Source: Candidatus Poribacteria bacterium (GTDB lineage: Bacteria > Poribacteria > WGA-4E > WGA-3G). From it: 64,000 nucleotides of DNA. The first letter of the stretch is position 1, and the number at the start of each line of letters is the position of its first letter. The stretch is taken from positions 580 to 64,579 of the forward strand of contig JAPPES010000080.1 of assembly GCA_028824125.1 (NCBI GenBank), written 5' to 3'. The position numbers and the translations under genes were made by a program. The notes beneath the pieces are model-generated. The model was not told the origin of the DNA. It saw only the letters and a list, made by a program, of their open reading frames with translations, and did not search any database. Of the stretch, positions 1 through 64,000 are shown piece after piece.

Positions 1-1574
1 TTTAGTTTTTGTCCTTGCTTAAACTGTCCAAGATCGTTTGAATTTACTGTGGCTTTTACAGTAAACACTTCCGGACTTAAAACCGCTGCAATCGGAATCT
101 GAAGAATATCAGGCTTTTCAAAGACAATAATATCTACATCCGCAGACATGCCGGGCAGTAGTTTAAATTCTTCTTGATCTGGTATCTCGACTTCTATGTC
201 AACCTCAAAGGTAATCACACCGCCGCCGCCTTGACCGCGTGGGGTAGAGCTTGGTGAAATTTCGCTCACTTTCCCATTAAAAATTTTATTGCGAAAACTA
301 TCCACACGTATTTCTACGCGTTGTTCCTCTTTTATCCTGCCGATTTCGACCTGATTGATTTGGGTTTTGACAATCATCTGTGAAAGGTCAGCGATGCGCA
401 TGATTGCTTCCCCTCGTGAAAATGCTGACCGTCCTGAAGTGATAATCTCCCCCTCTTCTACAGAAATACGTGTAATTGTGCCAGACATCGGTGCTTTAAC
501 CGTTGTCCACTCGTAGCGATCCTGCTGAGATTTAAAACGGCTTTCCGCTTGCAGCAGATTCGCTTCTGCGCTAACTTTCGCATGTTTTGTGAGATCTTTC
601 TCTTCCTCAGTGGTATCTTCAGTTTGTTTGAGGCGGGTGTGTGCGTTTTCTAAATCTGCTTTCAATTGCTTTTGCTGTGCATCCTGAGATTCTTTGACTG
701 TTTCAACGTTCTTTTTATTGAGGGCAAGTGTTGCTTCTCGACTCTGAATTGCCACTTTCTCTCGCTTGATGTTTTCTTCTTCGGATTTAATTGTTTCATT
801 TTGGGATTCAACCGCTTTCTGTGCAGTTTCATATTGGGATTTAGTCGAAGCGAGTTGTTTTTGGGATTGCTCTAATGTTTGCTTGGAAATTAATTCCTTT
901 TCAAATAATTCTTTGTTACGTTCGTGTTCGGACTGGGTTGTCTCAAAGGTAATTTTTGCGGATGTGACACTTGCCTTTGCCCGATCAAGTGTTAAATTTG
1001 CTTGTGTTAGAGAGATTTCCGCCCGCTTCAGTGAGATTTGGTCTCGGTCCAGCAAGTTCTGCGTAGTTGCAACGAGGGTTTCCGCTTCAGTAATGCGTTG
1101 TTGTTTGTTCGCGGCAAAGGATTGGAGGTTAGCCTCAGCTTTAGCGACAGAATTTTGTGCATGCAGCAGGTCACTTTTTTCGCGTTGCTCAGCAATCTTT
1201 ATGCGAAGGTCTGCTTGTTCACGTTCAGCGTTTCGCGCATCTCGGTTTGCCTTTGCTTGCTTCATATCCTCTAAAATCTGCTCATCGTCAATTTTGAGGA
1301 GTCGATCTTCCTCTTCAACTCTGTCACTCTCCTCAACGAAAATTTCCTTTATTTCACCCTCTACGTTCGACCGGACATCTACTTCAATAAAGGAGCGAAG
1401 GGTACCAGATTCTTGGACTTTTACAAGGAATTGTCCGCGGCGGACAACCTCGCGCTTATCTTCGTCATCTTCTTTCTGCTGTCCAAAGTTCATTCGGGTT
1501 GCACCTATTATCGCTACCGCAATGACAATAATAGTACCTATGCCGATAATCACCCATTTTTTGCCGATCTTCAT
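1..1574 (-). CDS. HlyD-family periplasmic adaptor (membrane fusion protein); N-terminus complete (ATG at 1572-1574), C-terminus runs off the window start
   Basis: Translating the minus strand from ATG 1574 gives MKIGKKWVIIGIGTIIVIAVAIIG (TM anchor), then a long coiled coil rich in Q/E/K/A, then a beta-barrel-like C-terminus (VKAPMSGTITRISVEEGEIITSG..GKVSEISP). It lies directly downstream of the TolC-like gene and 2 nt from it. It is absent from the ORF track only because it lacks a stop inside the window. The plus-strand ORFs 666..875 and 766..1719 are low-complexity antisense artefacts. Confidence 0.8.
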   Translation of the reverse strand, partial: MKIGKKWVIIGIGTIIVIAVAIIGATRMNFGQQKEDDEDKREVVRRGQFLVKVQESGTLRSFIEVDVRSNVEGEIKEIFVEESDRVEEEDRLLKIDDEQILEDMKQAKANRDARNAEREQADLRIKIAEQREKSDLLHAQNSVAKAEANLQSFAANKQQRITEAETLVATTQNLLDRDQISLKRAEISLTQANLTLDRAKASVTSAKITFETTQSEHERNKELFEKELISKQTLEQSQKQLASTKSQYETAQKAVESQNETIKSEEENIKREKVAIQSREATLALNKKNVETVKESQDAQQKQLKADLENAHTRLKQTEDTTEEEKDLTKHAKVSAEANLLQAESRFKSQQDRYEWTTVKAPMSGTITRISVEEGEIITSGRSAFSRGEAIMRIADLSQMIVKTQINQVEIGRIKEEQRVEIRVDSFRNKIFNGKVSEISPSSTPRGQGGGGVITFEVDIEVEIPDQEEFKLLPGMSADVDIIVFEKPDILQIPIAAVLSPEVFTVKATVNSNDLGQFKQGQKL

Positions 1575-1576
1575 AA

Positions 1577-2918
1577 TTACTCTAGGACCCCCATTGCATC
1601 CTGTAAGCGTGTTCGCGCAATTTTATAATCGTAAAATGTATTCACCCGATTTGTCAATGCTTGCGCGTAACTTGTTTGTGCGTCAAGCGCCTCAAGTGGA
1701 ATCGCTTTTCCGACTTTAAGGCGCCCTTGAACAACATCTAAACTGAGTTTAGCGTTAACTACTTGTGTATTAGAGATTTCTACGGCGGCTTCGCTACGTT
1801 TTAGGTTCAGATAACTTTGTCGTACCCCAAGCGCAACGGAGCGTTCCAAGTCGCTTGCATTTTCGCGTGTTTGTTCCAACTGCATATTAAGTTCCTTGAC
1901 GCGATTACCCAAGATACCACCATCAAAAAGTGTAAAGTTGAGTGATGCACCAACACTCCAACTCCGAAAATCCGAAAAATTTTGACGTTCATGAAGGTAA
2001 TCATCAAGGTTGACGTTATAATTTACGTTTGCGCTCAACTGCGGCCAACGTCGTAATTTTGAAAGTGTCAAACTCCCTTCTTGTTGTTTAATTTGTGCTT
2101 CAGTTTCCTTAAATTCTGGGCGATTTTCAAGCGCTATCTGTATCGCTTCTTCAACAGTGATGTCTATCTTCTCAATAGTTCCACGCTCCAGATACAATTG
2201 GAAGGATTCATCTACTGCTACGGTAATTAGCAGTCCAGGGTCTAAGCCCATAAGACGTGGTAAAGTCGCTTGTGATATCTGGAGCGAATTTTGACTATTG
2301 AGTAATCCCAATTCGTCACTTGTTTCACGGACTCTTGCAGTAGCAACATCTGCGGGGATAAGTACACCTGCTTCCTCTAAAGCTTGGATCTGTTTTGTAT
2401 TATCTCTGGATCGCTCTAATACATCTTCACTCACCTTAACGAGTTCTGTATCTTTAAGGACGTCATAGTACGCTTGTGTAATCTGTAGGATTAAACCCTG
2501 TTTAATTCCCTCATTTCGGTTCGTTGTAACTCTCAAACTCTCTTTTGCCTGTGCGTAATTTACTTCACGTTGTCCATTATCCCAAAGCGTATAACGTCCT
2601 GTCAATCCTAAATCGTAGTTTTCTCGTTCAAAACCGAAATCTAAACGGTCAGAGAAATCATATCGACCAGAAGAAGTAATTGTCGGAAAATAACCGGCAC
2701 GTGCATTTTTTAAACGTAACTCCTGAATAGCAAGACTCAACCGTGCATTTCGCATACTCGTTGCTTTTTCTAACCCCATTTGAATACACTGTTCAAGTGT
2801 TAACGGTTGAGACAGGTCAATTTCTGTTGGCTCTTGTGCATCCGCACAAAGAATTACCATAAACTGAAGACTAAACAGGATAAACGTAAACCCAATTCCC
2901 CATCGAAGCATTAGCATC
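1577..2918 (-). CDS. TolC-family outer membrane efflux protein
   Basis: The 484-aa track ORF is dominated by outer-membrane-factor alpha-helical repeats (LTLEQCIQMGLEKATSMRNARLSLAIQELRLKNARAGYFPTITSSGRYD...). I prefer the start at ATG 2916-2918 (MLMLRWGIGFTFILFSLQFMVILCADA, a signal peptide) with an AAGGAG RBS 6 nt upstream. The track start at 3031 would add 38 aa with no signal peptide. Confidence 0.8.
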
Positions 2919-2970
2919 TCCTTAAAACTTATATCATGGAAGATTGTAATCTTAATAGGACTTACGTATG

Positions 2971-2997
2971 CTGTTCTTTTGTAGCATAACCTGTTAG
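2971..2997. repeat. Host palindrome P variant (GTAGCATAACCTGTTAGGTTGTGCCAC) in the tolC leader
   Basis: Imperfect inverted repeat, gcataacct / aggttgtgc. It belongs to the GCACAAACTG...CAGTTTGTGC family seen about 8 times in this window. Confidence 0.5.
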
Positions 2998-3272
2998 GTT
3001 GTGCCACAAAAACGTCTCTGTTTTTTACCACGCTCCATCGGACAGAGTGGCATACGGGTCAAAATTACGTAAGTCCTGCTTAAACAAGCCTTTAAATTTT
3101 TTTGACAATAACGAATTGTAAAAGTTCAGCATAAATTTTCGTTAAATTTTTTGATAAAGTATATCGGCAATTTTGACGCAAATCAAGTATAAAAGTTTAG
3201 TCATTCTTCAGTGGTAATGAGATTACAAGGGTTTGTAAAGTTTTGGCACTGATTATCTTTTAGGAATTTAAC

Positions 3273-3301
3273 TTGACAAACCAATCTATTTATGTTAATA
3301 T
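3273..3301 (+). promoter_or_regulatory. sigma70-like promoter candidate (TTGACA-N17-TAATAT)
   Basis: ttgaca at 3273-3278, a 17-nt spacer, taatat at 3296-3301. It sits in the 780-bp AT-rich divergent region between tolC and trpA, about 90 nt upstream of the GACGTG repeat array. Confidence 0.3.
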
Positions 3302-3385
3302 TATTATCACATAATCAAGTAATGGTCTCAATATAGGCAAAATTTCTAAAGAACAAAGAGAAGAAAAATAAAAAAAGCTGAAAAT

Positions 3386-3525
3386 CACGTCACAATCCTT
3401 GTCCTGATTGACTTCTGCACGTCACTAGGACGTGCAAAACGCCTAATTGTGACGTGAAATACGTCCTAAATGTGACGTGAAACGTCCTAATTGTGACGTG
3501 AAACGTCCTAATTGAAGGTGCCCAT
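3386..3525. repeat. Iteron-like array: one inverted plus three tandem direct copies of a ~21-bp unit CCTAATTGTGACGTGAAACGT, plus the palindrome GCACGTCACTAGGACGTGC
   Basis: aatCACGTCACAATcc (3386-3401) is the reverse complement of the ATTGTGACGTGA unit. The dyad gcacgtcac-tag-gacgtgc follows at 3417-3436. Three head-to-tail units then run 3443-3512: cctaattgtgacgtgaaatacgt / cctaaatgtgacgtgaaacgt / cctaattgtgacgtgaaacgt, ending in a partial cctaattgaagg. A stem-loop follows: ggacgaag...cttcgtcc (3530-3566). Confidence 0.6.
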
Positions 3526-3922
3526 CGGGGAGGACGAAGCGAAACGCAACCAACAAAATCCTTCGTCCGAAAACTTTACACACCCGATTACAAAATTGAA
3601 TTGACATCAAAATGATAGCGTGTTAGATTTATGTATGAAAAAGTTTGGCAGGCGACTTTGAAGACAAGACTGAACGTGCCATTTTCCGTGACGAATTGGC
3701 TGCACTGCAGGTGGAGTTACGCAAATATTCTCGCATGTTGGCGGATATCGCTGAGGTTGAAGATTTAACGGACCTGGAAGAAAAAGAGGGACCTGAGTAA
3801 TCCAAGATGTTTTGATGCTGATTTCAGATTTACACTATTCAAAACTTATCTTGACATTTCAATTCGGACAGCGTATAATAGAGAAAACTCAATATCAGAA
3901 AGTCGAAACACAATCATACATA

Positions 3923-4723
3923 ATGAATCGAATTGACAAAAAATTTCAGCAACTCCGACAGCAAGGTGTCAGCGCATTTATGCCGTATCTCTGTGCAGGA
4001 GACCCAACACCTGAGTTAACCGCGAAACTCCTCCTTACGCTTGAACAAGCAGGTGCTGACCTCATAGAACTCGGTGTCCCCTTCTCCGACCCAATAGCAG
4101 ACGGGCCGACTATTCAACGTGCCAGCGAACGTGCACTTAAACATCAAATCTCTCTCCAACAGATTCTTGAGATAGTGAAAACACTCCGCCAGCAAACAGA
4201 CATTCCCATCGCGTTGATGAGTTACTATAATCCGATCTTTAGTATGGGGGAATCAACATTTTGCCAAGCAGCACAAGATGCAGGCGTTGATGGAATAATC
4301 GTACCAGACCTACCGCCAGAGGAAGCACAACCACTTTTACAAGTTGCACCACAACATAACCTCGCTACTATCTTCCTTGTTGCGCCGACAAGTCCATCAG
4401 AACGGATGCAAAGTATCGCATCAGTCAGTACTGGATTTGTCTATTGTGTTTCGTTAACTGGCGTAACAGGGGTTCGGGCAACGTTATCAAACGAAGTAGC
4501 ACCGATGATAACAGAACTCCGCAAGCACACACCGAAACCGATCAGCGTCGGTTTCGGTGTGTCCACCCCTGAGCAAGCAAAACAGGTTGCAGTAGTCGCT
4601 GATGGCGTTATTGTGGGGAGTGCTATTATCAATGTGATTGAAAAACATAAGGATGACGAATCAAAATTGCTTACTGCAGTAAAACAGTTTGCATCAGAAT
4701 TGGCGGTAGGTGTGAAAGCATAA
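3923..4723 (+). CDS. trpA: Tryptophan synthase alpha chain
   Basis: MNRIDKKFQQLRQQGVSAFMPYLCAGDPTPELTAKLLLTLEQAGADLIELGVPFSDPIADGPTIQ and the rest are typical TrpA at 266 aa. I prefer ATG 3923 over the track start 3812, which would add 37 atypical residues. No trpB is adjacent. Confidence 0.9.
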   Translation: MNRIDKKFQQLRQQGVSAFMPYLCAGDPTPELTAKLLLTLEQAGADLIELGVPFSDPIADGPTIQRASERALKHQISLQQILEIVKTLRQQTDIPIALMSYYNPIFSMGESTFCQAAQDAGVDGIIVPDLPPEEAQPLLQVAPQHNLATIFLVAPTSPSERMQSIASVSTGFVYCVSLTGVTGVRATLSNEVAPMITELRKHTPKPISVGFGVSTPEQAKQVAVVADGVIVGSAIINVIEKHKDDESKLLTAVKQFASELAVGVKA

Positions 4724-4801
4724 AGTGTGATTCTGTTTCTGTATCTACCTATCTTTCAATGTGTGAAGGTGGATATCGAGACCGCATGGAGGACTCAACA
4801 C

Positions 4802-5407
4802 ATGGCTTATAGCAATTTCACTTTACAAGCAGCACAAAAAACGTTTCAATTAGAAATAGTTCAGTCTATAGGTATCTTTGCCGAAACAGAGTTGGTGGAG
4901 CCGAGTTCGGAACTCATCAAGGCGTTGGCAAAGAAGGTCCCGTTAGCCGTTGCAATAGGTACAGAGAAGGCAAAGTCAGAAATGATTGTCGCCGATATAC
5001 TTGTTGAACTCCGAGAACATTTTGAGCACCGTATTAGTCTCTTTTCGGGTATTGATTTTAATGTTGACACTGAAAATGATTTGACTGGTGTGTGTGATTT
5101 TTTGGTGAGTCTATCTCCAAACCAGTACTATTTGGAATCTCCTGTTATTATCCTTGTTGAAGCTAAGAAAGACGACCTCATAACAGGCCTCGGGCAATGC
5201 GTAGCGGAGATGATCGCTGCGCAACGCTTTAATACCGAACAAGAGAACGACATTTCACGTGTTTATGGGGCTACCACAACGGGGACGCATTGGCTCTTCC
5301 TCAAATTGGAAGGCAAGCGACTCCACATTGACATGGAAACTTATATGCTTGAACGATGTGACAGAATTCTCGGTATTCTTGCAAGCATGGTAGCACAAAA
5401 AGTATGA
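4802..5407 (+). CDS. Hypothetical protein, probably PD-(D/E)xK nuclease fold (HsdR-N-terminal-like)
   Basis: A 201-aa ORF from ATG 4802 with a GGAGGA RBS 10 nt upstream. It contains D...VEAKK (ILVEAKKDDLITGLGQ), which resembles the E-x-K core of restriction-endonuclease-like domains. The track's GTG start at 4727 abuts the trpA stop and adds 25 hydrophobic residues. Assignment is by motif memory only. Confidence 0.45.
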   Translation: MAYSNFTLQAAQKTFQLEIVQSIGIFAETELVEPSSELIKALAKKVPLAVAIGTEKAKSEMIVADILVELREHFEHRISLFSGIDFNVDTENDLTGVCDFLVSLSPNQYYLESPVIILVEAKKDDLITGLGQCVAEMIAAQRFNTEQENDISRVYGATTTGTHWLFLKLEGKRLHIDMETYMLERCDRILGILASMVAQKV

Positions 5408-5483
5408 AGTCCACAACTTTGCTGTGAGACTTTTCCTTGTATCCGCGTTAATTTTGTGTAATCCGGGATTGAAAAAAGAATAA

Positions 5484-6380
5484 CTACATCCCGCGTTTGA
5501 TACCAAATTCCGTTTCAAACGCTTCCCATATTTCTTCCGGTATGTCTGCCGTTGCAGCTTCAAACCCATCTTCCACCTGTGCTTTGTCAGCAGGACCGAA
5601 CATCACAACACCATCTATTGGTGCAGCGAGGCAAAACTGCATTGCCAAGTGACGGATATTTACATCGCGTTCCTGACACCATTTCCACATCGCATAAGCC
5701 TTGGGTTCAGCATCAGGATTACGTCTCCGTTCATCTTCAACGTTCGGTTCCGCACCAGTAAGGCTCCCCATCCCTAAAGGACTCGCAAGGATAATACCGA
5801 CATCGTGTTCGCGTGCTAATGGTAACGTGGTTTCCGCCACAGATTGCGATAACAATGTGTAATCCAAAAAGGTGAGAATAATATCTATATGCCCTGTTTC
5901 GATCAGTTGCTTGTGAAAATCGTGAGAGCGCACCCCCGCACCGATATGTCGGATTAAGCCTTCGTCTTTCATCTCCAGAAGCGTATCCAAAGCGCGTCCT
6001 TTATCTAATACACTTTTCATATCCAACGGGTCATGGATCAACACTGCATCAAGATAGTCTGTTTGCATGTCTTTAAGACTATTTGTCACACTCCACCGTG
6101 TGCCGTCTGCGGAGAAATCTTTCCTACGTTCAGGGTGTGTGCCGACTTTTGCCTGCAGATACACTTTTTCTCTCAAACCGTCAGAAAGTGCTTCACCCCA
6201 AAGATGCTCCCTGTGTCCAGGGTAGGTGTCAATATAGTTGATACCGAGTCCAATTGCTTTTCTGATTGCACTAATAACCTCTTCATCCGGTTTTGAGGAC
6301 AACCATGCTGCACCAAGTGCTAAAGCATTCGGGCGCATCTCAGTCCGTCCCATTCGACGAGTTTCTAATTTTTGTGCCAT
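5484..6380 (-). CDS. Aldo/keto reductase family oxidoreductase
   Basis: 298 aa. N-terminus resembles the AKR start (LETRRMGRTEMRPNALALGAAW). GINYIDTYPGHREHLWGEAL and the C-terminal AMQFCLA..VMFGPA match the AKR (beta/alpha)8 family. Confidence 0.85.
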   Translation of the reverse strand: MAQKLETRRMGRTEMRPNALALGAAWLSSKPDEEVISAIRKAIGLGINYIDTYPGHREHLWGEALSDGLREKVYLQAKVGTHPERRKDFSADGTRWSVTNSLKDMQTDYLDAVLIHDPLDMKSVLDKGRALDTLLEMKDEGLIRHIGAGVRSHDFHKQLIETGHIDIILTFLDYTLLSQSVAETTLPLAREHDVGIILASPLGMGSLTGAEPNVEDERRRNPDAEPKAYAMWKWCQERDVNIRHLAMQFCLAAPIDGVVMFGPADKAQVEDGFEAATADIPEEIWEAFETEFGIKRGM

Positions 6381-6403
6381 AATGAAATTCCTTGAAATTA
6401 CTG

Positions 6404-7003
6404 CTATTGATCTTCAAGTGTCTTTCGCAACTTATGTGTTGATGTCGCAAGCGACTCTTGCAAATATGGATATGGAAAACCTCCCCATCGGTCAGGTGGT
6501 GGTTCATGGGCTTTTGCTATCTTTAGACTCACAAAAATTGGACCCTCTTGGTTCCAAATTTTTGGGAGAGCGGTTTCAAGTGTCTCTATATCATCAAATT
6601 CATAAACTTGCTCAAAACCTGTCCCCTTCGCAATTGTTGTCCAACTAAAGTCAGCATTTCGCGGAACAGGTTGATTTCCAGTAACCTCATAAGTGCCATT
6701 ATCACAGACAAAAAGAAGATAGTTCGCAGGTGGTTTTTGCAAACCTGTAATCGTTGCGAGTGTACCTAAACACATCAGCATACTCCCATCCCCGTTAAGC
6801 ACGACAACCTTCTTTTCAGGTTTTGCGAGCGCAATACCGAGTGCGAAATCCGCAGCGTGTCCCATCGCACTTCCAACAGAGGCGTAGTCCAATGGATGCG
6901 TTGATATTTTAGCCCACGGCACGCTCATCCCCATCGTGGTTATAACGATTTCGTCTGTTCGCTGCGATGCAATAAGTTTTAGACACTCCTCTTTGATAAG
7001 CAT
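6404..7003 (-). CDS. TPP-binding beta subunit of a sulfopyruvate/phosphonopyruvate decarboxylase-like enzyme (orphan)
   Basis: 199 aa. ..VVVLNGDGSMLMCLGTLATI...FVCDNGTYEVTGNQ.. is the GDG-(x)-NGxY-xTGNQ thiamine-pyrophosphate binding signature of ComE/Ppd beta subunits. No alpha (pyrimidine-binding) subunit is adjacent. Confidence 0.7.
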   Translation of the reverse strand: MLIKEECLKLIASQRTDEIVITTMGMSVPWAKISTHPLDYASVGSAMGHAADFALGIALAKPEKKVVVLNGDGSMLMCLGTLATITGLQKPPANYLLFVCDNGTYEVTGNQPVPRNADFSWTTIAKGTGFEQVYEFDDIETLETALPKIWNQEGPIFVSLKIAKAHEPPPDRWGGFPYPYLQESLATSTHKLRKTLEDQ

Positions 7004-7022
7004 AATCTTGAAATAAAAAGTC

Positions 7023-8462
7023 TTACTTTTTCCCTTCCTCTAAAGGTAAAAATTTGATTGTTGGTGGATTTTCCATCGTTGTTGTCATAATTTGGAGATG
7101 TTGCAAAAATTCTGATTGGGTTTCTATCCCATTAATGCCACCTTCCCATATAGCCAATGCCCGATAATTGATCCGCCCTTCATCATCAGGATTTAGAACA
7201 ATAGACAAACGAGATGCGTCTGTGTCGATCAAACTGCTCGCCTGTGCTATTGGATAAATTAATGCTACGCCAAGCGGATATGTTCCATCAGGGTCTGTCC
7301 CCCAACTCCACAACAAACCGTGTTCTTCATCGCTCCCTGATGAGTCAGTAAGTTTAGGAATACCTACGACGATAGCGTAATCGGCAGGTAATTCTCTATC
7401 TAATTGGATAAAGTGTTCAATCCACGGATTTCCACCATAAATAAAAGTTGTTGACGTAAGTTGATATGTCTGACCGTTAATGTTCCAGCTCGGCAGTATT
7501 CGTTGAACGACCGAACGCATACCGCCATCGGCGAGAATCCGAACATAATCTCCTTCATTTGGCAGTGGAATCAATTCCGTTTTTTCTTTATGCCATAGTG
7601 CAAATCCACCACATCCGACCAATTCATCCTGAGGCGTCAACAGGACCATTGTAGTGTTTTCTGGGTCAAGAAGTGCATTCAGGGACAAGCCAATTGATTT
7701 GGAAAAATTGAGCTGCTCCTCAGATTTTCGGATAAAGTAATCCTCCTGATTCTCCAAGTCGTGCATTACCCACCTTTGTTCAGGTTTTTCAACTTCTATT
7801 TTTAACGCCTGCAGATTTTGGGTCAGTGAAATCTGGATCCTTTCAAAATGCCGTCTAAAATCTGGCGAAATCGGGCTGTTACCCTCTAATTCCACCAAAT
7901 ACATCTTATCAACGCTGAAAAGTTCTTTTCGTTTTTTGCCATACGCAACTACAGCGCCGCTCGGTTTCAACAGATAGGCTATTAAATCGGATTCTATCGC
8001 CGCCATAGCATTTAGTTTAGGGAAAATACCTGCACGCGTCTGTTTTTTCACATCAAGCGTAAATGTCGCCTTAACATTTGGATCGTAAAGCACTGAAATC
8101 TCTTTCGTCTCCTCAGCGGCAAGATCTAAAAGAAAAACTAATTGGTCACGTTCGCCATCATAGTCTAAGTCATCCGCTTGGGCAGGGATCATTGCCTCCC
8201 GTGGTGCCTTACCAGTAACAACAGAATATGCATTAAGGGAAAAATCTGCACTGACCTTTTGAAGCTGCTCTATGGTGAGTACAATTGGAACGTTTTCTCG
8301 ATCAATTGCAAGTGTATTTTGAATGGCAAACCGAATACGGTTAGTTTTTTGTTTGCCACCAGGAAATGTACAACCAACAAAAACTACCAAAAAAGCTGCA
8401 ATAAACCAGTGCCAACATTTCACTTTTTGAATTTGAGTTTTCTTATATGTATATATCATCAA
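7023..8462 (-). CDS. Hypothetical lipoprotein
   Basis: 479 aa. The N-terminal KVKCWHWFIAAFLVVFVGC is a lipoprotein signal peptide with lipobox Cys. I recognised no catalytic motif. The track ORF is clean and its antisense partner is poor. Confidence 0.6.
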   Translation of the reverse strand: MMIYTYKKTQIQKVKCWHWFIAAFLVVFVGCTFPGGKQKTNRIRFAIQNTLAIDRENVPIVLTIEQLQKVSADFSLNAYSVVTGKAPREAMIPAQADDLDYDGERDQLVFLLDLAAEETKEISVLYDPNVKATFTLDVKKQTRAGIFPKLNAMAAIESDLIAYLLKPSGAVVAYGKKRKELFSVDKMYLVELEGNSPISPDFRRHFERIQISLTQNLQALKIEVEKPEQRWVMHDLENQEDYFIRKSEEQLNFSKSIGLSLNALLDPENTTMVLLTPQDELVGCGGFALWHKEKTELIPLPNEGDYVRILADGGMRSVVQRILPSWNINGQTYQLTSTTFIYGGNPWIEHFIQLDRELPADYAIVVGIPKLTDSSGSDEEHGLLWSWGTDPDGTYPLGVALIYPIAQASSLIDTDASRLSIVLNPDDEGRINYRALAIWEGGINGIETQSEFLQHLQIMTTTMENPPTIKFLPLEEGKK

Positions 8463-8626
8463 TTCTTAATTATCCATCAAAAATCATACGGTAGCAATTA
8501 GACATTATAACTTTTTAATTGTGAATTGTAATCGGTCTTTTATAAAATCTAAAGTTCGTCCGTCGGGTTTCGCTGTGTTCTGTCCTTATGTGTCAATTTA
8601 AGGATTTTCCGAATGTGTGTCCTGCT

Positions 8627-8800
8627 CTTCAGTCCCGTAGGGACGATATGTTTATAGTAGCTCGTGCTATCCCTACTCTCTTAGTCCCGTAGGGACGAAA
8701 TGTTTTCGCAGCACATTGGCAGTTGATATGTCGTTCCTACGGAACTCAAGAGGTGTTGATAATTTTTTCTATAAACATAGCGTTCCTATGGAACTCAAGA
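8627..8800. repeat. MITE family 1 core (double-hairpin GTCCCGTAGGGACGATATGT element), copy lacking clear TIRs
   Basis: Two direct copies of (c)ttagtcccgtagggacga(t/a)atgt are followed by two inverted copies, acatatcgtccctacgggact-like. The same architecture recurs at 14753-15009, 33631-33710 and 52141-52405. Confidence 0.7.
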
Positions 8801-8859
8801 GGTCCGAGACGCTCGGTAAACCTTAATTCAACTTAAATCATTATAATGTCTATTGTTTC

Positions 8860-9996
8860 TTACTGTTCAGGGAGAACTCCAAGCAAATCTGCAATTTCCG
8901 CTTCTGTATTATAGAAATGCGGCGAGACTCTCACACCACTCCCACGCTCGGCAGTAATTATGTTCCGTTCATTGAGCAGCGCATAGAGTTCAGCAGGTGT
9001 ATGGTGATCGCTTTCAAAAACCACGATCCCTGCGCGTTCAGAATCCGACTGAGGGGTGATGACGCGATACCCTTTGGAGTCCAATCCCTTAATTAAGCCT
9101 GCTGTAAGTTCCAAAATATAGTTCTCAATGTTCGAAACACCAATTTCAAGTAATAGTTCAATCGCAGCCTTGAGTCCATATAAACCGATGCTATTATAAG
9201 ACCCCTCTTCAAAACGTGTAGCATCCGGTTTCTGTGTGAGGTCATAATCAAGAAATTCGCGAGGATTCACAACACTTGCCCATCCAACGTTGGTATTAAT
9301 AAGGCGTTCCAGTTTGTCATTAGCACAATAAAAAATCGCCGCGCCCTCTGGTGCCAGCAGCCACTTGTGTCCGTCTGCCGCGAGGATATCAACATGGCTT
9401 GACTTCACATCTACTTCAATCGCACCGAGGCTTTGGATTGCATCCACGACAAACCAGATATCGCGTTCGCGACACATCTCGCCAATTGACTTGATGTCGT
9501 TTCGGAAACCAGACGCAAATTCCACATGACTAATTGTTACGACCCGTGTACGCTCATCAAGTGCGGCTACAATATCTTCAAGATAAATACGCCCTTCGCG
9601 CTCAGGCACCATGCGTGTTTCAACGCCATAGCGTTCCTTCAAACTCCACCAGGGATAAACATTCGCTGGGAATTCGACAGCAGTGGTAACAACGTTATCA
9701 CCTGCTCGCCAATCAATGCCGTTTGCTGCGATGAGTATGCCTTGCGTTGTATTTTTCATAAACGCTATTTCCGTTGCATCAGCATTGATCAGCTGCGCTG
9801 CAACTGACCGACAGCTTTCAATCGTTTCAACCCAGGATTCAACGTTCACAGCACCGTTCACTGTGGCATCTTCTGCAAAGCCAATCATGGCATTCCTCAC
9901 CCGATTTGATAAAGGGGCAACACCAGCATGGTTCATATAAACATAAGATTGGATAACCGGAAATTCGGTTCGCCATTTATCAAGAAACATCTTCAA
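8860..9996 (-). CDS. Class V aminotransferase-fold PLP-dependent enzyme
   Basis: 378 aa. ...ILAADGHKWLLAPEGAAIFYC has the PLP-lysine context of class V aminotransferases and cysteine desulfurases. Its start overlaps the upstream GT2 gene by 17 nt, so they are probably an operon. Confidence 0.8.
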   Translation of the reverse strand: MKMFLDKWRTEFPVIQSYVYMNHAGVAPLSNRVRNAMIGFAEDATVNGAVNVESWVETIESCRSVAAQLINADATEIAFMKNTTQGILIAANGIDWRAGDNVVTTAVEFPANVYPWWSLKERYGVETRMVPEREGRIYLEDIVAALDERTRVVTISHVEFASGFRNDIKSIGEMCRERDIWFVVDAIQSLGAIEVDVKSSHVDILAADGHKWLLAPEGAAIFYCANDKLERLINTNVGWASVVNPREFLDYDLTQKPDATRFEEGSYNSIGLYGLKAAIELLLEIGVSNIENYILELTAGLIKGLDSKGYRVITPQSDSERAGIVVFESDHHTPAELYALLNERNIITAERGSGVRVSPHFYNTEAEIADLLGVLPEQ

Positions 9997-11203
9997 AGCG
10001 TTTTACACTGTCCTTAGTGTTCAAAAAAATCTCAACTGTGTAATCTACTACACGTTTAGCATTTGCATAGGTAATAGTCTCGCCAAACAAACCGCAACAA
10101 AATATCATAATACCAATATTTATCAGAATAGGTCCAACGTTTGGAAATCCTATCGTTAGAATACCACCCAATGCAAATAAAACTGCACCGGAAGGACCGA
10201 AATATCGAATAGGACGCCTTGCACAACCATAAATAAAAAAAGAGGCGAGGGGGCTTAAATCCGCAGCTTCACGTTGTGCTTTAGCAAGTGACCATCCTGT
10301 TATCAAGCTAATTCCTATCAGAGAGGTCCCTAATCCAAGGCAACTGACAGCAGCAATAGTAGCAATATTGATCAGAAGTCCCCCGATAATAAAGAAAGGA
10401 AGACTTAGAAACGCAGCGACTCGAAAGACATTAAATTTCGCTTTCATTTGGTTGTGATATGTGTGTTGCGTGAGTGTCTGTTCATTTAGATTAGCATGCC
10501 GCGCAAAAACAGAGAGAATCAACTTAAATGCTAAAATATCTAATAAAACACGCCAAATTCTACCCAGACCATATTTACTTGTCCCGAAACGACGCGGGTG
10601 ATGCTTCACAACAATTTCTGCAATACGCGCACCGACAACCGTAGACATAGCTGGGATGAACCGATGCATCTCTCCATAAAGGGGCACCTGTTTGATAATT
10701 TCAGCTCGGTATGCTTTGAGGGAACAACCGTTGTCATGAATCGCAACGCCTGTCACCTTACTAATTATCCAATTAGCAACGACAGAGGGAACTCGCCTTG
10801 TCCAAAATTTGTCCTGCCGTTCTTTTCGCCATCCACATACCAGATCATAATCTTCGTCAAGTTTTTCAAGTAGATTCGGAATATCTGCAGGGTCATTTTG
10901 CAAATCACCATCCATGCTGATAATACGCTCGCCTTGGGCGAATTCAAAACCCGCTGCCATCGCAGCTGTCTGACCAGCATTCTCTTGAAATCGGATTACA
11001 GCTAAGTGCGGTTCCTGATTACGCAATTTAGAAAGCACCTCAAAGGTGTTATCATGACTCCCGTCGTCTACAAAAAGCACTTCATACGTTTTACCAATTG
11101 ACTCACATACCGCCCGAATCTTCTTATACAGTGGAACTACGTTTTCCGCCTCGTTGTAAACCGGGACAACAATTGATAGATATGGTTTTTGTGTAGCGTT
11201 CAA
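9980..11203 (-). CDS. GT2 polyprenol-phosphate glycosyltransferase with a C-terminal multi-TM extension
   Basis: LSIVVPVYNEAENVVPLYKKI...VLFVDDGSHDNTFEVL...DGDLQNDP is the DPM1/ArnC-like GT-A signature. The C-terminal 130 aa are hydrophobic (FLSLPFFIIGGLLINIATIAAVSCLGLG...). It shares an ATGA overlap with the upstream nucleotidyltransferase. Confidence 0.8.
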   Translation of the reverse strand: MNATQKPYLSIVVPVYNEAENVVPLYKKIRAVCESIGKTYEVLFVDDGSHDNTFEVLSKLRNQEPHLAVIRFQENAGQTAAMAAGFEFAQGERIISMDGDLQNDPADIPNLLEKLDEDYDLVCGWRKERQDKFWTRRVPSVVANWIISKVTGVAIHDNGCSLKAYRAEIIKQVPLYGEMHRFIPAMSTVVGARIAEIVVKHHPRRFGTSKYGLGRIWRVLLDILAFKLILSVFARHANLNEQTLTQHTYHNQMKAKFNVFRVAAFLSLPFFIIGGLLINIATIAAVSCLGLGTSLIGISLITGWSLAKAQREAADLSPLASFFIYGCARRPIRYFGPSGAVLFALGGILTIGFPNVGPILINIGIMIFCCGLFGETITYANAKRVVDYTVEIFLNTKDSVKRFEDVS

Positions 11204-11949
11204 TGCGACTCCTTCCGATTTAAAAGAATCTGATGTGCTTCAGCAAGAGAATCAAAGGTGCCCGCATCAATCCATTCACCCTGTAAAAAACTATATTCAA
11301 GTTGTCCGCGATTAATATAAACATTGTTAACCGCAGTAATTTCGTATTCCCCACGTGCCGACGGTTCAATTGTCCGGATGACATCAAATACGATTGAGTC
11401 GTAAAAATAGATACCCACTACCGCGTAATTACTTTTGGGTTGCTCCGGTTTTTCTTCAATTTCTACAATTCGATTCGCATTTAAGGTTGCCACCCCATAA
11501 CGTTCTGGGTCATCAACTTTCTTCAGAAGAACACGGGCACCTGTTTGTTGTGCGTGAAAATCAGAAACGGCTTGTTGAATTGAGGACTCAAAAATATTGT
11601 CTCCCAATAAGACTGCTATTCTACCTCCTGCAGCGAACCCTTCAGCTAAGGCAAGAGCATTGGCAATACCTTTCGCTTCCTCCTGCACTTTATAGGTGAA
11701 TTCGCACCCGAAATCTTTTCCACTCCCCAACGCGTTTACAAAATCCCCTACGTAACCTGGATTTGTAACAATAAGAATATCGGTGATTCCTGCTTCTGTA
11801 AGTTGTCTGACACAGTGAAAAACCATCGGTTCATTACCAACAGGCAGCAGATGTTTGCTGGTAACCTTCGTCAGCGGATATAAACGGGTACCTAAACCTC
11901 CTGCAAGGATTACCCCTCTTAGTATTGCTTCTTTTGTGGTTTTCGACAT
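11200..11949 (-). CDS. Sugar-phosphate (or LicC-like) nucleotidyltransferase
   Basis: 249 aa. AILRGVILAGGLGTRLYPLTKVTSKHLLPVGNEPMV is the G-x-G-T-R-L nucleotidyltransferase motif. The size matches short RfbF/LicC-type enzymes. Confidence 0.8.
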   Translation of the reverse strand: MSKTTKEAILRGVILAGGLGTRLYPLTKVTSKHLLPVGNEPMVFHCVRQLTEAGITDILIVTNPGYVGDFVNALGSGKDFGCEFTYKVQEEAKGIANALALAEGFAAGGRIAVLLGDNIFESSIQQAVSDFHAQQTGARVLLKKVDDPERYGVATLNANRIVEIEEKPEQPKSNYAVVGIYFYDSIVFDVIRTIEPSARGEYEITAVNNVYINRGQLEYSFLQGEWIDAGTFDSLAEAHQILLNRKESH

Positions 11950-11998
11950 TAGTCAGTTTCGAACGCAATTCACTACATGGAATCACGTCAGCACCTCA

Positions 11999-12901
11999 TT
12001 ATGCGTTTTTTCCACGCCCGGGGAATGTTAACTCTGCAACACCAGACTTATCTAAATCACCCAAGCCAAGTTCAATCATCTGATCATACTGATCTTTCGT
12101 TGCTTGCGCCAGTGGAAGTGCAATGCCCGCATCATCCGCAAGGTCAAGCGCGATCCCCGAATCTTTTGAGGCATGGGCAGCTGAAAAATAACATTCATGA
12201 TCGCGTATCTGCATGTCCTCACCGTCTGTCTCTAAGACGCGAGAGTTTGCGCCAGTTTGTGCGAACACTTCCTGCAACATTTCCAAATCCAGACCAAGCG
12301 CAGCCCCTAATCCGAGTCCTTCCGCGAGCCCCGCAGTGTTGATGTTCATCACCATGTTGACCAATGCTTTTACTTGCGCAGCCTTGCCTGCTTCGCCGAT
12401 ATAACGGAGGGAAACACTCATTGAATCCAAAATTGTGCGCGCTTTGTCAAAAGTCTCTTTTTTACCACCACACATTAAATAAAGTGTGCCTTCGCGCGCC
12501 TGTGTAATGCTGCTCGCCATACACCCCTCAAGACTTTTCGCACCATGTTTCTCTGCAAGACTTTCAATATCTACATGAACTTGTGGGCTAATTGTAGCAC
12601 AATTAATAAATACTTTTCCTGATGCTCCCTTAAGCAAACTATCATCTGCATCATCGGAATAAATCTGCCGCATTGCATCGTCATCTGTCACAACAGTAAT
12701 GATGTAATCTGCAAGTTCAGTGACCTGTGCTAATTTATCTGCAGCCGTTGCCCCAAGTTCTGTCGCCAATTCCTGTGCCCGTTCACTTGCCACATCGGAT
12801 ACAACAACCACTTTAAACCCTTCGTCATTAAGGTGTCGGGCGATGTTCGCTCCCATTCTGCCGACACCTACAACGCCAATTTTATAATCTGCGTTTGCCA
12901 T
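11999..12901 (-). CDS. NAD(P)-dependent 3-hydroxyisobutyrate / 2-hydroxy-3-oxopropionate reductase family dehydrogenase
   Basis: 300 aa. MANADYKIGVVGVGRMGANIARHL is a Rossmann GxGxxG. The overall layout matches the HIBADH/6-PGDH NAD-binding family. Confidence 0.8.
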   Translation of the reverse strand: MANADYKIGVVGVGRMGANIARHLNDEGFKVVVVSDVASERAQELATELGATAADKLAQVTELADYIITVVTDDDAMRQIYSDDADDSLLKGASGKVFINCATISPQVHVDIESLAEKHGAKSLEGCMASSITQAREGTLYLMCGGKKETFDKARTILDSMSVSLRYIGEAGKAAQVKALVNMVMNINTAGLAEGLGLGAALGLDLEMLQEVFAQTGANSRVLETDGEDMQIRDHECYFSAAHASKDSGIALDLADDAGIALPLAQATKDQYDQMIELGLGDLDKSGVAELTFPGRGKNA

Positions 12902-13067
12902 ATTCGCCTCCGTACTCTATAATCAAGGTTTATAAAAGGAAATACAATCTACTATAAGTTTGCTGTTAAATCATTGTATAAATTTTACGCTGATTTGTCA
13001 ACAGGTTTGTTGCACAGTAAAAAAATGACTCCGTCACTTACTAAAAATTATAAAACAGTACTTTTTT

Positions 13068-13095
13068 CTTGACAATTTTTGTGTAGCTGCTATAC
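13068..13095 (+). promoter_or_regulatory. sigma70-like promoter candidate (TTGACA-N16-TATACT) for the TPR lipoprotein gene
   Basis: ttgaca at 13068-13073 and tatact at 13090-13095, about 85 nt upstream of ATG 13181. A GAGGAGG RBS sits 8 nt before the start. Confidence 0.35.
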
Positions 13096-13180
13096 TAAAA
13101 CTATAATCACAAACCAGTAAACTTTATTAACTTATATACTGGTAGGTTTTCATTATCATTCCTGAGGAGGACTAACAACG

Positions 13181-14584
13181 ATGACCCGTTACACCCTTGA
13201 TTTCGTTCTAAGCATAAACCGAAGCTATCTTATTATTCTCATACTCGGCATGTTTGCGATAACATATATCGGTTGCGTAGGCGGCGTTGACATCGTACCA
13301 CTGAGTGCGAAAATTCAAAACGCTGATAATGCCTTTGATGAAGCAGAAGCCGTTTCTACCCGGTCAGATGACCCAGAAGAAAAACGGAAGATACGCGCCA
13401 GGCAGCAAAAAGCTTATGATAGAGCGATGTCCCTTTACCTTGAAGTCATTGCAAAAGACGTTAAAGGAAAATACGCTCAGCGAGCCCACTATCAAATCGC
13501 AAAAATCTACAAGAAGCATTATGAGTGGGATAAAGCAAATGAGCATTATCAAGCAATTATTGAACTTGATCCAACAGGATACTATGCAAGTGAAGCAAAA
13601 AGTAGCCTTTCGAATATTCGCAAGAACCGTGAATTAATTGCGCAGGAACTCGCGAATTATCAAAACTATAAAGCCCTTTATGACATTGAAAAAAGTGATG
13701 AAACCTATGATATTGCCGCAAAGTCGCTCTATAAGGTTGCCCAGGCGTATGAAACATTAGAAAATTTTCCCGAAGCCATCACAACTTTTGAGAGAATGGC
13801 CAAGGAATTTGCAGAGCATCCTCAAGCACCACAAGCGCAATTTCAAGTGGGAAACATCTATTTTTACAAATTGTATGATTACACGAATTCTGGTGGTTGG
13901 GGTGCTTTTATAGCAGTTAACGATAAATTTCCTGACACTTTTGAAGCTCAACAGGTAAAAAGTAAATTGATCGAGGCTAAAGATCTCTTAACTGACATCA
14001 AAAAGTACCAAGATGAAATTCGGCGTTACAGGAGCAAAAAAGCACAAGAATTTGAAAAACTTGGGAGATATGTGCGGCCATCCGAAAAATGGCTGATGGG
14101 AAAAGTCGAACTTGTTGTTCAGCTTTATCAACAAATCGCACGGAACTGGAAAAAACTCCGCCACTATCCATACGCTATCGAAACGTATAAGGAGTTAATA
14201 CGCGATCTTTCACACAAAAAGTTTGCTGTTTCTGATGCGCTATACCAAGTTGGTGCACTTTACCAGCAAAGTGGTCAATACGAACGTGCAATTCAAGCTT
14301 ATGACAATCTGCTTGAAGAGGCACCACAATCCACTTGGCTCAATGAATCTATATATCAACAAGCAGTTTGCTATCGCGCTATTCGTGAATTTGGTTCCGC
14401 TTACAAAGGATTCAAGACATATATGAGCCTCACCAAAGGTGACACTCCCTACTTCCGAGAAGCGGAGCAAATTATCCGTCAGTATGAACTTGACCAAGAC
14501 CAAGACGGTTATAAGTTCTATGAGGAACAGGAAAGTGGCACCTCGGATCAAGACCCAAACTCATATCCTGTCGTAAAAAATTAA
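13181..14584 (+). CDS. Tetratricopeptide-repeat lipoprotein
   Basis: 467 aa. Signal/lipobox ILILGMFAITYIGC. Multiple TPR-like A/Y/L periodicities (AHYQIAKIYKKHYEWDKANEHYQAIIELDP, LYQVGALYQQSGQYERAIQAYDNLLEEAP). Confidence 0.75.
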   Translation: MTRYTLDFVLSINRSYLIILILGMFAITYIGCVGGVDIVPLSAKIQNADNAFDEAEAVSTRSDDPEEKRKIRARQQKAYDRAMSLYLEVIAKDVKGKYAQRAHYQIAKIYKKHYEWDKANEHYQAIIELDPTGYYASEAKSSLSNIRKNRELIAQELANYQNYKALYDIEKSDETYDIAAKSLYKVAQAYETLENFPEAITTFERMAKEFAEHPQAPQAQFQVGNIYFYKLYDYTNSGGWGAFIAVNDKFPDTFEAQQVKSKLIEAKDLLTDIKKYQDEIRRYRSKKAQEFEKLGRYVRPSEKWLMGKVELVVQLYQQIARNWKKLRHYPYAIETYKELIRDLSHKKFAVSDALYQVGALYQQSGQYERAIQAYDNLLEEAPQSTWLNESIYQQAVCYRAIREFGSAYKGFKTYMSLTKGDTPYFREAEQIIRQYELDQDQDGYKFYEEQESGTSDQDPNSYPVVKN

Positions 14585-14627
14585 AGATTTTGGTGATTGA
14601 AACTTCTGTGAAGGTTGAACAGAAGGG

Positions 14628-14651
14628 ATAGCACAAACTGTTAGTTTGTAC
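14628..14651. repeat. Host palindrome P (ATAGCACAAACTGTTAGTTTGTAC), an unoccupied site
   Basis: gcacaaactg / tagtttgt(a)c is an inverted repeat immediately downstream of the TPR gene stop. A half-site gacgcaaactaaag lies at 14659-14676. Confidence 0.6.
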
Positions 14652-14752
14652 TCTATGAGACGCAAACTAAAGTGAACTTTGAAATTATTGGGACACTTTG
14701 ATAAATCTATTTTGGAACATTACGGACAATAGAGGTTGTAGCACAAACTGTA

Positions 14753-15009
14753 TGAAGATTAATTTATTTATTCGGTAATTTTTCATTATGCATATTCGGA
14801 ACATTTTAAGTGATCTTTAGTCCCGTAGGGACGATATGTTTATAGCAGCGCGGACGACCTCATCCCCTTAGTCCCGTAGGGACGATATGTGTCCGCCAAC
14901 GACATATTTTTACATATCGTCCCTACGGGACTGAAGAGGCGTTGTTCAACGTTTTTCTATAAACATATCGTCCCTACAGGACTAAAGAAATTACCGAAAT
15001 ATTTATTTA
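14753..15009. mobile_element. MITE family 1, full-length copy (~257 bp) with TIRs TGAAGATTAATTTATTTATTCGGTAAT / ATTACCGAAATATTTATTTA, inserted in the centre of a P palindrome
   Basis: Left flank tgtagcacaaactgta, right flank gtttgcgctaca. The internal double-hairpin core matches 8627-8800. It is the near-exact reverse complement of 52141-52405 (for example cgatatgtttatagcagcgcggacgacctcat versus atgaggtcgtccgcgctgctataaacatatcg). No ORF. Confidence 0.75.
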
Positions 15010-15055
15010 GTTTGCGCTACAGAGTGTCCCATTAATTGTAGGTTTTACTATAAAT

Positions 15056-15171
15056 AAAGATTAATTTATTTATTCGGTAATTTTCTGTCCAATGCAGGTG
15101 TACCCGCCTGCTGGTGAGGTTTCCTAACCTCGCCACATTACCGATTTATTTTCTTAAACTTCAAACAGTTT
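15056..15171. mobile_element. MITE family 2 copy (TIR ...TTATTCGGTAAT, core hairpin GGTGAGGTT-tcct-AACCTCGCC), flanked by a 28-bp direct duplication
   Basis: gtttgcgctacagagtgtcccattaatt occurs at 15010-15038 and again at 15168-15196 on either side of the element. The stem has a T-G (U-G) wobble. Confidence 0.65.
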
Positions 15172-15212
15172 GCGCTACAGAGTGTCCCATTAATTATATG
15201 TTCACTATACCT

Positions 15213-15364
15213 AACCCAAGTTGCCACCTATTGCGAATGCTCTTGTCCGAGGGGTTTCTAACCCCGATGTATAACAGAAAACATAAGTATCAGCGGAAAT
15301 ACCTTGTTTTTTAGTAAAAAGCAGTGTCCGCCATCTCGAAATCTTGTCCGTAGCAACTTAGGTT
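15213..15364. mobile_element. MITE family 4 copy (~152 bp; TIRs AACCCAAGTTGCCAC / GTAGCAACTTAGGTT)
   Basis: Near-identical to 20272-20427 and 46890-47043. Internal hairpin ggggtttctaacccc. No ORF. Confidence 0.75.
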
Positions 15365-15453
15365 ATAATTATAGGTTTCACTATATCTTTAAAGTAAGTG
15401 AAAAAGAGTACGCAGCAAATCCATCATTTATTTTTGTGACAATAAACGCATTG

Positions 15454-16275
15454 TCACAAAAATAAATGAACACGAGAATGTTCTGCAGTCGGCAATCTTT
15501 TGAAAACTTCTTGCTGGATTAACTCATGTGTATAACGGCGCGAGAAGTGATGTAAGACAATACATTCGCTCTCAAAATGTTCTAACAGAGACGGTAACAT
15601 CTCCAGGTGCAAATGTTTCGTTTTCTTAGCCCGCTCACGATGTTCAGGTGTAATAAAGGTACATTCACAAATCAGCAGTTTACACTGGGTGAGAAGTGGG
15701 TGCGCGTCAAGCGTTATGCCGCATGTATCACCTAAATAAGCAACTAAAGGCAACTGTACCTCGTATGTAATTTCAACACCTGAACGCTTGAGTGCCACAA
15801 TTTCTCTACTTGATAAATCGTGGTATTCGGGTTTCAGTTTTTTGCGAACTTCACAAATCAGATAAGATACAGCCGGAACACTGTGGTTCCCCGGTAGAAT
15901 GTGGGCAATTAAATTTTGCCGAAACGAAATAGAATCACCCGCTTCTACTGGTGTAAGTTGATAACCCCAATTTCGCCCCCCATCTAACGTAGAAATCTTG
16001 TCAAGGATGTTCTTCAATTGCTTGAACCCGCTTAACGGAACGAAGATATTTCCTGGCGGTATTCCAGCAAGCCAACGTTGACTTATATAGATGGGTAATC
16101 CAAAATAGTGATCAAGATGGAAATGTGAAATAAAAACATGGTTCGTCCCGATAAAATGTATTGGGCACCTGCCCAAATCAAAAATTAGATCAAGTTCCTT
16201 TATCCTGATGTAAGTCGCAACAGCTGAACTTGATCTTCCTTCAAGCACCCAATTTCCATATTGTAGCAATGGCAT
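15454..16275 (-). CDS. MBL-fold metallo-hydrolase (RNase Z-like short form)
   Basis: 273 aa. FISHFHLDHYFGLP is the HxHxDH zinc motif of the metallo-beta-lactamase superfamily. Confidence 0.75.
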   Translation of the reverse strand: MPLLQYGNWVLEGRSSSAVATYIRIKELDLIFDLGRCPIHFIGTNHVFISHFHLDHYFGLPIYISQRWLAGIPPGNIFVPLSGFKQLKNILDKISTLDGGRNWGYQLTPVEAGDSISFRQNLIAHILPGNHSVPAVSYLICEVRKKLKPEYHDLSSREIVALKRSGVEITYEVQLPLVAYLGDTCGITLDAHPLLTQCKLLICECTFITPEHRERAKKTKHLHLEMLPSLLEHFESECIVLHHFSRRYTHELIQQEVFKRLPTAEHSRVHLFL

Positions 16276-16328
16276 AATTAATCAAAAGCACAATTCTTTT
16301 TTGCTTTTCCTTTGGAGAATAAAAATAG

Positions 16329-17192
16329 ATGCATATCAAAATCGGCATAATCGGTGGTAGCGGATTTTACCAAATGGACGGTTTGACCGACATTGAAACA
16401 ATCGAGATAGAAACCTCTTTCGGCAAACCGAGTGATAAATTGATTCTCGGTAATCTTGATGGACGACCAGTAGCTTTTTTACCGCGTCATGGTGTAGGAC
16501 ACCCACTCCTTCCTTCTGATATTAATGTCCGTGCCAACATTTATGCCCTAAAATCGTTAGGTGTAGAATGGCTCATCTCCGTCAGCGCGGTAGGTAGTCT
16601 CAAGCAAGAAATTGAACCACGTCACTTTGTTGTGCCGGATCAACTTTACGACCACACCAAAAATCGAGAATCAACTTTTTTCGGTGACGGTATTGCCGCC
16701 CACATTAGCCTTGCACACCCGTTTTGCGCACACCTAAGCACACTTCTATACAGTGCTGCGACAGAAGTTGGCGCAACCGTCCACAATGGCGGCACCTATA
16801 TCTGTATGGAAGGCCCCGCGTTTTCTACACAGGCAGAATCCAATGTTTACAGGCACCTCGGTTTTGACATTATCGGCATGACCGCAGCACCGGAAGCCAA
16901 GCTTGCGCGCGAGGCTGAAATCTGTTACGCAGTCCTTGCATGTTCTACCGACTACGATTGCTGGCACCCTGAACATGATAACGTTACCACTGAGATGATT
17001 TTGGATAACCTTCGTTCAAATGTAGAAATATCTAAGAAGACTGTTCGGAATTTAGTGTCAAAAATCTCAGATGAACAACGCGATTGCGCTTGCAGCAGTG
17101 CCCTTCAATTCGCCATCGCTACACAACAAGACAAGATTCCCATCGCCAAACGGCATCAGTTAAAACTTCTATTGGATAAGTACCTGGTGTAA
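16329..17192 (+). CDS. mtnP: S-methyl-5'-thioadenosine phosphorylase
   Basis: MHIKIGIIGGSGFY...ILGNLDGRPVAFLPRHGVGH...GMTAAPEAKLAREAEICYA... is collinear with MTAP/PNP-family phosphorylases at 287 aa. Confidence 0.9.
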   Translation: MHIKIGIIGGSGFYQMDGLTDIETIEIETSFGKPSDKLILGNLDGRPVAFLPRHGVGHPLLPSDINVRANIYALKSLGVEWLISVSAVGSLKQEIEPRHFVVPDQLYDHTKNRESTFFGDGIAAHISLAHPFCAHLSTLLYSAATEVGATVHNGGTYICMEGPAFSTQAESNVYRHLGFDIIGMTAAPEAKLAREAEICYAVLACSTDYDCWHPEHDNVTTEMILDNLRSNVEISKKTVRNLVSKISDEQRDCACSSALQFAIATQQDKIPIAKRHQLKLLLDKYLV

Positions 17193-18512
17193 CGTGTTAA
17201 AAATCCTATCTGCTTCCGATTCAGTAAGAATAAGCGGAGGCGCGAAATATATGATATTTTCAGGTTCATCAACAGCGTGCCCGATTTTCCCAACAATAAT
17301 CCCTTTTTCTCTCAATTGTCCCACGATGTGGTTCGTTTTTGCGGTTTCAAGATGTGAGCCATCGGTTTGAATGAGTTCTACAGCAAGCATCAAACCTTTA
17401 CCGCGCACATCGCCAACAATAGGTAGTGATTTTAACGTCTTTAGTTTTTCAAGCAGATAACCACCGACCTTTTCAGCGTTTTCCCAGAGACGTTCTGATT
17501 GTAAAATGTTCAGATTTGCTACACCAGCAGCACAGGCAACAGGATGTCCGCCATACGTACAAACTTGGGAAAATTCCCGATTTTCATCAGAATCCCCAAG
17601 AAATGTGTTGAATACAGAAGTGGAAGCGACACATGCGCCGAGTGGAATGTAGCCGCTTGTCAACCCCTTCGCAAGCGTGATGAGGTCTGGCTGTACGTCC
17701 CAATGCTCACAAGCAAACATTTTTCCTGTCCGTCCGAAGCCCGTAATAACTTCATCAAGAATGAGCAACAACCCATAATCATCACAGATTTTTCGTATTT
17801 TGGGGAAATACTCGTCAGATGGTACAATCACACCGCCTCCACCGATGATAGGTTCAGCGATAACTGCAATCACGGTTTCGGGACCCTCCAACTGGATTAT
17901 CCGTTCAATTTCATCTGCACATGCATCATTACAGGATTGATAGTCTAAACCGATCGGACACCTATAGCAATAGGGTGGAGTCGCATGAAGGAATCCAGGT
18001 ACCAGCGGTTCAAACGCTTTCCGTCTGCGTGCCTGCCCCGTTGCTGACATCGCACCATAAGTAAATCCGTGATAGCCACGATATCTGCTTATTATTTTGT
18101 AGCGATTCTCTCCAGGATAAGTTTGTCTACCGTACTGACGCGCAATTTTAATCGCGGTTTCGTTCGCTTCGGACCCACTATTGCAAAAATAGACATGATT
18201 CAAATCGCCAGGAAGACAAGCGGCCAACTGCGCTGCTAATTCAGTCGCAGGCACATTAATCTGTGCATGTGGATAGTAACACAATTCCTGTATTTGTGCA
18301 TAAACCGCATCTGCAATTTCTTGTCTTCCGTAACCGACATTGACATTCCACAGTGCCGAATACGCATCTAAGTATTCATTTCCCTCTGCATCTATCAGAG
18401 TTGTGCCATGTGCCGATTTAAAAACCAACAGATCCGTTTCGTCGAGACGTTGGTGTTGGAACAGTGGATGCCACACATGGGCTTTGTCAATTTCTTTATA
18501 ATTTTTTTCCAT
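17169..18512 (-). CDS. Class III (omega) aminotransferase, PLP-dependent
   Basis: 447 aa. ...FCNSGSEANETAIKIAR..., ...LLILDEVITGFGRTGKMFACEHW... is the class-III aminotransferase core with the PLP lysine in TGFGRTGK. Its 3' end overlaps mtnP convergently by 24 nt. Confidence 0.8.
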   Translation of the reverse strand: MEKNYKEIDKAHVWHPLFQHQRLDETDLLVFKSAHGTTLIDAEGNEYLDAYSALWNVNVGYGRQEIADAVYAQIQELCYYPHAQINVPATELAAQLAACLPGDLNHVYFCNSGSEANETAIKIARQYGRQTYPGENRYKIISRYRGYHGFTYGAMSATGQARRRKAFEPLVPGFLHATPPYCYRCPIGLDYQSCNDACADEIERIIQLEGPETVIAVIAEPIIGGGGVIVPSDEYFPKIRKICDDYGLLLILDEVITGFGRTGKMFACEHWDVQPDLITLAKGLTSGYIPLGACVASTSVFNTFLGDSDENREFSQVCTYGGHPVACAAGVANLNILQSERLWENAEKVGGYLLEKLKTLKSLPIVGDVRGKGLMLAVELIQTDGSHLETAKTNHIVGQLREKGIIVGKIGHAVDEPENIIYFAPPLILTESEADRIFNTLHQVLIQ

Positions 18513-18532
18513 TTTAGAAATCTCCGTTAAAG

Positions 18533-20248
18533 TTACATCGATTCTGGTGCTGAAATACCTAACAACCTCAACCCATTTGCCAACACTGTTCGCACACCTT
18601 GAATAAGGATGAGTCTTGCATAAGTCCGCTTCATATTTGAGGCATCAAGTACCCGATGCTGATTGTAATATGGATGGAACATACCTGCTAATTCATGAAG
18701 ATAATGTGGAACACGGTGTGCTTCGCGTTCCTCCGCACTGGACAGGACAATTGCTGGAAAATCCGCCAATTTCCGAATCAGTTCGTGCTCAGATGGTTCT
18801 GTAAGCATCTCCAGAGAAACTTCATCAATCGGTTTTACCTTAATCCGTTGCTCTTCTCCTTGCTGGAAAATGCTACAGCACCTCGCGTGTGCATATTGTA
18901 TGTAAAAAACAGGGTTTTCATTTGCTTGCGTAACTGCTAATTCAAGGTTGAAATCCAGGTGTGTATTGTTTGCACGCATCAAGAAAAAGTATCGTGCTAC
19001 ATCCACAGCAAACCTTTCCCCTACAGCATCCGCAAGTTCGTCAATGAGTGAATCGAGTGTCAAAAATTGTCCCTGCCGTTTTGACATATCCCGTCGAGTC
19101 CCATCTGAATCAACAAGATTTACCTGTTGAATAATATCAATTTCCAACCAGTCATCTGCCAAACCGAGTGCTTTTACAAAGTTTTTTAATCTCGTCACAT
19201 GTCCTTGATGGTCAGGTCCAAGCAGGTCAATTACTTTATCAAATCCGCGATCAAATTTATCATAATGATAAGCTGCATCAGGAACAAAATAGGTATATTC
19301 ACCATTGCTACGGATTACGACACAATCCTTATCGTCTCCAAAATCTGTCATTCGAAACCATGTTGCCCCCTCTGCTTCGTAGAGATAACCCTTTTCACGA
19401 AACATGTCTACAATTTGATCAGGCTTTCCACTCTCTCGGATTGCTTTTTCGCTTGTCCATACATCAAAGTTAACACCAAAACGTTCCAAAGAAGTTTCTT
19501 GTTGTCCAAGTAAGTGTGCCACTCCTTTATCTCGAAAAAGGGCAACGCGTTCTTCTTGGCTAAGTTTTAGATATGCATCCGCCTCTTCGGCAACGATCAT
19601 CTCTGCGAACTCTTGCAAATATTCCCCTTGATAACCACCCTCTGGAATTTCTAAGTTTTCTTCTCCCAATGCTTGCCGATAGCGGACATCAATTGATTCT
19701 CCGAGTCGCTCAACCTGTCCACCCGCATCGTTGACGTAAAACTCTCGGATAGCCTCATAACCGACAGCGTTTAATAGGTTGACAAGTGTATCACCAACCG
19801 CTGCAGCGCGCCCACTCACAATGTTAAGTGGGCCTGTCGGATTTGCACTGACAAACTCAATTTGAATCTGCTTACCAACGCCTACTTTACTGCGTCCGTA
19901 AGCGTCCGTTGCCTCCACAATTGTCCTAAGTGTATCATATAACCACTCATTAGAGAGATAGACATTAATAAAACCCGGTCCAGCGATTTCAAGATCACGG
20001 ATACGCGGGTGTTTATTCTGAATAACATGTTTAACAATTATTTCGGCTATTGTCCGTGGTGCCATCTTTGCACTTTTTGCCAATCCCAACGCAATCGGGG
20101 TAGCAATATCACCATGTTCAGGTGTTTTGGTTGGAGAAAAAGGGATTTCAGGAACGTCCGGTATCGGAAGTTCCCCTACCTCAATTGCAGCACTGATTGC
20201 ACCTTTTAATATATCGCATATTTCTGATTTGATTTCATCCATATCCAC
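18533..20248 (-). CDS. argS: Arginine--tRNA ligase
   Basis: 571 aa. ...FVSANPTGPLNIVSGRAAAVGD... (class I HIGH-region equivalent) and the C-terminal ...FYIQYAHARCCSIF... are diagnostic of ArgRS. RBS GGAAG 10 nt upstream. Confidence 0.9.
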   Translation of the reverse strand: MDMDEIKSEICDILKGAISAAIEVGELPIPDVPEIPFSPTKTPEHGDIATPIALGLAKSAKMAPRTIAEIIVKHVIQNKHPRIRDLEIAGPGFINVYLSNEWLYDTLRTIVEATDAYGRSKVGVGKQIQIEFVSANPTGPLNIVSGRAAAVGDTLVNLLNAVGYEAIREFYVNDAGGQVERLGESIDVRYRQALGEENLEIPEGGYQGEYLQEFAEMIVAEEADAYLKLSQEERVALFRDKGVAHLLGQQETSLERFGVNFDVWTSEKAIRESGKPDQIVDMFREKGYLYEAEGATWFRMTDFGDDKDCVVIRSNGEYTYFVPDAAYHYDKFDRGFDKVIDLLGPDHQGHVTRLKNFVKALGLADDWLEIDIIQQVNLVDSDGTRRDMSKRQGQFLTLDSLIDELADAVGERFAVDVARYFFLMRANNTHLDFNLELAVTQANENPVFYIQYAHARCCSIFQQGEEQRIKVKPIDEVSLEMLTEPSEHELIRKLADFPAIVLSSAEEREAHRVPHYLHELAGMFHPYYNQHRVLDASNMKRTYARLILIQGVRTVLANGLRLLGISAPESM

Positions 20249-20271
20249 GAAACTTCCATTTATGTATTATT

Positions 20272-20427
20272 TTAACCTAAGTTGCCACCTATTTGCGAAT
20301 GCTCTTGTCCGAGGGGTTTCTAACCCCGATTAATAACAGAAAACATAAGTATCAGCGGAAATGCCTTGTTTTTTTCGTAAAAAGCAGTGTCCGCTATCTC
20401 GAAATCTTGTCCGTAGCAACTTGAGTT
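20272..20427. mobile_element. MITE family 4 copy, 24 nt upstream of the argS start codon
   Basis: taacctaagttgccacctatttgcgaatgctcttgtccgaggggtttctaacccc...ccgtagcaacttgagtt. Same orientation as the other two copies. Confidence 0.75.
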
Positions 20428-20594
20428 ATTTTATTTTGTCCGCATTTTTTAGTAACCGAATTATATCACAATAGGCATCTCAAGTCAATTTTGTTAACGC
20501 TAAACTAAATAACCCTGAAAAAATCTTGATATTCAAAACAGATTCTGCTAAAATACAGAAAAAAGGCAATACACTGCTAAAGTACACGCTATTT

Positions 20595-20687
20595 ACACAT
20601 TCTGTAGTGAAGCAGTAAGGTCGCGATTCGGAGATCGCTCCTACAGAGGAAAGACCACATTCACACATTCTGTAGTGAAGCAGTAAG
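20595..20687 (+). repeat. Two 25-27-nt direct repeats (ACACATTCTGTAGTGAAGCAGTAAG) separated by a 43-nt hairpin-containing spacer
   Basis: The repeat occurs at 20595-20619 and 20663-20687. The spacer contains gcgat-tcggag-atcgc and ctgtag...ctacag. It lies 55 nt upstream of the CDP-alcohol phosphatidyltransferase gene. Confidence 0.5.
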
Positions 20688-20741
20688 AAACATAAACCGT
20701 AATATCACCATGTGTGAAAACTACTTGGAGAATAAACGAGC

Positions 20742-21344
20742 ATGACAGCAAACGCAATAACCCTTTTCCGCCTCTTTCTAACTTTTATTGTCATTGCCAT
20801 CTTTAAACAGCACACATACATAGATATTGCGTGCATTGTAACCATCCTTATCATTTTTATCCTTGATTCTGTAGACGGTATTGTTGCCCGTAAACATAAC
20901 CAAACCTCTACATTCGGCGCTGTTTTTGATATTGCTGCTGACAGGATCGTCGAAAATGTATTCTGGATTTACTTTGCGTTTATTACTGACTTCATTCCGT
21001 TGTGGATGCCTATTGTAGTGGTGACGCGTGGAATTCTGACTGACGGAATCCGTGGTATTGCACTGACAGATGGAAAAACGCCTTTTGAAATGATGACTAT
21101 CCCTTGGACACGTGCGTTAACAAGTTCACGTACATCGCGCGCATTATCTGGTGTATCTAAGATACTTTCCTTCACCTTTCTCCCCGCCGTGCCTGTTTTT
21201 GAAAAGATGCAACTTAATGCCGACTTCTTGAAAATCTTCTCAACGACTACCCTCATAATTGCCACAATTGCTGTTGCAATCAATTTCATCCGCGGGGTTC
21301 CTGTGCTTGTTGATGGGTGGAAATATATTAAAAATAGCTCCTAA
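20742..21344 (+). CDS. CDP-alcohol phosphatidyltransferase family protein
   Basis: 200 aa, multi-TM. DSVDGIVARKHNQTSTFGAVFDIAADRIVE fits the D-x2-D-G-x2-A-R...G-x3-D-x3-D family motif. Confidence 0.8.
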   Translation: MTANAITLFRLFLTFIVIAIFKQHTYIDIACIVTILIIFILDSVDGIVARKHNQTSTFGAVFDIAADRIVENVFWIYFAFITDFIPLWMPIVVVTRGILTDGIRGIALTDGKTPFEMMTIPWTRALTSSRTSRALSGVSKILSFTFLPAVPVFEKMQLNADFLKIFSTTTLIIATIAVAINFIRGVPVLVDGWKYIKNSS

Positions 21345-21424
21345 TAAATTCAAGTCCAGTAGACTTTGGAATTGCCATTCTTTACAAAAATGTGCTATAA
21401 TCAAATTCAATAAGGAAGGAAACC

Positions 21425-22078
21425 ATGCTAACACGCAACGGATTTTCCGAATTAGCAGCACAGATGTTCAAAAACGCAGCCGATCAGGAAAGTCTTAAAG
21501 AACTTCTCACATCAAAATATTCTGAAAACGATCTGGTGGACTATCTCCAAAGCGATGATCCATTGGCCGGGCGTGCCGCAGCCACCGCACTCGGATTGAT
21601 AGGTAGCCTAAACGTAGTTCCTGCATTAGTGGAAAACCTTAAGAATGATGACCTGCGCGCATGTCTTAACACTGAAATCGCGTTGTGGAACGTATGGTCA
21701 CGCTCAGGAAACGAATCTGTGGACAAAATGCTCAAAGCAGGAAAAAAAGCCCTAAAGAATGAGAACTTTTCAGAGGCAGTTGAACAATTTACCGAAGTAA
21801 TTCAAGCAGCACCTAATTTCGCTGAGGGCTATAACCAACGTGCGATTGCATATTTTATGTTGGAAGAGTGGAAAAATTCCCTGGCAGACTGTAAACAGAC
21901 AATAAAACTCAATCCGAATCATTTTGGAGCATTTGCAGGCATGGGACACGTTTATCTCAGATTAGGTGACATAGGTAAAGCGATCACAGCTTATAAACAG
22001 GCATTGGTTATCAATCCGAATCTTGTTTCCATTGCCGATGCGCTTATGCAGATTCGCCGCGCGTTTCAAGAAGAATAA
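21425..22078 (+). CDS. TPR/HEAT repeat protein
   Basis: 217 aa. YNQRAIAYFMLEEWKNSLADCKQTIKLNPNHFGAFAGMGHVYLRLGDIGKAITAYKQALVINPN is a canonical TPR. The N-terminal half is HEAT-like (GRAAATALGLIGSLNVVPALVENLKNDD). Confidence 0.7.
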   Translation: MLTRNGFSELAAQMFKNAADQESLKELLTSKYSENDLVDYLQSDDPLAGRAAATALGLIGSLNVVPALVENLKNDDLRACLNTEIALWNVWSRSGNESVDKMLKAGKKALKNENFSEAVEQFTEVIQAAPNFAEGYNQRAIAYFMLEEWKNSLADCKQTIKLNPNHFGAFAGMGHVYLRLGDIGKAITAYKQALVINPNLVSIADALMQIRRAFQEE

Positions 22079-22099
22079 GCGCAGCTATAGGTAGCAACC

Positions 22100-22918
22100 A
22101 TGAACGCTGTTATCAAGGCTAAGCTGCACAATATAAATGCATTCTTCGTTTGTATTGGGACTGCGAGTTTTCTCCAGTGGTTAACATTTCAATTGTTAAC
22201 GCACGCAAAACTCGGTTCATCTGCGGAATGTTTTGCGCTTGCACAAACATTCGTTGTGCTTTTGGTAGCTCCTTATTTGGCTGCTCTAAGTGTGCAGTCT
22301 CAGAGCAGCGGTGATTCTTCAGCACATTTACTATCGCTAAGCCCTATCTCTTTTGGCAAGTCCCTCTTGATACGGCTTGCCATCAGTCAGCTCCCTCTCT
22401 TATGTTGGATATTTTTATCAACGTGTTTCGCGCTTTTTGCTACTGACATGCCCATCGAAAAAGCAGTGAAAATGTTGGGTGTGTTAGGGCTTTATAGTTT
22501 TTCATCAGGAGCAGTTGCTATGTTGGGCGCATATCTATTGCGTGACAACATTTTTGGAACAGCGGCTACCTATTTTTTATTCTGTATTTTGATTAGCAGT
22601 CCCTTCTTAATGATGCCGTTGAAGCGATATATTGACGACCTACAACCGATTATTCAACCAGTGCTTCATCTGAATCCTATTATTGCAGTGTTTAACATCT
22701 TTGATGGCATGGACGTTTTTAGAAACCCTTTGTTCTATGAACGAACACCGATTACGGATTATGATTTCTCGTATCCATCTTGGTATGTCATCGGTTTCTG
22801 CCAACTTTTGATAACCGGATGCTGTTTTTTCTGTGCATGGTTGATATGTATAATCCGCAAAGTTTGTATCTATATATTTAAGTTCGCAACGATTACTGCA
22901 AAGAGGCTTTATGGTTAA
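22100..22918 (+). CDS. Integral membrane protein (ABC-2-type permease-like), hypothetical
   Basis: 272 aa with about 6 predicted TM segments. It overlaps the downstream phosphohexomutase start by 8 nt, so they are probably an operon. Confidence 0.55.
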   Translation: MNAVIKAKLHNINAFFVCIGTASFLQWLTFQLLTHAKLGSSAECFALAQTFVVLLVAPYLAALSVQSQSSGDSSAHLLSLSPISFGKSLLIRLAISQLPLLCWIFLSTCFALFATDMPIEKAVKMLGVLGLYSFSSGAVAMLGAYLLRDNIFGTAATYFLFCILISSPFLMMPLKRYIDDLQPIIQPVLHLNPIIAVFNIFDGMDVFRNPLFYERTPITDYDFSYPSWYVIGFCQLLITGCCFFCAWLICIIRKVCIYIFKFATITAKRLYG

Positions 22919-24317
22919 AACAAACGACCCAATCATAAGCGTTTCAGGCGTGCGCGGGCAGGTTGGTATTTCGCTTGATGCGCGTACCATTACACGTTTC
23001 GCGCTTGCATTTGGCACCTTTGCTGGCGGAAAAACTGTGGTAGTCGGGCGAGATTCGCGCACCTCAAGCCCGATGATTCGACATGCAGTACTTGCTGGAC
23101 TTTTTGCAACAGGGTGTCACGTTATTGACGTAGGTTTATGCCCCACACCGACTGTCCTTTTGACAGCAAAAACGCTTGATGCGCAAGGCAGCATTACCAT
23201 CACAGCAAGTCATAATCCTGTAGAATGGAATGGCATCGAATTTGCTTCAGAGTCTGGAAAACTGCTAACACAGACCGAACGCGATGAATTGATGCGAATC
23301 TACGAAACAGAGGATTTTGCGCTTGCACCCTGGAATAAGCAAGGCACACTTGAAGAATTCAAGGATGCTACCAAACACCACCTTAAGCAAATTTTCAGTT
23401 CTCAGTGGATTGACATGGATTTAATCCGAAATGCTAAATTAAAGGTAGCACTTGATTGCGGTAACGGTGCTGGATGTGTAATTAGCCCAGTTCTATTACG
23501 AGCACTCGGTTGTCAGGTAGTGGAAATTAATTGCGAGCCAGATGGCGATTTCCGCCGTTCTGCAGAACCTACACCTGACGCCTTAGATGAACTGTGTGAA
23601 AAGGTGCGTGAAACACGTGCAGATATAGGGTTCGCCCACGATGGCGATGCAGATAGAGTGGTAATTGTTACGGATGGCGGCATAGCATTAAGCGGAGAAT
23701 GGACTCTCGCTTTCGTTGCAGATTTTATTTTAAGTAAAACAAAAGGAGACACAGTCGTCACAGTATCAACAAGCCGAATGATGGACGATATTGCTGCGAA
23801 ACACGGTGTAACACTACATAGAACGAAAGTTGGGGTAGGATGGGTGGTTGAGAAAATGCATGGGGTCAACGCTGTTATCGGAGGTGAAGGCACAGGTGGG
23901 GTTATTTATCCATCCATTAACTATACCACAGACGGTATCGCCTCTATCGCAGCAATTGTTCAACATCTTGCCGAATCGAATAACAAAGTGACAACACATG
24001 TTGAAGCCATGCCACACTACGAGATGTGTCGAAAAAAATTGGAGATTCCATCTCAAGAGGTTGCAACACAACTTCTTGAGCTTGCAATGAATATGTATAA
24101 GAAAGAGAGTACATCAACTATCCAATCTGTACCGCATCTTGAGTTAACCGATGGCATCAAGCGTGTTTGGGAGGATCGATGGGTAAATGTCCGAAAATCA
24201 GGAACGGAACCCGTAATTCGGATTTTTAGTGAGGCACCGACAGCATCAGAAGCAGAAACACTTTGTGATGATACGCTTGAAAATCTAAATTGGTTAATGA
24301 AACAGATAAACCTTTAA
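22911..24317 (+). CDS. Phosphoglucosamine/phosphomannomutase (alpha-D-phosphohexomutase family)
   Basis: 468 aa. ...ITITASHNPVEWNGIEF... has the active-site TASHNP phosphoserine loop. ...GFAHDGDADRVVIV... is the metal-binding loop. The N-terminal ...ISVSGVRGQVGISL... fits too. Confidence 0.85.
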   Translation: MVKTNDPIISVSGVRGQVGISLDARTITRFALAFGTFAGGKTVVVGRDSRTSSPMIRHAVLAGLFATGCHVIDVGLCPTPTVLLTAKTLDAQGSITITASHNPVEWNGIEFASESGKLLTQTERDELMRIYETEDFALAPWNKQGTLEEFKDATKHHLKQIFSSQWIDMDLIRNAKLKVALDCGNGAGCVISPVLLRALGCQVVEINCEPDGDFRRSAEPTPDALDELCEKVRETRADIGFAHDGDADRVVIVTDGGIALSGEWTLAFVADFILSKTKGDTVVTVSTSRMMDDIAAKHGVTLHRTKVGVGWVVEKMHGVNAVIGGEGTGGVIYPSINYTTDGIASIAAIVQHLAESNNKVTTHVEAMPHYEMCRKKLEIPSQEVATQLLELAMNMYKKESTSTIQSVPHLELTDGIKRVWEDRWVNVRKSGTEPVIRIFSEAPTASEAETLCDDTLENLNWLMKQINL

Positions 24318-24397
24318 CTACGTTATTTGTCACAAATATATTCTTTAGAGTTTCACCTATAGAATAACAACTACCATCTTGGTGGTTTGGAGAAATT

Positions 24398-25639
24398 ATG
24401 TCTTTGAAAATTGCCTGTATCGGCGGTGGAAGTGGATTATCTGCACTACTCAGTGGGATTAAGTACTATGCTGATCTGGAAACAGACAAGAAAAAAATTA
24501 TTGATCTGGACAGTTTGGCAGCAATCGTTACTGTTTCTGATGACGGAGGCAGTTCCGGACGTCTCGTTGAAGAATTTGATGTACTTCCGCCAGGTGATAT
24601 TCGCAGGCTACTGTATACGCTATCCGACGCAGATGAACTTGCGGGGCTTTTTGAATACCGATTTTCAAGCAATGGCGATCTCGGTGGACATACAATTGGA
24701 AATCTATTATTAACAGCTCTGACGGAAATCCAAGGTAACTTTCCAAGAGCGATCCAAGCCGCATCGCGCCTTCTCTCAGTCCGTGGGCAAATTATTCCTG
24801 TTACCTTAGATTACACCGTTCTCTGCGCCGAACTCGCAGATGGTGAAATCGTCCGGGGCGAATCAACTATCCCGGTACGCGAAAACCGAGAACCGATTAA
24901 ACGCGTCTTTTTTGAACCCCGTGAGAACGGTAAAATCCATCATTCTCCTGACGAAGCTTATGAATGTCAGGCACACGATACCGCAATAGATGCACTCGTT
25001 AACGCCGATGCAATAATCATCGGACCAGGGAGTCTTTATACCAGCATCATGCCAAATCTTGTGATAAAAGGCATCGTAGAGACAATTCAACGTTCCAACG
25101 CTGTAAAAATCTATGTCTGCAATGTTATGACACAACCCGGTGAAACCGACGGATATGCTGTCACTGACCATGTCAATGCCATTCTTGACCACGCAAAATT
25201 CCCCATCGATTACGTCTTAGCTAATAATCAACCCGCGCCGCAAGAAATCATGCAAGGATATGTCCGCAATGAATTGGTTTCACAACTTACTCGAATTCGT
25301 TCTTTGTCTGAAGAAGGGCTTTCAAAACTTGCTGAAAATACCGAACACCTGATGGAGGTGCTTGACCTTGCAAAGGATATTTCTACGCTCTCTGCTGAAA
25401 CCATGCAAGTCGCTGACGCTTCAAAAGTACAGGTCTCCTATAACCGAGAACAGGAGAGACTTGAAGATGAAGGCATTACTGTTGTTGAAGCAGACCTTAT
25501 TAGAGATATGGTCGTTACCGAAATTGGAACGTGGTTGGGGGGAGCGCAGATGAACGTCATTCGCCATGATCCTGAAAAATTAGTCATGAACCTCGTAAAT
25601 ATATTCAAAAATCATCCGAAACTGAGCGAAGCAATTTAA
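24398..25639 (+). CDS. YvcK/CofD-like gluconeogenesis-factor family protein (UPF0052) with a C-terminal ~80-aa extension
   Basis: ACIGGGSGLSALLSGIKYY..., ...IIIGPGSLYTSIMPNLVIKGIVETIQRSNAVKIYVCNVMTQPGETDGY... are collinear with the YvcK family. At 413 aa it is about 80 aa longer than typical YvcK. Confidence 0.8.
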   Translation: MSLKIACIGGGSGLSALLSGIKYYADLETDKKKIIDLDSLAAIVTVSDDGGSSGRLVEEFDVLPPGDIRRLLYTLSDADELAGLFEYRFSSNGDLGGHTIGNLLLTALTEIQGNFPRAIQAASRLLSVRGQIIPVTLDYTVLCAELADGEIVRGESTIPVRENREPIKRVFFEPRENGKIHHSPDEAYECQAHDTAIDALVNADAIIIGPGSLYTSIMPNLVIKGIVETIQRSNAVKIYVCNVMTQPGETDGYAVTDHVNAILDHAKFPIDYVLANNQPAPQEIMQGYVRNELVSQLTRIRSLSEEGLSKLAENTEHLMEVLDLAKDISTLSAETMQVADASKVQVSYNREQERLEDEGITVVEADLIRDMVVTEIGTWLGGAQMNVIRHDPEKLVMNLVNIFKNHPKLSEAI

Positions 25640-25656
25640 TTTGTAGCACAATCTGT

Positions 25657-25818
25657 ATGAAGTTTAAGTTATTAATTCGGTAATGTGGCAAGGTTAGGAA
25701 ACCTTGCCAGCAGCAGGTTTACATCTCTGCTGGTGAGGCGGGGAATGCCTAAATGGCATTCATACCGTTGATTTCTTCCTAACCTTGCCACATTACCCAA
25801 TTTATTTTTTAATCTTCA
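25657..25818. mobile_element. MITE family 2 copy inserted in a P-like palindrome (flanks tgtagcacaatctgta / tttagattgtgca)
   Basis: TIRs tgaagtttaagttattaattcggtaat / attacccaatttattttttaatcttca. Core hairpin ggcaaggtt-aggaa-accttgcc. Confidence 0.7.
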
Positions 25819-26311
25819 TTTAGATTGTGCATTCCTGAACGCAAACGAACAGTTTGCTCTACAAAAATTACTCATACCGAGCGCACGTTAATTTAAAAAA
25901 ATTTAAGGGTAGGTTTCAAGAAACACTACCATTCTTGGAAAATAGAATTTGTGGTATTGCACTAACGTTTTACTATAAACATTACAATCCTGAATGAGAT
26001 GTGTTGTTAGACTTAATATGAGACGCAAATTTGTCGCAAATAAATGAAAGGTTATCAATAAAATTATCCCAACGAAAGTCTTCTTCTTGTGCTTTTGATG
26101 CTGCAAAATACACCGCTAATTCGTAATAACCCAATTTTCTATCATCTAACGGTTGTGTATCAGCAGTCCTTTGTTTTGAATCTTTATACATCATGTACCC
26201 CCTAATGGTTAAAGGTTATCCCTCCTAAACCTTTAACGTCATCCTTAAAAACGAGGTTTCATTTTTTTAGACAAACTAACACTGATTACCCTTGCATCCA
26301 ACTCAAAATTT

Positions 26312-26340
26312 TTGACTTTAGCACATTTTGAAGGTATAAT
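26312..26340 (+). promoter_or_regulatory. sigma70 consensus-like promoter (TTGACT-N17-TATAAT) for glnS-gltX
   Basis: ttgact at 26312-26317, a 17-nt spacer, tataat at 26335-26340. ATG 26369 is preceded by AGGAGG. Confidence 0.45.
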
Positions 26341-26368
26341 TTATTATCATTATTTGCAGGAGGCCTGC

Positions 26369-28111
26369 ATGAATCATCCAAAATCTGACTCAAAAAATAC
26401 CAAAAACAAAACAAATACACAAGAAAACGACAACAATACCTCCGATACAAACTTTATCCGACAAGCAATTGAAGAAGATATAGCAGCAAATAGATTTGAC
26501 GGTAGGGTGCATACTCGCTTTCCCCCAGAACCGAGTGGATACCTCCATATCGGTCATGCCAAAGCTATCTGCATCAGTTTCGGCATCGCCGAAGACTATG
26601 GTGGGCTTTACAACCTCCGTTTTGACGACAGCAATCCCATTACTGAAGAGCACGAATACGTTGAGGCAATCAAACGCGATGTTCATTGGCTCGGATTTGA
26701 TTGGGAAGAACGCGAATTCTACGCCTCCGACTATTTTGAAACACTCTATGAATATGCTGTCAAACTGATAGAAAAAGAGAAAGCTTATGTCTGCGATCTA
26801 ACGCCAGACGAAATGCGCACCTATCGTGGCACTTTAGTAGCGCCCGGCAAAGATAGTCCCTACCGAAATCGCTCTGTTGAAGAAAATCTAACGTTGTTCA
26901 ACGGGATGCGCAACGGCGAATTTCCAGACGGTTCCCGCACCCTCCGTGCAAAAATTGATATGGCAAGCCCAAACCTAAACATGCGCGATCCAGTGATGTA
27001 TCGTGTTCTCCGCGCCCCACACTACCGACACGGAACGAATTGGTGCATCTATCCCACCTACGATTTCACACACGGCCAATCTGATTCCATCGAGGGCGTT
27101 ACGCACTCCTTGTGCGATGTTCAATTTGAAGATCATCGTCCGCTATACGACTGGTTTTTGGAATCGTTGGAAATTTATCAACCGCGACAAATTGAATTTG
27201 CGCGTCTGAACCTCACATACACTGTACTCGGCAAGCGAAAACTCAAAGTTCTTGTTGAGGAAGGACATGTGAATGGATGGGACGATCCAAGGCTTCCCAC
27301 ACTTGCAGGTATGCGCCGCCGAGGTTATACCTCTGAATCTATCCAAAATTTTTGCAATCGCATCGGTGTGTCAAAAGCCGATAATCTCATCGAAATCGGA
27401 CAACTTGAATACTCTATCCGCGATGATCTGAACAGACATGCACCCCGTGTCATGGCTGTTCTCAATCCAGTGAAGGTGATTATTGACAACTATCCAGAAG
27501 GACAGGTTGAGATGCTGGATGCTGACAATAATCCGGAAGATAAAGATGCAGGGACAAGGGAGATCCCGTTTTCACGAGAAATCTATATTGAACGGGAAGA
27601 TTTTATGGAAGACCCACCAAGAAAATTCTATAGATTAGCACCCGGTCGAGAAGTTCGACTAAAGCATGCCTACTATATTACCTGCGAAAACGTTGTTAAA
27701 GATGCAAACACAGGGGAAATCGTTGAGATTCACTGCACCTATGATCCAAAAACGCGTGGTGGGTGGTCGGATGACGGACGGCGAGTGCAAGGCACACTCC
27801 ACTGGGTCTCTGCCGAACATGCCGTTGACGCTGAAGTACGCCTATACGATTCGCTCTTTACTGAACGCGAACCTGAAAATGCTGCGGATGGCACCGACTG
27901 GATTCAATTCCTCAATCCAGATTCATTAGAGATTCTTGGTAATTGTAAAGTTGAACCGAGTCTGGTTGATGCACCGCCTGAAAGTCGATTTCAGTTTCTA
28001 CGGATAGGATACTTTTGCGTAGATCCAGACACAACGGCAGACAAATTAGTATTCAATCGCACAGTACCGCTACGGGATTCCTGGGCAAAAATTCAGAAAG
28101 GACAGAAATGA
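26369..28111 (+). CDS. glnS: Glutamine--tRNA ligase
   Basis: ...[28 protein letters not shown]...[10 protein letters not shown]... is the GlnRS class-I HIGH region. The size (~580 aa) and the C-terminal anticodon-binding beta-barrels fit. I prefer ATG 26369, which has an AGGAGG RBS 6 nt upstream, over the track start 26312. Confidence 0.9.
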
Positions 28112-29568
28112 GCAATACCCTCTCTCCAAATGATCAAGTTAGAGTCCGTATGGCACCGTCTCCCACCGGCTACTTACACATCGGCGGCGCGCGAACGGCT
28201 CTCTTCAATTGGCTGTTTGCCAAACACCATAACGGCAAATTTATCCTCCGAATCGACGATACGGACACGGCACGTTCCACTGATGAATCCATGCACGAGA
28301 TTTACGATGCGTTGAAGTGGTTGAGCATCAATTGGGACGAACATTATGTCCAGTCAGAACGGAGAAATGTCTATGACAGGTACGTCAAGCAATTGCTTGA
28401 AAGCGGCAATGCCTACCACTGCTACTGCACACCTGAAGAACTTGAAGAAATCCGCGCACAGGCTCGTGCCAATAAACAGACCCGTTCCTACGATAGAAGG
28501 TGCCGAAATTTGACGCCTGAAGACGTAGACCGCTTTGTCGCCGAGGGCAGAAAACCGACCGTGCGCATAAAAATGCCCGACATACCAATTCACGTCAATG
28601 ACCTTATTCTCGGTTCACGTAACATTGATCCAGCTACCCTTGAAGACGAGGTGATTGTCCGTTCAAATGGCATGCCGAACTACAATCTCACCTCTATCAT
28701 TGACGATGCAGAGATGCAGATAACGCATGTCATCCGAGGAACAGAACATCTCAATAACACTCCGAAACAGATTGCGATTGCGAATGCGCTTGATCTGAAA
28801 CTTCCCCAATTCGCACACATACCACTCGTGCTTGATGATACTGGAAGAAAACTCAGCAAACGTCACCACGGTGATCTTGTCGCAGTCAACCGCTATCGTG
28901 AGCAGGGGTATCTACCCGAAGCGATGCTCAATTTCGTTGTGAGACTCGGTTGGTCCTATGACGATAAACAGGAAATCTTTTCTGTTGATGAATTGATTGA
29001 AAAATTTGACCTTGCACGGGTCGGCAAAAGTGGTAGTGTGTTTGATATCAAGAAATTAGAGTGGCTCAACTCTCACTATATTAACCAGCTTGATGTATCG
29101 GCACGCACAGACGCAGTAATACCGTTCTGGAAACAAGAAGGTTTGGTAGATTCTACTACAAACCGCGATTGGTTGGAAAACATTGTGGAAGCAGTAGGTG
29201 AACGTCTTACAACATTCCAAGATATTGTTCCACAAACTCGCTATTTCTTTACGGATGATTTTGAGTATGAGTCGAAAGCCGTTAAAAAATGGTGGGGAGG
29301 TTCAGACGAAAAGAAGCAAAAAACCCGTGAGATACTTACAAATCTTGGGCAGATTTTAGAAAAAATCCCTACTTTCGACGTGGAAACGATTGAGTCAGCA
29401 ATTTGGAAATACACTGATGAAAACGACATCAAACGTGTCGCGGCAATGCAGGCATTGCGAATCGCGCTGACAGGAACATCGTTCGGCCCGAGTCTCTTTG
29501 ATATTGTCCTGCTGCTCGGCCAAGATGAAGTTTTCAAGCGGATTCAAAGGGCAATAACTTGCCTATAA
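28108..29568 (+). CDS. gltX: Glutamate--tRNA ligase
   Basis: [39 protein letters not shown]...ILRIDDTD is the GluRS N-terminus. The ATG at 28108 overlaps the glnS stop as ATGA. The track start at 28015 lies inside glnS in another frame. Confidence 0.9.
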
Positions 29569-29752
29569 TCTTCAATTGGATGGTTCTGTACTATTTTTAT
29601 TCTTCAAAATAACAACATTTCATGGTATACTATATAGGTAGCAAACTAAGAGTCTATCTTGAAACGATGGTTATCAGTTATTTAGTAGCTCGATCAAGCA
29701 ACAATGTAAAGGTAGCATCTTGCAACAGATAACACGGTAGTTTGGAAGAACT

Positions 29753-29998
29753 ATGCATAACAATTTACATTTTGTCAAAGCATTATGTGATTTAATCGAC
29801 TTCATGAGCCAAAACGAAAACCACATGCCAGTTCCATTGAGAGAGATGGAATATCAACAACTTGCTTCACGGTTAGACGATCTATTGGATATCGTTGATG
29901 GAGAAGAAAATCATCCCTTGGCACCTTTGATGCATTTCGTTGGTACACTCATTAAAAATTATAAAAATGAGCACATTCCAAAACTGGTAGAACTTTAA
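29753..29998 (+). CDS. Small hypothetical protein resembling the N-terminal (toxin-binding) half of HigA-family antitoxins; no HTH
   Basis: 81 aa. ...LREMEYQQLASRLDDLLDIVDGEENHPLAPLMHFVGTLIKNYKNEHIP resembles the E. coli HigA N-terminal region (..NEEQYTQALELVDHLL.NDPENPLLDLV...WEE..). The ORF stops 28 nt before a MITE family 3 copy. Confidence 0.4.
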   Translation: MHNNLHFVKALCDLIDFMSQNENHMPVPLREMEYQQLASRLDDLLDIVDGEENHPLAPLMHFVGTLIKNYKNEHIPKLVEL

Positions 29999-30025
29999 CG
30001 CCAATCTATAAGGACATGCATAACG

Positions 30026-30229
30026 ATTTATAGTGAAATCCGAAAATATGTGGGCATCTTAATGAAAAACAATCCCAACACGCTCGCGCTGGCGAGGCGG
30101 GGAATCATGGCGAACACCTTATGCGTATTCGCCTAAATGGCAAGGTCCCATAGCGATAGCGTGTGGGGAGACTACCGTTGATTTCTTCCGAACCTCATCA
30201 ATGTCCAGGTAATTGTGGTTTTACTATAT
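30026..30229. mobile_element. MITE family 3 copy (TIRs TTATAGTGAAATC / GGTTTTACTATA, extended core)
   Basis: Shares the core ctggcgaggcggggaatcatggcgaa...ccgttgatttcttcc with family 2 copies at 25657 and 35645. Confidence 0.7.
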
Positions 30230-30272
30230 GAGATAGACTGTAGATATTTCGGATATTTGCGGTAAGTTCAGT

Positions 30273-30641
30273 CTAATTATTTTTCCATATCCATCGCGTC
30301 ACCTTAGAGAAAAACGGACGATGCTTTGCTACAAAATGATAGATTGCTTCAGACAAAGGCGCGAACCCCGGAAGAGTATAGTAACACCAAAGAAGGAAAC
30401 GGTTATTTAGAGCGCGTAAGACTGCCACCGCACCAGAAAAAACCTGTCCATTTTCTAATATAAACTGCACTGAAGACTGGAAAGCTGAAAGTGGAATCTC
30501 TGGAAATTGCGGAGCCACTTCTTGATAGGGAGCATAGTCTATACGATCTTTCGTGATATGGCGCCACCGAGCAATCCAATATCGGCAAAAATCGCAGTCG
30601 TTATCGTAAACAAGAAGCGGTTTGCTAACTTGTGATTGCAT
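30273..30641 (-). CDS. DCC-family thiol-disulfide oxidoreductase (DUF393)
   Basis: 122 aa. LLVYDNDCDFCRYWIARW matches the conserved YDGxCxLC motif of DUF393/DCC proteins. Confidence 0.75.
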   Translation of the reverse strand: MQSQVSKPLLVYDNDCDFCRYWIARWRHITKDRIDYAPYQEVAPQFPEIPLSAFQSSVQFILENGQVFSGAVAVLRALNNRFLLWCYYTLPGFAPLSEAIYHFVAKHRPFFSKVTRWIWKNN

Positions 30642-30653
30642 CTGTATAAAGGA

Positions 30654-31883
30654 TCAGTTCCATGCACGATGAATTTTGGTGATTGCATCGACCACTTGGT
30701 CCATATCCGATTCAGAACTGAGGAGAAGATTCTGGAAAAGCCACACGCTCTGTTCACAAACTAATTCAGCATTTGGACACGGTAATGAACGGACAAGGTG
30801 CGGATATTTCTCAGCGACGTGTGCCATGCCGGGTTCCTCCGAAAGCGGAGAACGATAACCGATAGAACACGGTATTCCTTCTGCTGACAATGCATTGACA
30901 AATTCCTGTCGAGATTTTCCTCCGAAACCTGCTGGACTATACTTCATGCAGTACAAGTGATACCCATGTTTTGTAACCCACGTAGCAAGTTTCGGAGGTG
31001 TGATACCGGGTATCGTTTCCAACGCGTTGGAAAGGTAGGCAGCATTTCGATTCCTGAGGTCTGTTTGTGCTTCCAGAAGCTCCAATCTCACCGACAGTAT
31101 CGCTGCAAGATATTCAGAGGGGCGATAATTCCAGCCGAGTCGAGGGTATTCCCATCTTGCCCCACCGGGCGCACGACCCACATTCATAAAGGCACAAACC
31201 CGGTCATGAATGTCTTTATCGTCTGTGGTAACCATGCCACCTTCACCCGAAGTAAGATTTTTGGATGCTTGAAAACTAAATGCACCAACATCGCTAAGGC
31301 TACCAACCTTTTTTGTCTGGTATTCGGCACCGTGTGCTTGCGCACAATCTTCAATAATCTTGAGTTGATGCCGCTGCGCAATTTCTTGTAATGCCCCCAT
31401 ATCAGCAGGATGTCCACCGAGGTGTACAGGAAGAATCGCGCGGGTTTCTGGACTAATCGCAGTCTCCACTGCTTTAGTATCAATCGTAAACGTATCAGGG
31501 CAAACATCTACAAACGCTACGGTGCATCTACGTTCTAAGACTGCACTTGCAGTTGCTACGAATGTATAGTTCGGGACGATGACTTCTCCACCTTCACTGA
31601 ACCCGTCAAGGTCAAGTGCGCCTGCCAAAGCAGCACTAATAGAATCCGTCCCGTGCGGCATGAAAAGGGCGTAATTTGTCCCAGTATATTGGGCATACTG
31701 TTCACAAAAACGCGGTATCATTGCGCCACCGCTGCCTTCGCTACCACTCATATACACATCACGAAACAGTGGCTCAATCTTAGATTCCCATTCATCCGAT
31801 GTCCGTATCGGCCAGGACGGCCACGGGTGCGTTTTTATATTTCGTACAGGCTCACCGCCTGAAATTGCTAACTGATTGGACAT
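30654..31883 (-). CDS. DegT/DnrJ/EryC1/StrS-family PLP-dependent sugar aminotransferase
   Basis: 409 aa. ...AFSFQASKNLTSGEGGMVTTDD... has the PLP-lysine loop of the DegT family. ...AILPVHLGGHPADM... fits. Confidence 0.85.
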   Translation of the reverse strand: MSNQLAISGGEPVRNIKTHPWPSWPIRTSDEWESKIEPLFRDVYMSGSEGSGGAMIPRFCEQYAQYTGTNYALFMPHGTDSISAALAGALDLDGFSEGGEVIVPNYTFVATASAVLERRCTVAFVDVCPDTFTIDTKAVETAISPETRAILPVHLGGHPADMGALQEIAQRHQLKIIEDCAQAHGAEYQTKKVGSLSDVGAFSFQASKNLTSGEGGMVTTDDKDIHDRVCAFMNVGRAPGGARWEYPRLGWNYRPSEYLAAILSVRLELLEAQTDLRNRNAAYLSNALETIPGITPPKLATWVTKHGYHLYCMKYSPAGFGGKSRQEFVNALSAEGIPCSIGYRSPLSEEPGMAHVAEKYPHLVRSLPCPNAELVCEQSVWLFQNLLLSSESDMDQVVDAITKIHRAWN

Positions 31884-31936
31884 GTGAAACTCCGATGGCT
31901 CATGTCAAGAATAAGTGCGTTGGACAAGTTTTAATA

Positions 31937-32053
31937 TAATACCATTTCTGATATATAATGTCTCTTTTTTGTAGCATAAACTTTCCAGTTTGTGCCACAT
32001 TTCGCTTCATTTCTAACAACCGCTAATGGACAGAAATTGATAGAAATGGTATA
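31937..32053. mobile_element. MITE family 5 copy (TIRs AATACCATTTCTGATA / TAGAAATGGTATA) carrying a P palindrome at its centre
   Basis: taataccatttctgat...tgtagcataaactttccagtttgtgccaca...agaaatggtataaac. The same architecture occurs at 38367-38482. Confidence 0.6.
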
Positions 32054-32204
32054 AACTCAACAGTGACAGACTTGATATTAATAGCAAATTCACAGATAGT
32101 AATATATCCTGCGAGGAACTTCTTATGAACACCGCGAAATGGGCGGAGAAAGTTGCGGAGCGTTGATTCACCGTCGGAAAAAGATAAATCCCGTTAATTT
32201 GGTA

Positions 32205-32417
32205 TTAGTCATCATCTTCAATTGAAAATTCGATTACCTGGGCAATCTTTTTTAACTTCTCTCTTGGTGTGATTATACCTATAATAGCAAATACAATAAT
32301 ACCTGAAGCTGCAATAACAAAAAATAGAACCCCGATAACTGCAAACACTATAGTGACAGCAGCTAAAACCAGAAGTGCCAGAACAGCTAAACCTGTTACT
32401 TTCAATGCTTTTCCCAT
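32205..32417 (-). CDS. Small two-TM membrane protein, hypothetical
   Basis: 70 aa, VTGLAVLALLVLAAVTIVFAVIGVLFFVIAASGIIVFAIIGII. AGGAAGGG RBS-like sequence 8 nt upstream. There is no antisense alternative. Confidence 0.35.
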   Translation of the reverse strand: MGKALKVTGLAVLALLVLAAVTIVFAVIGVLFFVIAASGIIVFAIIGIITPREKLKKIAQVIEFSIEDDD

Positions 32418-32497
32418 AAAATTCCCTTCCTATCTACTGTAGTATATTTGCAAGTCTATTGTCAATTAAAGTTAAATATCAGTTCGCGTAAGAGCCT

Positions 32498-33529
32498 TCA
32501 CATCCACCGCTGCATTTTTTTATGAAGTTTCGGACTGTCCTGAACTGATCGGTTCACAATCCACGTTGGCATTTGCCCTGAGGCAACGGCGATAATACTT
32601 TCACATGCGCTCCTACCGTTACCTTCAAAACACTCATCTGTCCAGCAAATACTGTGCGGGGTAACGATAACGTTATCCAAACTTAAAAGCGGATCATCAT
32701 CACTAATCGGCTCCTGCTCAAAGACATCAAGTCCTGCACCTTGAATGCGTCCGTCTTGAAGTGCCTCAGTAAGTGCCTTTTGGTCAACAATTGGCCCGCG
32801 TGCAGTGTTTATCAGGTATGCAGTCGGTTTCATCAGTCCGATATATCTCGCATCAACGAGTCCTCGCGTGTCTTCTGTCAACGGGCAGCAGACACAGACA
32901 AAATCAGCCGTTCGCATTAAGGTCCCCAAGTCTACTATTTCTGCATTGACTTCAGCAGCATCAGCTGGTTTGATGTATGGATCAAAGGTAATATGACGCA
33001 TGCCGAAAGGCTTTGCCAGTTTGAATGTTTCTTTTCCGATATTGCCCATCCCGACAAGACCGAGCGTTCTCCCGACTAACCCCATGCCCATATAATCTTT
33101 GGTATCTGTCCATCTACCGGTCCGGGTGAGTCGGTCTTTTATCAGTAACTGATGGCTTAGGGACAGGACAAAAGTGAGGATGGAGGTAGCAACAGGGCGG
33201 CGCACCCCATCTGGTGCAATTGTCAGTAAAACCCCGTTTTCAGTGCAGGCTTCCACATCTACCTTATCGTATCCGACTCCGAACCGTGCTACGATAGCCA
33301 ATCTGTCAACACCTATGAACGTTTCCGCTGTAATGCCCACGCCTAATACTAAAAGAGCGTCGTAATCTTTCACTTGTGCAGCGGTTAATGTCGGTGTATT
33401 TTCGGCAATATATTCCCAATATAAACCTGCTGCATCAAATAACGGGGCGGCGATGTTGTCTAAATCAGAACTTCCATCAGGTTTCAGGAAGTCGCGCGTG
33501 ATCCCCACGCGAAATTCGGGTTTTGACAT
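32498..33529 (-). CDS. D-isomer-specific 2-hydroxyacid dehydrogenase (NAD-dependent)
   Basis: 343 aa. ...GRTLGLVGMGNIGKETFKLAKPFGM... is the GxGxxG of the D-2-HADH family. Catalytic R/E/H context: ...INTARGPIVD...IVTPHS... Confidence 0.85.
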   Translation of the reverse strand: MSKPEFRVGITRDFLKPDGSSDLDNIAAPLFDAAGLYWEYIAENTPTLTAAQVKDYDALLVLGVGITAETFIGVDRLAIVARFGVGYDKVDVEACTENGVLLTIAPDGVRRPVATSILTFVLSLSHQLLIKDRLTRTGRWTDTKDYMGMGLVGRTLGLVGMGNIGKETFKLAKPFGMRHITFDPYIKPADAAEVNAEIVDLGTLMRTADFVCVCCPLTEDTRGLVDARYIGLMKPTAYLINTARGPIVDQKALTEALQDGRIQGAGLDVFEQEPISDDDPLLSLDNVIVTPHSICWTDECFEGNGRSACESIIAVASGQMPTWIVNRSVQDSPKLHKKMQRWM

Positions 33530-33630
33530 TTATTATTCCTAATTTAACGAGTTGTGCTAAATAACTGATTGTTCAATATTGTTTCACAATTAGATAACGT
33601 CCTGTTAGTTTTTATCGTTGGTTGGTTCCT

Positions 33631-33710
33631 TCTTTAGTCCCGTAGGGACGATATGTTTATAGAAAAACGTTGAATACCCTATCTTTAGTCCCGTAGGGAC
33701 GATATGTGTC
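33631..33710. repeat. MITE family 1 fragment (two direct hairpin arms only)
   Basis: ctttagtcccgtagggacgatatgtttatagaaaaacgttgaataccctatctttagtcccgtagggacgatatgt is identical to the left half of 52141-52405. A family 4 terminal fragment (tgtccgtagcaacttgagt) lies at 33806-33826. Confidence 0.6.
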
Positions 33711-33849
33711 CAACATAAAGTTCAATATATGTGAAAACAGGACAAACAAATAGTTAACTAACACAAGTCGTTAATTTAAAAATAGTATCTGCAGGCCTAA
33801 AATTTTGTCCGTAGCAACTTGAGTATATGTGCTTGAAAAATCCTTACAC

Positions 33850-35511
33850 CTACTCTGACGTAAGCGAAACATTGCGGAAGTATTTCCAATTCAACGGATG
33901 AAGTTTAAGATTCTTCACCTTTTTGTTAATAACTAAAATCTGTTTTGCGTGTGCTAATGGCACCCACGGCACATCTTCGTGAAAAATCTGTTGCGCTTGT
34001 TTGTAGAGGGCGGTGCGCTTCTCTTTTTCTGAGATTGCTCTTGCCTGTTCTAACACATTTTGCATCGCATCACTACGATAAAAAGCGATATTGCCTGCTG
34101 GTTTTTCCGCTGACGATTTACTCAAGAGAAAGTAAAAAAAGTTATCAGGGTCACCGAGGTCGGCACTCCAGCCAAGCATTGCCATGTCGTGTTCACCATT
34201 TTTGGTTTTCTCAAGATAGGTGCCCCAGTCATAAGTAACGATTTTCGTCTTAATCCCAACATTTCGGAGTTCAGACTGAAGCACTTCTGCAAGTGCACGC
34301 CCATCAGGAATATAGGGACGCGGAACGGGTAATGCCCAGAGGGTCGTTTCAAAACCGTTGGGATATCCTGCTTCAGCCAGAAGTTGTTTTGCCAATTTCG
34401 GATTGTAGTCGAAATCTTTAATTGTGTCGTCATAACTCCACATTGTCGGTGGAATTGGATTTTTCGCTGGGATGCCAAGCCCCTGATAAAGATGCTTAAT
34501 AATCTTGGATTTGTCAATAGCATGGTTAATTGCAAGTCTTACTTTCAGGTTATCTAACGGTGGTTTGTCCATGTTCATTGCTAAATAACCGATATTCGTT
34601 CCCGGCTGAGATAGCAACACAAGCGAGTCATCATCCTGAATTTGTTGCAAATCGTCTGGATTTGGGAACTCCATCGCATGGAGACCGCCCCGCTGAAGTT
34701 CAATGAGTCGCACAGCGTTATCTGGAATGGAACGGAAGATAACTCTATCTAACTTTGGTCGTCCGCCCCAATAGTTTTCGTTTGCCGCAAGCACAATTTT
34801 ATCACCTCTATCCCACTGAACAAACTTGAAGGGACCTGTGCCAACTGGATTATTAGAATATTCATCTCCGAATTCTTTAACCGCTGTAGGACTCACAATA
34901 GAAAAGGGAGTTATCGCAATGGTATAAATAAAGGGGCTATATGCTGTTTTAAGGTGAATTTGGATTGTAAACTCGTCAACAGCGATAATTTTATCCACAA
35001 TCCCTGCTAACCCGGTAGCAATCCAATAAACATAGCTACCACCAACATTGTGAAAGGGATGTGTTTTATCATGTTGTCGGTTAAGCGAAAAAAGAACCGC
35101 TTCAGCATTGAAAGGGGTGCCGTCATGGAAGGTTACGCCTTTCCGAAGGTAAAAAGTCCAAACTAAACCATCTTCTGAACTTTCCCAACTCGTCGCGAGT
35201 CCCGGTTCAATTTCAGTACTTCCATCTTTGTATTGAATGAGTGTGTCGTAGATGTTATCACAAACTTTGAAGGATTCTCCATCTTCTTCCAATGCCGGAT
35301 CTAATCCGACAGAGTCCCCACCACGCCCGAAAATAAAAGTGCCTCCCTTTGCGTGGGAATCGGCTTCTGCAGGCAAAGATAGCAAACTGATCGGGAACAC
35401 CAACGTTGATAATAGAAAAATTACCAGGGACGATTGTGGCAACAGATGCGTAATGTCGTCATTTATTGTAAGCCTTTGATTGAAAAAACACTTAAAAAGT
35501 TTCTTTGTCAT
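33850..35511 (-). CDS. ABC transporter substrate-binding protein, family 5 (peptide/nickel/opine type), orphan
   Basis: 553 aa with a signal peptide. ...GGTFIFGRGGDSVGLDPALEEDGESFKVCDNIYDTLI... is the SBP_bac_5 signature region. No permease or ATPase genes are adjacent. MITE-rich intergenic DNA lies on both sides. Confidence 0.85.
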   Translation of the reverse strand: MTKKLFKCFFNQRLTINDDITHLLPQSSLVIFLLSTLVFPISLLSLPAEADSHAKGGTFIFGRGGDSVGLDPALEEDGESFKVCDNIYDTLIQYKDGSTEIEPGLATSWESSEDGLVWTFYLRKGVTFHDGTPFNAEAVLFSLNRQHDKTHPFHNVGGSYVYWIATGLAGIVDKIIAVDEFTIQIHLKTAYSPFIYTIAITPFSIVSPTAVKEFGDEYSNNPVGTGPFKFVQWDRGDKIVLAANENYWGGRPKLDRVIFRSIPDNAVRLIELQRGGLHAMEFPNPDDLQQIQDDDSLVLLSQPGTNIGYLAMNMDKPPLDNLKVRLAINHAIDKSKIIKHLYQGLGIPAKNPIPPTMWSYDDTIKDFDYNPKLAKQLLAEAGYPNGFETTLWALPVPRPYIPDGRALAEVLQSELRNVGIKTKIVTYDWGTYLEKTKNGEHDMAMLGWSADLGDPDNFFYFLLSKSSAEKPAGNIAFYRSDAMQNVLEQARAISEKEKRTALYKQAQQIFHEDVPWVPLAHAKQILVINKKVKNLKLHPLNWKYFRNVSLTSE

Positions 35512-35644
35512 AAATCTCTCCGATGATCTAAAAGATATGTTTCATGATATAGGTATTTTTTTCAAATGTCAAGTCAATTATAGAAGGCGTGTAAAGTTTT
35601 TGGTACAGGACTTACCATTCCCCCTTGAATGAAGATAAAAAAAT

Positions 35645-35816
35645 AAATCGGTAATTTGGCAAGGTTAGGAAACCTCACCAGCGGGGGATCTTTTGCTGGC
35701 GAGGCGGGGAATCATGGCGAATACCATACGGGGAATGCCATACGCGCATTCATACCGTTGATTTGGCGTATTCGCCCAATGGCATTCATACCGTTGATTT
35801 CTTCCTAACCTCGCCT
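35645..35816. mobile_element. MITE family 2 copy with extended core
   Basis: aaataaatcggtaatttggcaaggttaggaaacctcacc...ctggcgaggcggggaatcatggcgaa...ccgttgatttcttcctaacctcgcc. Confidence 0.7.
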
Positions 35817-36112
35817 CTTGTCTGAATCGCGGAAAGCGCGGAGGACACGGAAAGGGGTTTGGCAAAATAAGTGCCTTTTCAAGAAATTGCCGCACATTTT
35901 GAAGAGGCGTTTGGGAGTCCCTTACACCCCTCCGCGTCTTCTGCGTCCTCCGTGCCCTCCGCGATTCAGACATAATGAAATCAGGGTAAAACCCCTCCGC
36001 CAAGAAAGAGCAACGGTTAGTGACAATAACTTTACACACCATAGGCGTCAATTTTAGAGAAATTGCGGATTATCTCTTGTTGGAGGGAAACTTCGTCCGC
36101 CCAATTTTCTTC

Positions 36113-36174
36113 TTGTAGGAGCGAGCTTCGCTCGCGACATCAGACGCAGGGTCGCGAGCGAAGCTCGCTCCTAC
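36113..36174. repeat. Perfect 25-bp inverted repeat with 12-nt loop (TGTAGGAGCGAGCTTCGCTCGCGAC...GTCGCGAGCGAAGCTCGCTCCTACA)
   Basis: Seen directly. It lies in the 1-kb gene-free region 35512-36508. That region also holds another compound palindrome at 35821-35975 (tctgaatcgcgga...tccgcgattcaga), a ccaaacgcgcgtttgg dyad at 36196-36211, and inverted copies of aactttacacacc..ggcgtcaatt at 36030 and 36250. Confidence 0.7.
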
Positions 36175-36508
36175 AGAATGTCCGAAGTGCCAAAGTCCAA
36201 ACGCGCGTTTGGCAATGAATTCGCGACTACGAACACTTATCTTCTTAAATTGACGCCTATGATGACAAAAACTTTACACACCCATAAAAGAAGGCCTGTC
36301 CAGTTTTAACATTAACTCACATTCATTCTTCAGACAAAAGGTGTATCTTTTCCGCTAAGAAATCGTTTTATTAGGGATAAGGTTTACACAAATTGAATAT
36401 AGTGTGACCTATTTGAGATGCAAAATCGAAATTATCGTGAAAACCGTCCTCGCTTCATCCACGAGGTTGAAGAAACGGGGTGCGAACAATTTTATTCGTG
36501 AATGAATT

Positions 36509-38371
36509 ATGCCATCATTTAAACAGCTTACACAGAATTTAACAGATACCTCGCAGCCGATAGCGACTCGTAGGGCAGCGGTTATAGAGATTGGCAATAT
36601 AGGTGGCGCGCAAGCTTTACCCTTTCTGCTAAAAGCATTGTCCGATGTTGCCCCCGGCGTGCGTCGTGAAGCAGCTAACGCGCTACAGAAATGCAATTTT
36701 CCGGAAGCGACATCTGCAATTGTTGATGCTTTAAAGGATGAAGATAGCGATTTAACCCGCTGGACACTCATTGAGGCACTTGGAAGCATCGGAACTACAG
36801 ATGCACTTCCTGCGCTGGAATCACTCTTAAGCACAGAAGTGTCACCGTTAACCCGCAAGGAAGTACAGAAGAGCATTGACCTTATTACCGCCAGATATCC
36901 AGGGACTGACGCTATTGAAACAACATCCGAAAATAGAGAACCTTTTACCACTTCTACGGATACGTCAGATTTAAGTGAATTGCCCTCTTTGGAAGCGGAG
37001 CAACTGGAGTTGAGCCAAGCGACTCCCAGCGAAGACTATCCTGACGATTTGTCCCCGGATTCTGATGAAGTAATTATCATTGAAGATACATCGGACTCCT
37101 CGGCGAGCAGTGAAGAAAATATCCTCCCTCATGATGATACTGAAACACAGATAATCGATTTAACAATCGAAGAAGATCTACAGAGTGATGAAACAACCCA
37201 TCAAGAATCTGCTGGCTTCGTAGCATCTTCAGAAACCGAAGTAAAAGATGGTCCAGATCGCCGCGAAGATTCAGAGGCGAGAATAGAGACGCGTCAGCGG
37301 CATGGCTCTACACCTGCGCTACCGGTACTTGTTCCCAATACTTCTGTTGTCATTTATGAACCAGAGGAACGAAAGTTTAAGCCGAGTGTTTTCGCTATAA
37401 TGCTGCGCCCAAGTTCATATCTCTCGAAGCAATGGGTCTCCCGTACGCGGCTCTACCTTGTACTGTTCTGTTTACTGGCTGCTGCGACAATTGCCCTTGT
37501 CTATTCACAGGTACAACGCCGGCCTCGATCCCCTTACCCTCTCAGCCCTGAGATGGCTTTTGTGGATACCCCTCAACAATATCTTGATGCGGGAAATTTC
37601 TTTATCCAACAAGCAGACTACCGCAGCGCGATTGAAATGTATGAACTTATTCGCGGAATTGATTCGATAGACCTTGTTTTATATAAGAATCTGGGGTTTG
37701 CACATTTTCAGGAGAACCAATACGCCCTTGCTGTGGAGGCTTATGAGTTTTATCTGCAAGCACAGAAAAATGAATCGTATCAACCCTTTGTTGCGGAAGC
37801 ATCATATCCATCTTATAGCGGTATTAACGATAAAAACAATTATAAAACTTATAACATTCTGGGTACAGCGTACAAACGGCTTGGGCATCTTGACAAAGCA
37901 CGACTTGCGTATGAAGCTGCCATAAATATTGCTCCTAACGAGGCGGAAGCTTACAATAATCTCGCGCAACTCTATTCAGATGGGTATCAACAGAAACATC
38001 TCTTGACCGAAGCATTGGCATACACCGCAGTTAGACTTAATTCGGATGTTGCTCCTTACCATGATACATTGGGTTGGGTTCTCAGCAAGAGTGGACAATT
38101 AAACAAGGCTACAGACGTTTTACAACAAGCGACTCGCCTACAAAGCGATTATGTTCCAGCGCACTACCATTTGGCAGAAATAGCCCAAAAATCTAAGTAT
38201 CCAGATAAAGTTACAAAAGTCGTTCAAAATGCACTTACAAAAAAGATGCGCCGCACCAGGAAACCACGTCCAGGTATCGTAGGAGTCTTATCTCATATTT
38301 ATGAGACAGACTCTCAGAAAATTCCTCGTTTTTGTACTTCATTCCTATATCTACGTGGGATAAAAAAATAA
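36509..38371 (+). CDS. HEAT-repeat / acidic linker / TM / TPR-repeat protein
   Basis: 620 aa. N-terminal PBS-lyase-type HEAT repeats (RRAAVIEIGNIGGAQALPFLLKALSDVAPGVRREAANAL). A D/E/S/T-rich linker, one TM (LYLVLFCLLAAATIALVY), then C-terminal TPRs (NILGTAYKRLGHLDKARLAYEAAINIAPNEAEAYNNLAQLY). Confidence 0.7.
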   Translation: MPSFKQLTQNLTDTSQPIATRRAAVIEIGNIGGAQALPFLLKALSDVAPGVRREAANALQKCNFPEATSAIVDALKDEDSDLTRWTLIEALGSIGTTDALPALESLLSTEVSPLTRKEVQKSIDLITARYPGTDAIETTSENREPFTTSTDTSDLSELPSLEAEQLELSQATPSEDYPDDLSPDSDEVIIIEDTSDSSASSEENILPHDDTETQIIDLTIEEDLQSDETTHQESAGFVASSETEVKDGPDRREDSEARIETRQRHGSTPALPVLVPNTSVVIYEPEERKFKPSVFAIMLRPSSYLSKQWVSRTRLYLVLFCLLAAATIALVYSQVQRRPRSPYPLSPEMAFVDTPQQYLDAGNFFIQQADYRSAIEMYELIRGIDSIDLVLYKNLGFAHFQENQYALAVEAYEFYLQAQKNESYQPFVAEASYPSYSGINDKNNYKTYNILGTAYKRLGHLDKARLAYEAAINIAPNEAEAYNNLAQLYSDGYQQKHLLTEALAYTAVRLNSDVAPYHDTLGWVLSKSGQLNKATDVLQQATRLQSDYVPAHYHLAEIAQKSKYPDKVTKVVQNALTKKMRRTRKPRPGIVGVLSHIYETDSQKIPRFCTSFLYLRGIKK

Positions 38372-38482
38372 TACCATTTCTGATAATATATCTCTCTTAT
38401 GTAGCACAAACTGTCAGTTTGTGCCTTCCAACACCACAATTCATGAAATTCAGTGATGAGAAATTATTTAGAAATGGTATAA
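38367..38482. mobile_element. MITE family 5 copy with central P palindrome (GTAGCACAAACTGTCAGTTTGTGCC at 38401-38425)
   Basis: aataataccatttctgataatat...gtagcacaaactgtcagtttgtgcc...ttagaaatggtataa. It lies between two convergent genes. Confidence 0.6.
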
Positions 38483-38526
38483 CCAAACTGCTTTGTGTGC
38501 TAATTCTCCCATTTTTAGTCCTAAAC

Positions 38527-41500
38527 TTATCGAATGACAGAAATCTTGCCAACTTGTCGCCCCGTTTCAGTTTCTAATACGTAGATATAAACACCACTGC
38601 TGACCCCATCTAACGACCAGACTTTTCTGCACCTATCCCTTGCAATCCCATCTTCAGGAGAAACGAAGGACGCGACGTGGTTGCCCGAAACATCGTAAAT
38701 ATAAATTTGGCTTGATGCAGGTAATCTATCAAATGTAACCTGATTGCCACGCGCTGGATTTGGATAGACGATCATTCCCGAGTGAGAGTTCTTTGGAAAT
38801 TCTACCACTAATGTGCTCTCATTTTCAGGAATATCAGCTCCATATATGTCAGAAAGTTGGAATGTTTCAATCTCATAATAGTTTTCTTCATTAAAAACGT
38901 TAGTGGAAAACGTTAACACGACCCTTTTGCGTGATCTATCAAAAATAGCGGATCGAGGTACGTAGTATTTCGTGTTACTAAGTTCCGTTTCACCGTCGTT
39001 CTGTGTCTTTTGTCGGTGCAGTCGATAACGCGAAGGATTTGCTGCGGTAGTATCCATCGGTTTGTCAAATGTTAATAGAATTTGTTGTGGTGGAGAATAG
39101 ACGGCTGAAATCATTTGCGGGGGGACGGTCGGAATGACAGAGACTGAATCAGATTGACTTGAAACTTCGCTGCTTTCACTTTTTGAGACATTACCGTCAG
39201 AATTCTTAAAAATGGTCAACACGTTTTCAGTATTAAACAGTAATTCATTGGTCCCATCGTTATCAATATCTGCAACAATCGGATTGAAAGTAGCAGTTGC
39301 AGAATGATGCCAAATAGGACGGTAGGATACTCCATCGTATTGCACAAGGTAGAAATTTGGAGAAGCGGCAATACACAATTCGTTTTTACCATCATTGTTA
39401 GCGTCCGCAACCGTTATTCCGCTTTCTTCATCACGTAACTGCCGAATTCGTTGATGCCATACGGCATGATAGGAATTGTTGCCGTTTGATGTAAAAATAG
39501 TAAAAAGCCAATGTTGGCGAGGCAGATCAAATTCCGTTGACCAGACTTTTGCACCGACAGCGAATTCTGGAATGGTATCACCATCTAAATCCCCTGCGGC
39601 AAAAAGATGTGGTATTCCATCGGAAAGAGTGCTTATCCATGTTTGTCTATATTGGTTATTTCCCACATTTTCATATATAAACAGCTCTCCATCACTGTCT
39701 CCAACTAAAATTTCTATCTGTTCATCTGCGTCAAAGTCACCTATAGCGAATCTGGTATCGATTCCGTTTTTTCCTTGCGTAGGGTTTTCAAGTATAGCAA
39801 TGTTGCTATAGCTATTATTTTCGTTTGATTCGTAAATCCAGATAGAATTAGTATCGTCATGACGTGAAATAATTTCAGGGGTTCCATCTAAATCCATATC
39901 TGCAATCGTTCCACCCCAAATGCCTTCCATTTTCCAGATATGCTGAGAGGGGAATTGTCCGTGTGCGGGCTGTTCAAGTAAAAAAGTAAATGTTGATTCC
40001 TTTGTTGATGCATTACATAAAAGTTCTATGAGTCCATCACCATCAGTATCTGCGGTTGCCCAGAGTCGTGAAATAGATTCGTCGAGTGAAGAGATCATCA
40101 TGAGATTTCCGTAGTTGTCTGTCTCAAATATATGCGCGGCAGTTGTGGCAGCTTCGACTCCAATTAGTTCTAATTTTCCGTTTCCATTTATATCTTTCGG
40201 TGTAACAATTGGATGTAACCCGAGCTGTGCAGATGCTGTTTGGCGTAGATGGAATGATTGAATCAGGTCATTGCGCACTGTAATCGGATATAATTGTCCG
40301 TCATTATCATCAATCTGGACAAGACCAGCCCGATTTTGTGCCATCAGACGATACAAATACTCACCTGACGGTAGCCCTAACCCGGAAAGATAAACGACAT
40401 GCTGAAAATGCACTGAATCTGAATGCGCGACTCGCAGCGGAGCATTATTCAATATGAGTGTTCGATCTTCTGTTTTTGGAAAGATTTCGACTGCTCCCGT
40501 GGTTAGCACGTCTGTCTGCCAAATAATAGTAGAATCGTAGAGATTTCCTGATAGCCATATCCCTGCTTCATGTTTGGAAATTCGGGGTAGCGTCCGACGA
40601 ATTTCAACAACTACTTTGTCTCTGATAGTTTTTCCATCTCTATCTTTAACACTGAGCCGCAACGTGTAAATGCCTTCCGCCAATGCTGAGGTGTCCCACT
40701 CGTGGAGAACGGTGTTATACTTCGGTTCTGTTTGAGAGAATCCTATAGGAAACCAAAGATTGGGGGTTTCAGAGATACCGTATTCAAGCCGGTATTGTGT
40801 AAATCCTTTGCCACCAGCACTGCCAAAAATTTCAATCGTGCTGCTTTTCTCTGATACTTCAGTTTGCAGACGGGGTGTGACAGCAATATGCGCGGTGAGT
40901 CCGATATGTTCAGTCAATGCTGCATAAGCATCAACAAGACCAGCTCCAACCAGATGTGTTATAGACAGTTCCCTTGCTGTTCCAGTCAACCACTGCTGAA
41001 TTTCTGTGTTGCTACACGATGGATTCGCAGAAATCAACAACGCTGCGACACCAGAGATATGGGCAGCAGCCATTGATGTGCCAGATCGGTTTTTATATCC
41101 GTACCCTGGAGAAGATGGATCAGTGTTGAGACCTATGCTCAAAATTTCTTCGCCAGGTGCAGCAATATCTATTGACGCACCGAAATTGGAGTTCCCCAAT
41201 TGGAGATTTTTATCCAGTGAGGCAACAGATAGCACAGTATTTAATGCCGCGGGATAATACGCTCCCGGTTCTGGTGAATTTCCTGCTGCAGCTATCAGAA
41301 TACATCCACGATTGTAGGCGTATTCCACTGCATCTTGAATTAGGAATGCGTTTACTGTGTCTCCAAGGCTCAGATTGATAACGTCGGCACCGTTATCAGC
41401 GGCATAAACAATAGCTGCAGCCACATCGTCATTTTGTAGGAACGCACCTGCACCTATCCGAAATCCTGCTCGCAACGGCATGAGACGGCATCCCCAAGCA

Positions 41501-42267
41501 ACCCCAGCAATACCGATCCCGTTGTTCGCTTCAGCGGCGATAATGCCTGAAACATGTGTGCCGTGTCCTGTTTCATCACCAGGCTCGTTGTCACGCTCTG
41601 TCGAATCACCGATGCCTGGCAGCGTGGGTGCATCGCTAAAATCCCATCCGTTTATATCGTCAACGTAGCCGTTTTTATCGTCATCAACTCCGTTATCAGG
41701 AATTTCACCAGTATTCTGCCAAAGTTGATTACGAAACTCAGGATGTTCCCTCATAATACCGCTATCCACAACTGCTACGATGACAGACGGTTTTCCTTGC
41801 TCAACGTTCCACGCTTTTGGTAAATTCATCGCCTTTAGATTCCACTGATCACTGTATCGTGGGTCGTTGGGGGTCGTCTCAGCAAAGAACCGACTGAGGC
41901 GGTTCAATTCAACGTTTTCAATTGAAGCATGTTCGGCATACCTTCGCTTCAACTGCTCTAACTGCGAAGTGATAGGAAAACGAACGAGATAGGTACGACT
42001 GAGCAATGGGTGTTGTCCGGCTGATGTGATCGGTGAGAAAACAGGTAAGACGAATTCTGCTCCCAATTTTTTGCTGAATGCGTTAAGTTGTGCAAAAGTG
42101 CCGTTTGAACGCAAACGGACAATGAGTTCTCCTGGTGTGTTTGTCATCTTGGTGAGACTGTGTGAATGTGAAAAGGATTGAATTTGTTCTGAAGCCTCAG
42201 TCGTGACACTACCCAGCGAAGATATTAGGAGTACGAAAAGATAAAAATAGATACGATAATTTCTCAT
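38527..42267 (-). CDS. Secreted S8 (subtilisin-like) peptidase with FG-GAP/VCBS-type repeats and a type-A T9SS C-terminal sorting domain
   Basis: 1246 aa with a signal peptide. S8 catalytic triad contexts: VAVVDSGI (Asp), HGTHVSGIIAA (His), GTSMAAAHISGVAALL (Ser). Repeated D-x-D-G-D-G / DxNxDG FG-GAP-like calcium loops follow (DTDGDGLIEL, DMDLDGTPEI, DFDADEQIEI, DLDGDTIPEF, DANNDGKNEL, DIDNDGTNEL). The C-terminal 80 aa, MIVYPNPARGNQVTF...IYIYDVSGNHV...GVYIYVLETETGRQVGKISVIR, is a typical Por/T9SS sorting domain. Confidence 0.85.
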   Translation of the reverse strand: MRNYRIYFYLFVLLISSLGSVTTEASEQIQSFSHSHSLTKMTNTPGELIVRLRSNGTFAQLNAFSKKLGAEFVLPVFSPITSAGQHPLLSRTYLVRFPITSQLEQLKRRYAEHASIENVELNRLSRFFAETTPNDPRYSDQWNLKAMNLPKAWNVEQGKPSVIVAVVDSGIMREHPEFRNQLWQNTGEIPDNGVDDDKNGYVDDINGWDFSDAPTLPGIGDSTERDNEPGDETGHGTHVSGIIAAEANNGIGIAGVAWGCRLMPLRAGFRIGAGAFLQNDDVAAAIVYAADNGADVINLSLGDTVNAFLIQDAVEYAYNRGCILIAAAGNSPEPGAYYPAALNTVLSVASLDKNLQLGNSNFGASIDIAAPGEEILSIGLNTDPSSPGYGYKNRSGTSMAAAHISGVAALLISANPSCSNTEIQQWLTGTARELSITHLVGAGLVDAYAALTEHIGLTAHIAVTPRLQTEVSEKSSTIEIFGSAGGKGFTQYRLEYGISETPNLWFPIGFSQTEPKYNTVLHEWDTSALAEGIYTLRLSVKDRDGKTIRDKVVVEIRRTLPRISKHEAGIWLSGNLYDSTIIWQTDVLTTGAVEIFPKTEDRTLILNNAPLRVAHSDSVHFQHVVYLSGLGLPSGEYLYRLMAQNRAGLVQIDDNDGQLYPITVRNDLIQSFHLRQTASAQLGLHPIVTPKDINGNGKLELIGVEAATTAAHIFETDNYGNLMMISSLDESISRLWATADTDGDGLIELLCNASTKESTFTFLLEQPAHGQFPSQHIWKMEGIWGGTIADMDLDGTPEIISRHDDTNSIWIYESNENNSYSNIAILENPTQGKNGIDTRFAIGDFDADEQIEILVGDSDGELFIYENVGNNQYRQTWISTLSDGIPHLFAAGDLDGDTIPEFAVGAKVWSTEFDLPRQHWLFTIFTSNGNNSYHAVWHQRIRQLRDEESGITVADANNDGKNELCIAASPNFYLVQYDGVSYRPIWHHSATATFNPIVADIDNDGTNELLFNTENVLTIFKNSDGNVSKSESSEVSSQSDSVSVIPTVPPQMISAVYSPPQQILLTFDKPMDTTAANPSRYRLHRQKTQNDGETELSNTKYYVPRSAIFDRSRKRVVLTFSTNVFNEENYYEIETFQLSDIYGADIPENESTLVVEFPKNSHSGMIVYPNPARGNQVTFDRLPASSQIYIYDVSGNHVASFVSPEDGIARDRCRKVWSLDGVSSGVYIYVLETETGRQVGKISVIR

Positions 42268-42334
42268 TAATTAGACGCAACCTTCCGTTTTGAATTTTTG
42301 TTGTAAACCAATTGTTTTTTCTTCAGAAAAGTAA

Positions 42335-42452
42335 AATTTATAGTAAAATCCGAAAATATGTTCACATTTCAATGAACAACAATCCCACACCATCATGCTG
42401 GCGAGGTTTCCTAACCTCGCCAATGTCCAGATAATTGTGGATTTCACTATAA
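42335..42452. mobile_element. MITE family 3 copy
   Basis: tttatagtaaaatccgaaaatatgttcacatttcaatgaacaacaatcccacacc...ctggcgaggtttcctaacctcgcc...aattgtggatttcactataa. Confidence 0.7.
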
Positions 42453-42579
42453 TCTTGAATAGTTATAAATGCGTTGATACAACCAATAGAATTGCAATTT
42501 CGCATATAATCTGTTATAGTTAATTGTATTGAATCCGCGTAGGAAAAACAACATTATCGTTGTGCTGAGGAGTAACACA

Positions 42580-44217
42580 ATGAAAGCATCAGAATTAGTT
42601 GTGAAATGTTTAGAGAATGAGGACGTTGACTATATTTTTGGGTTACCGGGTGAAGAAAACATGGATATGTTAGATGCATTATTAGAATCTAATATCCAAT
42701 TTATTCAAACACGCGATGAACGGGGCGCCGCATTTATGGCAGATGTGTACGGGCGGTTAACAGGTAGGGCCGGGGTGTGTCTTGCTACGCTTGGTCCTGG
42801 TGCGATGAACCTTGTCACTGGCGTTGCTGACGCAAATATGGATAGAGCTCCGCTCGTTGCTATCACAGGGCAAGCGAGTTTAGACAGAATGCACAAAGAA
42901 TCGCATCAATATATGGATGTGGTTTCCGTCTTCAAACCGATGACAAAATGGAATACACTTGTGCATCTACCTGAAATTATTCCGGAATCTATCAGCAAAG
43001 CCTTCAAGACAGCAGTAGGTGAAAAACCTGGCGCAACACACATTGATTTACCAGAAGACGTGGCAAAGATGCAAATTGATGCCGAACCGATGCGGCACGA
43101 TTTTCCCAGTGAAGCGGAACCTGTTGTATCTTGTCTGCAACGCGCGGCACAACTGATTAACGATGCCAAACAACCGATTATCCTTGCGGGCAATGGTGTT
43201 GTTCGCCAAAACGCTTCTCGGATTTTAACACAATTTGCGGAGATGACAAATATCCCTGTAGCACACACCTTTATGGGCAAAGGGAGTATTCCGTGGACGC
43301 ATCGGCTTTCGCTCCTCAGCGTTGGACTTCAAGCAAACGATTTCGTCTCTTGCGGGTTCGACCGAGCAGACCTCGTTATCGCTATCGGTTACGATATTGT
43401 TGAATACCATCCGCGCTTGTGGAATCCTAATAGAGACAAAAAACTAATCCACATTGACACAGAACCGAGTGAAAGTGATGCATCCTATGTCACGGATGTA
43501 GAAATGGTGGGGAACATTAGACAGAGTCTCAGACATTTAATGGCACAAGAAATTTTTCCCAAAGATGCGGAGTATGCTTCAAATACCTTACGAAAGATTA
43601 TCCTCGATCAACTTTCTGAGCATCGTGATGACAAGGAATTTCCGATAAAACCACAAAAAATCCTAAGCGATATCCGTTCCGTACTTGCCGAAGACGATAT
43701 ACTTATCTCTGATGTTGGGGCACATAAAATGTGGATTGCCCGTATGTATCCGTGTTATCAACCGAATACATGCATCATCTCAAACGGGTTTGCCTCTATG
43801 GGCATTGCGGTTCCAGGGGCTTTTGTAGCAAAACTGATCTATCCAGAACGGAAATGTCTCGCTGTTTGCGGTGATGGCGGATTCCTAATGAACTCACAGG
43901 AGCTCGAAACCGCTACAAGAGTCGGTGTGCCGTTTGTTACACTTATTTTCAATGACGAAGCGTATGGTCTGATTGAATGGAAACAGATGAACGGTTTTGG
44001 CAGACCCGCACATATTGATTTCACGAATCCTGATTTTGTGAAATACGCTGAAGCGTTTGGTGCTAAAGGATATCGAGTTGAAGGTAGTGATGAACTTGTG
44101 CCAATACTGAAAGATGCATTCAGTCAGAATGTTCCTTCGGTTATTGATTGTCCTGTGAATTATGCCGAGAATCTACGGTTAACAAATGAACTTGGTCAGT
44201 TGACATGTCCAATATGA
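42580..44217 (+). CDS. Thiamine-pyrophosphate enzyme of the acetolactate synthase (AlsS/IlvB-like) family
   Basis: MKASELVVKCLENEDVDYIFGLPGEENMDMLDAL... is the N-terminal Pyr domain. ...GDGGFLMNSQELETA... is the TPP GDG motif. 545 aa from ATG 42580, which has a GAGGAG RBS. The track start at 42529 adds 17 aa. Confidence 0.8.
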   Translation: MKASELVVKCLENEDVDYIFGLPGEENMDMLDALLESNIQFIQTRDERGAAFMADVYGRLTGRAGVCLATLGPGAMNLVTGVADANMDRAPLVAITGQASLDRMHKESHQYMDVVSVFKPMTKWNTLVHLPEIIPESISKAFKTAVGEKPGATHIDLPEDVAKMQIDAEPMRHDFPSEAEPVVSCLQRAAQLINDAKQPIILAGNGVVRQNASRILTQFAEMTNIPVAHTFMGKGSIPWTHRLSLLSVGLQANDFVSCGFDRADLVIAIGYDIVEYHPRLWNPNRDKKLIHIDTEPSESDASYVTDVEMVGNIRQSLRHLMAQEIFPKDAEYASNTLRKIILDQLSEHRDDKEFPIKPQKILSDIRSVLAEDDILISDVGAHKMWIARMYPCYQPNTCIISNGFASMGIAVPGAFVAKLIYPERKCLAVCGDGGFLMNSQELETATRVGVPFVTLIFNDEAYGLIEWKQMNGFGRPAHIDFTNPDFVKYAEAFGAKGYRVEGSDELVPILKDAFSQNVPSVIDCPVNYAENLRLTNELGQLTCPI

Positions 44218-44262
44218 TCATAGCAAAGACGTCAATTTTACGAAAACGGTAGGCGCGTTTTG

Positions 44263-44375
44263 ATGAAGATTAATTTATTAATTCGGTAATTTGGAGAAAG
44301 GTCCAGTGCGGTTAGGAAACCGCACCTACCGGGTTTGGGAAGAATTAGAATTACCGAAATATTTATTTAATCTTC
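44263..44375. mobile_element. MITE family 2 copy inserted in the centre of a GGCGCGTTT...AAACGCGCC palindrome
   Basis: Left flank aggcgcgttt(tga), right flank (tgt)aaacgcgccga. An intact paralogous palindrome agcgcgtttacaaaacgcgcct lies at 44415-44436. Core hairpin gtgcggtt-aggaa-accgcac. Confidence 0.7.
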
Positions 44376-44533
44376 ATGTAAACGCGCCGAGTCCAAACTT
44401 CATACACTATAAACAGCGCGTTTACAAAACGCGCCTACCAGGGGTGGAAAACTGCTAATCGACGGCTATAGGTTTAGCGTTGCTCTACCCGACCTACGGA
44501 TTACTTTTTTACAAGGAGGAGATTTTACTTAAA

Positions 44534-45574
44534 ATGGCAGTTTCAACAATTGAATGGGCAGACGGTCGGATAAAATTAATAGATCAAACATTGCTGCCCA
44601 ATGAATTTAAACAGATTTATTGTGATGACCTTCCATCAATTTGGGAGGCGATTAAATCCTTGCGTGTGCGAGGTGCACCTGCGATCGGTATTGCGGGGGC
44701 ATTAGGCGCAGTGCTCGGCATTTGGGATTCTACTGCAAAAACGTACGAGGCATTTGCAGCTGAGCTCAAGTCGGCAACCGATTATCTTGCAACATCACGG
44801 CCAACGGCCGTTAATCTCTTTTGGGCACTTGATAGAATGACGAGAACTTCGGAAGAGAATAAGCACCTTTCTGTTCCCGAACTCAAAGAGGTATTGCTTG
44901 CTGAAGCACAAGAGATCATTGAAGAGGATAAAGCGATGTGTCGTGCTATTGGACAACACGGCATGGCGTTGCTCAATGAAAACGATACGATTTTGACGCA
45001 TTGCAACGCTGGCGGATTAGCTACGTCTGATTATGGGACAGCATTAGCCGTAATGTTCAGCGCACACGAAGCTGGTAAAAATATTCAGGTTTTTGCTGAT
45101 GAAACTCGCCCGTTGTTGCAAGGCGCACGTCTCACTACGTGGGAACTAATGCAAGCAGGCATTGACGTAACGCTTATCTGTGATAATATGGCAGCGCAAG
45201 TCATGAAAGAGGGCAAAATTCAGTGCGTTATTGTCGGTGCAGATCGGATCGCTGCAAACGGGGACACTGCAAACAAGATCGGTACCTATAATGTTGCTAT
45301 CCTTGCACAAGCACACGAAATCCCCTTTTATGTCGCAGCCCCGACATCAACGTTAGACTTTGCGCTGGAAACCGGTGCAGAGATTCCGATTGAACAACGT
45401 TCAGCAGAAGAGGTGACAGAAGGGTTCGGCAAACTTACAGCACCTAAAGGCGTGAAGGTCTATAGCCCCGCTTTTGACGTTACGCCTGCATCATTAGTTA
45501 CCGCAATTATTACCGAAAAAGGCGTTGCACATCCGCCTTATACGGAAAGTTTGAAGGCATTACGCGACGCATAA
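44534..45574 (+). CDS. mtnA: Methylthioribose-1-phosphate isomerase (eIF-2B alpha/beta/delta family)
   Basis: MAVSTIEWADGRIKLIDQTLLP...LRVRGAPAIGIAGALGAV...GADRIAANGDTANKIGTY... is collinear with MtnA. 346 aa from ATG 44534. Confidence 0.85.
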   Translation: MAVSTIEWADGRIKLIDQTLLPNEFKQIYCDDLPSIWEAIKSLRVRGAPAIGIAGALGAVLGIWDSTAKTYEAFAAELKSATDYLATSRPTAVNLFWALDRMTRTSEENKHLSVPELKEVLLAEAQEIIEEDKAMCRAIGQHGMALLNENDTILTHCNAGGLATSDYGTALAVMFSAHEAGKNIQVFADETRPLLQGARLTTWELMQAGIDVTLICDNMAAQVMKEGKIQCVIVGADRIAANGDTANKIGTYNVAILAQAHEIPFYVAAPTSTLDFALETGAEIPIEQRSAEEVTEGFGKLTAPKGVKVYSPAFDVTPASLVTAIITEKGVAHPPYTESLKALRDA

Positions 45575-45582
45575 ATCAGGCG

Positions 45583-46872
45583 TTATGCTGCTTTGGCAAT
45601 ATTAGCGCGGGTACCATTGACATCAAAGCATGCGTACTGATTTGTGTGCATAATCTGCGTAGCAAAGGTCATCGCTTGTTTTTCGGTAAGATATCCGTCT
45701 GCAATTTCTGCTTCAAGCGCACGTCGGATTTCGTTTCGTGCTTGAATAGCGTACGCCATTGCACTTGTGGGCCACCCTGTGTCGCCGCCAAATGCGAATA
45801 ATTTGTTTGATGGCACAGCATGAATGCACCGTCGCAGAAAATCACGCGAGCTATATGGATCTATACTCCATGCCCAGCAAAAGTCGACCCAGATGTTGCG
45901 ATAATGCTTCGCAAGTGCTACTAATTCATCATTGTAAGGATAGGAGATGTGCATCAGGACGAACTTTGCATCCAGATAGCGAGCGAATAAGGCGCACATA
46001 TTGCCAGCGGGGATACGGCGGACCGGCATTCGGTCATTGCCTGCATAGTAGCCGGTGTGGATCTTGAACGGAAGATTATGTTCAATTGTGAGTTCAACGC
46101 CGCGTGCCCAACACCAATCGCCAAGGCATAGGCGCGTCGCTTCATCAATCTCCTCTGCCGGTTTTGTTAGCACAGCATTGAGTGCTGTGGACGCATCGGT
46201 ATCACTCCGTTGAATCCAGTTAAGTGTGCGGTTGTAAGCGTGTTGCGCTTTCACCGCGATTGCGCAGGGAGCATGTTTAGCGAAAATCGCCTCCATGCCG
46301 CTTTTCAACGAGGTAAGGTCTTTGACTTCAACCCCTGTTTCAGCATGGATAGCACTCGGATTAACTTGCCCATTGCAGAAAGTTGCCCACGAAAGGTCGT
46401 ATAAGAAAAAATCGGGACCGGAGGTGTCGGGAGTACACGGCCAACTAAAATCATCCGTTTGGATATGATCGAGTTTCGCAAGATCGTGTAGGATATGATA
46501 GCGTTTACCTGGGGTGCGAATTGTTTTCAATTTATCTTGTGCTTGCGCGAGTCCATCACCAGTTAGTTCGTCAAGTCCATAGATATGTTTAGCAATAAGG
46601 CTGACTGCTTCGCCGTACCCCGTAAATTGTGTCGCTTCCCATGCTTCTCGGACACCTTCAAACCGTGGCTTGATATCTTTAGATGAATCCATTAAATCAC
46701 GCATCGCTTCAGGGGTAGCACCTGCAGTATGAAGGTCAGCAGGCACATAATTCCCGAACAGATCCTGTAAGATATCAGGACCATTTTCAACCCAGTCATT
46801 TTCACGTCGCATGTGTTCATGTGTATCAACTAAACGGATAGATTGAATATGATGTGTCAAATCTGTTGCCAT
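45583..46872 (-). CDS. Metal-dependent TIM-barrel amidohydrolase-family protein (amidohydrolase-2-like), function unknown
   Basis: ...IRLVDTHEHM... is the N-terminal DxHxH metal motif. 429 aa from ATG 46872 (MATDLTH), which has an AAGGAGA RBS 7 nt upstream. The track start 46896 would lie inside the MITE family 4 copy. Confidence 0.6.
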   Translation of the reverse strand: MATDLTHHIQSIRLVDTHEHMRRENDWVENGPDILQDLFGNYVPADLHTAGATPEAMRDLMDSSKDIKPRFEGVREAWEATQFTGYGEAVSLIAKHIYGLDELTGDGLAQAQDKLKTIRTPGKRYHILHDLAKLDHIQTDDFSWPCTPDTSGPDFFLYDLSWATFCNGQVNPSAIHAETGVEVKDLTSLKSGMEAIFAKHAPCAIAVKAQHAYNRTLNWIQRSDTDASTALNAVLTKPAEEIDEATRLCLGDWCWARGVELTIEHNLPFKIHTGYYAGNDRMPVRRIPAGNMCALFARYLDAKFVLMHISYPYNDELVALAKHYRNIWVDFCWAWSIDPYSSRDFLRRCIHAVPSNKLFAFGGDTGWPTSAMAYAIQARNEIRRALEAEIADGYLTEKQAMTFATQIMHTNQYACFDVNGTRANIAKAA

Positions 46873-46889
46873 ATAAATTCTCCTTATGT

Positions 46890-47043
46890 AACCCAAGTTG
46901 CCACCTATTTGCGAATGCTCTTGTCCGAGGGGTTTCTAACCCGGATGTATAACAGAAAACATAAGTATCAGCGGAAATGCCTTGTTTTTTGAGTAAAAAG
47001 CAGTGTCCGCCATCTCGAAATCTTGTCCGTAGCAACTTAGGTT
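46890..47043. mobile_element. MITE family 4 copy abutting the RBS of the amidohydrolase gene
   Basis: aacccaagttgccacctatttgcgaatgctcttgtccgaggggtttctaacccggatg...tccgtagcaacttaggtt. Confidence 0.75.
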
Positions 47044-47184
47044 TATGTAGATTTTTTGGATAGTAGGCGTTAATAGTCGTTAGTTTGTTGTTTCGTAAGA
47101 TGCAGCGGCACGGGCAAAGTAGAAAGGTGTTTTCACTAAAATGCTTGAAAATATGAACAAATTGTGTAAAATAGAAAATCATAC

Positions 47185-47222
47185 TTGACAAATACATTAG
47201 ATTATGATGTACTATAGTATAC
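47185..47222 (+). promoter_or_regulatory. Promoter candidate (TTGACA ... TATAGT/TATACT) with a ~340-nt structured leader upstream of the CSD-Hfq-like gene
   Basis: ttgaca at 47185-47190. Several -10-like hexamers lie 17-25 nt downstream. The leader contains the stem cgccaaat-N11-atttggcg (47291-47317) and the related dyad ccaaacgcgtattggcgttt. Confidence 0.3.
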
Positions 47223-47567
47223 TTTGGAATGTTTCCCTGTTTCAGCGAGATTGATACAGTGAGTTGTAGGTCGGGTAGAGCTTGCAAAACCCGCCAAATG
47301 CCATACGCGTATTTGGCGTTGATTTGGACAAATACCAAACGCGTATTGGCGTTTAGGTCTAATATTCAAAACGGTTATATTTACATTATAGAGAAAAAGT
47401 GTTGTTATGTCAAAGGAAACGTCCAATTCAGCTGCGAAGCAAATTTTCGTGGCGTACCATTTTGTTGTTGCCCTTTTTGAGGTAACCGCAATCATAAATG
47501 CTCGCGCGCAGGGGCGCGAATGGTCATAGGCATCTTCCCGATGCGGAGGAAAAGCCAGGAGCAGATA

Positions 47568-48503
47568 ATGCCTACAGGACGAATTAAATACTACAATTTG
47601 AATAAAGGATTCGGATTTATTGCACAAGATAGCAGCGAAGAGGATGTTTTTCTACATAATTCCGCGATTAAGTACGCAGAATACGAGGAACTTCGAGTTG
47701 GACAACGAGTCAAGTATACCGTTGTTGAAGGTGAAAAAGGATTAGTTGCTAAAAACGTTGAAGTGTTGTTAACACCGACAGAACGGCGGTGGTTGCGACA
47801 AGGCAAAACTATTATTCCACGTGGCTACTCTGGGTTTCCAGCCCAAAATCAAGATCAGTTTTTTGATGAAGATGAAGCAGCCGACGAGAACTCAGAGACA
47901 AACTCAAAACACACACAAGAACGGTGGCGAAAAAAATCGCAAAAGAGCGATTCCGCACCACAACCTGAAATCGGCACAGAAGGAAAGGAACAAACTTCCA
48001 GACAGCTAAGTTTCGGTGACCTCTATATTCTCAAGCAAATTAATTTTGAAACACCGATGTTCTTTGCACTTTATAACCATGAGCAATTACCTGCTATCGT
48101 GTTGGAAATGACACTTGCTGGATTAACGCTCAGTTGCAACGAGAAAGAAAAAGTCGTGCCGAAAACTGAGATTAAGTATTGTTATAAGGAAGTTGACGCA
48201 GAAAATGTAATGGCACTTCTTCACTATAATGAAGATATTAAAACAAAGCAACTTAAACCTGCACGCTCTCAAGATGAGGTGTACGCAATTGATGCAGAAA
48301 TAGTCCGAGATGCTCGCAGAGACGGGAACACAATCGAAATAATTCTCCGTGAAGGCGAAATTTTCCAGGGGACAGTTGACTGGATCAGTCCGTATGAAAT
48401 CAAAATAGTATTGAAAAACGGTTCTAAGGTCGTTGTTTTTCGACATGCTATTTGCGAATTTTCTGTTGTTGAAGAGGAAAAAATAGATGGAAACACAACC
48501 TGA
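47568..48503 (+). CDS. Cold-shock-domain protein fused to a C-terminal Hfq-like (Sm-fold) domain
   Basis: 311 aa from ATG 47568 (AGGAG RBS). The N-terminus GRIKYYNLNKGFGFIAQDSSEEDVFLHNSAIKYAEYEELRVGQRVKYTVVEGEKGLVAKNVEV is a canonical CspA-type cold-shock domain with RNP1-like GFGFI. The C-terminal 48 aa, TIEIILREGEIFQGTVDWISPYEIKIVLKNGSKVVVFRHAICEFSVV, align with the Hfq Sm1/Sm2 core as I recall it ([43 protein letters not shown]): shared I-x-L-x-x-G-x-x-x-Q-G, LKN, and V-[FY]-[RK]-H-A-I. The middle region (IVLEMTLAGLTLSCNE..KVVPKTEIKYCY) may be a second degenerate Sm-like unit. Confidence 0.65.
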   Translation: MPTGRIKYYNLNKGFGFIAQDSSEEDVFLHNSAIKYAEYEELRVGQRVKYTVVEGEKGLVAKNVEVLLTPTERRWLRQGKTIIPRGYSGFPAQNQDQFFDEDEAADENSETNSKHTQERWRKKSQKSDSAPQPEIGTEGKEQTSRQLSFGDLYILKQINFETPMFFALYNHEQLPAIVLEMTLAGLTLSCNEKEKVVPKTEIKYCYKEVDAENVMALLHYNEDIKTKQLKPARSQDEVYAIDAEIVRDARRDGNTIEIILREGEIFQGTVDWISPYEIKIVLKNGSKVVVFRHAICEFSVVEEEKIDGNTT

Positions 48504-49092
48504 ACATGTCACTGAGCATGTAATGAAGGCGTATCAAGAACTTGTAGCGGAAATAGACCAAGATGTCAAACGGGTTCGTGAAGAATACGGCCGTGTGCCT
48601 TGTCCCACGGATTGTTTTCAATGTTGTCGTAATACTTCAACAATTCCGATTGGCGAAGTAGAAGCACGCGATCTCAAAATTGCTTTGGATGCACTTCCAC
48701 AACAGATACGCGAACATATTCGTCAAAAAGCGCAGCGCACGATTCAGATATTGGAAGCAAAGGGCTATACACCTGAAAATATGGTAAAAGACTCAGGGAT
48801 GGAAGCGATTGAAGCGGTCAAGGGAAAACCTTTTGGCGAATGTCCGATGCTTATCGGTGGGGTGTGTTCTGTTTATGAGCACCGCCCAGTGATTTGCCGT
48901 GTATGGGGTTATCCGATTGATAACGGTAAAGAATTGGCTTGCTGCAAAAAGACTTTCATCGGTCAGCATAAAAACTATAAACCTGTGAAATATGCAGATT
49001 ATTGGCAGCGGTGTAAAAAACTTAGCGAGGCACTCGGTGCTGTTCAGAAAACACCAAACTGTTATTTAGTTATTCAGTTGTTAGGGGCGTAA
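48487..49092 (+). CDS. YkgJ-family cysteine-cluster protein (putative Fe-S/Zn-binding, UPF0153)
   Basis: 201 aa. CPTDCFQCCRN and ...CPMLIGGVCSVYEHRPVICRVWGYP are the CxxCxxCC ... C-x-IY-x-RP-x-CR signatures of YkgJ. It overlaps the CSD-Hfq-like gene by 17 nt, so the two are translationally coupled. Confidence 0.75.
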   Translation: METQPEHVTEHVMKAYQELVAEIDQDVKRVREEYGRVPCPTDCFQCCRNTSTIPIGEVEARDLKIALDALPQQIREHIRQKAQRTIQILEAKGYTPENMVKDSGMEAIEAVKGKPFGECPMLIGGVCSVYEHRPVICRVWGYPIDNGKELACCKKTFIGQHKNYKPVKYADYWQRCKKLSEALGAVQKTPNCYLVIQLLGA

Positions 49093-49107
49093 TGCGGATT
49101 GAACGCG

Positions 49108-49228
49108 ATTTATAGTAAAATCTAAAAATATGTTTACATTTCAATCAACAACAATCTCTACACACGCTCTCGCTGGCGAGGTTTCCTAACCTCGCGAACG
49201 TAAAGGTAATTGTGGATTTTACTATAAC
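49108..49228. mobile_element. MITE family 3 copy
   Basis: tttatagtaaaatctaaaaatatgtttacatttcaatcaacaacaatctctacacacgctctcgctggcgaggtttcctaacctcgcg...aattgtggattttactata. Confidence 0.7.
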
Positions 49229-49260
49229 TTTGGCAGTTTGAAAGAAGCGAGAAAAGCAAC

Positions 49261-49626
49261 TTAATTAACCTCTGAGTCAGAAAGTTCGCGTAGAAAGGTA
49301 AATGTATAAATTCCAGTCTTGTGTCCATCGCTCCACATTAACTGAATAGCATAACGTCCAACACGTTGAATTCCCACCACATGTAATTTTTCCCAATATT
49401 CTTCCGATGGTATCACTCTAAATGGGTCATTTTCTTGTCTCACCGCATCACATCGCGCACACGGACACCTCTCCCGGAGTAATCGGTATGTGTGTTCACT
49501 CCGATGTCCATCTTTCCATTGAATAGCTAAGCTATGCGGTAAACGTTTGATTTCGGTAGGTTGATATTCCTGCATTTGAAGTCGAACGGGGATGCCAATT
49601 TGCAGCACATTAGACACATGCTTCAA
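49261..49626 (-). CDS. DUF971 (gamma-butyrobetaine hydroxylase N-terminal-like) family protein
   Basis: 121 aa. ...LRERCPCARCD... and ...YAIQLMWSDGHKTGIYTFTFL match the CPCAxC zinc-ribbon-like signature of DUF971. Confidence 0.7.
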   Translation of the reverse strand: MKHVSNVLQIGIPVRLQMQEYQPTEIKRLPHSLAIQWKDGHRSEHTYRLLRERCPCARCDAVRQENDPFRVIPSEEYWEKLHVVGIQRVGRYAIQLMWSDGHKTGIYTFTFLRELSDSEVN

Positions 49627-49787
49627 GTGACAACCTCATGAACGTAGGGTTATTCTAACTTCAATAATACCACATAGACTTATCTTTGTCAAATATTATT
49701 GAGTTCGGAAAAAGTATTTTTGGAATTAGTGTGGTTAGAAACTGCACCCTAAGCGTCAATTGAGTAATCCGCCATCGCGGTAGACAC

Positions 49788-50414
49788 CTACTTTTTTGTG
49801 TGTTTCACCATAGTTTGTGCTTTTTCAAAATCTTCTGGAGTGTTGACGTTGAAAAACGAGAATCCTTCAGCATCATACGTTTTCCAAATTTCTGGAGCGA
49901 GGGCAAAGACATTTGCGCGTTCCTGTAGCGCATGGACGCGCAAGTCAGATTCATTCAGCATCTGTTCAATAATCGGCAAGCAACGTTTTGAATACACAGC
50001 GCACAGTGTTTGGAGAATAATCTGCGCGCCCGCGTTTTTAGCGGAAGATTCTTTGTCCGTCCAGGGCATCACGGCATCGTATTTGCCTAAAGCAGAAACA
50101 AGGTAGGAAAGCAAATTCGGCACTAAAAAAGGATTATCACAACCGACACAAAGGACTGTTTCATGTGAAGCATAACTTAAACCTGCGTGAATCCCGCCTA
50201 ATGCGCCCGCATTTGGAATAATATCCTTGTGCATCGCAATACCAAGATGTGTATATTCATCAGGACTGTTCGTGATAAGCAGGAGTTCATCCGTGATGGG
50301 TTGTATCCGTTGGATAACATGACCGATGATTGTTCGGTTGCCGAGCCGTAGCAGCGCCTTATTCTCACCCATCCGACGACTTTTTCCACCTGCCAAGATA
50401 ACGCCTGTTACCAT
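49788..50414 (-). CDS. mobA: Molybdenum cofactor guanylyltransferase
   Basis: 208 aa. MVTGVILAGGKSRRMGENKALL is the MobA N-terminal GTP-binding LAGGxSxRMG motif. Confidence 0.8.
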   Translation of the reverse strand: MVTGVILAGGKSRRMGENKALLRLGNRTIIGHVIQRIQPITDELLLITNSPDEYTHLGIAMHKDIIPNAGALGGIHAGLSYASHETVLCVGCDNPFLVPNLLSYLVSALGKYDAVMPWTDKESSAKNAGAQIILQTLCAVYSKRCLPIIEQMLNESDLRVHALQERANVFALAPEIWKTYDAEGFSFFNVNTPEDFEKAQTMVKHTKK

Positions 50415-50430
50415 CTATTTTCTTTCTTTT

Positions 50431-50460
50431 TTGTAGCATAAACTTTCCAGTTTGTGCCAC
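50431..50460. repeat. Host palindrome P (TTGTAGCATAAACTTTCCAGTTTGTGCCAC) between the sulfatase stop and mobA start
   Basis: Identical to the copy at 31967-31997. Confidence 0.55.
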
Positions 50461-50463
50461 ATT

Positions 50464-51843
50464 CTAATCAACAAGACTGGGGCCATATCTACTATTCATC
50501 AGAGAACGCAATTCTTCAACAAACTCCTTTTCAGACTCAGCAATATTGTGTAATTCATCTGGATCCTCTTCAAGGTTATACAGTTCCACGAATCCATCAC
50601 TACTGTCTATGAGTTTATGTGTCTGTGTCCGAATGCAAGTGAAATTTCCCAGTCGACTAACCGTTTCTGCACGATGCGTTTCAGTTTCTCCCCGCACCAC
50701 CGGCCCGATTGATTGTCCATCAATATTCTCTAAAATCGGCACTCCTACTAAATCACAAATTGTAGGATTGATGTCAATGAGTTCTACCAACTCATCTGAG
50801 ATACGATTGCCTTCTATTCCCGGTCCTGTTACAATGAGCGGAACCCGCAGCGATGCCTCATAAGCTAAACTTTTGGTATAAAGCCCATGGTCGCCAAGCA
50901 TTTCGCCATGGTCGCTTGAATAGATGATATAGGTGTTTTCAAGCATACCGCGTTCTTCTAATGCACGTAACATGTTACCAATCTGGTCGTCAATCAGTTC
51001 CGTAGCAGCACAATATTGTTGCCGTGTAACCTTAATTTCTTCGGGACTGATATTAATGGTGCGTTTTTTCACCCAGTCCGGTTTGCCTTCCATATTATCT
51101 GTAATAGGAGCAGGCATATCTGCATTGCGATATTTGTTGCCGTATTCCGTGGGCGGATCAAACGGGTCGTGCGGTCCTACAAAACTCACAAATAGGTGCC
51201 ACGGAAAGTCGTCAGGGATATTTTCAATAAACTCAGTTGAACGTCTGCCGATATATGAATCCTCAAAATCCTCAGTCGGAAGCACAGAGTCATAAGAACC
51301 GTTTTTTATCCAACCACCAGAAGAACGGCGATTCCGATAATCTTGATGAAATTTCGCTAACAGTCCTTTTTCTTGTAGATAATGTGTATAGGGGCCAATG
51401 GGTGTTGCGGAGCCGCCAGCATGCATCTTGCCTTCACATTCTTCAGGGTGTGTAAATCCCCAGTTGTAGGTGCGGGGGCGGTCGCCGTATCGACCGTTAT
51501 ATCCATCCGGTTTGGCAAGGTCAAGTTTGCCCACACATCCGACGCGATATCCATGATCTCGGAGCTGCTGATAATATGTTGGGACTGATGTTGGGTAAAA
51601 GCTGCCGTTTCCCAGTGAGCCTAAACGCGAGGGTTGTATTCCCGATGCCAAACCGATCCGTGACGGAGCACAGACTGGAGCATTCACTGTGCAGTTTGGT
51701 AAATTTACGCCCATTTCTGCTAATCTACGTAGGTTCGGTGTGTTGAGCGCATCGGGGGCATTCTCATGCGTTTCCAGATAGTCATATCTGTGCTGGTCTG
51801 ACATGATAAAGAGAATGTTCGGTTTATCAGTTTTTCTGTTCAT
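50464..51843 (-). CDS. Sulfatase (formylglycine-dependent arylsulfatase family)
   Basis: 459 aa. ...NAPVCAPSRIGLASG... is the C-x-P-x-R formylglycine signature. The N-terminal ..ILFIMSDQHR.. metal-binding region fits. No FGE or anSME gene is adjacent. Confidence 0.85.
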   Translation of the reverse strand: MNRKTDKPNILFIMSDQHRYDYLETHENAPDALNTPNLRRLAEMGVNLPNCTVNAPVCAPSRIGLASGIQPSRLGSLGNGSFYPTSVPTYYQQLRDHGYRVGCVGKLDLAKPDGYNGRYGDRPRTYNWGFTHPEECEGKMHAGGSATPIGPYTHYLQEKGLLAKFHQDYRNRRSSGGWIKNGSYDSVLPTEDFEDSYIGRRSTEFIENIPDDFPWHLFVSFVGPHDPFDPPTEYGNKYRNADMPAPITDNMEGKPDWVKKRTINISPEEIKVTRQQYCAATELIDDQIGNMLRALEERGMLENTYIIYSSDHGEMLGDHGLYTKSLAYEASLRVPLIVTGPGIEGNRISDELVELIDINPTICDLVGVPILENIDGQSIGPVVRGETETHRAETVSRLGNFTCIRTQTHKLIDSSDGFVELYNLEEDPDELHNIAESEKEFVEELRSLMNSRYGPSLVD

Positions 51844-52094
51844 ATTTCCTCTTCGTTTTCATGATCTTGTGGTTTTGACGGGCATGTGTGAACATATTTT
51901 GGATTTCACTATAACACATTTACAAAAAAGTCAAGAGGGATATAAATTTTCTTAACTTTGCTGAAAAAAACATATTTCTTCCAAATAGCAAATTCGTTTG
52001 GAGATGCAACTTTTATAACCCAAGTTGCTACCTATAAGTTTTTAGACATGGAAACACCGTCTTTAATGAAAATATGCTGATAATTAGCCAATAT

Positions 52095-52121
52095 TTGTAG
52101 AGCAGACTGTTAGTTTGCGTC
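52095..52121. repeat. Host palindrome P variant (TGTAGAGCAGACTGTTAGTTTGCGTCC)
   Basis: Adjacent to the left flank of the MITE family 1 copy at 52141. Confidence 0.5.
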
Positions 52122-52140
52122 CTCACAGGCACAATCTAAA

Positions 52141-52405
52141 TGAAGATTTAATAAATATTTCGGTAATTTCTTTAGTCCCGTAGGGACGATATGTTTATAG
52201 AAAAACGTTGAACAACTTCTCTTTAGTCCCGTAGGGACGATATGTCCAAAATATGTCGTTGGCGGACACATATCGTCCCTACGGGACTAATGGAATGAGG
52301 TCGTCCGCGCTGCTATAAACATATCGTCCCTACGGGACTGAAGAGTGCTTAAAATGTTCCGAATATGCATAATGAAAATTACCGAATTAATAAATTAATC
52401 TTCAT
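52141..52405. mobile_element. MITE family 1, full-length copy (~265 bp), reverse orientation relative to 14753-15009
   Basis: TIRs tgaagatttaataaatatttcggtaattt / aaattaccgaattaataaattaatcttca. Flanks (ggcacaatctaaa / tatagattgtgctaca) reconstitute a palindrome. Partial family 3 and family 4 termini lie at 51868-51918 and 52016-52040. Confidence 0.75.
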
Positions 52406-52451
52406 ATAGATTGTGCTACAAGGTGGCAACTAATGTTACTTTAGCAAATAA

Positions 52452-53126
52452 TCAGCGCAGAATTCTATAGCGAAAGAGCGTTGTCAATATCTTAACTCCG
52501 GCTTTGAGACTACCAATAAAAGTTCCACTGATTTTTGATGTGCCGATACGTTTGCGATAACTGACTGGTACCTCACGTACATTCATACCCATTTTGGCAG
52601 CTTTAAGTTGCATCTCTATTGTCCACCCAAAGTTTTTATCCTGCATGTTCAATGCTTGGAGTTGTTCAAAACGGATAGCACGAAAGGGACCTAAATCCGT
52701 ATACTGGACACCGAAAAAAATACGCATTAAGAATGTAGCAAGTTTGTTTCCGAACTGTGCCTGTGGTAGCAATGCCCCCTTTTCACTTGGCACACGCGTA
52801 CCGATAACAAACTCTGTGAGACCATCTTGGATCGGTTGCACAAGCGATGGCATCTCTGTTGGGTCATCGCTATAATCACCATCTAAAAAAACAACAATAT
52901 CTGTGGTGTGAATAGCATCGATTCCAGCAAGACATGCACTTCCGTAACCTCTCTGTGGTTCGGTTACAACTTTTGCCCCGTGTTTCAGCGCAATTTCTAC
53001 GGTCCGATCAGTGCATCCGTTGTCAACAACGATAATTTCTTGAACTAATGATTTCGGAATATCGTTAATGACATTCGCAATTGCTTTTTCTTCATTCAAA
53101 ACAGGAATAATGACCGAAACGTTCAT
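52452..53126 (-). CDS. GT2 family glycosyltransferase
   Basis: MNVSVIIPVLNEEKAIANVINDIP...EIIVVDNGCTDRTVEIA...VFLDGDYSDDP gives a GT-A fold with a DxD (DGD) motif. 224 aa from ATG 53126. The track start 53231 overlaps the MoxR gene end. Confidence 0.75.
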   Translation of the reverse strand: MNVSVIIPVLNEEKAIANVINDIPKSLVQEIIVVDNGCTDRTVEIALKHGAKVVTEPQRGYGSACLAGIDAIHTTDIVVFLDGDYSDDPTEMPSLVQPIQDGLTEFVIGTRVPSEKGALLPQAQFGNKLATFLMRIFFGVQYTDLGPFRAIRFEQLQALNMQDKNFGWTIEMQLKAAKMGMNVREVPVSYRKRIGTSKISGTFIGSLKAGVKILTTLFRYRILR

Positions 53127-53184
53127 GATCTTGCGTTCCAAAAATGGAAAACGGAGATAATTTCCGCGTCCTTCGCGTAGAGAA

Positions 53185-54192
53185 TTACATTTTGACCGCG
53201 GGTTCTTGCACTGTTTCAAGGAGACGTTCAATAACTATATCTGTATCAACACCTTCAGCTTCAGCGTGGAAGTTTGTTAGAACTCGGTGGCGCAGGACTG
53301 CCGGCGCAACTGCTTTCACATCTTCGCAAGAAGCATTGTAACGTCCTCTGAGGATAGCTCTGGCTTTCGCACCTAATATCAGGTACTGACCTGCACGTGG
53401 ACCTGCCCCCCATCGCACCCATTGCTGGATAAAATCGGGTGCATCCTTTTCTTTAGGACGGGTTGCCCGTGCAAGTTTTACAGCATATTGAACAACGTTA
53501 TCTGCAGCGGGAACTCTGCGTACGATTTGGTGTAACGCGACAATGGCTTCACCTGAAAGTGCAGTCTCTAATTCGGGTTCATCTGCACCTGTAGTTGCGG
53601 AGATAATATTTACCTCTTCTTCCTCTGCCGGATAGTCTATAACGATTTTGAACATGAACCGGTCAAGTTGCGCCTCAGGCAATGGATATGTGCCTTCCTG
53701 TTCAATTGGATTCTGTGTTGCAAGCACAAAGAAAGGTTCTGTTAGTTGGTATTCTTCTCCACCAGCAGTAACATTATGTTCCTGCATTGCCTCCAGAAGC
53801 GCAGCTTGTGTTTTCGGAGGGGTTCGGTTAATCTCATCGGCAAGAAGGATATTCGCGAAGATAGGTCCTTGAATGAACCGAATCGTTCTATGCCCTGTGG
53901 TGCGGTCCTCCTCAAGCACATCGGTGCCGATAATGTCGGCAGGCATCAAATCCGGTGTGAACTGAATTCGCTTAAACTTAAGATTAAGAATCTGAGCGAG
54001 CGTTTTAATCATTAACGTTTTCGCTAATCCTGGCACACCTTCCACAAGGCAATGCCCACCGGCAAAGAGTGCCATCAACATCTGATTGATCACTTCCTCC
54101 TGACCGATAATCACTTTTTTCAGCTGCTCTACAATTGATTCTTGGCTTTTCATTAACTCTTCAATAGCTTGGACTTCTTCAGTTGCTGGCAT
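53185..54192 (-). CDS. MoxR-family AAA+ ATPase
   Basis: 335 aa. ...[24 protein letters not shown]... (Walker A), ...[24 protein letters not shown]... (Walker B / sensor) are diagnostic of the MoxR/RavA subfamily. Confidence 0.85.
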
Positions 54193-54265
54193 TTACTCAC
54201 TCCTTGTATGAATAATAAAGTAAAAAAATAATATCAACGTTTTCTTTTCGAAAATACGCTGCTAT

Positions 54266-57184
54266 CTACGGTTTTTGAATTAAGATAAATCGTTTTGTGC
54301 TTTGGCTGGAAGCAATTCTAACGACATTCGTGAGATTCGAGATTTGAGCGGCTTCCACTTTCGGTGCATGGAAACGAATCGTTTGTTTCATCCCTGCTTT
54401 CTGTCCGGATTTTGTATAATCTATATGGATTTCAGCGACATCCGTCTTAAGTTTTTGCGGATCAGGCACCATCTCCACCGTAAATGGAACTTCTACCTCC
54501 ACAGAGATTTGGTCTTCAAAAGTAAGTGCCTTACCAAGAACAGCCGGATGGTCGCGTTCGTCTTCTCTCAACAACTCGGCATACGGATGTTGGACGACAG
54601 GAAGTTCCAAAATAAATTGGTCACCCATTTTGTATAGGTATTCGTCACATGACCATGTGAGGTTAATCTTTAATTCAGGTCCCAACTGCTTGACATCCGA
54701 GATTTCAAAATGTTCCACTTTGGCACGTTCATCTAATTCCAAAGCACTGCGAAGAAATCGGATTCGTTCTTCACGATGATCAGCACCCAAAAGATGCGCT
54801 CGCAATCTTGCATTGAAATCTCCAGAAACCCGTAATTCATGTGTAACTTCTACACTCAAATCTTTTTTGATTATAACATGAGTTTTTGTATGTCTCACAT
54901 TTGAATCTGCTGGGAGTGCTGGACTCTTTTGAAAAGCGTAGAGGAGACTTTTGACTTTTTTTCCATCCAGTTTTTTCTGATCTTGGACAAGTGTGTCTAC
55001 AGTCCCTACATCAATTCCATCTGTTGTTGGCGCATCAGTATTGACAATCAATGCCCACCGATTTTGGTCACTGGCAGGAAAATCACCGAAAGCACATGTT
55101 TGTGCAGTCGGGTCAAGCCATATCAGGTCTTTACCCTTCCCACCATCTACCGCGAGAATCATGTGGTTAAAATATGCAAGGGATGGAACTTCTGGAACAA
55201 TTCCACTCGGTTTGCCCGCGGAGATAAGGACTGGATAAGAATCAATCCCTGCCACGCGCAGCATCGTTGAAAGTAGCGTTGATTTACCCTTACAATCTCC
55301 CCATTCTCCCTCTAACACCTTACCGGCAGCAATCGGTTTGATACCCCATATTCCACGTTCATCCCCGGCGTACTGGATGTTTGTTGCAACAAATTCGTAG
55401 AGTCTCTTAATTTTTTCCTGACGTGACAATGCCCCGGTGAGTATCTCTTTCGTTTTCGCCTCTATTTCCTTTGTAATTCTATCCTGTTCACGAATTAGTG
55501 TTGCGTACCACGTGATCAGTTTATCCCATGAATCAATTGAGGAGAGGCTAATGTTATAGGCAAAATCTGAAACAGCAGGCATCAAGGGTTCTCTATGCAA
55601 AGCTGGCACATCTTTCGTTTCAAATGTATAGGCGCGAGTATAATTGTTCTCCGTGATAGTTGGTTCAATCGGAGGTCCGTCCACTTGGTAAAATAGTGGT
55701 GTTTTCTTCGGAATATGCGCCGTGAGGCGATAGGACTGAACAGGCACATCAACCTGAAAATAAACTTGTCGCCAAAATTCACCCTTCATGGCACCTCGCG
55801 GGTTTCTGGTAGAATAAGCATAATCAATGATACAACCGTCAGATATATCCGGCAATTCAAAATACATCAAGCGGGTATCAACGAGCAATCCTGCTTCAGC
55901 ATAACTGGCTGGTGTAAGCCCGCGAATAATTTTACGCTCATCCAATTTCACTTGTGTGCCATCAGGTTTAAACGTTCGCGCATGATGGATAGTAACATCG
56001 TCTGCATTTTGCGTATAAGGAATTTTAATTTCACCGAAGTGGTAGCCATCTTCATTGAATATTTTGACGACCCGTCGTGTGGAATAGACATGTCTGCTAT
56101 CTTCGTCAACGTCATAAACCTCCGCTTCCCACAGCACAATTGCGCCTTCCTCCGGATTATTCGGTTCGGCAGGGACGTTTTTAATGTTCTCTTGGATAGC
56201 TTGTTCGTCTGCTTCGCTAATAAAATTATATGGCAGCGACGATTTCCCTTTCATTTCACCCTGTTCTTTTTTATCTGGAGGGTCCTCGCGATGGTTATGG
56301 CCATTTTCCTTTGCGTGTGGGGTTGATGATTCGTTTTGCGCCTCTTGTGGGTTTTCTATAGTGCTTTGCTCTTTTGGCGGCAGAGATGTCCGGCGTGTTC
56401 CTAAAAACGTTTTATCAGCGAGTGCCCCTTCACCATTTGCTTCTAAATCCTTACGCGAGGCGCGTCCATCACCATTATCATCCAGATGCGGGTGTTCTGC
56501 TTGGATTGCACCATCTTCTGTATACCATTCATCAACGCGAGTTTGCACCCAGAGGAACGCCTCTAAAAGCGATATTGCACCATCATCGTTTGTATCCGCA
56601 TAAGGTTCAGAGAAAACATCAACGAAAATGTCTCCGAAACCGGCTTGAGAGGCATAACCTTCACGTGAAGAACTTGATGTAATGATTATGCGTCCCGATT
56701 TGCTGATGCCTTGTACTATCCTTGCACTATAAGGGAATCCAAAGACGAGTAGTTGCTGTTCTGCACGAATGTTGTTAATACTGTCGGTGTATTCTTGTTG
56801 ACTGATGTCTCGCCCCGGCAAATTAAATTTTACACCTGATGAGGTTCGCGATGCATGCCCTACCATGAAAAGAATAAATCTATCTGTCGGTTGAACCTTC
56901 TCAGCAAGTTGTGCAAATGCCTCTAAAATAGGCTCTCGCTTCGCTTCACCCGTGACGAGTCCTGGGAGGTTGCCTTCATCTTCAAAAAGGAAAGTAATCT
57001 GCTCCGAATCCAATCCGTATTCCTGTGTAAGCAGCTGATGGAATCGGGAAGTTGCACTCCAAAATTGGTCATAGTAGGATTTCTCACCGCCAACGCCACC
57101 GAGAATTAGGACGTAATCTGTTGCAAAAGTTGTTGTGGAAACTGATAGGAAAACAGCAAGAATTGTTATGATAATTCGACGCAT
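54266..57184 (-). CDS. Secreted multidomain protein: N-terminal legumain/C13-like domain (no catalytic Cys), central DUF3857-like region, transglutaminase-like cysteine-protease core
   Basis: 972 aa with a signal peptide. Residues ~22-250: DYVLILGGVGGEKSYYDQFWSATSRFHQLLTQEYGLDSEQITFLFED...RFILFMVGHASR... parallels legumain/GPI8 (VLVAGSNGWYNY..., ..FIYFTDHGS..) with a conserved His-Gly. The position aligned with the catalytic Cys in legumain (EACES) reads FPYSARI or TSSSSRE. The C-terminal third has GEWGDCKGKSTLL...FNHMILAV...WLDPTA, the Cys-His-Asp arrangement of transglutaminase-like domains. MoxR is immediately downstream. Confidence 0.65.
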   Translation of the reverse strand: MRRIIITILAVFLSVSTTTFATDYVLILGGVGGEKSYYDQFWSATSRFHQLLTQEYGLDSEQITFLFEDEGNLPGLVTGEAKREPILEAFAQLAEKVQPTDRFILFMVGHASRTSSGVKFNLPGRDISQQEYTDSINNIRAEQQLLVFGFPYSARIVQGISKSGRIIITSSSSREGYASQAGFGDIFVDVFSEPYADTNDDGAISLLEAFLWVQTRVDEWYTEDGAIQAEHPHLDDNGDGRASRKDLEANGEGALADKTFLGTRRTSLPPKEQSTIENPQEAQNESSTPHAKENGHNHREDPPDKKEQGEMKGKSSLPYNFISEADEQAIQENIKNVPAEPNNPEEGAIVLWEAEVYDVDEDSRHVYSTRRVVKIFNEDGYHFGEIKIPYTQNADDVTIHHARTFKPDGTQVKLDERKIIRGLTPASYAEAGLLVDTRLMYFELPDISDGCIIDYAYSTRNPRGAMKGEFWRQVYFQVDVPVQSYRLTAHIPKKTPLFYQVDGPPIEPTITENNYTRAYTFETKDVPALHREPLMPAVSDFAYNISLSSIDSWDKLITWYATLIREQDRITKEIEAKTKEILTGALSRQEKIKRLYEFVATNIQYAGDERGIWGIKPIAAGKVLEGEWGDCKGKSTLLSTMLRVAGIDSYPVLISAGKPSGIVPEVPSLAYFNHMILAVDGGKGKDLIWLDPTAQTCAFGDFPASDQNRWALIVNTDAPTTDGIDVGTVDTLVQDQKKLDGKKVKSLLYAFQKSPALPADSNVRHTKTHVIIKKDLSVEVTHELRVSGDFNARLRAHLLGADHREERIRFLRSALELDERAKVEHFEISDVKQLGPELKINLTWSCDEYLYKMGDQFILELPVVQHPYAELLREDERDHPAVLGKALTFEDQISVEVEVPFTVEMVPDPQKLKTDVAEIHIDYTKSGQKAGMKQTIRFHAPKVEAAQISNLTNVVRIASSQSTKRFILIQKP

Positions 57185-57306
57185 TTTTATTTCTCCGCTT
57201 TAGCATAGTGTCTGTTGTTAATACATTTTATGTTTGAACACGCTTACATGAAAATTAAAATAACTGGGCAATTTCTTAGCAATGATCAGTGCGGTTTGGA
57301 CTGTCT

Positions 57307-57366
57307 GTAACACAAACTGTTAGTTTGTACATCTGTGGAAACGCAAACTAACAGTCAGCGCTACAA
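57307..57366. repeat. Two adjacent P-type palindromic units (GTAACACAAACTGTTAGTTTGTAC and GCAAACTAACAGT...) downstream of moaC
   Basis: actgttagtttg at 57317 and its reverse complement caaactaacagt at 57342. Seen directly. Confidence 0.5.
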
Positions 57367-57389
57367 AGACTTTTACCGAGCTTACGTTA

Positions 57390-57857
57390 TTATAAATTGT
57401 AGTCACTACTTGTACCACCAGTTTTCTTGACTAATCTTATTTCGGAGATACACATCTCTCGGTCAACGGCTTTACACATGTCGTAAACGGTTAAACCTGC
57501 GATGGATACGGCTGTGAGTGCTTCCATCTCTACACCTGTCCGTCCGACGGTTTGCACTTCTGCTTCAATCTCTATTTTCTCTGCAACAATCACCACATCC
57601 ACACGGATAGAGGTAAGATTAAGGGGATGGCACAGCGGTATGAGTTCACTCGTCCGTTTTGCTGCCATATAGCCTGCAAGTCGAGCGACTTCCAAAACAT
57701 TGCCCTTCTTCATCTGCTGTTCAGAGATGCGGTGGAGCGTTTCAGGTTGAGCCGTCACATGCCCTTTGGCAATAGCAACGCGCAACGTTTCTGGTTTTCC
57801 ACCGACATCAACCATCCGCGTGTTGCCTTTTTCATCAAAGTGTGTTAGTTTGTTCAT
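57390..57857 (-). CDS. moaC: Cyclic pyranopterin monophosphate synthase accessory protein
   Basis: MNKLTHFDEKGNTRMVDVGGKPETLRVA...CHPLNLTSIRVD...LTVYDMCKA... is diagnostic MoaC at 155 aa from ATG 57857. The track start 57908 adds 17 aa. Confidence 0.85.
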   Translation of the reverse strand: MNKLTHFDEKGNTRMVDVGGKPETLRVAIAKGHVTAQPETLHRISEQQMKKGNVLEVARLAGYMAAKRTSELIPLCHPLNLTSIRVDVVIVAEKIEIEAEVQTVGRTGVEMEALTAVSIAGLTVYDMCKAVDREMCISEIRLVKKTGGTSSDYNL

Positions 57858-57930
57858 AGTGGCTATTCGCTGTCGGTAAGAGTATTTGACGTATTCACCT
57901 ATTCTCAAGCTTGCCGTTAGTTGTTTTTGG

Positions 57931-59568
57931 CTATAGAGGGTTTTCTCTCATAATTCTTTCATACATTTCATGGAATTGTTGGAGATAATTTCCTTCTCCG
58001 TGATACGCCGCAACATCAGTCGGATTGGGTTGAATGAGTTCACCGCGTTTTAGGACTGCAGCACTAAATGCCTCCACGTCAAACGGTTCATCTATATGGG
58101 TACAATATGCTTGGACACCAGCAACAGCAGCACCAAGCGCAGCGCCTCCCTTTTCTACGGGGACGGCTGGTCTGTTCCAAATTCCTGCGACGCGACGCAT
58201 AATTTGTGGACTCCCAGTCGCGCCTCCTGTAACATATAAAGGGTCTTGTGATGGCTTTGTGAAAACTTCAGAATAAACATAAACAGCAGCAAGGCTTGTT
58301 TCTATAACCCCGGTATAATCTTCAGCTAAATTCGGGGTATTGGAGGCATTGGTGCGTATTAAATCAAAAACACCAGAAACAGGAAAAGATTCTGTTTTTG
58401 GTTGCCAAAATGTCATGAATTGTCCGGGTGGAACGTCTTGTAAAGCGGCTTCTGCTGGTTCATATTCCTCTTTTGTAAGTCCATACCGATTTCTAACGGC
58501 ATCCCACACCATAGCCCCATTGGTGCGGCACCCAAACATAAACGGACGTCCAATGCCATCGTACATTGCATTCGCAAACCCTTCTGGGTCTAACGTATTT
58601 CCATCTGTTGAGACCATATTGACAAAACTGGTGCCGAGGCTGAGAAGGTCTCCCGCAACTGGCACCTTCGCCTGCGGATTATCTCCAGAGCCTGCTATAA
58701 TTGAACATTCTTCAGAGAACCCATATCTTTCTACAAAATATGTAGCGATATTACCTACAACAGAATCTGGTGGAGCAAGTTCTGGCAATTTACCCAACAA
58801 TGCTTCCGAACCTCCGGGCAAACCATCGGCGGTTGCTGCTATCAGTTCGGTATCCCATACCTTGTTCCGGTAGTTCATAAGGGACATGCCGCATCCATTA
58901 CCTGTGTCAATCGGCACTAACGGATTTGCCGACAGCACTGCGGGGATAAAACTACTGATAAGTTGGATCTTTTCTGTCGCCTCGTAGTTAAGTGATGACT
59001 GTTCAGCAACGCGACGGATCACTGCACCTGTAAAACGTAATGGAGCATCCGAACCAGAACGTTCAATCATCTCTGTTTTTCCACCGACTGCTTCTCGGAC
59101 ATGGTTTGTCTGCATAACGGTATTAGCCGTCATCCATATCGGTGCAGTGGCATACGAAAAGACACCCGCTAAAAGTGTGTTTAAATCTAATCTGCTACTT
59201 TCTGGCCTCTGTAGGTTGAAGAATATAATCGTAGCGTTTCGGTTCAGATAAACATGCCCGTGCTGTTGCCCTGACGTGTTGATAGCAAAGATATTCTCTA
59301 ACGCGACACCTGCTTCGCGCATGTCAGCGAACATGGCATTGAGCGATGCAAGGAACATCAACGGAGGTTGTTCTGCTTCACCTTCAGACTTCGATGGCAA
59401 GATATAGTCCTCTCCGATACCAAAACAGTTGGTGCGTTCATCTGCACGATAGTCAATTGCGTGTTCAAAACACTTTTCTGCCGTGTCTATATCAATGACG
59501 ATAGCAGATAAACTCTGTGTACTGGAGTCTAAGCCGAGGGCAAGACGTTGATTTTTGTGTTTAGTCAC
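57931..59568 (-). CDS. FGGY-family carbohydrate kinase (xylulokinase-like)
   Basis: 545 aa. ...LALGLDSSTQSLSAIVID... is the N-terminal actin-fold phosphate-1 loop. ...FAINTSGQQHGHVYL... and the C-terminal ...TGGATGSPQIMRRVAGIWN... (FGGY_C) fit. Confidence 0.8.
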   Translation of the reverse strand: MTKHKNQRLALGLDSSTQSLSAIVIDIDTAEKCFEHAIDYRADERTNCFGIGEDYILPSKSEGEAEQPPLMFLASLNAMFADMREAGVALENIFAINTSGQQHGHVYLNRNATIIFFNLQRPESSRLDLNTLLAGVFSYATAPIWMTANTVMQTNHVREAVGGKTEMIERSGSDAPLRFTGAVIRRVAEQSSLNYEATEKIQLISSFIPAVLSANPLVPIDTGNGCGMSLMNYRNKVWDTELIAATADGLPGGSEALLGKLPELAPPDSVVGNIATYFVERYGFSEECSIIAGSGDNPQAKVPVAGDLLSLGTSFVNMVSTDGNTLDPEGFANAMYDGIGRPFMFGCRTNGAMVWDAVRNRYGLTKEEYEPAEAALQDVPPGQFMTFWQPKTESFPVSGVFDLIRTNASNTPNLAEDYTGVIETSLAAVYVYSEVFTKPSQDPLYVTGGATGSPQIMRRVAGIWNRPAVPVEKGGAALGAAVAGVQAYCTHIDEPFDVEAFSAAVLKRGELIQPNPTDVAAYHGEGNYLQQFHEMYERIMRENPL

Positions 59569-59760
59569 TGAAACAATTTCCTCTCAATTCCGGTGGATAT
59601 GGATATTTGCAGTCTATGCCAACTATCCAGCTCAGTCGTCTCCTGAACATTGCCCGTTTCCGTTCATACCCAAAGTGTGGGCGAACGCTTCCAAAGTTTC
59701 TGCGCGTACACTGTGTCACACAACTACTTAAGGCTGTGAACATCATTGAGGGACATTGCG

Positions 59761-60054
59761 TCATCCCCCTCGTTCAGAAAGACGGTATATCTTTGCTTGT
59801 AAGCGTTGGTAGTGAGCGTGTTGTTTTTCAGTTGGCTCTTCATCAGCAAGGGCAGCGGCAACATACAATGCCTCGCCGTTATAGAAGAAATCTTGCTGTA
59901 ACAGAGGTAGATTTTCAATTTCTTGTTGGTAATCATCCGCCTCGCTTGGCGATCTATCAAAGATGTCGCTCAGAGATCTACGAACTAACTCCCAATAAGC
60001 ATCTACGTGGCTGCGGGGCAAGGAGACGTTGGGTTCTTTCACAGGTGCCATTTT
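59761..60054 (-). CDS. Small hypothetical acidic protein (97 aa) downstream of the DUF3990-like gene
   Basis: MAPVKEPNVSLPRSHVDAYWELVRRSLSDIFDRSPSEADDYQQEIENLPLLQQDFFYNGEALYVAAALADEEPTEKQHAHYQRLQAKIYRLSERGG. ATG at 60054 with a GGAGGA RBS 4 nt upstream, 34 nt after the preceding stop. The track's 176-aa ORF 59761..60291 has a low-complexity R/C-rich N-terminus that is probably not translated. Confidence 0.4.
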   Translation of the reverse strand, partial: KMAPVKEPNVSLPRSHVDAYWELVRRSLSDIFDRSPSEADDYQQEIENLPLLQQDFFYNGEALYVAAALADEEPTEKQHAHYQRLQAKIYRLSERGG

Positions 60055-60088
60055 TCCTCCATATAAGACTTGGCTTTGCAAGCCTCCA

Positions 60089-60651
60089 TTACAAAGTATA
60101 GGTTGGTGTTCCTTGGCTATGCAGCACAGGTGCGGGAAGTATTTCCAGCGCGGCTTTCGTATGAAAACTAATCTGGTCCGCATCTTTAATGACGAACTTC
60201 TGCGGCCAAAGCGTAACGGGCCCAAACACAACATCATAATTCTTGTTGCCATGTAGCAAATGTGAGCCCATTTCAGTCCGACAATGCTCAATAAAATTCC
60301 AATAGTCCGGGTTTGATCTATCTGTCACAAAGGACAAATTCAATAAAGGTGCTAACTGGTTCCTATCTACGTCAAATCTAAGTACCACTGCACGCGTTGA
60401 CAATTTAACCCTGCGACGCCTGCGCAGATTCCTGAATTGTCTATCTGCCCAACTTTCTGCTTGTTGTAGAGACGTAGTTAGGTAGAAACCTTGACCGAAA
60501 TCCGTGCGCGCTCTACAAAGTGAATGTCTATGCTATGCGGCAGGGACCCCGAAGGCTGGCACAGAACTGATGCCGCAATATCAGTAGTACCGTGATAAAG
60601 GATAAGGGAACCGTTTGTCCAAGGCACAGATTTTCCTTCTTGGGTGTGCAA
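60089..60651 (-). pseudogene. DUF3990-like gene, apparently disrupted by a 1-nt frameshift and lacking a canonical ATG
   Basis: Frame A (60089..60535) encodes ...TDFGQGFYLTTSLQQAESWADRQFRNLRRRRRVKLSTRAVVLRFDVDRNQLAPLLNLSFVTDRSNPDYWNFIEHCR... A different frame (60505..60651) upstream encodes (L)HTQEGKSVPWTNGSLILYHGTTDIAASVLCQPSGSLPHSIDIHFVERAR. Joining the two at cgcgcacgg(N)gatttcgg (~60507) restores LYHGT...DFGxGFYxT...QAxxWA...DxWxxFI, the N-terminal signature I recall for DUF3990 proteins. The only start candidates are TTG or GTG. Confidence 0.45.
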
Positions 60652-60845
60652 ACGCTATCACTCAGGGATCACTCAAAATTCGATGTGAATTGAGAAAACT
60701 TAAAAAATGAGAGATTTTGATTATGTCTCTCAAAGTTTATCACAAAATTGCGTGAAATATCAAACTATTTCTGTTTAATCCACGATTTAGACATTTGGGA
60801 CGTTTATATCGTGGGATCTGATCGCAAATTAGCAGTTTGCGCCAT

Positions 60846-61817
60846 TTAATTCCCCGGATAAGAACGGTTTTCCAATTCAGCAATAAATTTTTCAGAGGCA
60901 ATCGCCGCTGCTGCACCTGCCCCTGCAGCCGTAATTGCTTGGCGAAATACGTGGTCATGCACATCACCCGCGGCAAAAACGCCATCAATATTTGTCCGTT
61001 GCATGTCGTCCACGATGATGTACCCTTGTTCATCCATATTAATGACATCTGTGAACAGTTCTGTGTTTGGGATATGACCTATAAAGATAAATACACCGTC
61101 AATCGGAAAAAGTTCTGTTTCATTGGTTTTGACATTTTTAAGTTTAGCACCTGTGACTTTTTCGTCATCTCCACAAATTTCTTCAACAACGGTATCCCAA
61201 ATAAACTTGATTTTATCGTTTTTGAATGCGCGTTCCTGCATAATTTGGCTTGCGCGGAGTTGATCGCGTCGGTGGACGATATAGACCTCAGAAGCATATT
61301 TGGTCAGGAAAATACCTTCCTCCAATGCTGCATCACCACCACCGACAACGATGAGTCGTTGATCTTGAAAGAAAAACCCGTCACACGTAGCACAGTAGGA
61401 AACACCGCGTCCCCCATACCTCTCTTCACCAGGAATGTCAAGTGTGCGTGGTGAAGCACCAGTGCAGATAATCACAGATTTCGCGTGATATTCTTTTTCG
61501 TAAGTGTTCACAACAAACGGGTGTTGCGCGAAATCAACTGCTGTTACTGTGTCAAATTTGACCTCAGTGCCGAACCGTTCCGCTTGCTCCTGCATGCCTT
61601 GAATGAAGACTGATGCCTCATTGCCGAAAAATCCGGGATAGTTCTCAAGATCAAGTGTTAAGGAGAGCTGCCCGCCAAGCGCATCACCTGTGATTAGCAC
61701 AGGTTCCAGCATTGCACGAGAGGTATAGACGCCTGCGGCAAAACCAGCAGTCCCGCCGCCGATTATTACGATATTTCTATTTTCAATGTTATTTGTTTTA
61801 GTTTCCATTTTGTCCAT
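60846..61817 (-). CDS. trxB: Thioredoxin-disulfide reductase
   Basis: 323 aa. ...NIVIIGGGTAGFAAGVY... (FAD GxGxxG), ...CATCDGFFF... (redox-active CxxC), ...RLIVVGGGDAALEEG... (NADPH site). Confidence 0.9.
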   Translation of the reverse strand: MDKMETKTNNIENRNIVIIGGGTAGFAAGVYTSRAMLEPVLITGDALGGQLSLTLDLENYPGFFGNEASVFIQGMQEQAERFGTEVKFDTVTAVDFAQHPFVVNTYEKEYHAKSVIICTGASPRTLDIPGEERYGGRGVSYCATCDGFFFQDQRLIVVGGGDAALEEGIFLTKYASEVYIVHRRDQLRASQIMQERAFKNDKIKFIWDTVVEEICGDDEKVTGAKLKNVKTNETELFPIDGVFIFIGHIPNTELFTDVINMDEQGYIIVDDMQRTNIDGVFAAGDVHDHVFRQAITAAGAGAAAAIASEKFIAELENRSYPGN

Positions 61818-61827
61818 TCAATTGTTT

Positions 61828-62643
61828 TTAAGAAAATCTTGGAATTCCATCCGTAATTGGATAAGACCGATCACATATATTACAGTGTAGGTTCTCTGCT
61901 TCCCATCTCATTTCACTTTTACACTGTGGACATACGAGAATCTCCTTCAGAGTTTTCGTTTGGCGGTTTCTCCTTTTTGCTAAAAGCGATTTTGCCCGAG
62001 ACGCAATACCGCGCGGCACCACACTTTTAAGCATTAACCAAAAACCTTTGTGCGTTTGATTCGAAAACGTAGATGTCAGAAGTTCTTCAATAGTCTGCGG
62101 AGATTGCAAATTCAAAGGTGACTCTTTCTCATCCAATATCTCATAATCAATTTTACCTTCCCATTCATACTGGACAAGGAAAAGGCGGTGGTGCATGATA
62201 TGGAACCGTCTCCAATATTTGTCTTTTGCTGCTAATGTATGAAAAAGTTGACCAAATTCGGTTCGTTTATCGTTCTTTTGTAATACCAAACGACCATCAA
62301 TTAAGTTAACTACCCAGTTGTGATAATGCCATCCGTAGATACGTTCTCCAATCTCAGAGGGGGTTTCAATATAACCGCGAGGTGCTATCCGCATCAACTC
62401 GGAAATAAGTAAATTTGGATCCTCAACATGTTCCAAAACATGTGAACAGATGACGTAGTCAAACGCGCCATCTGCAAAAGGGAGAAACTGCCCATCCGCT
62501 TCCACCATTGACCGATCCGCGACAATCGTCCCCCCACGTTGTTCGTCATCGTCTATGAATTTATCACATAAAACATCCGAGCGTATATTTGGGTTATGAC
62601 CGCTTCCAATTTCTAAAACAAAATCGTCTGCACGAATGTTCAT
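61828..62643 (-). CDS. Class I SAM-dependent methyltransferase fused to a C-terminal Trm112-like zinc ribbon
   Basis: 271 aa. ...FVLEIGSGHNPN... (motif I), ...FDYVICSHVLEHVEDP... (Methyltransf_11-like). The C-terminus ...ILVCPQCKSEMRWEAENLHCNICDRSYPITDGIPRF resembles the Trm112/DUF343 four-Cys ribbon. ATGA overlap with the upstream methyltransferase. Confidence 0.7.
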   Translation of the reverse strand: MNIRADDFVLEIGSGHNPNIRSDVLCDKFIDDDEQRGGTIVADRSMVEADGQFLPFADGAFDYVICSHVLEHVEDPNLLISELMRIAPRGYIETPSEIGERIYGWHYHNWVVNLIDGRLVLQKNDKRTEFGQLFHTLAAKDKYWRRFHIMHHRLFLVQYEWEGKIDYEILDEKESPLNLQSPQTIEELLTSTFSNQTHKGFWLMLKSVVPRGIASRAKSLLAKRRNRQTKTLKEILVCPQCKSEMRWEAENLHCNICDRSYPITDGIPRFS

Positions 62644-63470
62644 TTCTGGACAACCATAGTGATATAAGGACTCAGATACGGAAACAAGTTTGCAACAATC
62701 TTGCCTTTTATGCCAAAACCAACGGCTTTTTTGACTATGCTGAACCCGTTCAGTTTAAAAAATTGTGCAAGATCAATCGGGTTTGCGTAATACGCACTGT
62801 CCGCATCACCCCCGATAGCATCTGCTTGTAAATCCGGATCACGATAAATAAAGTGTGGTGTTTTTGTAAAGAAACGCTTTTTTATGTAGAGTCCGCAGTT
62901 TCGCTTCAACTGTTGCAATGCTTGCCGTTTTGTTTCTCCCCAAATGGGTCTACCGGATTTACCACACATCAGACGAACCCAATCAAAAGCAGGCATTAGG
63001 GGCGAACAGAGATTTGGACCGGAAAGCACAACTTTGCCACCTTTGCGGACAACCCGAATCATCTCTTTTAATGCTGTCTCCACGTCAGGCAGATGTTCTA
63101 TTAACTCGTTTGAACAGATAACATCAAAAGACTCATTATCAAAAGGTAGCTCTAAAACGTCACATACCTGATATCGTAGTTTCGGATTTTCCCAGTTCCG
63201 CGCTTCTTCCAGAAAAAGTGGGGAGATGTCGGTCCCGACAACATCATAGTTTGCTTGATTTAGCAGGTGTGCGGAGATACCGTTTCCACATCCGAGATCA
63301 AGGATTTTAGCATTAGATGGCGCATAACGAAGGACTAACGTTACGTAGTGTCGCAGATAAGCCTCATCGTGTGCTGCCAAAAGCTCCTTGTAGGTCTCTG
63401 ACGTTTCGTAGAACTCGCGCATTCGCTGACGGAGTTGCAATGATGTTTCAGATACCGATGTGTCAAGCAT
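62640..63470 (-). CDS. Class I SAM-dependent methyltransferase
   Basis: 276 aa. ...AKILDLGCGNGISAHLL... (motif I), ...FDVICSNELIEHLPD... (motif II/III region). Confidence 0.75.
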   Translation of the reverse strand: MLDTSVSETSLQLRQRMREFYETSETYKELLAAHDEAYLRHYVTLVLRYAPSNAKILDLGCGNGISAHLLNQANYDVVGTDISPLFLEEARNWENPKLRYQVCDVLELPFDNESFDVICSNELIEHLPDVETALKEMIRVVRKGGKVVLSGPNLCSPLMPAFDWVRLMCGKSGRPIWGETKRQALQQLKRNCGLYIKKRFFTKTPHFIYRDPDLQADAIGGDADSAYYANPIDLAQFFKLNGFSIVKKAVGFGIKGKIVANLFPYLSPYITMVVQK

Positions 63471-63563
63471 ATTTGTTCAATTTCCAAAAGGTTTAATAAA
63501 TTATATTGCATTTGGTTATAGGATAACAAGAAAAAGTGAAAATCAAACAGGATTTAGCGAGTA

Positions 63564-63965
63564 TTATGAGCGCAAGGTATTCCACGGTGCCTCATCAAAA
63601 ACATCAATGAGTTGGTATCCTTCTTCCCCTTTGCTCGGGCTCAACGTAACAAACAACTTTGCTGGCTGATTTGAGACATTAAAAGATGCGTGAACAATAT
63701 CCGCTGCGATGAACACAGAGTCCCCCGCATTTAGTGTTTGCTTCTTATCTTCAAGCCACTGCTCTACACTCCCCTCAATAACGTAGATAACCTCTTCCTG
63801 ATCCGGATGTTTATGAAAATCATGCCCATATCCAGGGGAGAGACTAACTTCCATTGCGACTATATCTTTCGCGCCTGTTGTTTCTGGACGGCTAAGCCAC
63901 CCGACTGTTCCCCAATCTAAATTATCTCTTTCTACTTCTGAAGATGCTATAAATTTTCCGTTCAC
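63564..63965 (-). CDS. Cupin-domain protein
   Basis: 133 aa. ...GYGHDFHKHPDQEEVIYVIEGSVEQW...GDSVFIAADIVHASFN is the cupin two-motif G(x)5HxH(x)3,4E(x)6G ... PxGxxHxxxN pattern. Confidence 0.7.
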   Translation of the reverse strand: MNGKFIASSEVERDNLDWGTVGWLSRPETTGAKDIVAMEVSLSPGYGHDFHKHPDQEEVIYVIEGSVEQWLEDKKQTLNAGDSVFIAADIVHASFNVSNQPAKLFVTLSPSKGEEGYQLIDVFDEAPWNTLRS

Positions 63966-64000
63966 GTTGTCTGTATTCTCCTTTATCTTATTAAGAGGAT

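Follow-up and report, generated by a model that had tools for sequence, protein, structure and literature searches.

A ~760-bp intergenic block (14628-15385) on the chromosome of Candidatus Poribacteria, a sponge symbiont, is a pile of non-coding mobile elements nested in one another, and the IS630-type elements found here duplicate one base pair, not TA, at the apices of hairpins. The block lies 3' of a TPR gene (stop at 14584) in the 64-kb stretch of DNA analysed here, henceforth the window. We hold with good confidence that it was built by successive insertions of an outer copy of a MITE family that we term X (X0), of the element MITE-2, of a second X copy bearing MITE-1 (X1) and of MITE-4, with the elements of the ATGAAG-TIR family being derived from an IS630-type insertion sequence (IS) and targeted to hairpin apices, and with the P palindromes of the block being REPs. 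The first-pass annotation had described a nest of non-coding MITE-like elements with a 28-bp direct repeat around MITE-2; all of its elements and the repeat are present in the letters of the block, and the nest is borne out by the anatomy (Table 1) and by the family relationships described below.

Table 1. Parts of the intergenic block and its margins (window coordinates)
Feature	Coordinates	Strand	Basis or remark
Native intergenic DNA	14585-14627	.	by-eye line-up with the sequence after the TPR stop in locus L053
X0 part A (outer X copy, read as 5'-truncated)	14628-14667	+	colinear with X core after removal of X1 and MITE-2
P palindrome GCACAAACTGTTAGTTTGTAC	14631-14651		one mismatch to family pattern
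X1 (inner, complete X MITE, TAAAGTGAAC...TTTTACTATA)	14668-15052	+	both arms align with X in L080, L008, L068 and L012
X1 left arm	14668-14736		
X1 REP left arm (tgtagcacaaactgt)	14737-14751		
MITE-1, 258 bp, ATGAAG-TIR (IS630-derived, by sequence) family	14752-15009	+	sits in REP loop of X1; TIR 14752-14779, 0 mismatches
X1 REP right arm (gtttgcgctaca)	15010-15021		
X1 right TIR arm	15022-15052		
MITE-2, 111 bp, ATGAAG-TIR family	15054-15164	+	in P-b loop of X0; TIR matches 15054-15081 (+) and 15137-15164 (-)
X0 part B	15165-15209	+	P-b right arm 15165-15179, X right TIR arm 15180-15209; second copy of the "28-bp flank"
MITE-4 (AACCCAAGTTGCC...GCAACTTAGGTT)	15213-15364	+	MITE family unrelated to the others
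Solo right end, X/TATAGT-type (ataattataggtttcactata)	15365-15385	+	repeat families in window sequence
Perfect 20-nt inverted repeat	15424-15469	.	overlaps stop codon of convergent Lactamase_B_2 gene (15454-16275, minus strand)

The orthologous intergenic region measures ~140 bp in the repeat-free locus L121 and 365 bp in L053, which holds a single MITE in a different hairpin, against 869 bp in the window; hence, the block is insertional. This comparison of filled and empty sites, which had been proposed in the first-pass annotation, finds the nest absent from both loci. The native stretch preceding the block agrees by eye with L053 at ~34 of 47 positions, with the BLAST alignment stopping at window position 14608, and L121 spans the same interval. 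On the other side the perfect inverted repeat looks like a terminator and lies outside the nest. An Rfam scan of the window returned no family reaching the gathering threshold. The annotation had also raised the questions of whether its families are unique to this locus and whether their termini are common to the copies: all families of the block have further copies in the window as well as in over 100 loci of Candidatus Poribacteria, and the termini are the same among copies. It is very unlikely that the nest is an assembly artefact, in the form of a chimeric path through repeats. The sole independent assembly found (Logan SRR10996927), which was built from k-mers of the same sample, is interrupted within repeats at 14700 and 15338, so that the window assembly is the one that supports the nest interior, with no second assembly across it. 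However, all junctions follow the rules of independent sites (TA for X; T-n-N/N-n-A for the ATGAAG family), the same architectures recur in genomes of Poribacteria that are closed or derived from long reads (L015, L079, L080), and the longest exact internal repeat, of 29 nt, is too short to collapse usual assembly graphs.

Four different families had been counted in the nest. Several families are indeed real; MITE-1 and MITE-2 are, judging from their sequences, size classes of one IS630-derived family, and family X and a module that we term Q come in addition. The two elements have in common a 28-bp TIR (ATGAAGATTAA..TCGGTAAT), and their left TIRs are 97% identical over 31 nt. The TIR pattern has nine matches in the window versus 0.07 expected, and at least 118 matching stretches in the GTDB species genomes, nearly all of them from Candidatus Poribacteria. 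An origin from cyanobacterial (Nostoc-like) MITEs was considered and rejected, as a search of the PLSDB plasmids gave no match and the pattern matches almost exclusively Poribacteria. Like typical MITEs, both elements code for no protein, are small, lie between TIRs, occur in multiple copies and have an autonomous partner with the same TIRs. MITE-1, whose left end had been placed at 14753, begins one nucleotide earlier and has the same right end. Its insertion into a P palindrome, with the flanks given in Table 1, stands. Its right TIR is without the last 8 nt (ATCTTCAT), and its relatives are found at 52150-52421 of the window (94% identity), in L042 (93%) and in L062 (82%). An orthologous empty site for the window copy at 52140 was not found, with synteny to L061 stopping at 51843. 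Between its TIRs MITE-1 holds the Q module, comprising four copies of agtcccgtagggacgatatgt (14814-14988); the module is found again at 8623-8800 and 33630-33711, with no ATGAAG TIRs around it. The core of MITE-2 contains a GC-rich hairpin (ggtgaggtttcctaacctcgcc), and the earlier span of this element, 15056-15171, takes in part of the flanking palindrome. The common termini of MITE-1 and MITE-2, family X, the third X-type right end and the shortening of the right TIR of MITE-1 had all gone unnoticed previously.

The 28-bp TIR of this family likewise forms the ends of an IS630-family insertion sequence of 1241 bp, which is present in related genomes and absent from the window. In L010 (2046-3287) the same TIRs enclose a transposase ORF, which matches the Pfam DDE_3 domain (1.9e-22) and the NCBIfam IS630 model NF033545 (174.1 bits, cutoff 100), as well as HTH_32, HTH_29 and HTH_23. 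The encoded protein of 384 aa combines HTH and DDE regions and is, by sequence, an IS630-family transposase with a non-canonical target. We found ~20 further independent full-length copies of 1241-1244 bp; L010, L102 and L126-L157 have copies of this length with 28-bp TIRs and a single ORF. Among 28 family members D191 and D273 of the DDE triad are invariant and E334 is present in at least 90%. The top PDB matches of the predicted transposase fold in Foldseek are Mos1 and Sleeping Beauty (E ~3e-5), the model being of moderate quality (pLDDT 65), and a sequence search of solved structures returned no relative. The TIR-bearing MITEs had been suspected to be clients of IS200/IS605, TnpB or RAYT enzymes; given their 28-bp TIRs and IS630-family DDE partner, they are not. 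The earlier statement that the window has no transposase holds: neither a Pfam scan of 45 ORFs of at least 110 aa nor four more ORFs with precomputed Pfam hits revealed a transposase domain, and tblastn of the cognate transposase against the window gave no match. Mobilisation must, therefore, be in trans, as had been proposed. The ATGAAG-TIR MITEs are, in our interpretation, deletion derivatives of the 1241-bp IS, which would mobilise them in trans by cut-and-paste.

The P palindromes of the block are REP sequences with a GTAG head, in which GTAG lies at a fixed 14 nt from the hairpin centre. Their pattern (tGTAGcacaaact-nnn-agtttgtgc) has four strict matches in the window versus 0.01 expected, with many further copies in related loci as singles, inverted doublets and arrays. 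The intact palindrome annotated at 14628-14651 is present, its whole hairpin (P-a) extending over 14628-14655. Folded as ssDNA, the consensus P hairpin yields -8.6 kcal/mol and the reconstituted hairpin of the second REP of X0 (P-b) -7.2 kcal/mol. The suggested search for RAYT genes found none in the window; related Poribacteria have RAYT genes (PF01797, 28.2 bits, cutoff 23) with the HUH motif and an ESYDH motif, and in L163, L159 and L161 these genes are flanked on both sides by GTAG-headed P hairpins, with six REPs upstream and eight downstream of the gene in L163. In L140 and L162 the rayt gene itself carries an in-frame insertion of a REP doublet. Distant homologues have been named RayT by JGI.

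Elements of the MITE family X end in TATAGT...ACTATA and hold two inverted REP hairpins at their centre. The family has TIRs and is multi-copy. In the window its left arm is found once (14668-14736) and its right arm twice (15022-15052 and 15180-15209). X1 is situated at the TA of the P-b loop of X0, and an inverted repeat (14668-14700 and 15020-15052) spans its arms. Part A of X0 comprises the intact P-a hairpin, a spacer and the left arm of P-b (cgcaaac, 14661-14667), and X0 rebuilt without X1 and MITE-2 is colinear with the X copies of other genomes. The X copy of L080 has the same type of element as MITE-2 in the same loop, with 85% identity over 15051-15209. The full architecture, namely a REP left arm, a TATAGT-type element, an a, an ATGAAG MITE and a REP right arm, is seen once in L015 (5132-5409), and a second copy there (2378-2639) is without the REP right arm. 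A left arm of X0 was sought in 14585-14627 and rejected, this being the stretch that lines up by eye with L053. With no left arm and native sequence up to 14627, X0 is either truncated or just a REP doublet with an X right arm. Furthermore, as the X1 REP is incomplete and the right TIR of MITE-1 is shortened, at least one deletion must be assumed. TATAGT-type elements have no palindromic flanks. No autonomous copy and no empty site of X were found, and none of eight terminus pairs inspected at spacings of 1.0-2.0 kb encloses a transposase. That X duplicates TA is our assumption, because TA is invariant at both ends.

This anatomy accounts for the duplicated flank. The direct repeat is perfect over 29 nt (15009-15037 and 15167-15195) and extends to 44 nt at 91% identity (15009-15052 versus 15167-15209). 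The first copy lies within X1 and the second in X0; by sequence comparison the flank is, therefore, the REP right arm plus the right TIR arm of X, once in each X copy. The first-pass annotation had taken it for an over-long TSD, the sign of a replicative or repair-associated insertion of MITE-2. We give this explanation hardly any credence. It has on its side the perfection of the repeat, its close bracketing of MITE-2, with just 16 nt (tactataaataaagat) separating the 36-nt first copy from the element, and the similar bracketing of MITE-4 by a 22-23-nt repeat. Yet at 122 other insertions of the family the duplication is of 1 bp, with no long one among them, and the repeated segment (ACAGTTTGCGCTACAGAAGTGTCCCATTAATTGTAGGTTTTACTATA) is one unbroken internal segment of X in four other genomes. 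A TSD would not yield the rest of a complete X, including its left arm, which precedes the first copy, and the left flank of MITE-2 is not the repeat but the terminus of X1 (...ACTATA-a; 15045-15053 being the last 8 nt of X1 and one A). A second alternative, which we regard as unlikely, is tandem duplication or unequal recombination of one X::MITE unit (14752-15053 and 15054-15211), with one core being swapped later by gene conversion. The two units are 97% identical in their first 31 nt and 91% in their last 44 nt, and tandem X-core arrays are present in L079. However, such an event leaves unexplained the complete, TA-bounded X left arm situated exactly between the P-b left arm and the first unit, the two entirely different cores, and the restoration of a canonical MITE-bearing REP loop, as in L080, upon removal of 14668-15053.

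At the right margin, MITE-4 has the coordinates previously assigned to it, and copies are present at 20273-20429 (94%) and 46889-47043 (97%). The family makes a 5-bp TSD, ATTTT: the orthologous empty site of the 20273 copy, in L053, has a single ATTTT. The copy in the block is without a TSD. TIRs and multiple copies are evident for MITE-4, and an autonomous partner was not found. The solo right end and 15191-15212 form a 22-23-nt imperfect direct repeat around MITE-4, for which the nesting model cannot account unless a third, truncated X copy is postulated; none of several insertion orders worked through on paper for this repeat gives the observed junctions.

We favor the following order of events. 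X0 would have been present at the outset, with MITE-2 either already in its second REP loop or arriving there afterwards. X1, another X element, complete and with MITE-1 in a REP of its own, would then have inserted at the TA of that loop. MITE-4 and the further X-type end adjoin the X0/X1 nest.

The placement of the ATGAAG elements in REP loops is an instance of a general target choice. At 122 independent (unique) sites IS630-type elements are situated at the apex of hairpins of many sequences, with the arrangement T-n-[N]-n-A, and no TA target is seen across these sites. The flanks form a perfect stem of at least 6 bp in 69 of 95 elements, versus 0.8% of random positions; in 48 of the 69 exactly two nucleotides are unpaired on each side, and the stems have 33 distinct loop-proximal hexamers. 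Counting outward from the element, the base at position 1 is identical left and right in 80% of the 122 sites, with any base being possible, and at position 3 a left-hand T faces a right-hand A in 86%. The two flanks are complementary at positions 4-10 in 70-86%, compared with 26-42% expected, and the sequence information there does not exceed 0.7 bit. GTAG/CTAC is found in 43% of the sites, usually 14 nt from the junction, and at 9% of random positions. The ~20 recent IS copies are all in hairpin loops, as are two of three IS copies with transposases just 61-64% identical. When the element and one nucleotide are removed, exact 18-mers are found elsewhere for 34 of 95 sites, and none when two or three nucleotides are removed. 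Two long paralogous empty sites (93-95% identity over ~120 nt) have exactly 1 bp duplicated and one other long paralogous site has 0 bp, about 20% of all sites being without the 1-bp duplication; these empty sites, from which the duplication is deduced, are paralogous and not isogenic. A TA duplication in the ATGAAG family was tried and rejected: with boundaries shifted by 1-3 nt and TSD lengths from 0 to 3 nt, matches to empty sites were obtained for 1 nt and, less often, for 0 nt, and for no other length.

The palindromic flanks could instead be outer TIR extensions of each element subfamily and not pre-existing hairpin targets, an explanation to which we attach negligible probability. Without exception the two flanks form an inverted repeat, and the P type is the commonest class of flank, both as such extensions would have it. 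However, IS copies with identical transposases lie in hairpins of unrelated sequence, and 33 stem hexamers with low per-position information go together with 70-86% complementarity. Moreover, uninterrupted copies of the same hairpins are abundant and flank RAYT genes without any MITE, and the base adjoining the element is repeated directly, not inverted, across both sides. Taking the hairpins as pre-existing targets, the site of insertion would be the apex of a hairpin with a stem of ~7-10 bp of almost any sequence, a T...A closure and a 3-nt loop, the central base pair of which is duplicated; two unpaired nucleotides would then be left on each side after insertion. The feature recognised would be structural (a symmetric bend or an extruded cruciform) and not the sequence. 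As the MITE cores contain such hairpins, each insertion would make new targets and the nests would grow. We tentatively propose, as a possibility somewhat short of probable, that a lineage of IS630/Tc1/mariner elements dropped the TA target and reads the apex of a hairpin or cruciform, or an equal symmetric distortion, joining its ends 1 bp apart. Such a lineage may have colonised REPs and the hairpins of its own MITEs as gene-safe landing sites, giving rise to self-propagating nests across Poribacteria and some Chloroflexota.

A fixed TA requirement is the textbook target choice of IS630/Tc1/mariner transposases, which serve as genome-engineering tools. Recognition and duplication of TA are ascribed to the infraclass as a whole (PMC8533490; PMC5481204). 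The elements described here resemble it in their HTH and DDE_3 transposase, ~28-bp TIRs and predicted Mos1/Sleeping Beauty-like fold, and they resemble its MITEs, such as the Correia, RUP and Stowaway-type elements, in being abundant short deletion derivatives with the TIRs of a ~1.2-kb IS and trans mobilisation. They differ in that TA is not the target, the T-n-[N]-n-A hairpin apex taking its place with a 1-bp duplication of any base. Insertion into REPs is a trait in common with the REP/PU-targeting IS, namely IS1397 and ISKpn1 of the IS3 family, IS621, ISPa11 and ISPpu9/10 of IS110 and ISRm22 of IS4; of these, IS1397 enters the palindromic unit at its loop. The families with documented REP targeting are IS3, IS110, IS4, IS256 and IS5, a list without IS630 (PMC1525189), and our literature search found no IS630-family case of hairpin or REP targeting. 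Unlike the REP/PU-targeting IS, the present elements belong to the IS630 transposase family, and MITE derivatives use the same sites as the IS. Their targets include at least two GTAG-headed REP families and unrelated hairpins, which points to structure or symmetry and not to one REP sequence.

RAYT genes are known to be flanked by REPs, and an origin of both within gammaproteobacteria has been proposed (PMC2817692). As in REP/REPIN/BIME systems with a RAYT, the P palindromes are short extragenic GTAG-headed hairpins flanking a Y1 (PF01797) gene in related Poribacteria; in contrast to the systems of PMC2817692, the host is a member of Poribacteria and the REPs serve a DDE element as insertion sites and form part of X. 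The stacking of small non-autonomous elements in one intergenic region is reminiscent of BIME-like mosaics and of the nested MITE clusters of plants and cyanobacteria, and internal modules common to families (D10, D16, D17) are a further likeness to mosaic intergenic repeats. Unlike in other such clusters, the nesting here would have a defined cause, in that the elements bear hairpins targeted by the next insertion. IS200/IS605 and IS1341/TnpB elements, with subterminal hairpins and no TIRs, a specific tetra- or pentanucleotide 5' of the insertion and Y1/TnpB proteins, differ from the present elements with their 28-bp TIRs and DDE partner. A literature search found no paper on Poribacteria MITEs.

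The apparent anomaly of a 28-bp "TSD" is, thus, ordinary nesting of the MITE family X. The analysis also puts on record a REP-RAYT system of Poribacteria, a group beyond the proteobacterial lineages from which characterised systems of this kind come. If the proposed target choice is true, a hairpin-tip branch with a 1-bp duplication would offer a handle on how IS630/Tc1/mariner transposases read and bend their target DNA, and REP targeting would be extended to a sixth IS family. It would also provide a mechanism for the pile-up of MITEs in the intergenic regions of sponge symbionts, and for the breaks of short-read assemblies there.

The non-coding elements that the first-pass annotation had placed downstream of the TPR gene are all present in the intergenic region between this gene and a convergent Lactamase_B_2 gene (see the table below), including P palindromes, a hairpin family whose pattern has 4 matches in the window against 0.01 expected. 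This region spans 869 bp in the window, as against 365 bp with one 191-bp ATGAAG-TIR MITE in a different hairpin in the orthologous locus of Poribacteria RHO2_bin_17 (L053; flanking genes 78-86% identical in nucleotides), and a repeat-free ~140 bp in a second orthologous locus, L121 (TPR protein 82%, downstream gene 88% identical). These differences indicate that the block 14628-15385 is lineage-specific inserted DNA. In the Logan assembly of SRR10996927 the flanking genes are 100% identical, with one sequence (L001) ending at 14700 and the next (L002) starting at 15338; the order of elements inside the nest (14700-15338) is thus that of the window assembly alone. Such MITE nests fragment short-read assemblies of Poribacteria. 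A perfect 20-nt inverted repeat (15424-15469; TCATTTATTTTTGTGACAAT / ATTGTCACAAAAATAAATGA), which overlaps the Lactamase_B_2 stop codon, looks like a bidirectional terminator between the two convergent genes.

Features of the nest and its flanking genes, in window coordinates
Feature	Position	Strand	Remarks
TPR gene	13181-14584	+	Pfam TPR families
P-a, spacer, P-b left arm of outer copy X0	14628-14667
Intact P palindrome	14631-14651		1 mismatch to family pattern
Complete inner copy X1	14668-15052		both arms, TA-bounded
MITE-1	14752-15009
Direct repeat	15009-15037 = 15167-15195		perfect over 29 nt; 91% over 44 nt
Single A	15053
MITE-2	15054-15164
P-b right arm and right arm of X0	15165-15209
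MITE-4	15213-15364
Lactamase_B_2 gene, convergent	15454-16275	-

A BLAST search of the loci compared with the MITE flanks as queries recovered a further MITE family, X, with TATAGT...ACTATA ends. In X, the left arm (TATAGTGAACTTTGAAATTATTGGGACACTTTG...) is followed by two inverted REPs that form a doublet at the centre, P-a (tgtagcacaaact-gtt-agtttgtgca) and P-b (cgcaaact-aac-agtttgcgctaca) with a spacer between them, and then by the right arm (GAAGTGTCCCATTAATTGTAGGTTTTACTATA). In X copies from four loci (L080, L008, L068 and L012; alignment A2) the P-b right arm and the right arm are contiguous, and removal of X1 and MITE-2, plus one base, from the window leaves a sequence colinear with the X family, in which the canonical loop cgcaaactaacagtttgcg is restored. 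Thus, alignment identifies the direct repeat as the same internal X segment, met once in X1 and once in X0. The earlier reading of the repeat as a long target-site duplication (TSD) of the MITE-2 insertion is excluded because 122 other insertions of the same family show none. Tandem duplication fails as its origin on three points: the X left arm at 14668-14736 is complete, the two cores differ, and X0 is cleanly restored. In the X copy of L080 the corresponding loop also holds a MITE-2-type element, with 85% identity over 15051-15209. The whole architecture of REP left arm, TATAGT-type element, "a", ATGAAG-TIR MITE and REP right arm is seen once complete in L015, where a second copy lacks the REP right arm. 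The REPs of X1 retain only the P-a left arm and the P-b right arm, from which we infer a deletion of ~45 nt. An ACTATA-a-ATGAAG junction, at which a TATAGT-type element meets the left TIR of an ATGAAG-type element, is found at five places in four genomes (window 15052/15054; L088 6589/6590; L015 2494/2496 and 5262/5264; L079 7270/7271); the two families either share a preference for the same TA of the REP loop or move together as a composite. In L079, a tandem array of X cores (7040-7260; REP doublet and part of each arm, period ~96 bp) gives rise to acagtttgcgttacagtgtctcattaat three times in direct orientation, a long flank repeat of the sort seen in the window nest.

MITE-1 and MITE-2 had been regarded as different families; their left terminal inverted repeats (TIRs), 97% identical over 31 nt, instead assign them to one family with 28-bp TIRs starting ATGAAG and an IS630-type parent. 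We paired 94 TIR-bounded elements in Poribacteria loci, with a size peak at 114-117 bp and further classes of ~126 bp, 144-160 bp and, for the MITE-1 type, 266-278 bp. A 1242-bp element with the same TIRs (L010 2046-3287) contains an ORF with HTH domains and a Pfam DDE_3 domain (1.9e-22), which scores 174 bits against the NCBIfam IS630 model (cutoff 100). A protein search yielded 1260 relatives at E <= 1e-20; of the 120 listed, most have 384 aa, and many come from contigs of ~1241 bp, a length to be expected if the IS is multi-copy. The family alignment has D191 and D273 in all members and E334 in nearly all, and the closest structures to a moderate-quality AlphaFold model (pLDDT 65) are the Mos1 and Sleeping Beauty transposases. 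In alignment A3 (P0001 residues 273-334) the second catalytic D and the E are 60 residues apart, and this segment includes a predicted K/P-rich coil of ~30 residues (LPQ..KPxPPxWTGKxSKKIGxLAKLP). Within the window tblastn found no homologue of the transposase, and no transposase or recombinase domain was detected in the 45 ORFs of >=110 aa scanned or the four with precomputed Pfam hits. This agrees with the first-pass annotation, which had seen no transposase gene in the 64 kb, and leaves mobilization in trans, as it had proposed, as the sole option.

The flanks of almost every copy of the ATGAAG-TIR family are mutual inverted repeats, of many different sequences. A perfect stem of >=6 bp forms from the immediate flanks of 69 of 95 elements, versus 0.8% of random positions; exactly two nucleotides per side are unpaired in 48 of these 69, and the stems present 33 different loop-proximal hexamers. 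Across 122 unique sites, position 1 from the element is the same base on both sides in 80% and complementary in 9%; position 3 reads T (left) and A (right) in 86%; and positions 4-10 are complementary in 70-86% (26-42% expected) with <=0.7 bit of sequence information. All of ~20 independent full-length IS copies, whose identical transposases imply recent insertion, lie in hairpin loops of unrelated sequence, as do IS copies with transposases only 61-64% identical in 2 of 3 cases. In a folded example (window 44248-44392; z = -8.8) the MITE and its target arms make up a single long hairpin, with the arms as its basal stem. Exact 18-mers present elsewhere are regenerated at 34 of the 95 sites when the element is deleted with one nucleotide, at 13 when it is deleted alone, and at none when the deletion takes two or three extra nucleotides. 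Two long paralogous empty sites (93-95% identity, ~120 nt) show exactly one duplicated bp and one site shows zero; the duplication size is thus read from paralogous sites. Together, position statistics and empty sites argue that the target is T-n-[N]-n-A at a hairpin apex, with a 1-bp duplication. The IS630/Tc1/mariner infraclass, in contrast, is described as recognizing and duplicating TA (PMC8533490; PMC5481204), and the present IS lineage hence departs from a defining behaviour of its family. Insertion into REPs is on record for the IS3, IS110, IS4, IS256 and IS5 families (PMC1525189); in the literature searched we found no case of IS630-family insertion into REPs or hairpins, and no paper on Poribacteria MITEs.

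The P palindromes are REPs. A metagenomic IS copy (L140) adjoins a small Y1 gene (PF01797, 28.2 bits, cutoff 23) with HUH (ANHVHVV) and ESYDH motifs; Candidatus Poribacteria have homologues of 219-224 aa, and more distant ones bear the JGI name "REP element-mobilizing transposase RayT". P hairpins with the classical GTAG head (tGTAGcgcaaactgttagtttgcg) lie on both sides of Y1 genes in L163, L159 and L161, and the check for RAYT genes that had been suggested thus succeeds for the P palindromes; in L163 (chromosome OZ242315.1, Candidatus Poribacteria) six precede the rayt gene and eight follow it. Known RAYT/REP systems share this arrangement (PMC2817692). The L163 hairpins form tandem arrays (120-345 and 1048-1350, period ~42 bp), the last rayt codons running into the first hairpin. 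REPIN-like doublets of ~59 nt also occur inside RAYT-like Y1 coding sequences (L140:211-269, L162:795-843), that of L140 in frame, adding ~20 residues between the HUH motif and the next helix. GC-rich target hairpins of the ATGAAG-TIR family also have a GTAG head (gGTAGgcgcggtt...), and GTAG/CTAC lies beside 43% of the 122 sites (random positions, 9%), in most cases at a distance of exactly 14 nt from the junction.

Candidatus Poribacteria are sponge symbionts. The TIR pattern ATGAAGATTNA(N9)TCGGTAAT, scanned in one genome per GTDB species, matched at least 118 stretches, nearly all of those listed being Candidatus Poribacteria MAGs and a few Chloroflexota or Anaerolineae; a search of PLSDB plasmids gave no match. 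The window has 9 matches (0.07 expected), a second MITE-1 copy (52150-52421, 94% identity) and two further MITE-4 copies (20273-20429 and 46889-47043, 94-97%), and the families are thus not unique to the locus. Outside Poribacteria, the TIR occurs in Chloroflexota/Anaerolineae MAGs (L038, L059, L098 and L120) and, as a pattern match, in L063 and L114 (Flavobacteriales, Aquimarina). Complete elements (173-293 bp) are present in L038, L059 and L098, where the hairpins that they occupy differ again in sequence. These occurrences could reflect horizontal spread among sponge-associated bacteria, or mis-binning.

MITE-1, whose right TIR lacks ATCTTCAT, contains a module, Q, of four gtcccgtagggacgatatgt hairpins; Q is also found on its own (8623-8800 and 33630-33711), and also serves as a target, a 115-bp MITE occupying one Q hairpin in L056. 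MITE-4 belongs to an unrelated family whose TSD measures 5 bp: the L053 empty site for the copy at 20273 is a single ATTTT, and the copy at 46889 has TATGT flanks. The nest copy has no TSD and is bracketed by a 22-23-nt imperfect repeat (15191-15212, 15366-15388) ending in an X-type terminus, most simply read as a third, truncated X copy. A ggggaatgcc...ggcattcataccgttgatttcttcctaacctcgcc module (25739-25789, 30090-30199, 35729-35815) is common to an ATGAAG-TIR MITE (25657-25819), a TATAGT-type MITE (30029-30228) and a degenerate element (35630-35815), suggesting that core modules are shuffled between MITE families with different termini. Elsewhere in the window, adjacent, slightly overlapping genes (26312-28111 and 28015-29568) encode class-I Glu/Gln-tRNA synthetase paralogues, one with GlnRS-type C-terminal domains and the other with a GluRS-type anticodon-binding domain.

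We propose that the 384-aa transposase would bind the 28-bp TIRs through its HTH domains and move both IS and MITEs by cut-and-paste, as in the IS630 family, capturing targets that have three central bp and arms of two-fold symmetry with a T...A closure. As the stem sequence would be free and complementarity required, the enzyme most likely reads structure rather than bases, either an extruded cruciform or an apex that is symmetric and easily bent or unpaired, with the predicted coil a candidate structure-reading element. Insertion into REP loops downstream of genes would be gene-safe: four of the five ATGAAG-TIR elements in the window (14752, 25657, 44263 and 52140) are ~20-170 nt from a stop codon, and MITE-2 (15054) is ~290 nt from the nearest. 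MITE cores carrying further hairpins would create new targets upon insertion, which may explain the nests. The duplicated flank itself is ordinary; the result worth following up is the target specificity of this IS630-derived family, which would be a variant within IS630 MITEs and REP-targeting ISs, both already known kinds.

Follow-up and report, generated by a model that had tools for sequence, protein, structure and literature searches.

An IS630-type element and its MITEs probably insert on the dyad axis of palindromes, chiefly REP/REPIN repeats, in Candidatus Poribacteria

Why does a miniature element sit exactly at the centre of one palindrome, with an intact sister palindrome just downstream? 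The question is raised by positions 44243–44439 (site E) of the window, i.e. the 64,000-nt stretch of DNA analyzed here, which derives from Candidatus Poribacteria, a sponge symbiont.

Split and intact palindromes in the window

Direct reading of the window places MITE-2, an element of 115 nt without assigned strand, at 44263–44377. It begins ATGAAG and ends CTTCAT, has its left and right terminal inverted repeats (TIRs) at 44263–44290 and 44350–44377, and carries a REP-like hairpin, GTGCGGTT-AGGA-AACCGCAC, in its core (44306–44325). The palindrome split by this element reads GGCGCGTTT-TG|GT-AAACGCGCC, with arms that are exact reverse complements. On the plus strand, the left half of this repeat (REP-1; 44248–44262) consists of a GTAG-type head plus arm, GGTAGGCGCGTTT (44248–44260), followed by the loop bases TG; the right half (44378–44388) consists of G44378, T and the arm AAACGCGCC (44380–44388), with G44262 and G44378 representing the first and second copy of a 1-nt target duplication. 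When rejoined, REP-1 folds (−11.6 kcal/mol, z = −4.5) into a hairpin whose loop measures 3 nt. An unoccupied repeat, REP-2 (44416–44439, plus strand), completes the doublet (REPIN); it reads GCGCGTTT-ACA-AAACGCGC with a CCTACC tail, its GTAGG head being on the minus strand. Its palindrome (44416–44434), which starts 38 nt downstream of MITE-2, has no other match in the window, and none is expected in shuffled sequences. The claim of an earlier note on this DNA, that MITE-2 had inserted into the centre of a palindrome with an intact version nearby, is hence confirmed at site E; its placement of the element also stands, save that the right end lies at 44377 and not at 44375.

An uninterrupted paralogue of the whole doublet was found at locus L026 (2597–2673), in the form GGTAGGCGCGTTT-TGT-AAACGCGCC-(27 nt)-GGCGCGTTT-ACA-AAACGCGCCTACC. 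The intact counterpart of REP-1 within it, GGTAGGCGCGTTT-TGT-AAACGCGCC, spans 2597–2621.

A second palindrome family shows the same relationship, with GCACAAACTG occurring seven times in the window against 0.13 expected. At site C (25642–25863, plus strand), a REPIN of this GCACAAWCT family harbors MITE-2 (25657–25819) in the loop of its first REP, laid out as TGTAGCACAATCTGT | MITE | TTAGATTGTGC-(9 nt)-GCAAACgaaCAGTTTGCTCTACA; the bracketing halves occupy 25642–25656 and 25820–25830, and a T is duplicated (25656 and 25820). In a REPIN of the same family but opposite orientation (52096–52420, minus strand), MITE-2 (52140–52405, carrying a nested palindromic insert of ~190 nt) lies in one REP loop between halves at 52129–52139 and 52406–52420 (GCACAATCTAA | MITE | ATAGATTGTGCTACA), with an A duplicated (52139 and 52406). 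A further occupied REP (14737–15021, plus strand; TGTAGCACAAACTGT | MITE | GTTTGCGCTACA) brackets MITE-2 copy A (14752–15009; right terminus truncated, nested insert) with halves at 14737–14751 and 15010–15021. It is followed at 15054–15179 (plus strand) by the degenerate copy B (15054–15164) and a REP right half, AC-AGTTTGCGCTACA (15165–15179). The left end of copy B abuts the end of another MITE (...ACTATAA), and the matching REP left half, GCAAACT-AA, is located at 14662–14670.

Unoccupied members of the family, all on the plus strand, comprise a REP at 14628–14651 (ATAGCACAAACT-GTT-AGTTTGTAC), a complete REPIN at 57306–57365 (TGTAACACAAACT-GTT-AGTTTGTAC-(12 nt)-GCAAACTAACAGTCAGCGCTACA) and a REP inside another MITE (TIR ATACCATTTCT...) at 38400–38424 (TGTAGCACAAACT-GTC-AGTTTGTGC). 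In a relative with 94–97% identity, a MITE-2 terminus follows GT and interrupts the orthologue of the first of these (L237, 11448–11478). All split and intact copies that the earlier note had listed for this family were recovered, with two amendments: the left half of the fourth split site begins at 52129 rather than 52118, and the copies placed at 31969 and 50431 are near-intact only (31970–31999 and 50432–50461), being imperfect and having a 4-nt loop.

The palindromes themselves share several features of mobile repeats. They are extragenic, carry GTAG heads (e.g. (G)GTAGGYGNGGTT...CCTACC and TGTAGCRCAAWCT...GCTACA) and form inverted doublets, both in the window (57306–57365, 25642–25863, 52096–52420 and 44248–44439) and outside it (L026 2597–2673; L237 9691–9749 and 11510–11567). 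About 1 Mb of Poribacteria loci contained 233 intact hairpins with a 3-nt loop. No RAYT gene was found within the 64-kb window; in related genomes, a RAYT at L009 6964–7484 (NF047646, 126.8 bits, cut-off 80) is flanked by GGTAGGTGCGGTT-type REPs, and a partial RAYT fragment at L227 75–302 (52 bits) lies between two GCRCAAACT doublets. Given GTAG heads, inverted doublets and flanking of RAYT genes, the palindromes, previously taken for host sequence, are mobile REP/REPIN repeats rather than host terminators. A terminator scan of 44150–44600 returned one weak match only, on the minus strand (44435–44415), no more than shuffled sequences give, and no T run was seen 3′ of the plus-strand hairpins at site E; the description of the palindromes as terminator-like is not borne out. 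REP hairpins also ride as cargo inside several MITE families. All five MITE-2 copies in the window lie 3′ of stop codons, and scans of the window for tRNAs and Rfam families returned nothing.

Autonomous partner and target choice across the clade

The TIRs of MITE-2 are identical to the 28-bp TIRs (ATGAAGATTAATTTATTAATTCGGTAAT) of an autonomous insertion sequence (IS) of 1241 bp, of which a first scan retrieved seven copies of 1240–1249 nt. Its single ORF encodes a 384-aa transposase that matches the IS630 model (NCBIfam NF033545 transpos_IS630; 170.6 bits vs. a cut-off of 100) and Pfam DDE_3 (73.5 bits), preceded by N-terminal HTH_32, HTH_29, HTH_28 and HTH_23 domains. Since a sequence search against PDB chains gave no significant match, the fold was searched instead: the PDB structures most similar to the AlphaFold model (moderate confidence, mean pLDDT of 64, low in the D–E spacer region) were Mos1 (3HOS, 4U7B, 5HOO; E ~3e-5) and the catalytic domain of Sleeping Beauty (5CR4). 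The putative catalytic residues D191, D273 and E334, assigned by motif, were invariant in 33 homologues. By motif and invariance, D273 and E334 are 60 residues apart, and the DDE_3 match spans 164 residues for 138 profile positions; members of the IS630/Tc1/mariner family usually have ~34–37 residues (~35) between the second D and the E. The transposase model, catalytic fold, size, ORF and TIRs place the IS in the IS630 family, of whose hallmarks it lacks this spacing and TA integration with TA duplication. MITE-2, whose copies are small (100–380 nt), non-coding and numerous, is a MITE, a non-autonomous derivative of this IS630-family DDE element: it shares the termini of the IS, and its flanks follow the pattern seen around IS copies, with a target duplication of the same kind.

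A census covering 119 Poribacteria genome loci, 24 additional loci and the window yielded 129 MITE-2/IS copies. Perfect palindromic arms of at least 5 bp flanked 104 of these (81%); although most of the data are metagenome-assembled genomes, which are error-prone in repeats, long-read chromosomes agree. The remaining ~19% mostly showed imperfect or chimeric half-palindromes, e.g. the left half of one REP joined to the right half of another, or abutted another MITE. The earlier note had proposed to check whether the joined flanks are palindromic more often than random sites, and the check bears it out: of the first 95 copies with flanks, drawn from the window and 119 Poribacteria loci, 63 (66%) had perfect arms of 7 bp or more, compared to 0.99% of random non-ORF positions and 0.25% of all random positions. 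A target logo of 73 sites with 30 distinct arms revealed pairing in 97% and T/A in 83–89% at position ±2, Y/R at position ±3, 80–90% pairing without base preference at positions 4–9, and background levels from position 11 onwards. Arms of at least 7 bp occurred at only 0.57% of 19,749 YT-NNN-AR sites, and this short motif is thus insufficient to account for target choice.

The behavior extends to distant relatives. Members only 63–64% identical show it as well, and palindrome targeting is thus old within the clade; in one example, CACCCC-TA|AC-GGGGTG, the unsplit form CACCCC-TAC-GGGGTG is found at a distance of 60 nt. At the other extreme, two IS variants with ten copies each, 99.6–100% identical over 1241 nt and placed between unrelated flanks, testify to recent transposition; 18 of these 20 copies had arms of 8 bp or more, and a 1-nt duplication was likewise seen in 18. 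As judged by these alignments, palindrome targeting by MITE-2 is confirmed as real and holds across the clade. It does not extend to MITE families in general, as had been proposed: the orthologous empty sites of two further families, TATAGTRAAA and ACCCAAGTTGCC, are not palindromes in L079, which ruled both out as palindrome-targeters.

The recent copies also bear on the best-surviving alternative, namely that insertion is only weakly specific (for YT-NNN-AR or for AT-rich, bendable DNA) and that the association with palindromes arose by survival in neutral REPs. A short consensus does exist, insertions into genes would be selected against, and REPs offer neutral intergenic landing pads. Yet as palindromes with arms of at least 7 bp account for only ~1% of non-coding positions drawn at random and for 0.57% of YT-NNN-AR sites, far more non-palindromic sites would have been on offer. 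The insertions moreover fall exactly on the dyad, not anywhere in the repeats, and copies of 99.6–100% identity already display the pattern in 18–19 of 20 cases, rendering survival in neutral DNA an improbable explanation.

Duplication of a single base and the proposed mechanism

TA is absent from the insertion junctions of MITE-2 and the IS, where one variable base, or none, is duplicated. Across the census, the central loop base was duplicated in 84 of 129 copies, all of them among the 104 with arms of at least 5 bp, while five of these 104 consisted of a continuous palindrome without duplication; considering clear cases only, a 1-nt duplication was evident in 53 of 59, and each of the four bases was found duplicated. 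A BLAST search with joined flanks across all loci recovered paralogous repeats and no orthologues, and the paralogues served as homologous empty sites: in 13 of 15 comparisons, the uninterrupted repeat had exactly one nucleotide fewer (e.g. TAC → TA|AC, GTT → GT|TT, AAC → AA|AC and, for L026 compared to site E, TGT → TG|GT). The common AG|GA and TC|CT junctions can be read in two ways, as a 3-nt loop with duplication is indistinguishable there from central insertion into the abundant 4-nt AGGA or TCCT loops, which would leave no duplication.

The variable base helps to judge whether MITE-2 spread among REPs by homologous recombination or gene conversion between arms instead of by targeted transposition. 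Chimeric flanks attest to recombination between copies, and two or three REP families account for most targets. Conversion, however, needs homologous arms, whereas many arms are unique (e.g. GGTCACGCT, GGATTTTTT, GTTGTTT and GGCACAC); the duplicated base differs by site and matches the local loop, and a full-length IS with a conserved intact transposase gene and 625 homologues exists. We consider this route less probable still than survival in neutral repeats.

We recovered no clean orthologous pair, i.e. the same REP with and without MITE-2, at site C, site E or 14631. Ten orthologous loci of site C, retrieved in eight look-ups, had REPIN and MITE or neither, with no intermediate found: L203–L212 are devoid of the entire block, and the same REPIN with its MITE is present in L202. 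For site E, the exact MtnA protein turned up on one further contig only, a short one that ends 124 nt upstream of the gene, and the metagenomic relatives closest to it, two in number (95% and 92% amino acid identity), have completely unrelated spacers. At 14631, the occupied allele of L237, from the same species, is truncated and rearranged; this locus shows clean presence/absence polymorphisms for other MITEs, and for MITE-2 the truncated allele only.

The joint presence or absence at site C is what one would expect if the palindrome halves were extended, diverged inverted repeats moving with MITE-2 as part of the element, and REP hairpins riding in other MITE families indicate that composite units do move. 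Several observations largely refute this idea and leave it a very small chance: the 28-bp termini are constant while the adjoining arms are of at least 30 unrelated sequences; IS copies of 99.6–100% identity (the 20 described above) are found at unrelated loci with different arms around them; homologues of the arms in uninterrupted form are numerous and one base shorter (13 of 15); and which base is duplicated depends on the target loop. The halves thus represent the target, as the earlier note had argued.

The mechanism favored there, mobilization as single strands by an IS200/IS605-type Y1, TnpB-associated or RAYT system recognizing hairpins, is refuted for MITE-2 and has next to no likelihood left: HUH enzymes do act on hairpins, and RAYT genes adjoin the same palindromes in related Poribacteria, yet the TIRs match exactly those of a DDE (IS630) element that shows the same target choice itself, a 1-nt duplication with dyad-symmetric insertion is not expected of IS200/IS605 elements, which insert 3′ of a specific 4–5-mer without duplication, and no Y1 gene was found in the 64-kb window.

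What remains, and what we regard as the probable answer, is that an IS630-type element, present as IS and as MITEs with shared TIRs, targets the dyad of palindromes and uses REP/REPIN repeats as its main landing pad. By analogy with its family, the transposase would bind the shared inverted repeats and move IS and MITE by cut-and-paste. Integration would take place on the dyad axis of a short palindrome in place of the family's TA target, with arms of 8–10 bp and essentially any sequence, closing in Y-T...A-R and usually separated by a 3-bp spacer. The two strand transfers would flank the central base pair, and this base would thereby be duplicated; in continuous, even palindromes, nothing would be. 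As the arm positions are constrained only to complementarity, recognition is most likely of structure or symmetry. The transposase may recognize the tip of a hairpin or cruciform extruded from the duplex, or else a centre that is highly deformable, and is unlikely to read base sequence. In these genomes, palindromes of this kind are most often RAYT-linked REP/REPIN elements located just 3′ of genes, which would explain why MITE copies pile up there, nest and adjoin unoccupied sister REPs, as at 44243–44439.

A bolder version of this proposal, which we advance tentatively and which may well prove wrong, holds that a clade of Tc1/mariner/IS630 elements has abandoned the otherwise universal TA rule: it would read structure, integrate at the apex of any palindrome hairpin with a stagger of 0 or 1 bp depending on loop parity, possibly owing to an insertion of ~25 residues between D and E, and parasitize the REPIN/RAYT system. 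This clade has hundreds of members in sponge-symbiont genomes, with 61–100% identity among those examined.

Relation to known systems and implications

With canonical IS630 elements and their MITEs (e.g. RUP of S. pneumoniae and Correia), the system described here shares a DDE transposase with an IS630 HMM match, HTH domains and a Mos1/Sleeping Beauty-like fold, as well as a single ORF in about 1.2 kb, TIRs and MITE derivatives sharing only the termini (PMC2229807; PMC2817692). It differs from them in the absence of TA, the choice of palindrome centres with arbitrary arms, the duplication of one nucleotide or none and the D–E gap of 60 residues. The IS630/Tc1/mariner family is described as integrating strictly at TA with a 2-bp stagger, and the staggers reported for DDE transposases range from 2 to 9, with 0–1 bp not reported (PMC5481204).

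Other IS families have likewise been linked to REPs, the families listed in a 2006 survey being IS3, IS110, IS4, IS256 and IS5. IS1397 and ISKpn1 of the IS3 family insert into the central loop part of the palindromic unit and duplicate 3–4 bp. These two target REP palindromic units of enterobacterial BIMEs, with the choice being set by the transposase itself (PMC1525189, citing Wilde et al. 2003). They belong to a different family and are each specific for one type of palindromic unit, i.e. recognize sequence, whereas MITE-2 and its IS accept at least 30 arm sequences, including palindromes other than REPs. Among IS110-family elements, all or nearly all copies of IS621, ISPpu9, ISPpu10 and ISPa11 reside in REPs (PMC1525189; PMC12288879). 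These encode a DEDD recombinase, lack TIRs and target duplication, and are guided to a specific sequence by a bridge RNA that base-pairs with it (PMC11208160). In S. aureus, IS1272 of the IS1182 family, whose transposition is termed ‘inverted-repeat-replacing’, uses inverted repeats of varied sequence and size downstream of genes without a conventional target duplication, which has been interpreted as recognition of a potential stem-loop (PMC5678879). Apart from having a transposase of another family, IS1272 replaces its target repeat, whereas MITE-2 and its IS leave both arms intact and duplicate the central base.

The likeness to REP/REPIN–RAYT systems noted earlier (GTAG heads, doublets and RAYT flanks; PMC3116915; PMC2817692) holds for the landing pad and not for MITE-2. 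MITE-2 also departs from IS200/IS605 elements, which are characterized by a Y1 transposase, subterminal hairpins in place of TIRs, insertion 3′ of a fixed 4–5-nt target and no duplication. A literature search of partial coverage, and thus weak as evidence of novelty, found no report connecting IS630 with hairpins, palindromes, cruciforms, REPINs or a 1-bp duplication, nor one on MITEs of Poribacteria.

Tools such as Sleeping Beauty and Himar build on the target rule of Tc1/mariner/IS630 elements, which is regarded as fixed. A branch that selects a shape and duplicates one base or none, if true, would demonstrate that the catalytic core is open to retargeting, and would provide a tractable system for how a DDE transpososome recognizes a hairpin or cruciform. 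The element adds a sixth IS family to the REP-targeters, the first that appears to accept palindromes of any sequence, and the ‘inverted repeat outside the inverted repeat’ is a useful signature of hairpin-targeted insertion for genome scans. For Poribacteria, the proposed targeting would explain the intergenic stacks of small nested repeats, which differ even between genomes of 94–97% identity, and why short-read assemblies break there.

MITE-2 copies in the window and across the Poribacteria

Direct reading placed the site-E copy of MITE-2 at 44263–44377 (ATGAAG...CTTCAT, 115 nt), preceded by GGTAGGCGCGTTT and TG and followed by GT and AAACGCGCC, flanking arms that are exact reverse complements. 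An unsplit palindrome, GCGCGTTT-ACA-AAACGCGC, occurring once in the window with 0 expected by chance, lies 38 nt beyond the element (44416–44434). An earlier note had reported that MITE-2 splits a palindrome with an intact version nearby; the sequence is as described, and the coordinates hold in substance with small corrections. Eight MITE-2 termini in the window matched the recognition pattern ATGAAGATTAA-N3-A-N3-WTTCGGTAAT (zero expected), three copies lie between halves of a GCACAAWCT palindrome (14752–15009, 25657–25819 and 52140–52405), and GCACAAACTG occurs seven times against 0.13 expected. All five copies have a stop codon directly 5′, because this is where REPs are located. A highly palindromic ~180-nt element built of CTTTAGTCCCGTAGGGACGATATGT units (8625–8801, 14813–14988, 33630–33707 and 52168–52345) is nested within two MITE-2 copies and also found alone, and its GTCCC-TAC-GGGAC hairpins are MITE-2 targets in other genomes (L032 and L101).

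Scanning one genome per species for the exact pattern recovered at least 119 loci with MITE-2 termini; among the matches listed, nearly all derive from Candidatus Poribacteria (sponge symbionts), with two contigs labelled Anaerolineae/Anaerolineales and one Chloroflexi. These three MAG contigs (L022, L024 and L057) carry exact termini, the L057 copy inside the palindrome GGTCACGCT-TG/GT-AGCGTGAC (slash, insertion point), and reflect either transfer between co-resident sponge symbionts or a binning error. Terminus pairing yielded 97 elements among the matches listed, mostly of 100–130 nt, some longer through nested inserts and seven of 1240–1249 nt. Among these matches, 63 of 95 copies with usable flanks (66%) directly adjoin perfect complementary arms of at least 7 bp, compared with 0.99% of random non-ORF positions in the same loci and 0.25% of all random positions; arms of at least 5 bp adjoin 75 of the 95 (79%). 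The joined flanks thus pass by a wide margin the comparison with random intergenic sites that the earlier note had proposed, and the palindrome observation is confirmed for the whole clade.

Palindrome arms as insertion target

The palindrome arms are the target of MITE-2 and not part of the element, for four reasons. First, at least 30 unrelated arm sequences adjoin 28-bp termini that remain unchanged throughout, which speaks against the halves being co-mobilised; some arms recur (e.g. GCACAAWCT, GGYGNGGTT, GGCGCGCTT, CCCCCTT, GTCCC and GGGGAATGCC), many are unique, such as GGTCACGCT or GGATTTTTT. Second, many copies are nested within members of other repeat families, and alignment of the joined flanks with uninterrupted family members showed the junction to be longer by exactly one base in 13 of 15 cases. 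Third, the whole site-E doublet exists unsplit in another genome (L026, 2597–2673) as GGTAGGCGCGTTT-TGT-AAACGCGCC-(27 nt)-GGCGCGTTT-ACA-AAACGCGCCTACC. Fourth, twenty full-length IS copies, 99.6–100% identical over 1241 nt, have unrelated flanks, with arms of at least 8 bp around 18 of them. Insertion into the centre of pre-existing palindromes, as first proposed, is well supported.

The base to the left of the element equals that to its right in 53 of 59 clear cases, with all four bases represented, and intact and split loops agree (TAC to TA/AC, GTT to GT/TT, AAC to AA/AC, TGT to TG/GT); insertion into a 3-nt spacer therefore duplicates its central base. Reconstructed, the empty site reads N7-Y-T-D-[N]-H-A-R-N'7: positions ±2 pair in 97% of sites and are T/A in 83–89%, positions ±3 are Y/R, positions 4–9 are 80–90% paired without base preference, and pairing falls to background past position 10. 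The short YTNNNAR motif alone does not explain target choice, as just 0.57% of 19,749 such sites have arms of at least 7 bp. Across 129 copies, 84 have arms of at least 5 bp with one base duplicated, five split a continuous palindrome exactly at its centre without duplication (e.g. GGCTG/CAGCC), four sit symmetrically in a palindrome without a matching base, 11 lie slightly off-centre in one, and 25 lack a perfect arm of at least 5 bp, many of the latter showing imperfect arms, chimeric half-REPs or an abutting MITE. These classes fit a rule in which insertion takes place on the dyad axis and duplicates 1 nt where the spacer is odd and 0 nt where it is even; the frequent AG/GA and TC/CT junctions are ambiguous between the two, because AGGA and TCCT loops are common.

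In some MITE-2 copies the two flanking half-REPs come from different families, a left half from one and a right half from the other (L042 1232–1537, L046 573–862, L083 753–853, L089 2753–3039, L114 1470–1571 and L010 275–401), the expected signature of MITE recombination between loci, i.e. of genome rearrangements. In five cases, a TATAGTRAAA-type MITE end (...ACTATAA) abuts the left MITE-2 terminus within one REP loop (window 15009–15052, adjoining 15054; also L229, L048, L051 and L093). This recurrence is too frequent for coincidence; the first insertion may create a preferred TA target, or the composite may move as a unit.

REP elements and other mobile repeats

The target palindromes are REP/REPIN elements and not host terminators: the earlier note had called them terminator-like, and at site E the relevant strand showed no sign of a terminator. 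The palindromes have GTAG heads (tGTAGCACAAACT... and GGTAGGCGCGGTT...CCTACC), form stable single-strand hairpins with 3-nt loops, and occur as inverted doublets in the window (57306–57365), L026, L237 and elsewhere. The window holds no RAYT gene. At L009, GGTAGGTGCGGTT palindromes flank a gene that the RAYT model scores at 126.8 bits (cut-off 80); one of these palindromes already contains nested MITE-2 copies. At L227, two GCRCAAACT doublets, one with the IS inside, enclose a RAYT fragment. The neighbouring filled and empty sites at 44243–44439 are a single REPIN with one of its two REPs occupied. A further hairpin with a GTAG head, TGTAGGAGCGAGCT-loop-AGCTCGCTCCTACA or ...GCTCGCGA, found singly or as tandem triplets (window 36114–36175; L122 175–270; L079, reverse complement, about 6850–6900), is probably another REP family of these genomes.

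Comparison with relatives yielded no clean orthologous empty/occupied pair for MITE-2 at site E, at site C or against L237. For site E, the two closest relatives recovered have an unrelated sequence between the ALS-like gene and mtnA. At site C (25657–25819), relatives with a 92–93% identical YvcK have neither REPIN nor MITE, whereas in the closest relative (96%) both occupy the same position, with a deleted remnant in one assembly; the REPIN is thus itself an insertion, and no intermediate was seen among the relatives compared. In L237 (chromosome OZ244889.1, 94–97% identical over 21 kb), the first 17 nt of a MITE-2 terminus follow the GT of the REP that is intact at window 14631–14651 and so split it, the remainder of that copy being rearranged. 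L237, 96% identical in this comparison, also carries a 150-nt insertion (9622–9772) that contains a complete REPIN (9691–9749), is flanked by a CTATAA duplication and is missing from the window at 12957. REPINs in these genomes seem to move inside larger carriers.

Three other MITE families offered clean empty sites in the L237 and L079 comparisons, none palindromic; the general claim for MITEs therefore fails, and palindrome targeting is a property of this IS630-type element. One family (TIR TATAGTRAAATC...GATTTYACTATA, core hairpin GGCGAGGTT-TCCT-AACCTCGCC; 30026–30222, 42336–42457 and 49110–49227) lacks the 49110–49227 copy at the AT-rich, non-palindromic L079 ortholog (4700–4726). Another (ACCCAAGTTGCCACC...GTAGCAACTTAGGTT; 15211–15369, 20273–20432, 33771–33830 and 46891–47042) shows a 7-nt duplication, TTATGTA, at 46884–46890 and 47043–47049, with a single TTATGTA at the empty L079 site. 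The last (TIR ATACCATTTCT...AGAAATGGTAT; 31939–~32045, 38371–~38480, 50395–~50500 and L237 2212–2325, the L237 copy missing at the orthologous window position 5418) contains a REP hairpin, GTAGCAYAAACT-loop-AGTTTGTGC, within the core; three of the palindromes taken for intact host sites are therefore carried by a mobile element. Coding identity is 94–97% to L237 (window 3842–24972) and 84–89% to L079 (46013–49614), and nearly all intergenic spacers differ in small repeats gained or lost. Such repeats are where short-read contigs of the organism end, L120 stopping 124 nt upstream of mtnA.

The IS630-type transposase and its targeting

The 1240–1249-nt copies encode a single ORF of 384 aa that scores 170.6 bits on the IS630 family model (cut-off 100), also matches Pfam DDE_3 and several HTH domains, and has Mos1 and Sleeping Beauty transposases as best structural matches of its AlphaFold model, which is of moderate quality. 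Only the 28-bp terminal inverted repeats are common to the IS and the MITEs. Since the IS with these termini encodes an IS630-type enzyme, an IS200/IS605, TnpB or Y1 mechanism is unsupported for MITE-2, and the enzyme class first proposed was wrong. The best 120 of 625 homologues (E ≤ 1e-10) are 61–100% identical and almost all 384 aa long, and target choice is unchanged in members of merely 63–64% identity. D191, D273 and E334 are invariant, and the second catalytic Asp is separated from the Glu by 60 residues, about 25 above the usual IS630-family value; this stretch (LLPQTTRFVRPTPPNWSEKPSKKIGKLEKLPIE) includes further invariant residues such as E319 and is modelled with low confidence. One may speculate that the ~25 additional residues in the D273–E334 interval have a role in targeting.

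Transposase family, shared termini, dyad insertion, the 1-nt or 0-nt duplication and independence of arm sequence are established. Family membership suggests cut-and-paste by a dimeric transpososome, whose two 3′-OH ends would attack the two target strands, and the target anatomy points to bonds that flank the central base pair, closer than the 2–9 bp reported for DDE enzymes (PMC5481204). Recognition would be of structure, or of a symmetric, easily deformed centre, rather than of sequence. Mos1 introduces a 147-degree bend into its TA target, whose adenines it flips out (PMC5481204); by analogy, a short-spacer palindrome breathing into a small cruciform would supply a ready-made distorted centre.

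REP-targeting IS are well known, e.g. IS1397 and ISKpn1 (IS3 family) or IS621 and ISPpu9/10 (IS110 family), and a survey lists five families (IS3, IS110, IS4, IS256 and IS5), IS630 being absent (PMC1525189). The IS3 and IS110 elements are sequence-specific, the latter using a bridge RNA (PMC11208160), whereas the present element is independent of arm sequence; IS1272 does target inverted repeats of varied sequence, but these get replaced (PMC5678879). Members of the IS630/Tc1/mariner superfamily are described as inserting strictly at TA (PMC5481204). In partial literature coverage, which leaves room for a prior description, we found no IS630 member described as targeting hairpins or duplicating 1 bp, and no report on MITEs in Poribacteria. 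The element is an IS630-family IS with its MITE that has a structure-like target and an unusual duplication, and exploits the host REPIN system.

Follow-up and report, generated by a model that had tools for sequence, protein, structure and literature searches.

A frameshifted DUF3990 gene and its conserved partner in Candidatus Poribacteria: a probable ART-type toxin-antitoxin or immunity cassette in decay

Organisation of the locus

The window analysed here is a stretch of DNA of 64,000 nucleotides from a Candidatus Poribacteria bacterium, a sponge symbiont, in which a putative toxin gene interrupted by a frameshift is followed by a small intact gene, its partner. The original prediction had recognised two peptide pieces of one gene in two different frames, and both were found on the minus strand. 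The features of the locus are the following, in the direction of transcription:

60734..60763, minus strand: candidate sigma-70-like promoter of the bicistron (TTGATA, 18 nt, TG-n-TAAACT)
60634..60638, minus strand: Shine-Dalgarno AAGGA, 6 nt upstream of the toxin GTG, read from the sequence
60523..60627, minus strand: 5' piece of the toxin pseudogene, original frame, codons 1-35 (V/M-PWTNGSLILYHGTT...HSIDI)
60523..60524, minus strand: frameshift lesion, from the alignments with L001 and L087; also in L002
60089..60523, minus strand: 3' piece of the toxin pseudogene, -1 frame relative to the start, codons 36-179 plus TAA
60052..60088, minus strand: intergenic spacer of 37 nt, with GGAGGA at 60060-60055 ahead of the partner ATG
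59761..60051, minus strand: intact partner gene, 96 aa, ATG at 60051 and TGA at 59763-59761
59656..59712, minus strand: remnant of a third gene (tblastn: 19 aa, 74% identity, E 4e-5; blastn: 73 nt, 81%)

The open reading frame of the 5' piece starts mechanically at TTG 60651, with GTG 60627 as an alternative. The toxin start is GTG 60627, which is aligned with the GTG starts of the intact 179-aa orthologues L001, L004, L005 and L087; since GTG is native in these orthologues, the missing ATG, previously read as a sign of decay, says nothing about it. At the position aligned to the Shine-Dalgarno AAGGA, L001 reads GGAGA, and the spacer between toxin and partner is conserved in L001, L087 and L083. 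The acidic ORF with its GGAGGA was as predicted, but it codes for 96 and not 97 aa, and begins 37 and not 34 nt after the toxin stop.

The candidate promoter shows 9/12 consensus matches and an extended -10 TG in a consensus scan, and such sites are no more frequent in the region than in shuffled sequence. The promoter block is nearly invariant among the window, L001, L087 and L083, and in L083, where the toxin ORF is deleted, it is joined directly to the ribosome-binding region of the partner. The third gene, which in the relatives L004 and L005 is flanked by the partner gene and the FGGY kinase gene, is probably outside the cassette. No paralogue was found elsewhere in the 64-kb window, no secretion genes were found near the locus, and scanning the window over its full length with Rfam and for tRNAs gave nothing.

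The frameshift lesion

The DNA alignment with the intact syntenic orthologues L001 and L087 revealed that the toxin gene, of 179 codons, is broken by the loss of a single T, which changes ATTTCA into ATTCA at 60524/60523: the window has TT at 60523..60524, on the minus strand, and the intact orthologues TTT. The lesion falls at codon 35/36 (ATT-TCA, Ile35-Ser36). After it, the frame runs out of register up to a TAA at 60480-60478, giving a product of 49 aa from GTG 60627. The invariant histidine of YHG, H12, is on the 5' piece; the 3' piece, which reads SLCRARTDFGQGFYLTT...QGTPTYTL* and ends with the TAA at 60091-60089, carries the DFGxGFYxT motif with Y49 and the pair Y131-D132, both invariant, and residues 36-179 map to 60523-60092 with 100% identity by tblastn. 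No uninterrupted frame for the DUF3990 domain is present in the window, where the domain is split after residue 35. The insertion of one base repairs the gene, as had been proposed, but at 60524/60523, about 16 nt upstream of the predicted position (~60507); the repaired junction is ...HSIDI/SLCRARTDFGQGFY..., and the length of the protein, by orthologue alignment, is 179 aa instead of 190.

The same 1-nt deletion was found in a separately assembled Logan contig (SRR10996927, here L002), which is 100% identical to the window across 4027 bp. In JGI metagenome contigs, an exact-pattern scan found neither the frameshifted nor the intact allele, and a partner-based scan with a narrower alignment returned only one contig, already known.

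Intact orthologues of 179 aa, 85-89% identical to the repaired protein, occur in related Candidatus Poribacteria genomes in the same synteny as in the window (trxB / cassette / FGGY-kinase / MoaC). The pseudogene has no second lesion, and the dN/dS of the window toxin against the orthologues (0.16-0.34) is the same as between intact copies. Judged from these sequence data, the inactivation of the toxin is recent, in agreement with the original prediction, and the window copy is an ordinary recent pseudogene of the DUF3990 family.

The repaired protein belongs to DUF3990 and is predicted to adopt an ART fold

In a Pfam run, the repaired protein was confirmed as a full-length DUF3990 (PF13151), with 53.9 bits and E 2.1e-14 (gathering cut-off 32.2 bits). 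DUF3990 is the only Pfam domain of the 179-aa protein, and precomputed PF13151 matches are found on 77/77 database homologues. The protein is basic (pI 9.2) and matches the PADLOC profile PDC-M13B (1.3e-16), in addition to M13A and M10A; in NCBIfam, neither the toxin nor the partner gave a match.

The ART clan of Pfam includes DUF3990 (PMC7955679). The AlphaFold model of the toxin (pLDDT 89, pTM 0.86) also predicts an ART fold: among the best 50 Foldseek matches in the PDB nearly all are ART-fold proteins, including PARP4, an Xre-RES toxin, exotoxin A, ParT, cholix toxin, diphtheria toxin, tankyrase, RhsP2 and MbcT. These matches are moderate (TM ~0.45, best E 2.5e-3), with a probability of 0.82-1.0 for the top 30.

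Only 13 columns are invariant in 66 homologues, and H12, Y49 and D132 are among them. H12 is in the YHG on strand 1 and Y49 in the GFY on strand 2, and the invariant Y131-D132 precedes the strand 133-140. In sub-threshold profile matches (E 0.14-0.3), YHGT and GxGxY coincided with the PARP10 motifs for H and Y, and in a further one H12 fell on the YHGT of cholix toxin; D132 is the putative third residue, from the order of the secondary-structure elements and from its invariance. No invariant Glu, the third residue of H-Y-E, was found among the 66 homologues. The invariance of H12, Y49 and D132 suggests that, in the modelled fold, they are probably an H-Y-D variant of the H-Y-E NAD+-binding triad. 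No experimental function for DUF3990 was found in the literature searched, where its function is called unknown.

The partner is a member of a sizeable family absent from Pfam

The partner is an acidic protein (pI 4.8, net charge about -7), predicted to be composed of five helices, and is under purifying selection (dN/dS 0.08-0.19). It gave no Pfam or PADLOC match. On the basis of its homologues, it is a member of a sizeable family absent from Pfam, with 606 cluster representatives (about 600 clusters at 50% identity) and the consensus motif YW..V...L..VF....A....LFYHxEPLxVAADLAG. The window partner has N and A in place of the near-invariant H58 and P61 of the family; these substitutions are common to the orthologues with an intact toxin and are, therefore, unrelated to decay.

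A small acidic partner in a two-gene cassette had been correctly anticipated, but its membership in Pfam DUF3791 was not borne out. Pfam DUF3791 (PF12668) matched neither the window partner nor any of 13 relatives at E<=10, nor any of 145 members of the family at E<=0.01; in the same test true DUF3791 neighbours score 26-78 bits, with an HMM cut-off of 25 bits. Compared directly by hhalign, the partner and DUF3791 aligned in a constant register with a probability of 3-7% (E 0.005-0.017). The values were 48-51% (E 1.5-1.9e-4, hhalign) for the partner against Rhs-type small ORFs, and 95% (E 4e-8) for the latter against DUF3791 in a profile-profile comparison. From these alignments the link of the partner to DUF3791 appears at best remote and transitive, through the Rhs-type small ORFs. 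With HMM-versus-sequence searching, no significant connection of the partner to either group emerged. Among the weak matches of that search, DUF3791 'downstream' ORFs were in excess.

The model of the partner had no meaningful Foldseek match in the PDB (best E 3.9), and no DNA-binding domain was detected in it, HipB and Xre appearing only with E about 4 and probability 0.05. Thus, with neither a detectable DNA-binding domain nor a structural neighbour, a type II-style autoregulation is unsupported. We consider the partner a putative antitoxin or immunity protein.

Distribution of DUF3990 and one-sided decay of the cassette

DUF3990 is an abundant domain, present in gut, rumen, soil and symbiont bacteria and on Bacteroides conjugative plasmids. 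Plasmid copies are on conjugative plasmids in 29 cases out of 33, with an AbiEii/DUF6088 pair as the neighbour of one copy and a zeta-toxin pair as that of another. Some Rhs polymorphic toxins also end in DUF3990 at their C-terminus and have a small ORF after them; Pfam confirmed this domain for Cellvibrio (L036) and Paenibacillus (L072), both with RHS_repeat plus DUF3990. The same C-terminal domain has been described in the literature in Serratia Rhs5 (PMC4524185) and in Enterobacter RhsA.

In the DUF3990 subfamily of the window, a partner homologue lies directly downstream of the toxin in all the 20 informative loci (20/20), which belong to several phyla and differ in genomic context (Poribacteria, Bradyrhizobium, a Bordetella MAG, Motiliproteus, Anaerolineaceae and Alcaligenaceae); three more pairs were found in L095, L099 and L101. 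Moreover, the toxin was independently inactivated in 6 of about 24 lineages, and in each of them the partner is intact. The losses are as follows:

Window, minus strand: frameshift
L010: in-frame TAA and lost start
L019, L020: two differing internal deletions
L083-L086: whole ORF cleanly deleted, promoter joined to the partner ribosome-binding site
L097/L098: TGG to TAG at W60

No locus with an intact toxin and no partner was found. The event in the window fits this recurrent pattern, with loss of the harmful half of the module and retention of the protective one. The decay of DUF3990 alone in six lineages is a comparative-genomic argument for the toxicity of the domain.

Alternative explanations

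We regard it as unlikely that the frameshift arose from an error in sequencing or assembly, with a toxin gene that is intact and functional in the organism. The lesion is, indeed, a single-base indel within a short T run, in a metagenome-type assembly from an uncultured Poribacteria lineage, and both the lack of a second lesion and a dN/dS equal to that of intact copies are compatible with an error. On the other hand, the T run is of just three bases, which is no typical error hotspot, the independent Logan contig has the same deletion (100% over 4 kb, possibly from the same reads), and five other lineages have lost the toxin unambiguously, large deletions included, so that a real loss is to be expected here. 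Between module loss and sequencing indel, which the original prediction had left as an either/or, loss is thus favoured, and the deletion in L002 makes the error less likely. The probability that programmed -1 ribosomal frameshifting or transcriptional slippage fuses the two frames in vivo is negligible. The required shift would be -1, and the frames overlap by 43 nt (60523-60481), but no X-XXY-YYZ slippery heptamer is present at or near 60523 (GAC ATT CAC TTT GTA), the homopolymer is merely 2 nt long, the 77 database homologues are all single uninterrupted proteins, and the extra T is present in the orthologues checked at DNA level. Programmed frameshifting was rejected for the missing slippery site and the single-frame orthologues.

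The use of DUF3990 as the C-terminal toxin domain of Rhs proteins, whose downstream small ORFs are the best remote relatives of the partner, together with the purifying selection still acting on orphan partners, could indicate that the toxin is secreted as an antibacterial effector in interbacterial competition and the partner is its immunity protein, instead of an intracellular toxin-antitoxin or abortive-infection module; the retained partner would then be an orphan immunity gene against the DUF3990 effectors of neighbours in the sponge. This has a small probability in our opinion: the 179-aa toxin is free-standing and lacks delivery domains (Rhs, PAAR, LXG or others), no secretion genes are near the locus, and the position of DUF3990 beside AbiE and zeta modules on conjugative plasmids points to toxin-antitoxin or addiction biology. 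A slightly smaller one can be given to DUF3990 being no toxin but an enzyme of NAD+ use or of RNA/DNA repair that the cell can dispense with, the partner being its regulatory subunit and the DUF3990 gene being lost through relaxed selection. Some ART-fold families (Tpt1/KptA) are in fact housekeeping enzymes, and experimental toxicity of DUF3990 was not found in the literature searched; nevertheless, relaxed selection should erode both genes, and the ART gene alone is affected, in 6 of ~24 lineages, with the dN/dS of the partner staying at about 0.1. Its occurrence at the tip of Rhs toxins and its match to defence candidates in PADLOC also favour toxicity of the domain.

Proposed explanation of the locus

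We propose, as the likely explanation, that the locus is a decaying chromosomal two-gene cassette, of the ART-type toxin-antitoxin or immunity kind, in which the toxin is dead and the partner is kept. The cassette would be transcribed as one minus-strand unit from the promoter near 60763-60734. Its first gene would have encoded a free-standing, basic DUF3990 toxin of 179 aa with a predicted ART fold, which may either transfer ADP-ribose from NAD+ to an essential target in the cell or destroy NAD+, in both cases leading to growth arrest. The target might be a nucleic acid, a tentative guess prompted by a loop rich in R/K (residues 65-78) and by the strong acidity of the partner. The second gene, coding for the acidic 96-aa protein of five predicted helices, would neutralise the toxin by direct binding. 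The one-base deletion after codon 35 truncates the toxin ahead of its Y and D motifs, so that only the partner would still be functional. The toxin-antitoxin or defence-like nature of the module, selfish or defensive, which had been suspected from the beginning, is supported by the PADLOC candidates PDC-M13/M10, the inclusion in the ART clan, the Rhs C-terminal domains and the toxin-antitoxin neighbours on conjugative plasmids.

More tentatively, and with a rather modest chance of being right, the partner family could comprise unrecognised, widespread antidotes to DUF3990 toxins, kept after the death of the toxin as stand-alone immunity, and DUF3990 could be a new H-Y-D class of ART toxins, perhaps nucleic-acid-modifying, serving both intracellular modules and contact-dependent warfare. 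If so, the orphan partner might protect the cell against paralogous cassettes of the same genome, against plasmid-borne DUF3990 modules, or against Rhs-delivered DUF3990 effectors of competitors in the dense sponge microbiome. The candidate catalytic triad H12, Y49 and D132 is open to mutation, and the partner family, which Pfam lacks and which is the second one cognate to DUF3990, becomes a candidate for antitoxin or immunity function.

Comparison with known systems

The nearest systems are the DUF3990/DUF3791 cassettes PDC-M13/PDC-M10 of Bacillota and Bacteroidota, phage-defence candidates in PADLOC and also found on conjugative plasmids. Their toxins belong to the same Pfam family as that of the window, share with it the N-terminal YHG(T/S) and DFGxGFYxT motifs and, as in the window, are closely linked to small helical partner genes. 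However, the identity to the window toxin is only about 27-36%, and they are usually triads, DUF3791-DUF3990-DUF3791, with overlapping genes, whereas the window has a single downstream partner of a different family; the window toxin matches the PADLOC HMMs PDC-M13B, M13A and M10A, and the window partner none in PADLOC.

The Rhs-DUF3990 toxins (Serratia Rhs5/RhsI5, Enterobacter RhsA, Cellvibrio and Paenibacillus) have the same predicted toxic domain, and the small ORF immediately downstream of them is the best remote relative of the partner family. Unlike them, the window protein is free-standing, without Rhs repeats, PAAR or another delivery module and, therefore, it would act, or have acted, inside the producing cell.

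ParST, MbcTA and DarTG are two-gene modules with an NAD+-dependent ART-fold toxin, as proposed for the window pair, and ParT, MbcT and an Xre-RES toxin are among the structural matches of the window toxin. ParST and MbcTA have RES-type toxins, with Xre-type or MbcA antitoxins, and the window toxin has no sequence-level membership in any of the three systems; its motif is H-Y-D-like and not R-E-S. The putative antitoxin of the window belongs neither to the Xre helix-turn-helix proteins nor to the macrodomains and, in contrast to ParST, MbcTA and DarTG, the toxin gene comes first. The targets of these three systems are Prs, NAD+ and ssDNA thymidine, and they are not transferable to the window toxin.

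The best structural matches of the window toxin are diphtheria toxin, exotoxin A, cholix toxin and PARPs. Compared with these H-Y-E ADP-ribosyltransferases, it is much smaller, its third residue is an invariant Asp, and in sequence the resemblance does not reach significance (E 0.14-0.3). As in type II toxin-antitoxin systems, the window pair consists of two adjacent, co-directional and co-occurring genes.

Structure of the interrupted gene and its locus

Six-frame translation placed the feature on the minus strand and returned both of the peptide strings quoted in the original prediction: one frame gives ...GKSVPWTNGSLILYHGTTDIAASVLCQPSGSLPHSIDIHFVERARISVKVST*, and ...SLCRARTDFGQGFYLTTSLQQAESWA...NPDYWNFIEHCR...QGTPTYTL* lies in the frame one base upstream. 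As shown by alignments with orthologues, which read ...HSIDISLCRA(R/H)TDFGQGFY... across the junction, one T of ATT-TCA (Ile35-Ser36) is missing from the window. A single inserted base does rejoin the gene, as had been proposed, but the true junction lies 16 nt upstream of the predicted ~60507, and the repaired product is of 179 aa instead of 190. The features of the locus are as follows.

60763-60734, minus: sigma-70-like promoter candidate, whose consensus match alone is not significant
60627, minus: GTG start of the toxin gene, with AAGGA in front
60524/60523, minus: 1-nt deletion
60091-60089, minus: stop of the toxin gene
60060-60055, minus: GGAGGA ahead of the partner ATG
60051 (ATG) to 59763-59761 (TGA), minus: partner ORF, MAPVKEPNV...SERGG*, 96 aa

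The missing ATG had been read as a sign of inactivation; it is uninformative on decay, because orthologues share the GTG start behind AAGGA. The frameshifted gene can give at most a 49-aa peptide, with H12 included and the Y and D motifs absent. The acidic ORF and its GGAGGA were found as described, with corrected sizes (96 aa and 37 nt past the toxin stop, not 97 aa and 34 nt).

Searching proteins with the rejoined sequence gave 77 homologues, all with PF13151, the best being 179-aa proteins with 85–87% identity over 100% of the query. One of these is the intact orthologue P0001, encoded on a Candidatus Poribacteria chromosome of 5.2 Mb; the region around it is ~94% identical to the window in DNA and shares its gene order (methyltransferases, thioredoxin-reductase-like gene, DUF3990, 96-aa ORF, FGGY kinase, MoaC, transglutaminase-like gene). 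Relative to the window and the Logan contig L002, this syntenic locus (L001, ~6535-6560) has an 8-bp tandem duplication (ACTTTGTA) right behind the toxin stop. The window also holds, at 59656-59712 (minus), a 19-aa remnant of the C-terminus of a 110–118-aa acidic ORF (74% identity, E 4e-5), which is intact between the partner and FGGY kinase genes in loci L004 (4963-5319) and L005 (4965-5297), where it had no significant Pfam match; thus, a second small gene was deleted at the window locus. Toxin residues 92–142 are weakly echoed at 29404-29547 (tblastn, E 0.028), probably by chance. Across the whole window (1-64000), no tRNA or tmRNA genes, and no Rfam families at gathering threshold, were detected.

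DUF3990 as a candidate ADP-ribosyltransferase toxin

The assignment to DUF3990 held, the repaired protein scoring 53.9 bits against a Pfam cut-off of 32.2; the window gene is a pseudogenised member of this known, uncharacterised family, which Pfam includes in its ADP-ribosyltransferase (ART) clan (PMC7955679). Among the PADLOC profiles for candidate defence systems, PDC-M13B, M13A and M10A also match the protein. A confident AlphaFold2 model from 66 sequences (pLDDT 89, pTM 0.86) matched almost only ART folds in a Foldseek search of the PDB (PARP4, Xre-RES toxin, exotoxin A, ParT, cholix toxin, diphtheria toxin, tankyrases, RhsP2 and MbcT), with TM-scores so modest (~0.45) as to leave no close relative among solved structures. 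In sub-threshold profile matches, YHGT and GxGxY line up with PARP10 at its H and Y motifs, and YHGT with the YHGT of cholix toxin. Only 13 columns are invariant among 66 homologues, including H12-G13, D43-F44-G45-x-G47-x-Y49-x-T51 and D132; the latter immediately precedes the predicted strand 133–140, the position at which H-Y-E enzymes have Glu. From this invariance and strand order we infer a candidate H-Y-D triad (H12, Y49, D132). One otherwise intact Poribacteria toxin (L008, ~4100-4125) carries a one-codon insertion within the invariant DFGxGFY (DFVGQGFY), which may be a further, subtler inactivation.

Elsewhere in the genome collection, DUF3990 is the C-terminal tip of 1370–1485-aa proteins. 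For those of Cellvibrio (L036) and Paenibacillus (L072), Pfam confirmed RHS repeats plus DUF3990, and a small ORF directly follows each, in the classic effector/immunity layout. The same C-terminal layout has been reported for Serratia Rhs5 (PMC4524185) and Enterobacter RhsA, in a literature that describes the domain function as unknown. Conjugative plasmids hold 29 of the 33 plasmid copies; the cassette adjoins an AbiEii/DUF6088 pair in Bradyrhizobium pBs5S5b and a zeta-toxin pair in Bacteroides pBF9343.

The acidic partner and its family

The partner (pI 4.8) is predicted to form five helices (pLDDT 83); its model had no structural neighbour in the PDB, and its sequence no match in Pfam, NCBIfam or PADLOC. 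A word-indexed search yielded just three relatives, whereas an iterative HMM on the fetched loci detected a homologue directly downstream of DUF3990 in 20/20 informative loci of this toxin subfamily, from unrelated genomic contexts in Poribacteria, Bradyrhizobium, a Bordetella MAG, Motiliproteus, Anaerolineaceae and Alcaligenaceae; together with further loci (L095, L099 and the plasmid locus L101), this bears out the expected two-gene cassette. Since 1.84 billion cluster representatives, scanned in full with HMMER, gave 606 members (E ≤ 1e-3; consensus YW..V...L..VF....A....LFYHxEPLxVAADLAG), and 0 of 145 scanned had a consistent Pfam match, the partner represents a sizeable family (~600 clusters) absent from Pfam.

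The proposed identity with DUF3791 failed every curated test. Direct profile-profile comparison was weak (probability 3–7%, E 0.005–0.017, in constant register); the small Rhs-type ORFs matched the partner at 48–51% (E ~2e-4) and DUF3791 at 95% (E 4e-8). The transitive link appears better supported than the direct one, and a deep relationship is probable but unproven.

In the window clade, partner residues 58 and 61 (gene at 59761-60051, minus) are Asn and Ala, as against His and Pro in at least 90% of the 145 members (LFYHxEPL); since the Asn and Ala also occur in orthologues whose toxins are intact, they are a clade trait and no result of toxin loss. C-terminal extensions of ~100–130 aa occur in one Poribacteria lineage (L009 4547-5149, L010 4535-5065, L019 4205-4798) and on a Bradyrhizobium conjugative plasmid (L101 3025-3684); that of L009, the one scanned, had no Pfam match. 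In an uncultured Anaerolineaceae (L015 4514-5380), a fusion protein combines the partner domain (residues 1–72) with a TIR domain at its C-terminus (TIR_2, E 9e-23). Domains of this type are known to cleave NAD+ and to act in immune signalling, so this fusion links one of them to the putative antidote of an NAD+-using toxin. The Fictibacillus DUF3990 protein P0077 (L024 3893-4795) has a ~100-aa C-terminal extension, whose ...THETALYWAFAIFY region resembles the small ORFs behind Rhs toxins with a DUF3990 tip (hhalign probability 36%, E 4e-4); the protein is a possible toxin-antidote fusion.

Origin of the lesion and toxin-only decay

The original prediction had offered recent inactivation or a sequencing indel. 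L002, assembled by Logan from SRR10996927, is 100% identical to the window across 4027 bp, deletion included, which rules out a one-off assembler error. An error common to the underlying reads is the less likely alternative; the T run at the lesion has three bases only. Programmed frameshifting is very unlikely, because no slippery heptamer is present there. No second lesion was found in the pseudogene, whose dN/dS against orthologues (0.16–0.34) is similar to that among intact copies; a single lesion and such values point to a recent inactivation, if it is real.

The toxin was inactivated in six independent lineages, with the partner intact in 6/6.

Toxin lesions in the six lineages
Window/L002: 1-nt deletion
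L010: in-frame TAA in the start region; no in-frame start ahead of H12
L019: deletion beyond ~residue 63
L020: internal deletion of ~residues 64–170, distinct from L019
L083-L086 (four contigs, including Poribacteria record ASZN01000018): whole ORF cleanly excised, promoter block joined to the partner ribosome-binding site
L097 (1964-2488)/L098 (783-1307): TGG to TAG at near-invariant W60, in two assemblies

The last is a distant lineage, seen in GCA_030012865.1 and an independent Logan assembly, with its partner, P0098, intact. No intact toxin without partner was found among the loci (L017, where the contig ends, is uninformative). The MAG JAAXHI01 holds an intact cassette (L088) alongside the decayed L019. 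Partner dN/dS was 0.08–0.19, and 0.09 between the toxin-less window and L083, a path that partly covers toxin-bearing time. This asymmetry is predicted by a toxin/antidote pair, not by ordinary cooperating genes, and would be the decisive comparative pattern. The suspected toxin-like nature agrees with it, as with the Rhs tips, plasmid neighbours and PADLOC profiles.

Proposed mechanism and comparison with known systems

Both genes would be co-transcribed from the sigma-70-like promoter (60763-60734), whose block is conserved and kept where the toxin is excised. The basic ART-fold protein would modify an essential target with NAD+, or deplete NAD+, and the acidic helical partner would bind and block it. 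Given the R/K-rich loop of the toxin (FRNLRRRRRVK, residues 65–78) and the negatively charged partner, a nucleic-acid target neutralised by mimicry is a reasonable guess. In the window, the partner alone is still functional; the toxin copy is an ordinary recent pseudogene. With the corrections made here, the original interpretation is supported. Of wider interest are the toxin-only decay, the candidate H-Y-D triad, the ~600-cluster partner family outside Pfam, and the fusion of the partner to TIR and possibly to the toxin itself. Functional analogues of the cassette are the ART-type toxin-antitoxin systems ParST, MbcTA and DarTG, to none of which it belongs; compared with the canonical DUF3791-DUF3990-DUF3791 triads of Bacillota and Bacteroidota, it represents a DUF3990/DUF3791-type variant whose partner comes from a different family.
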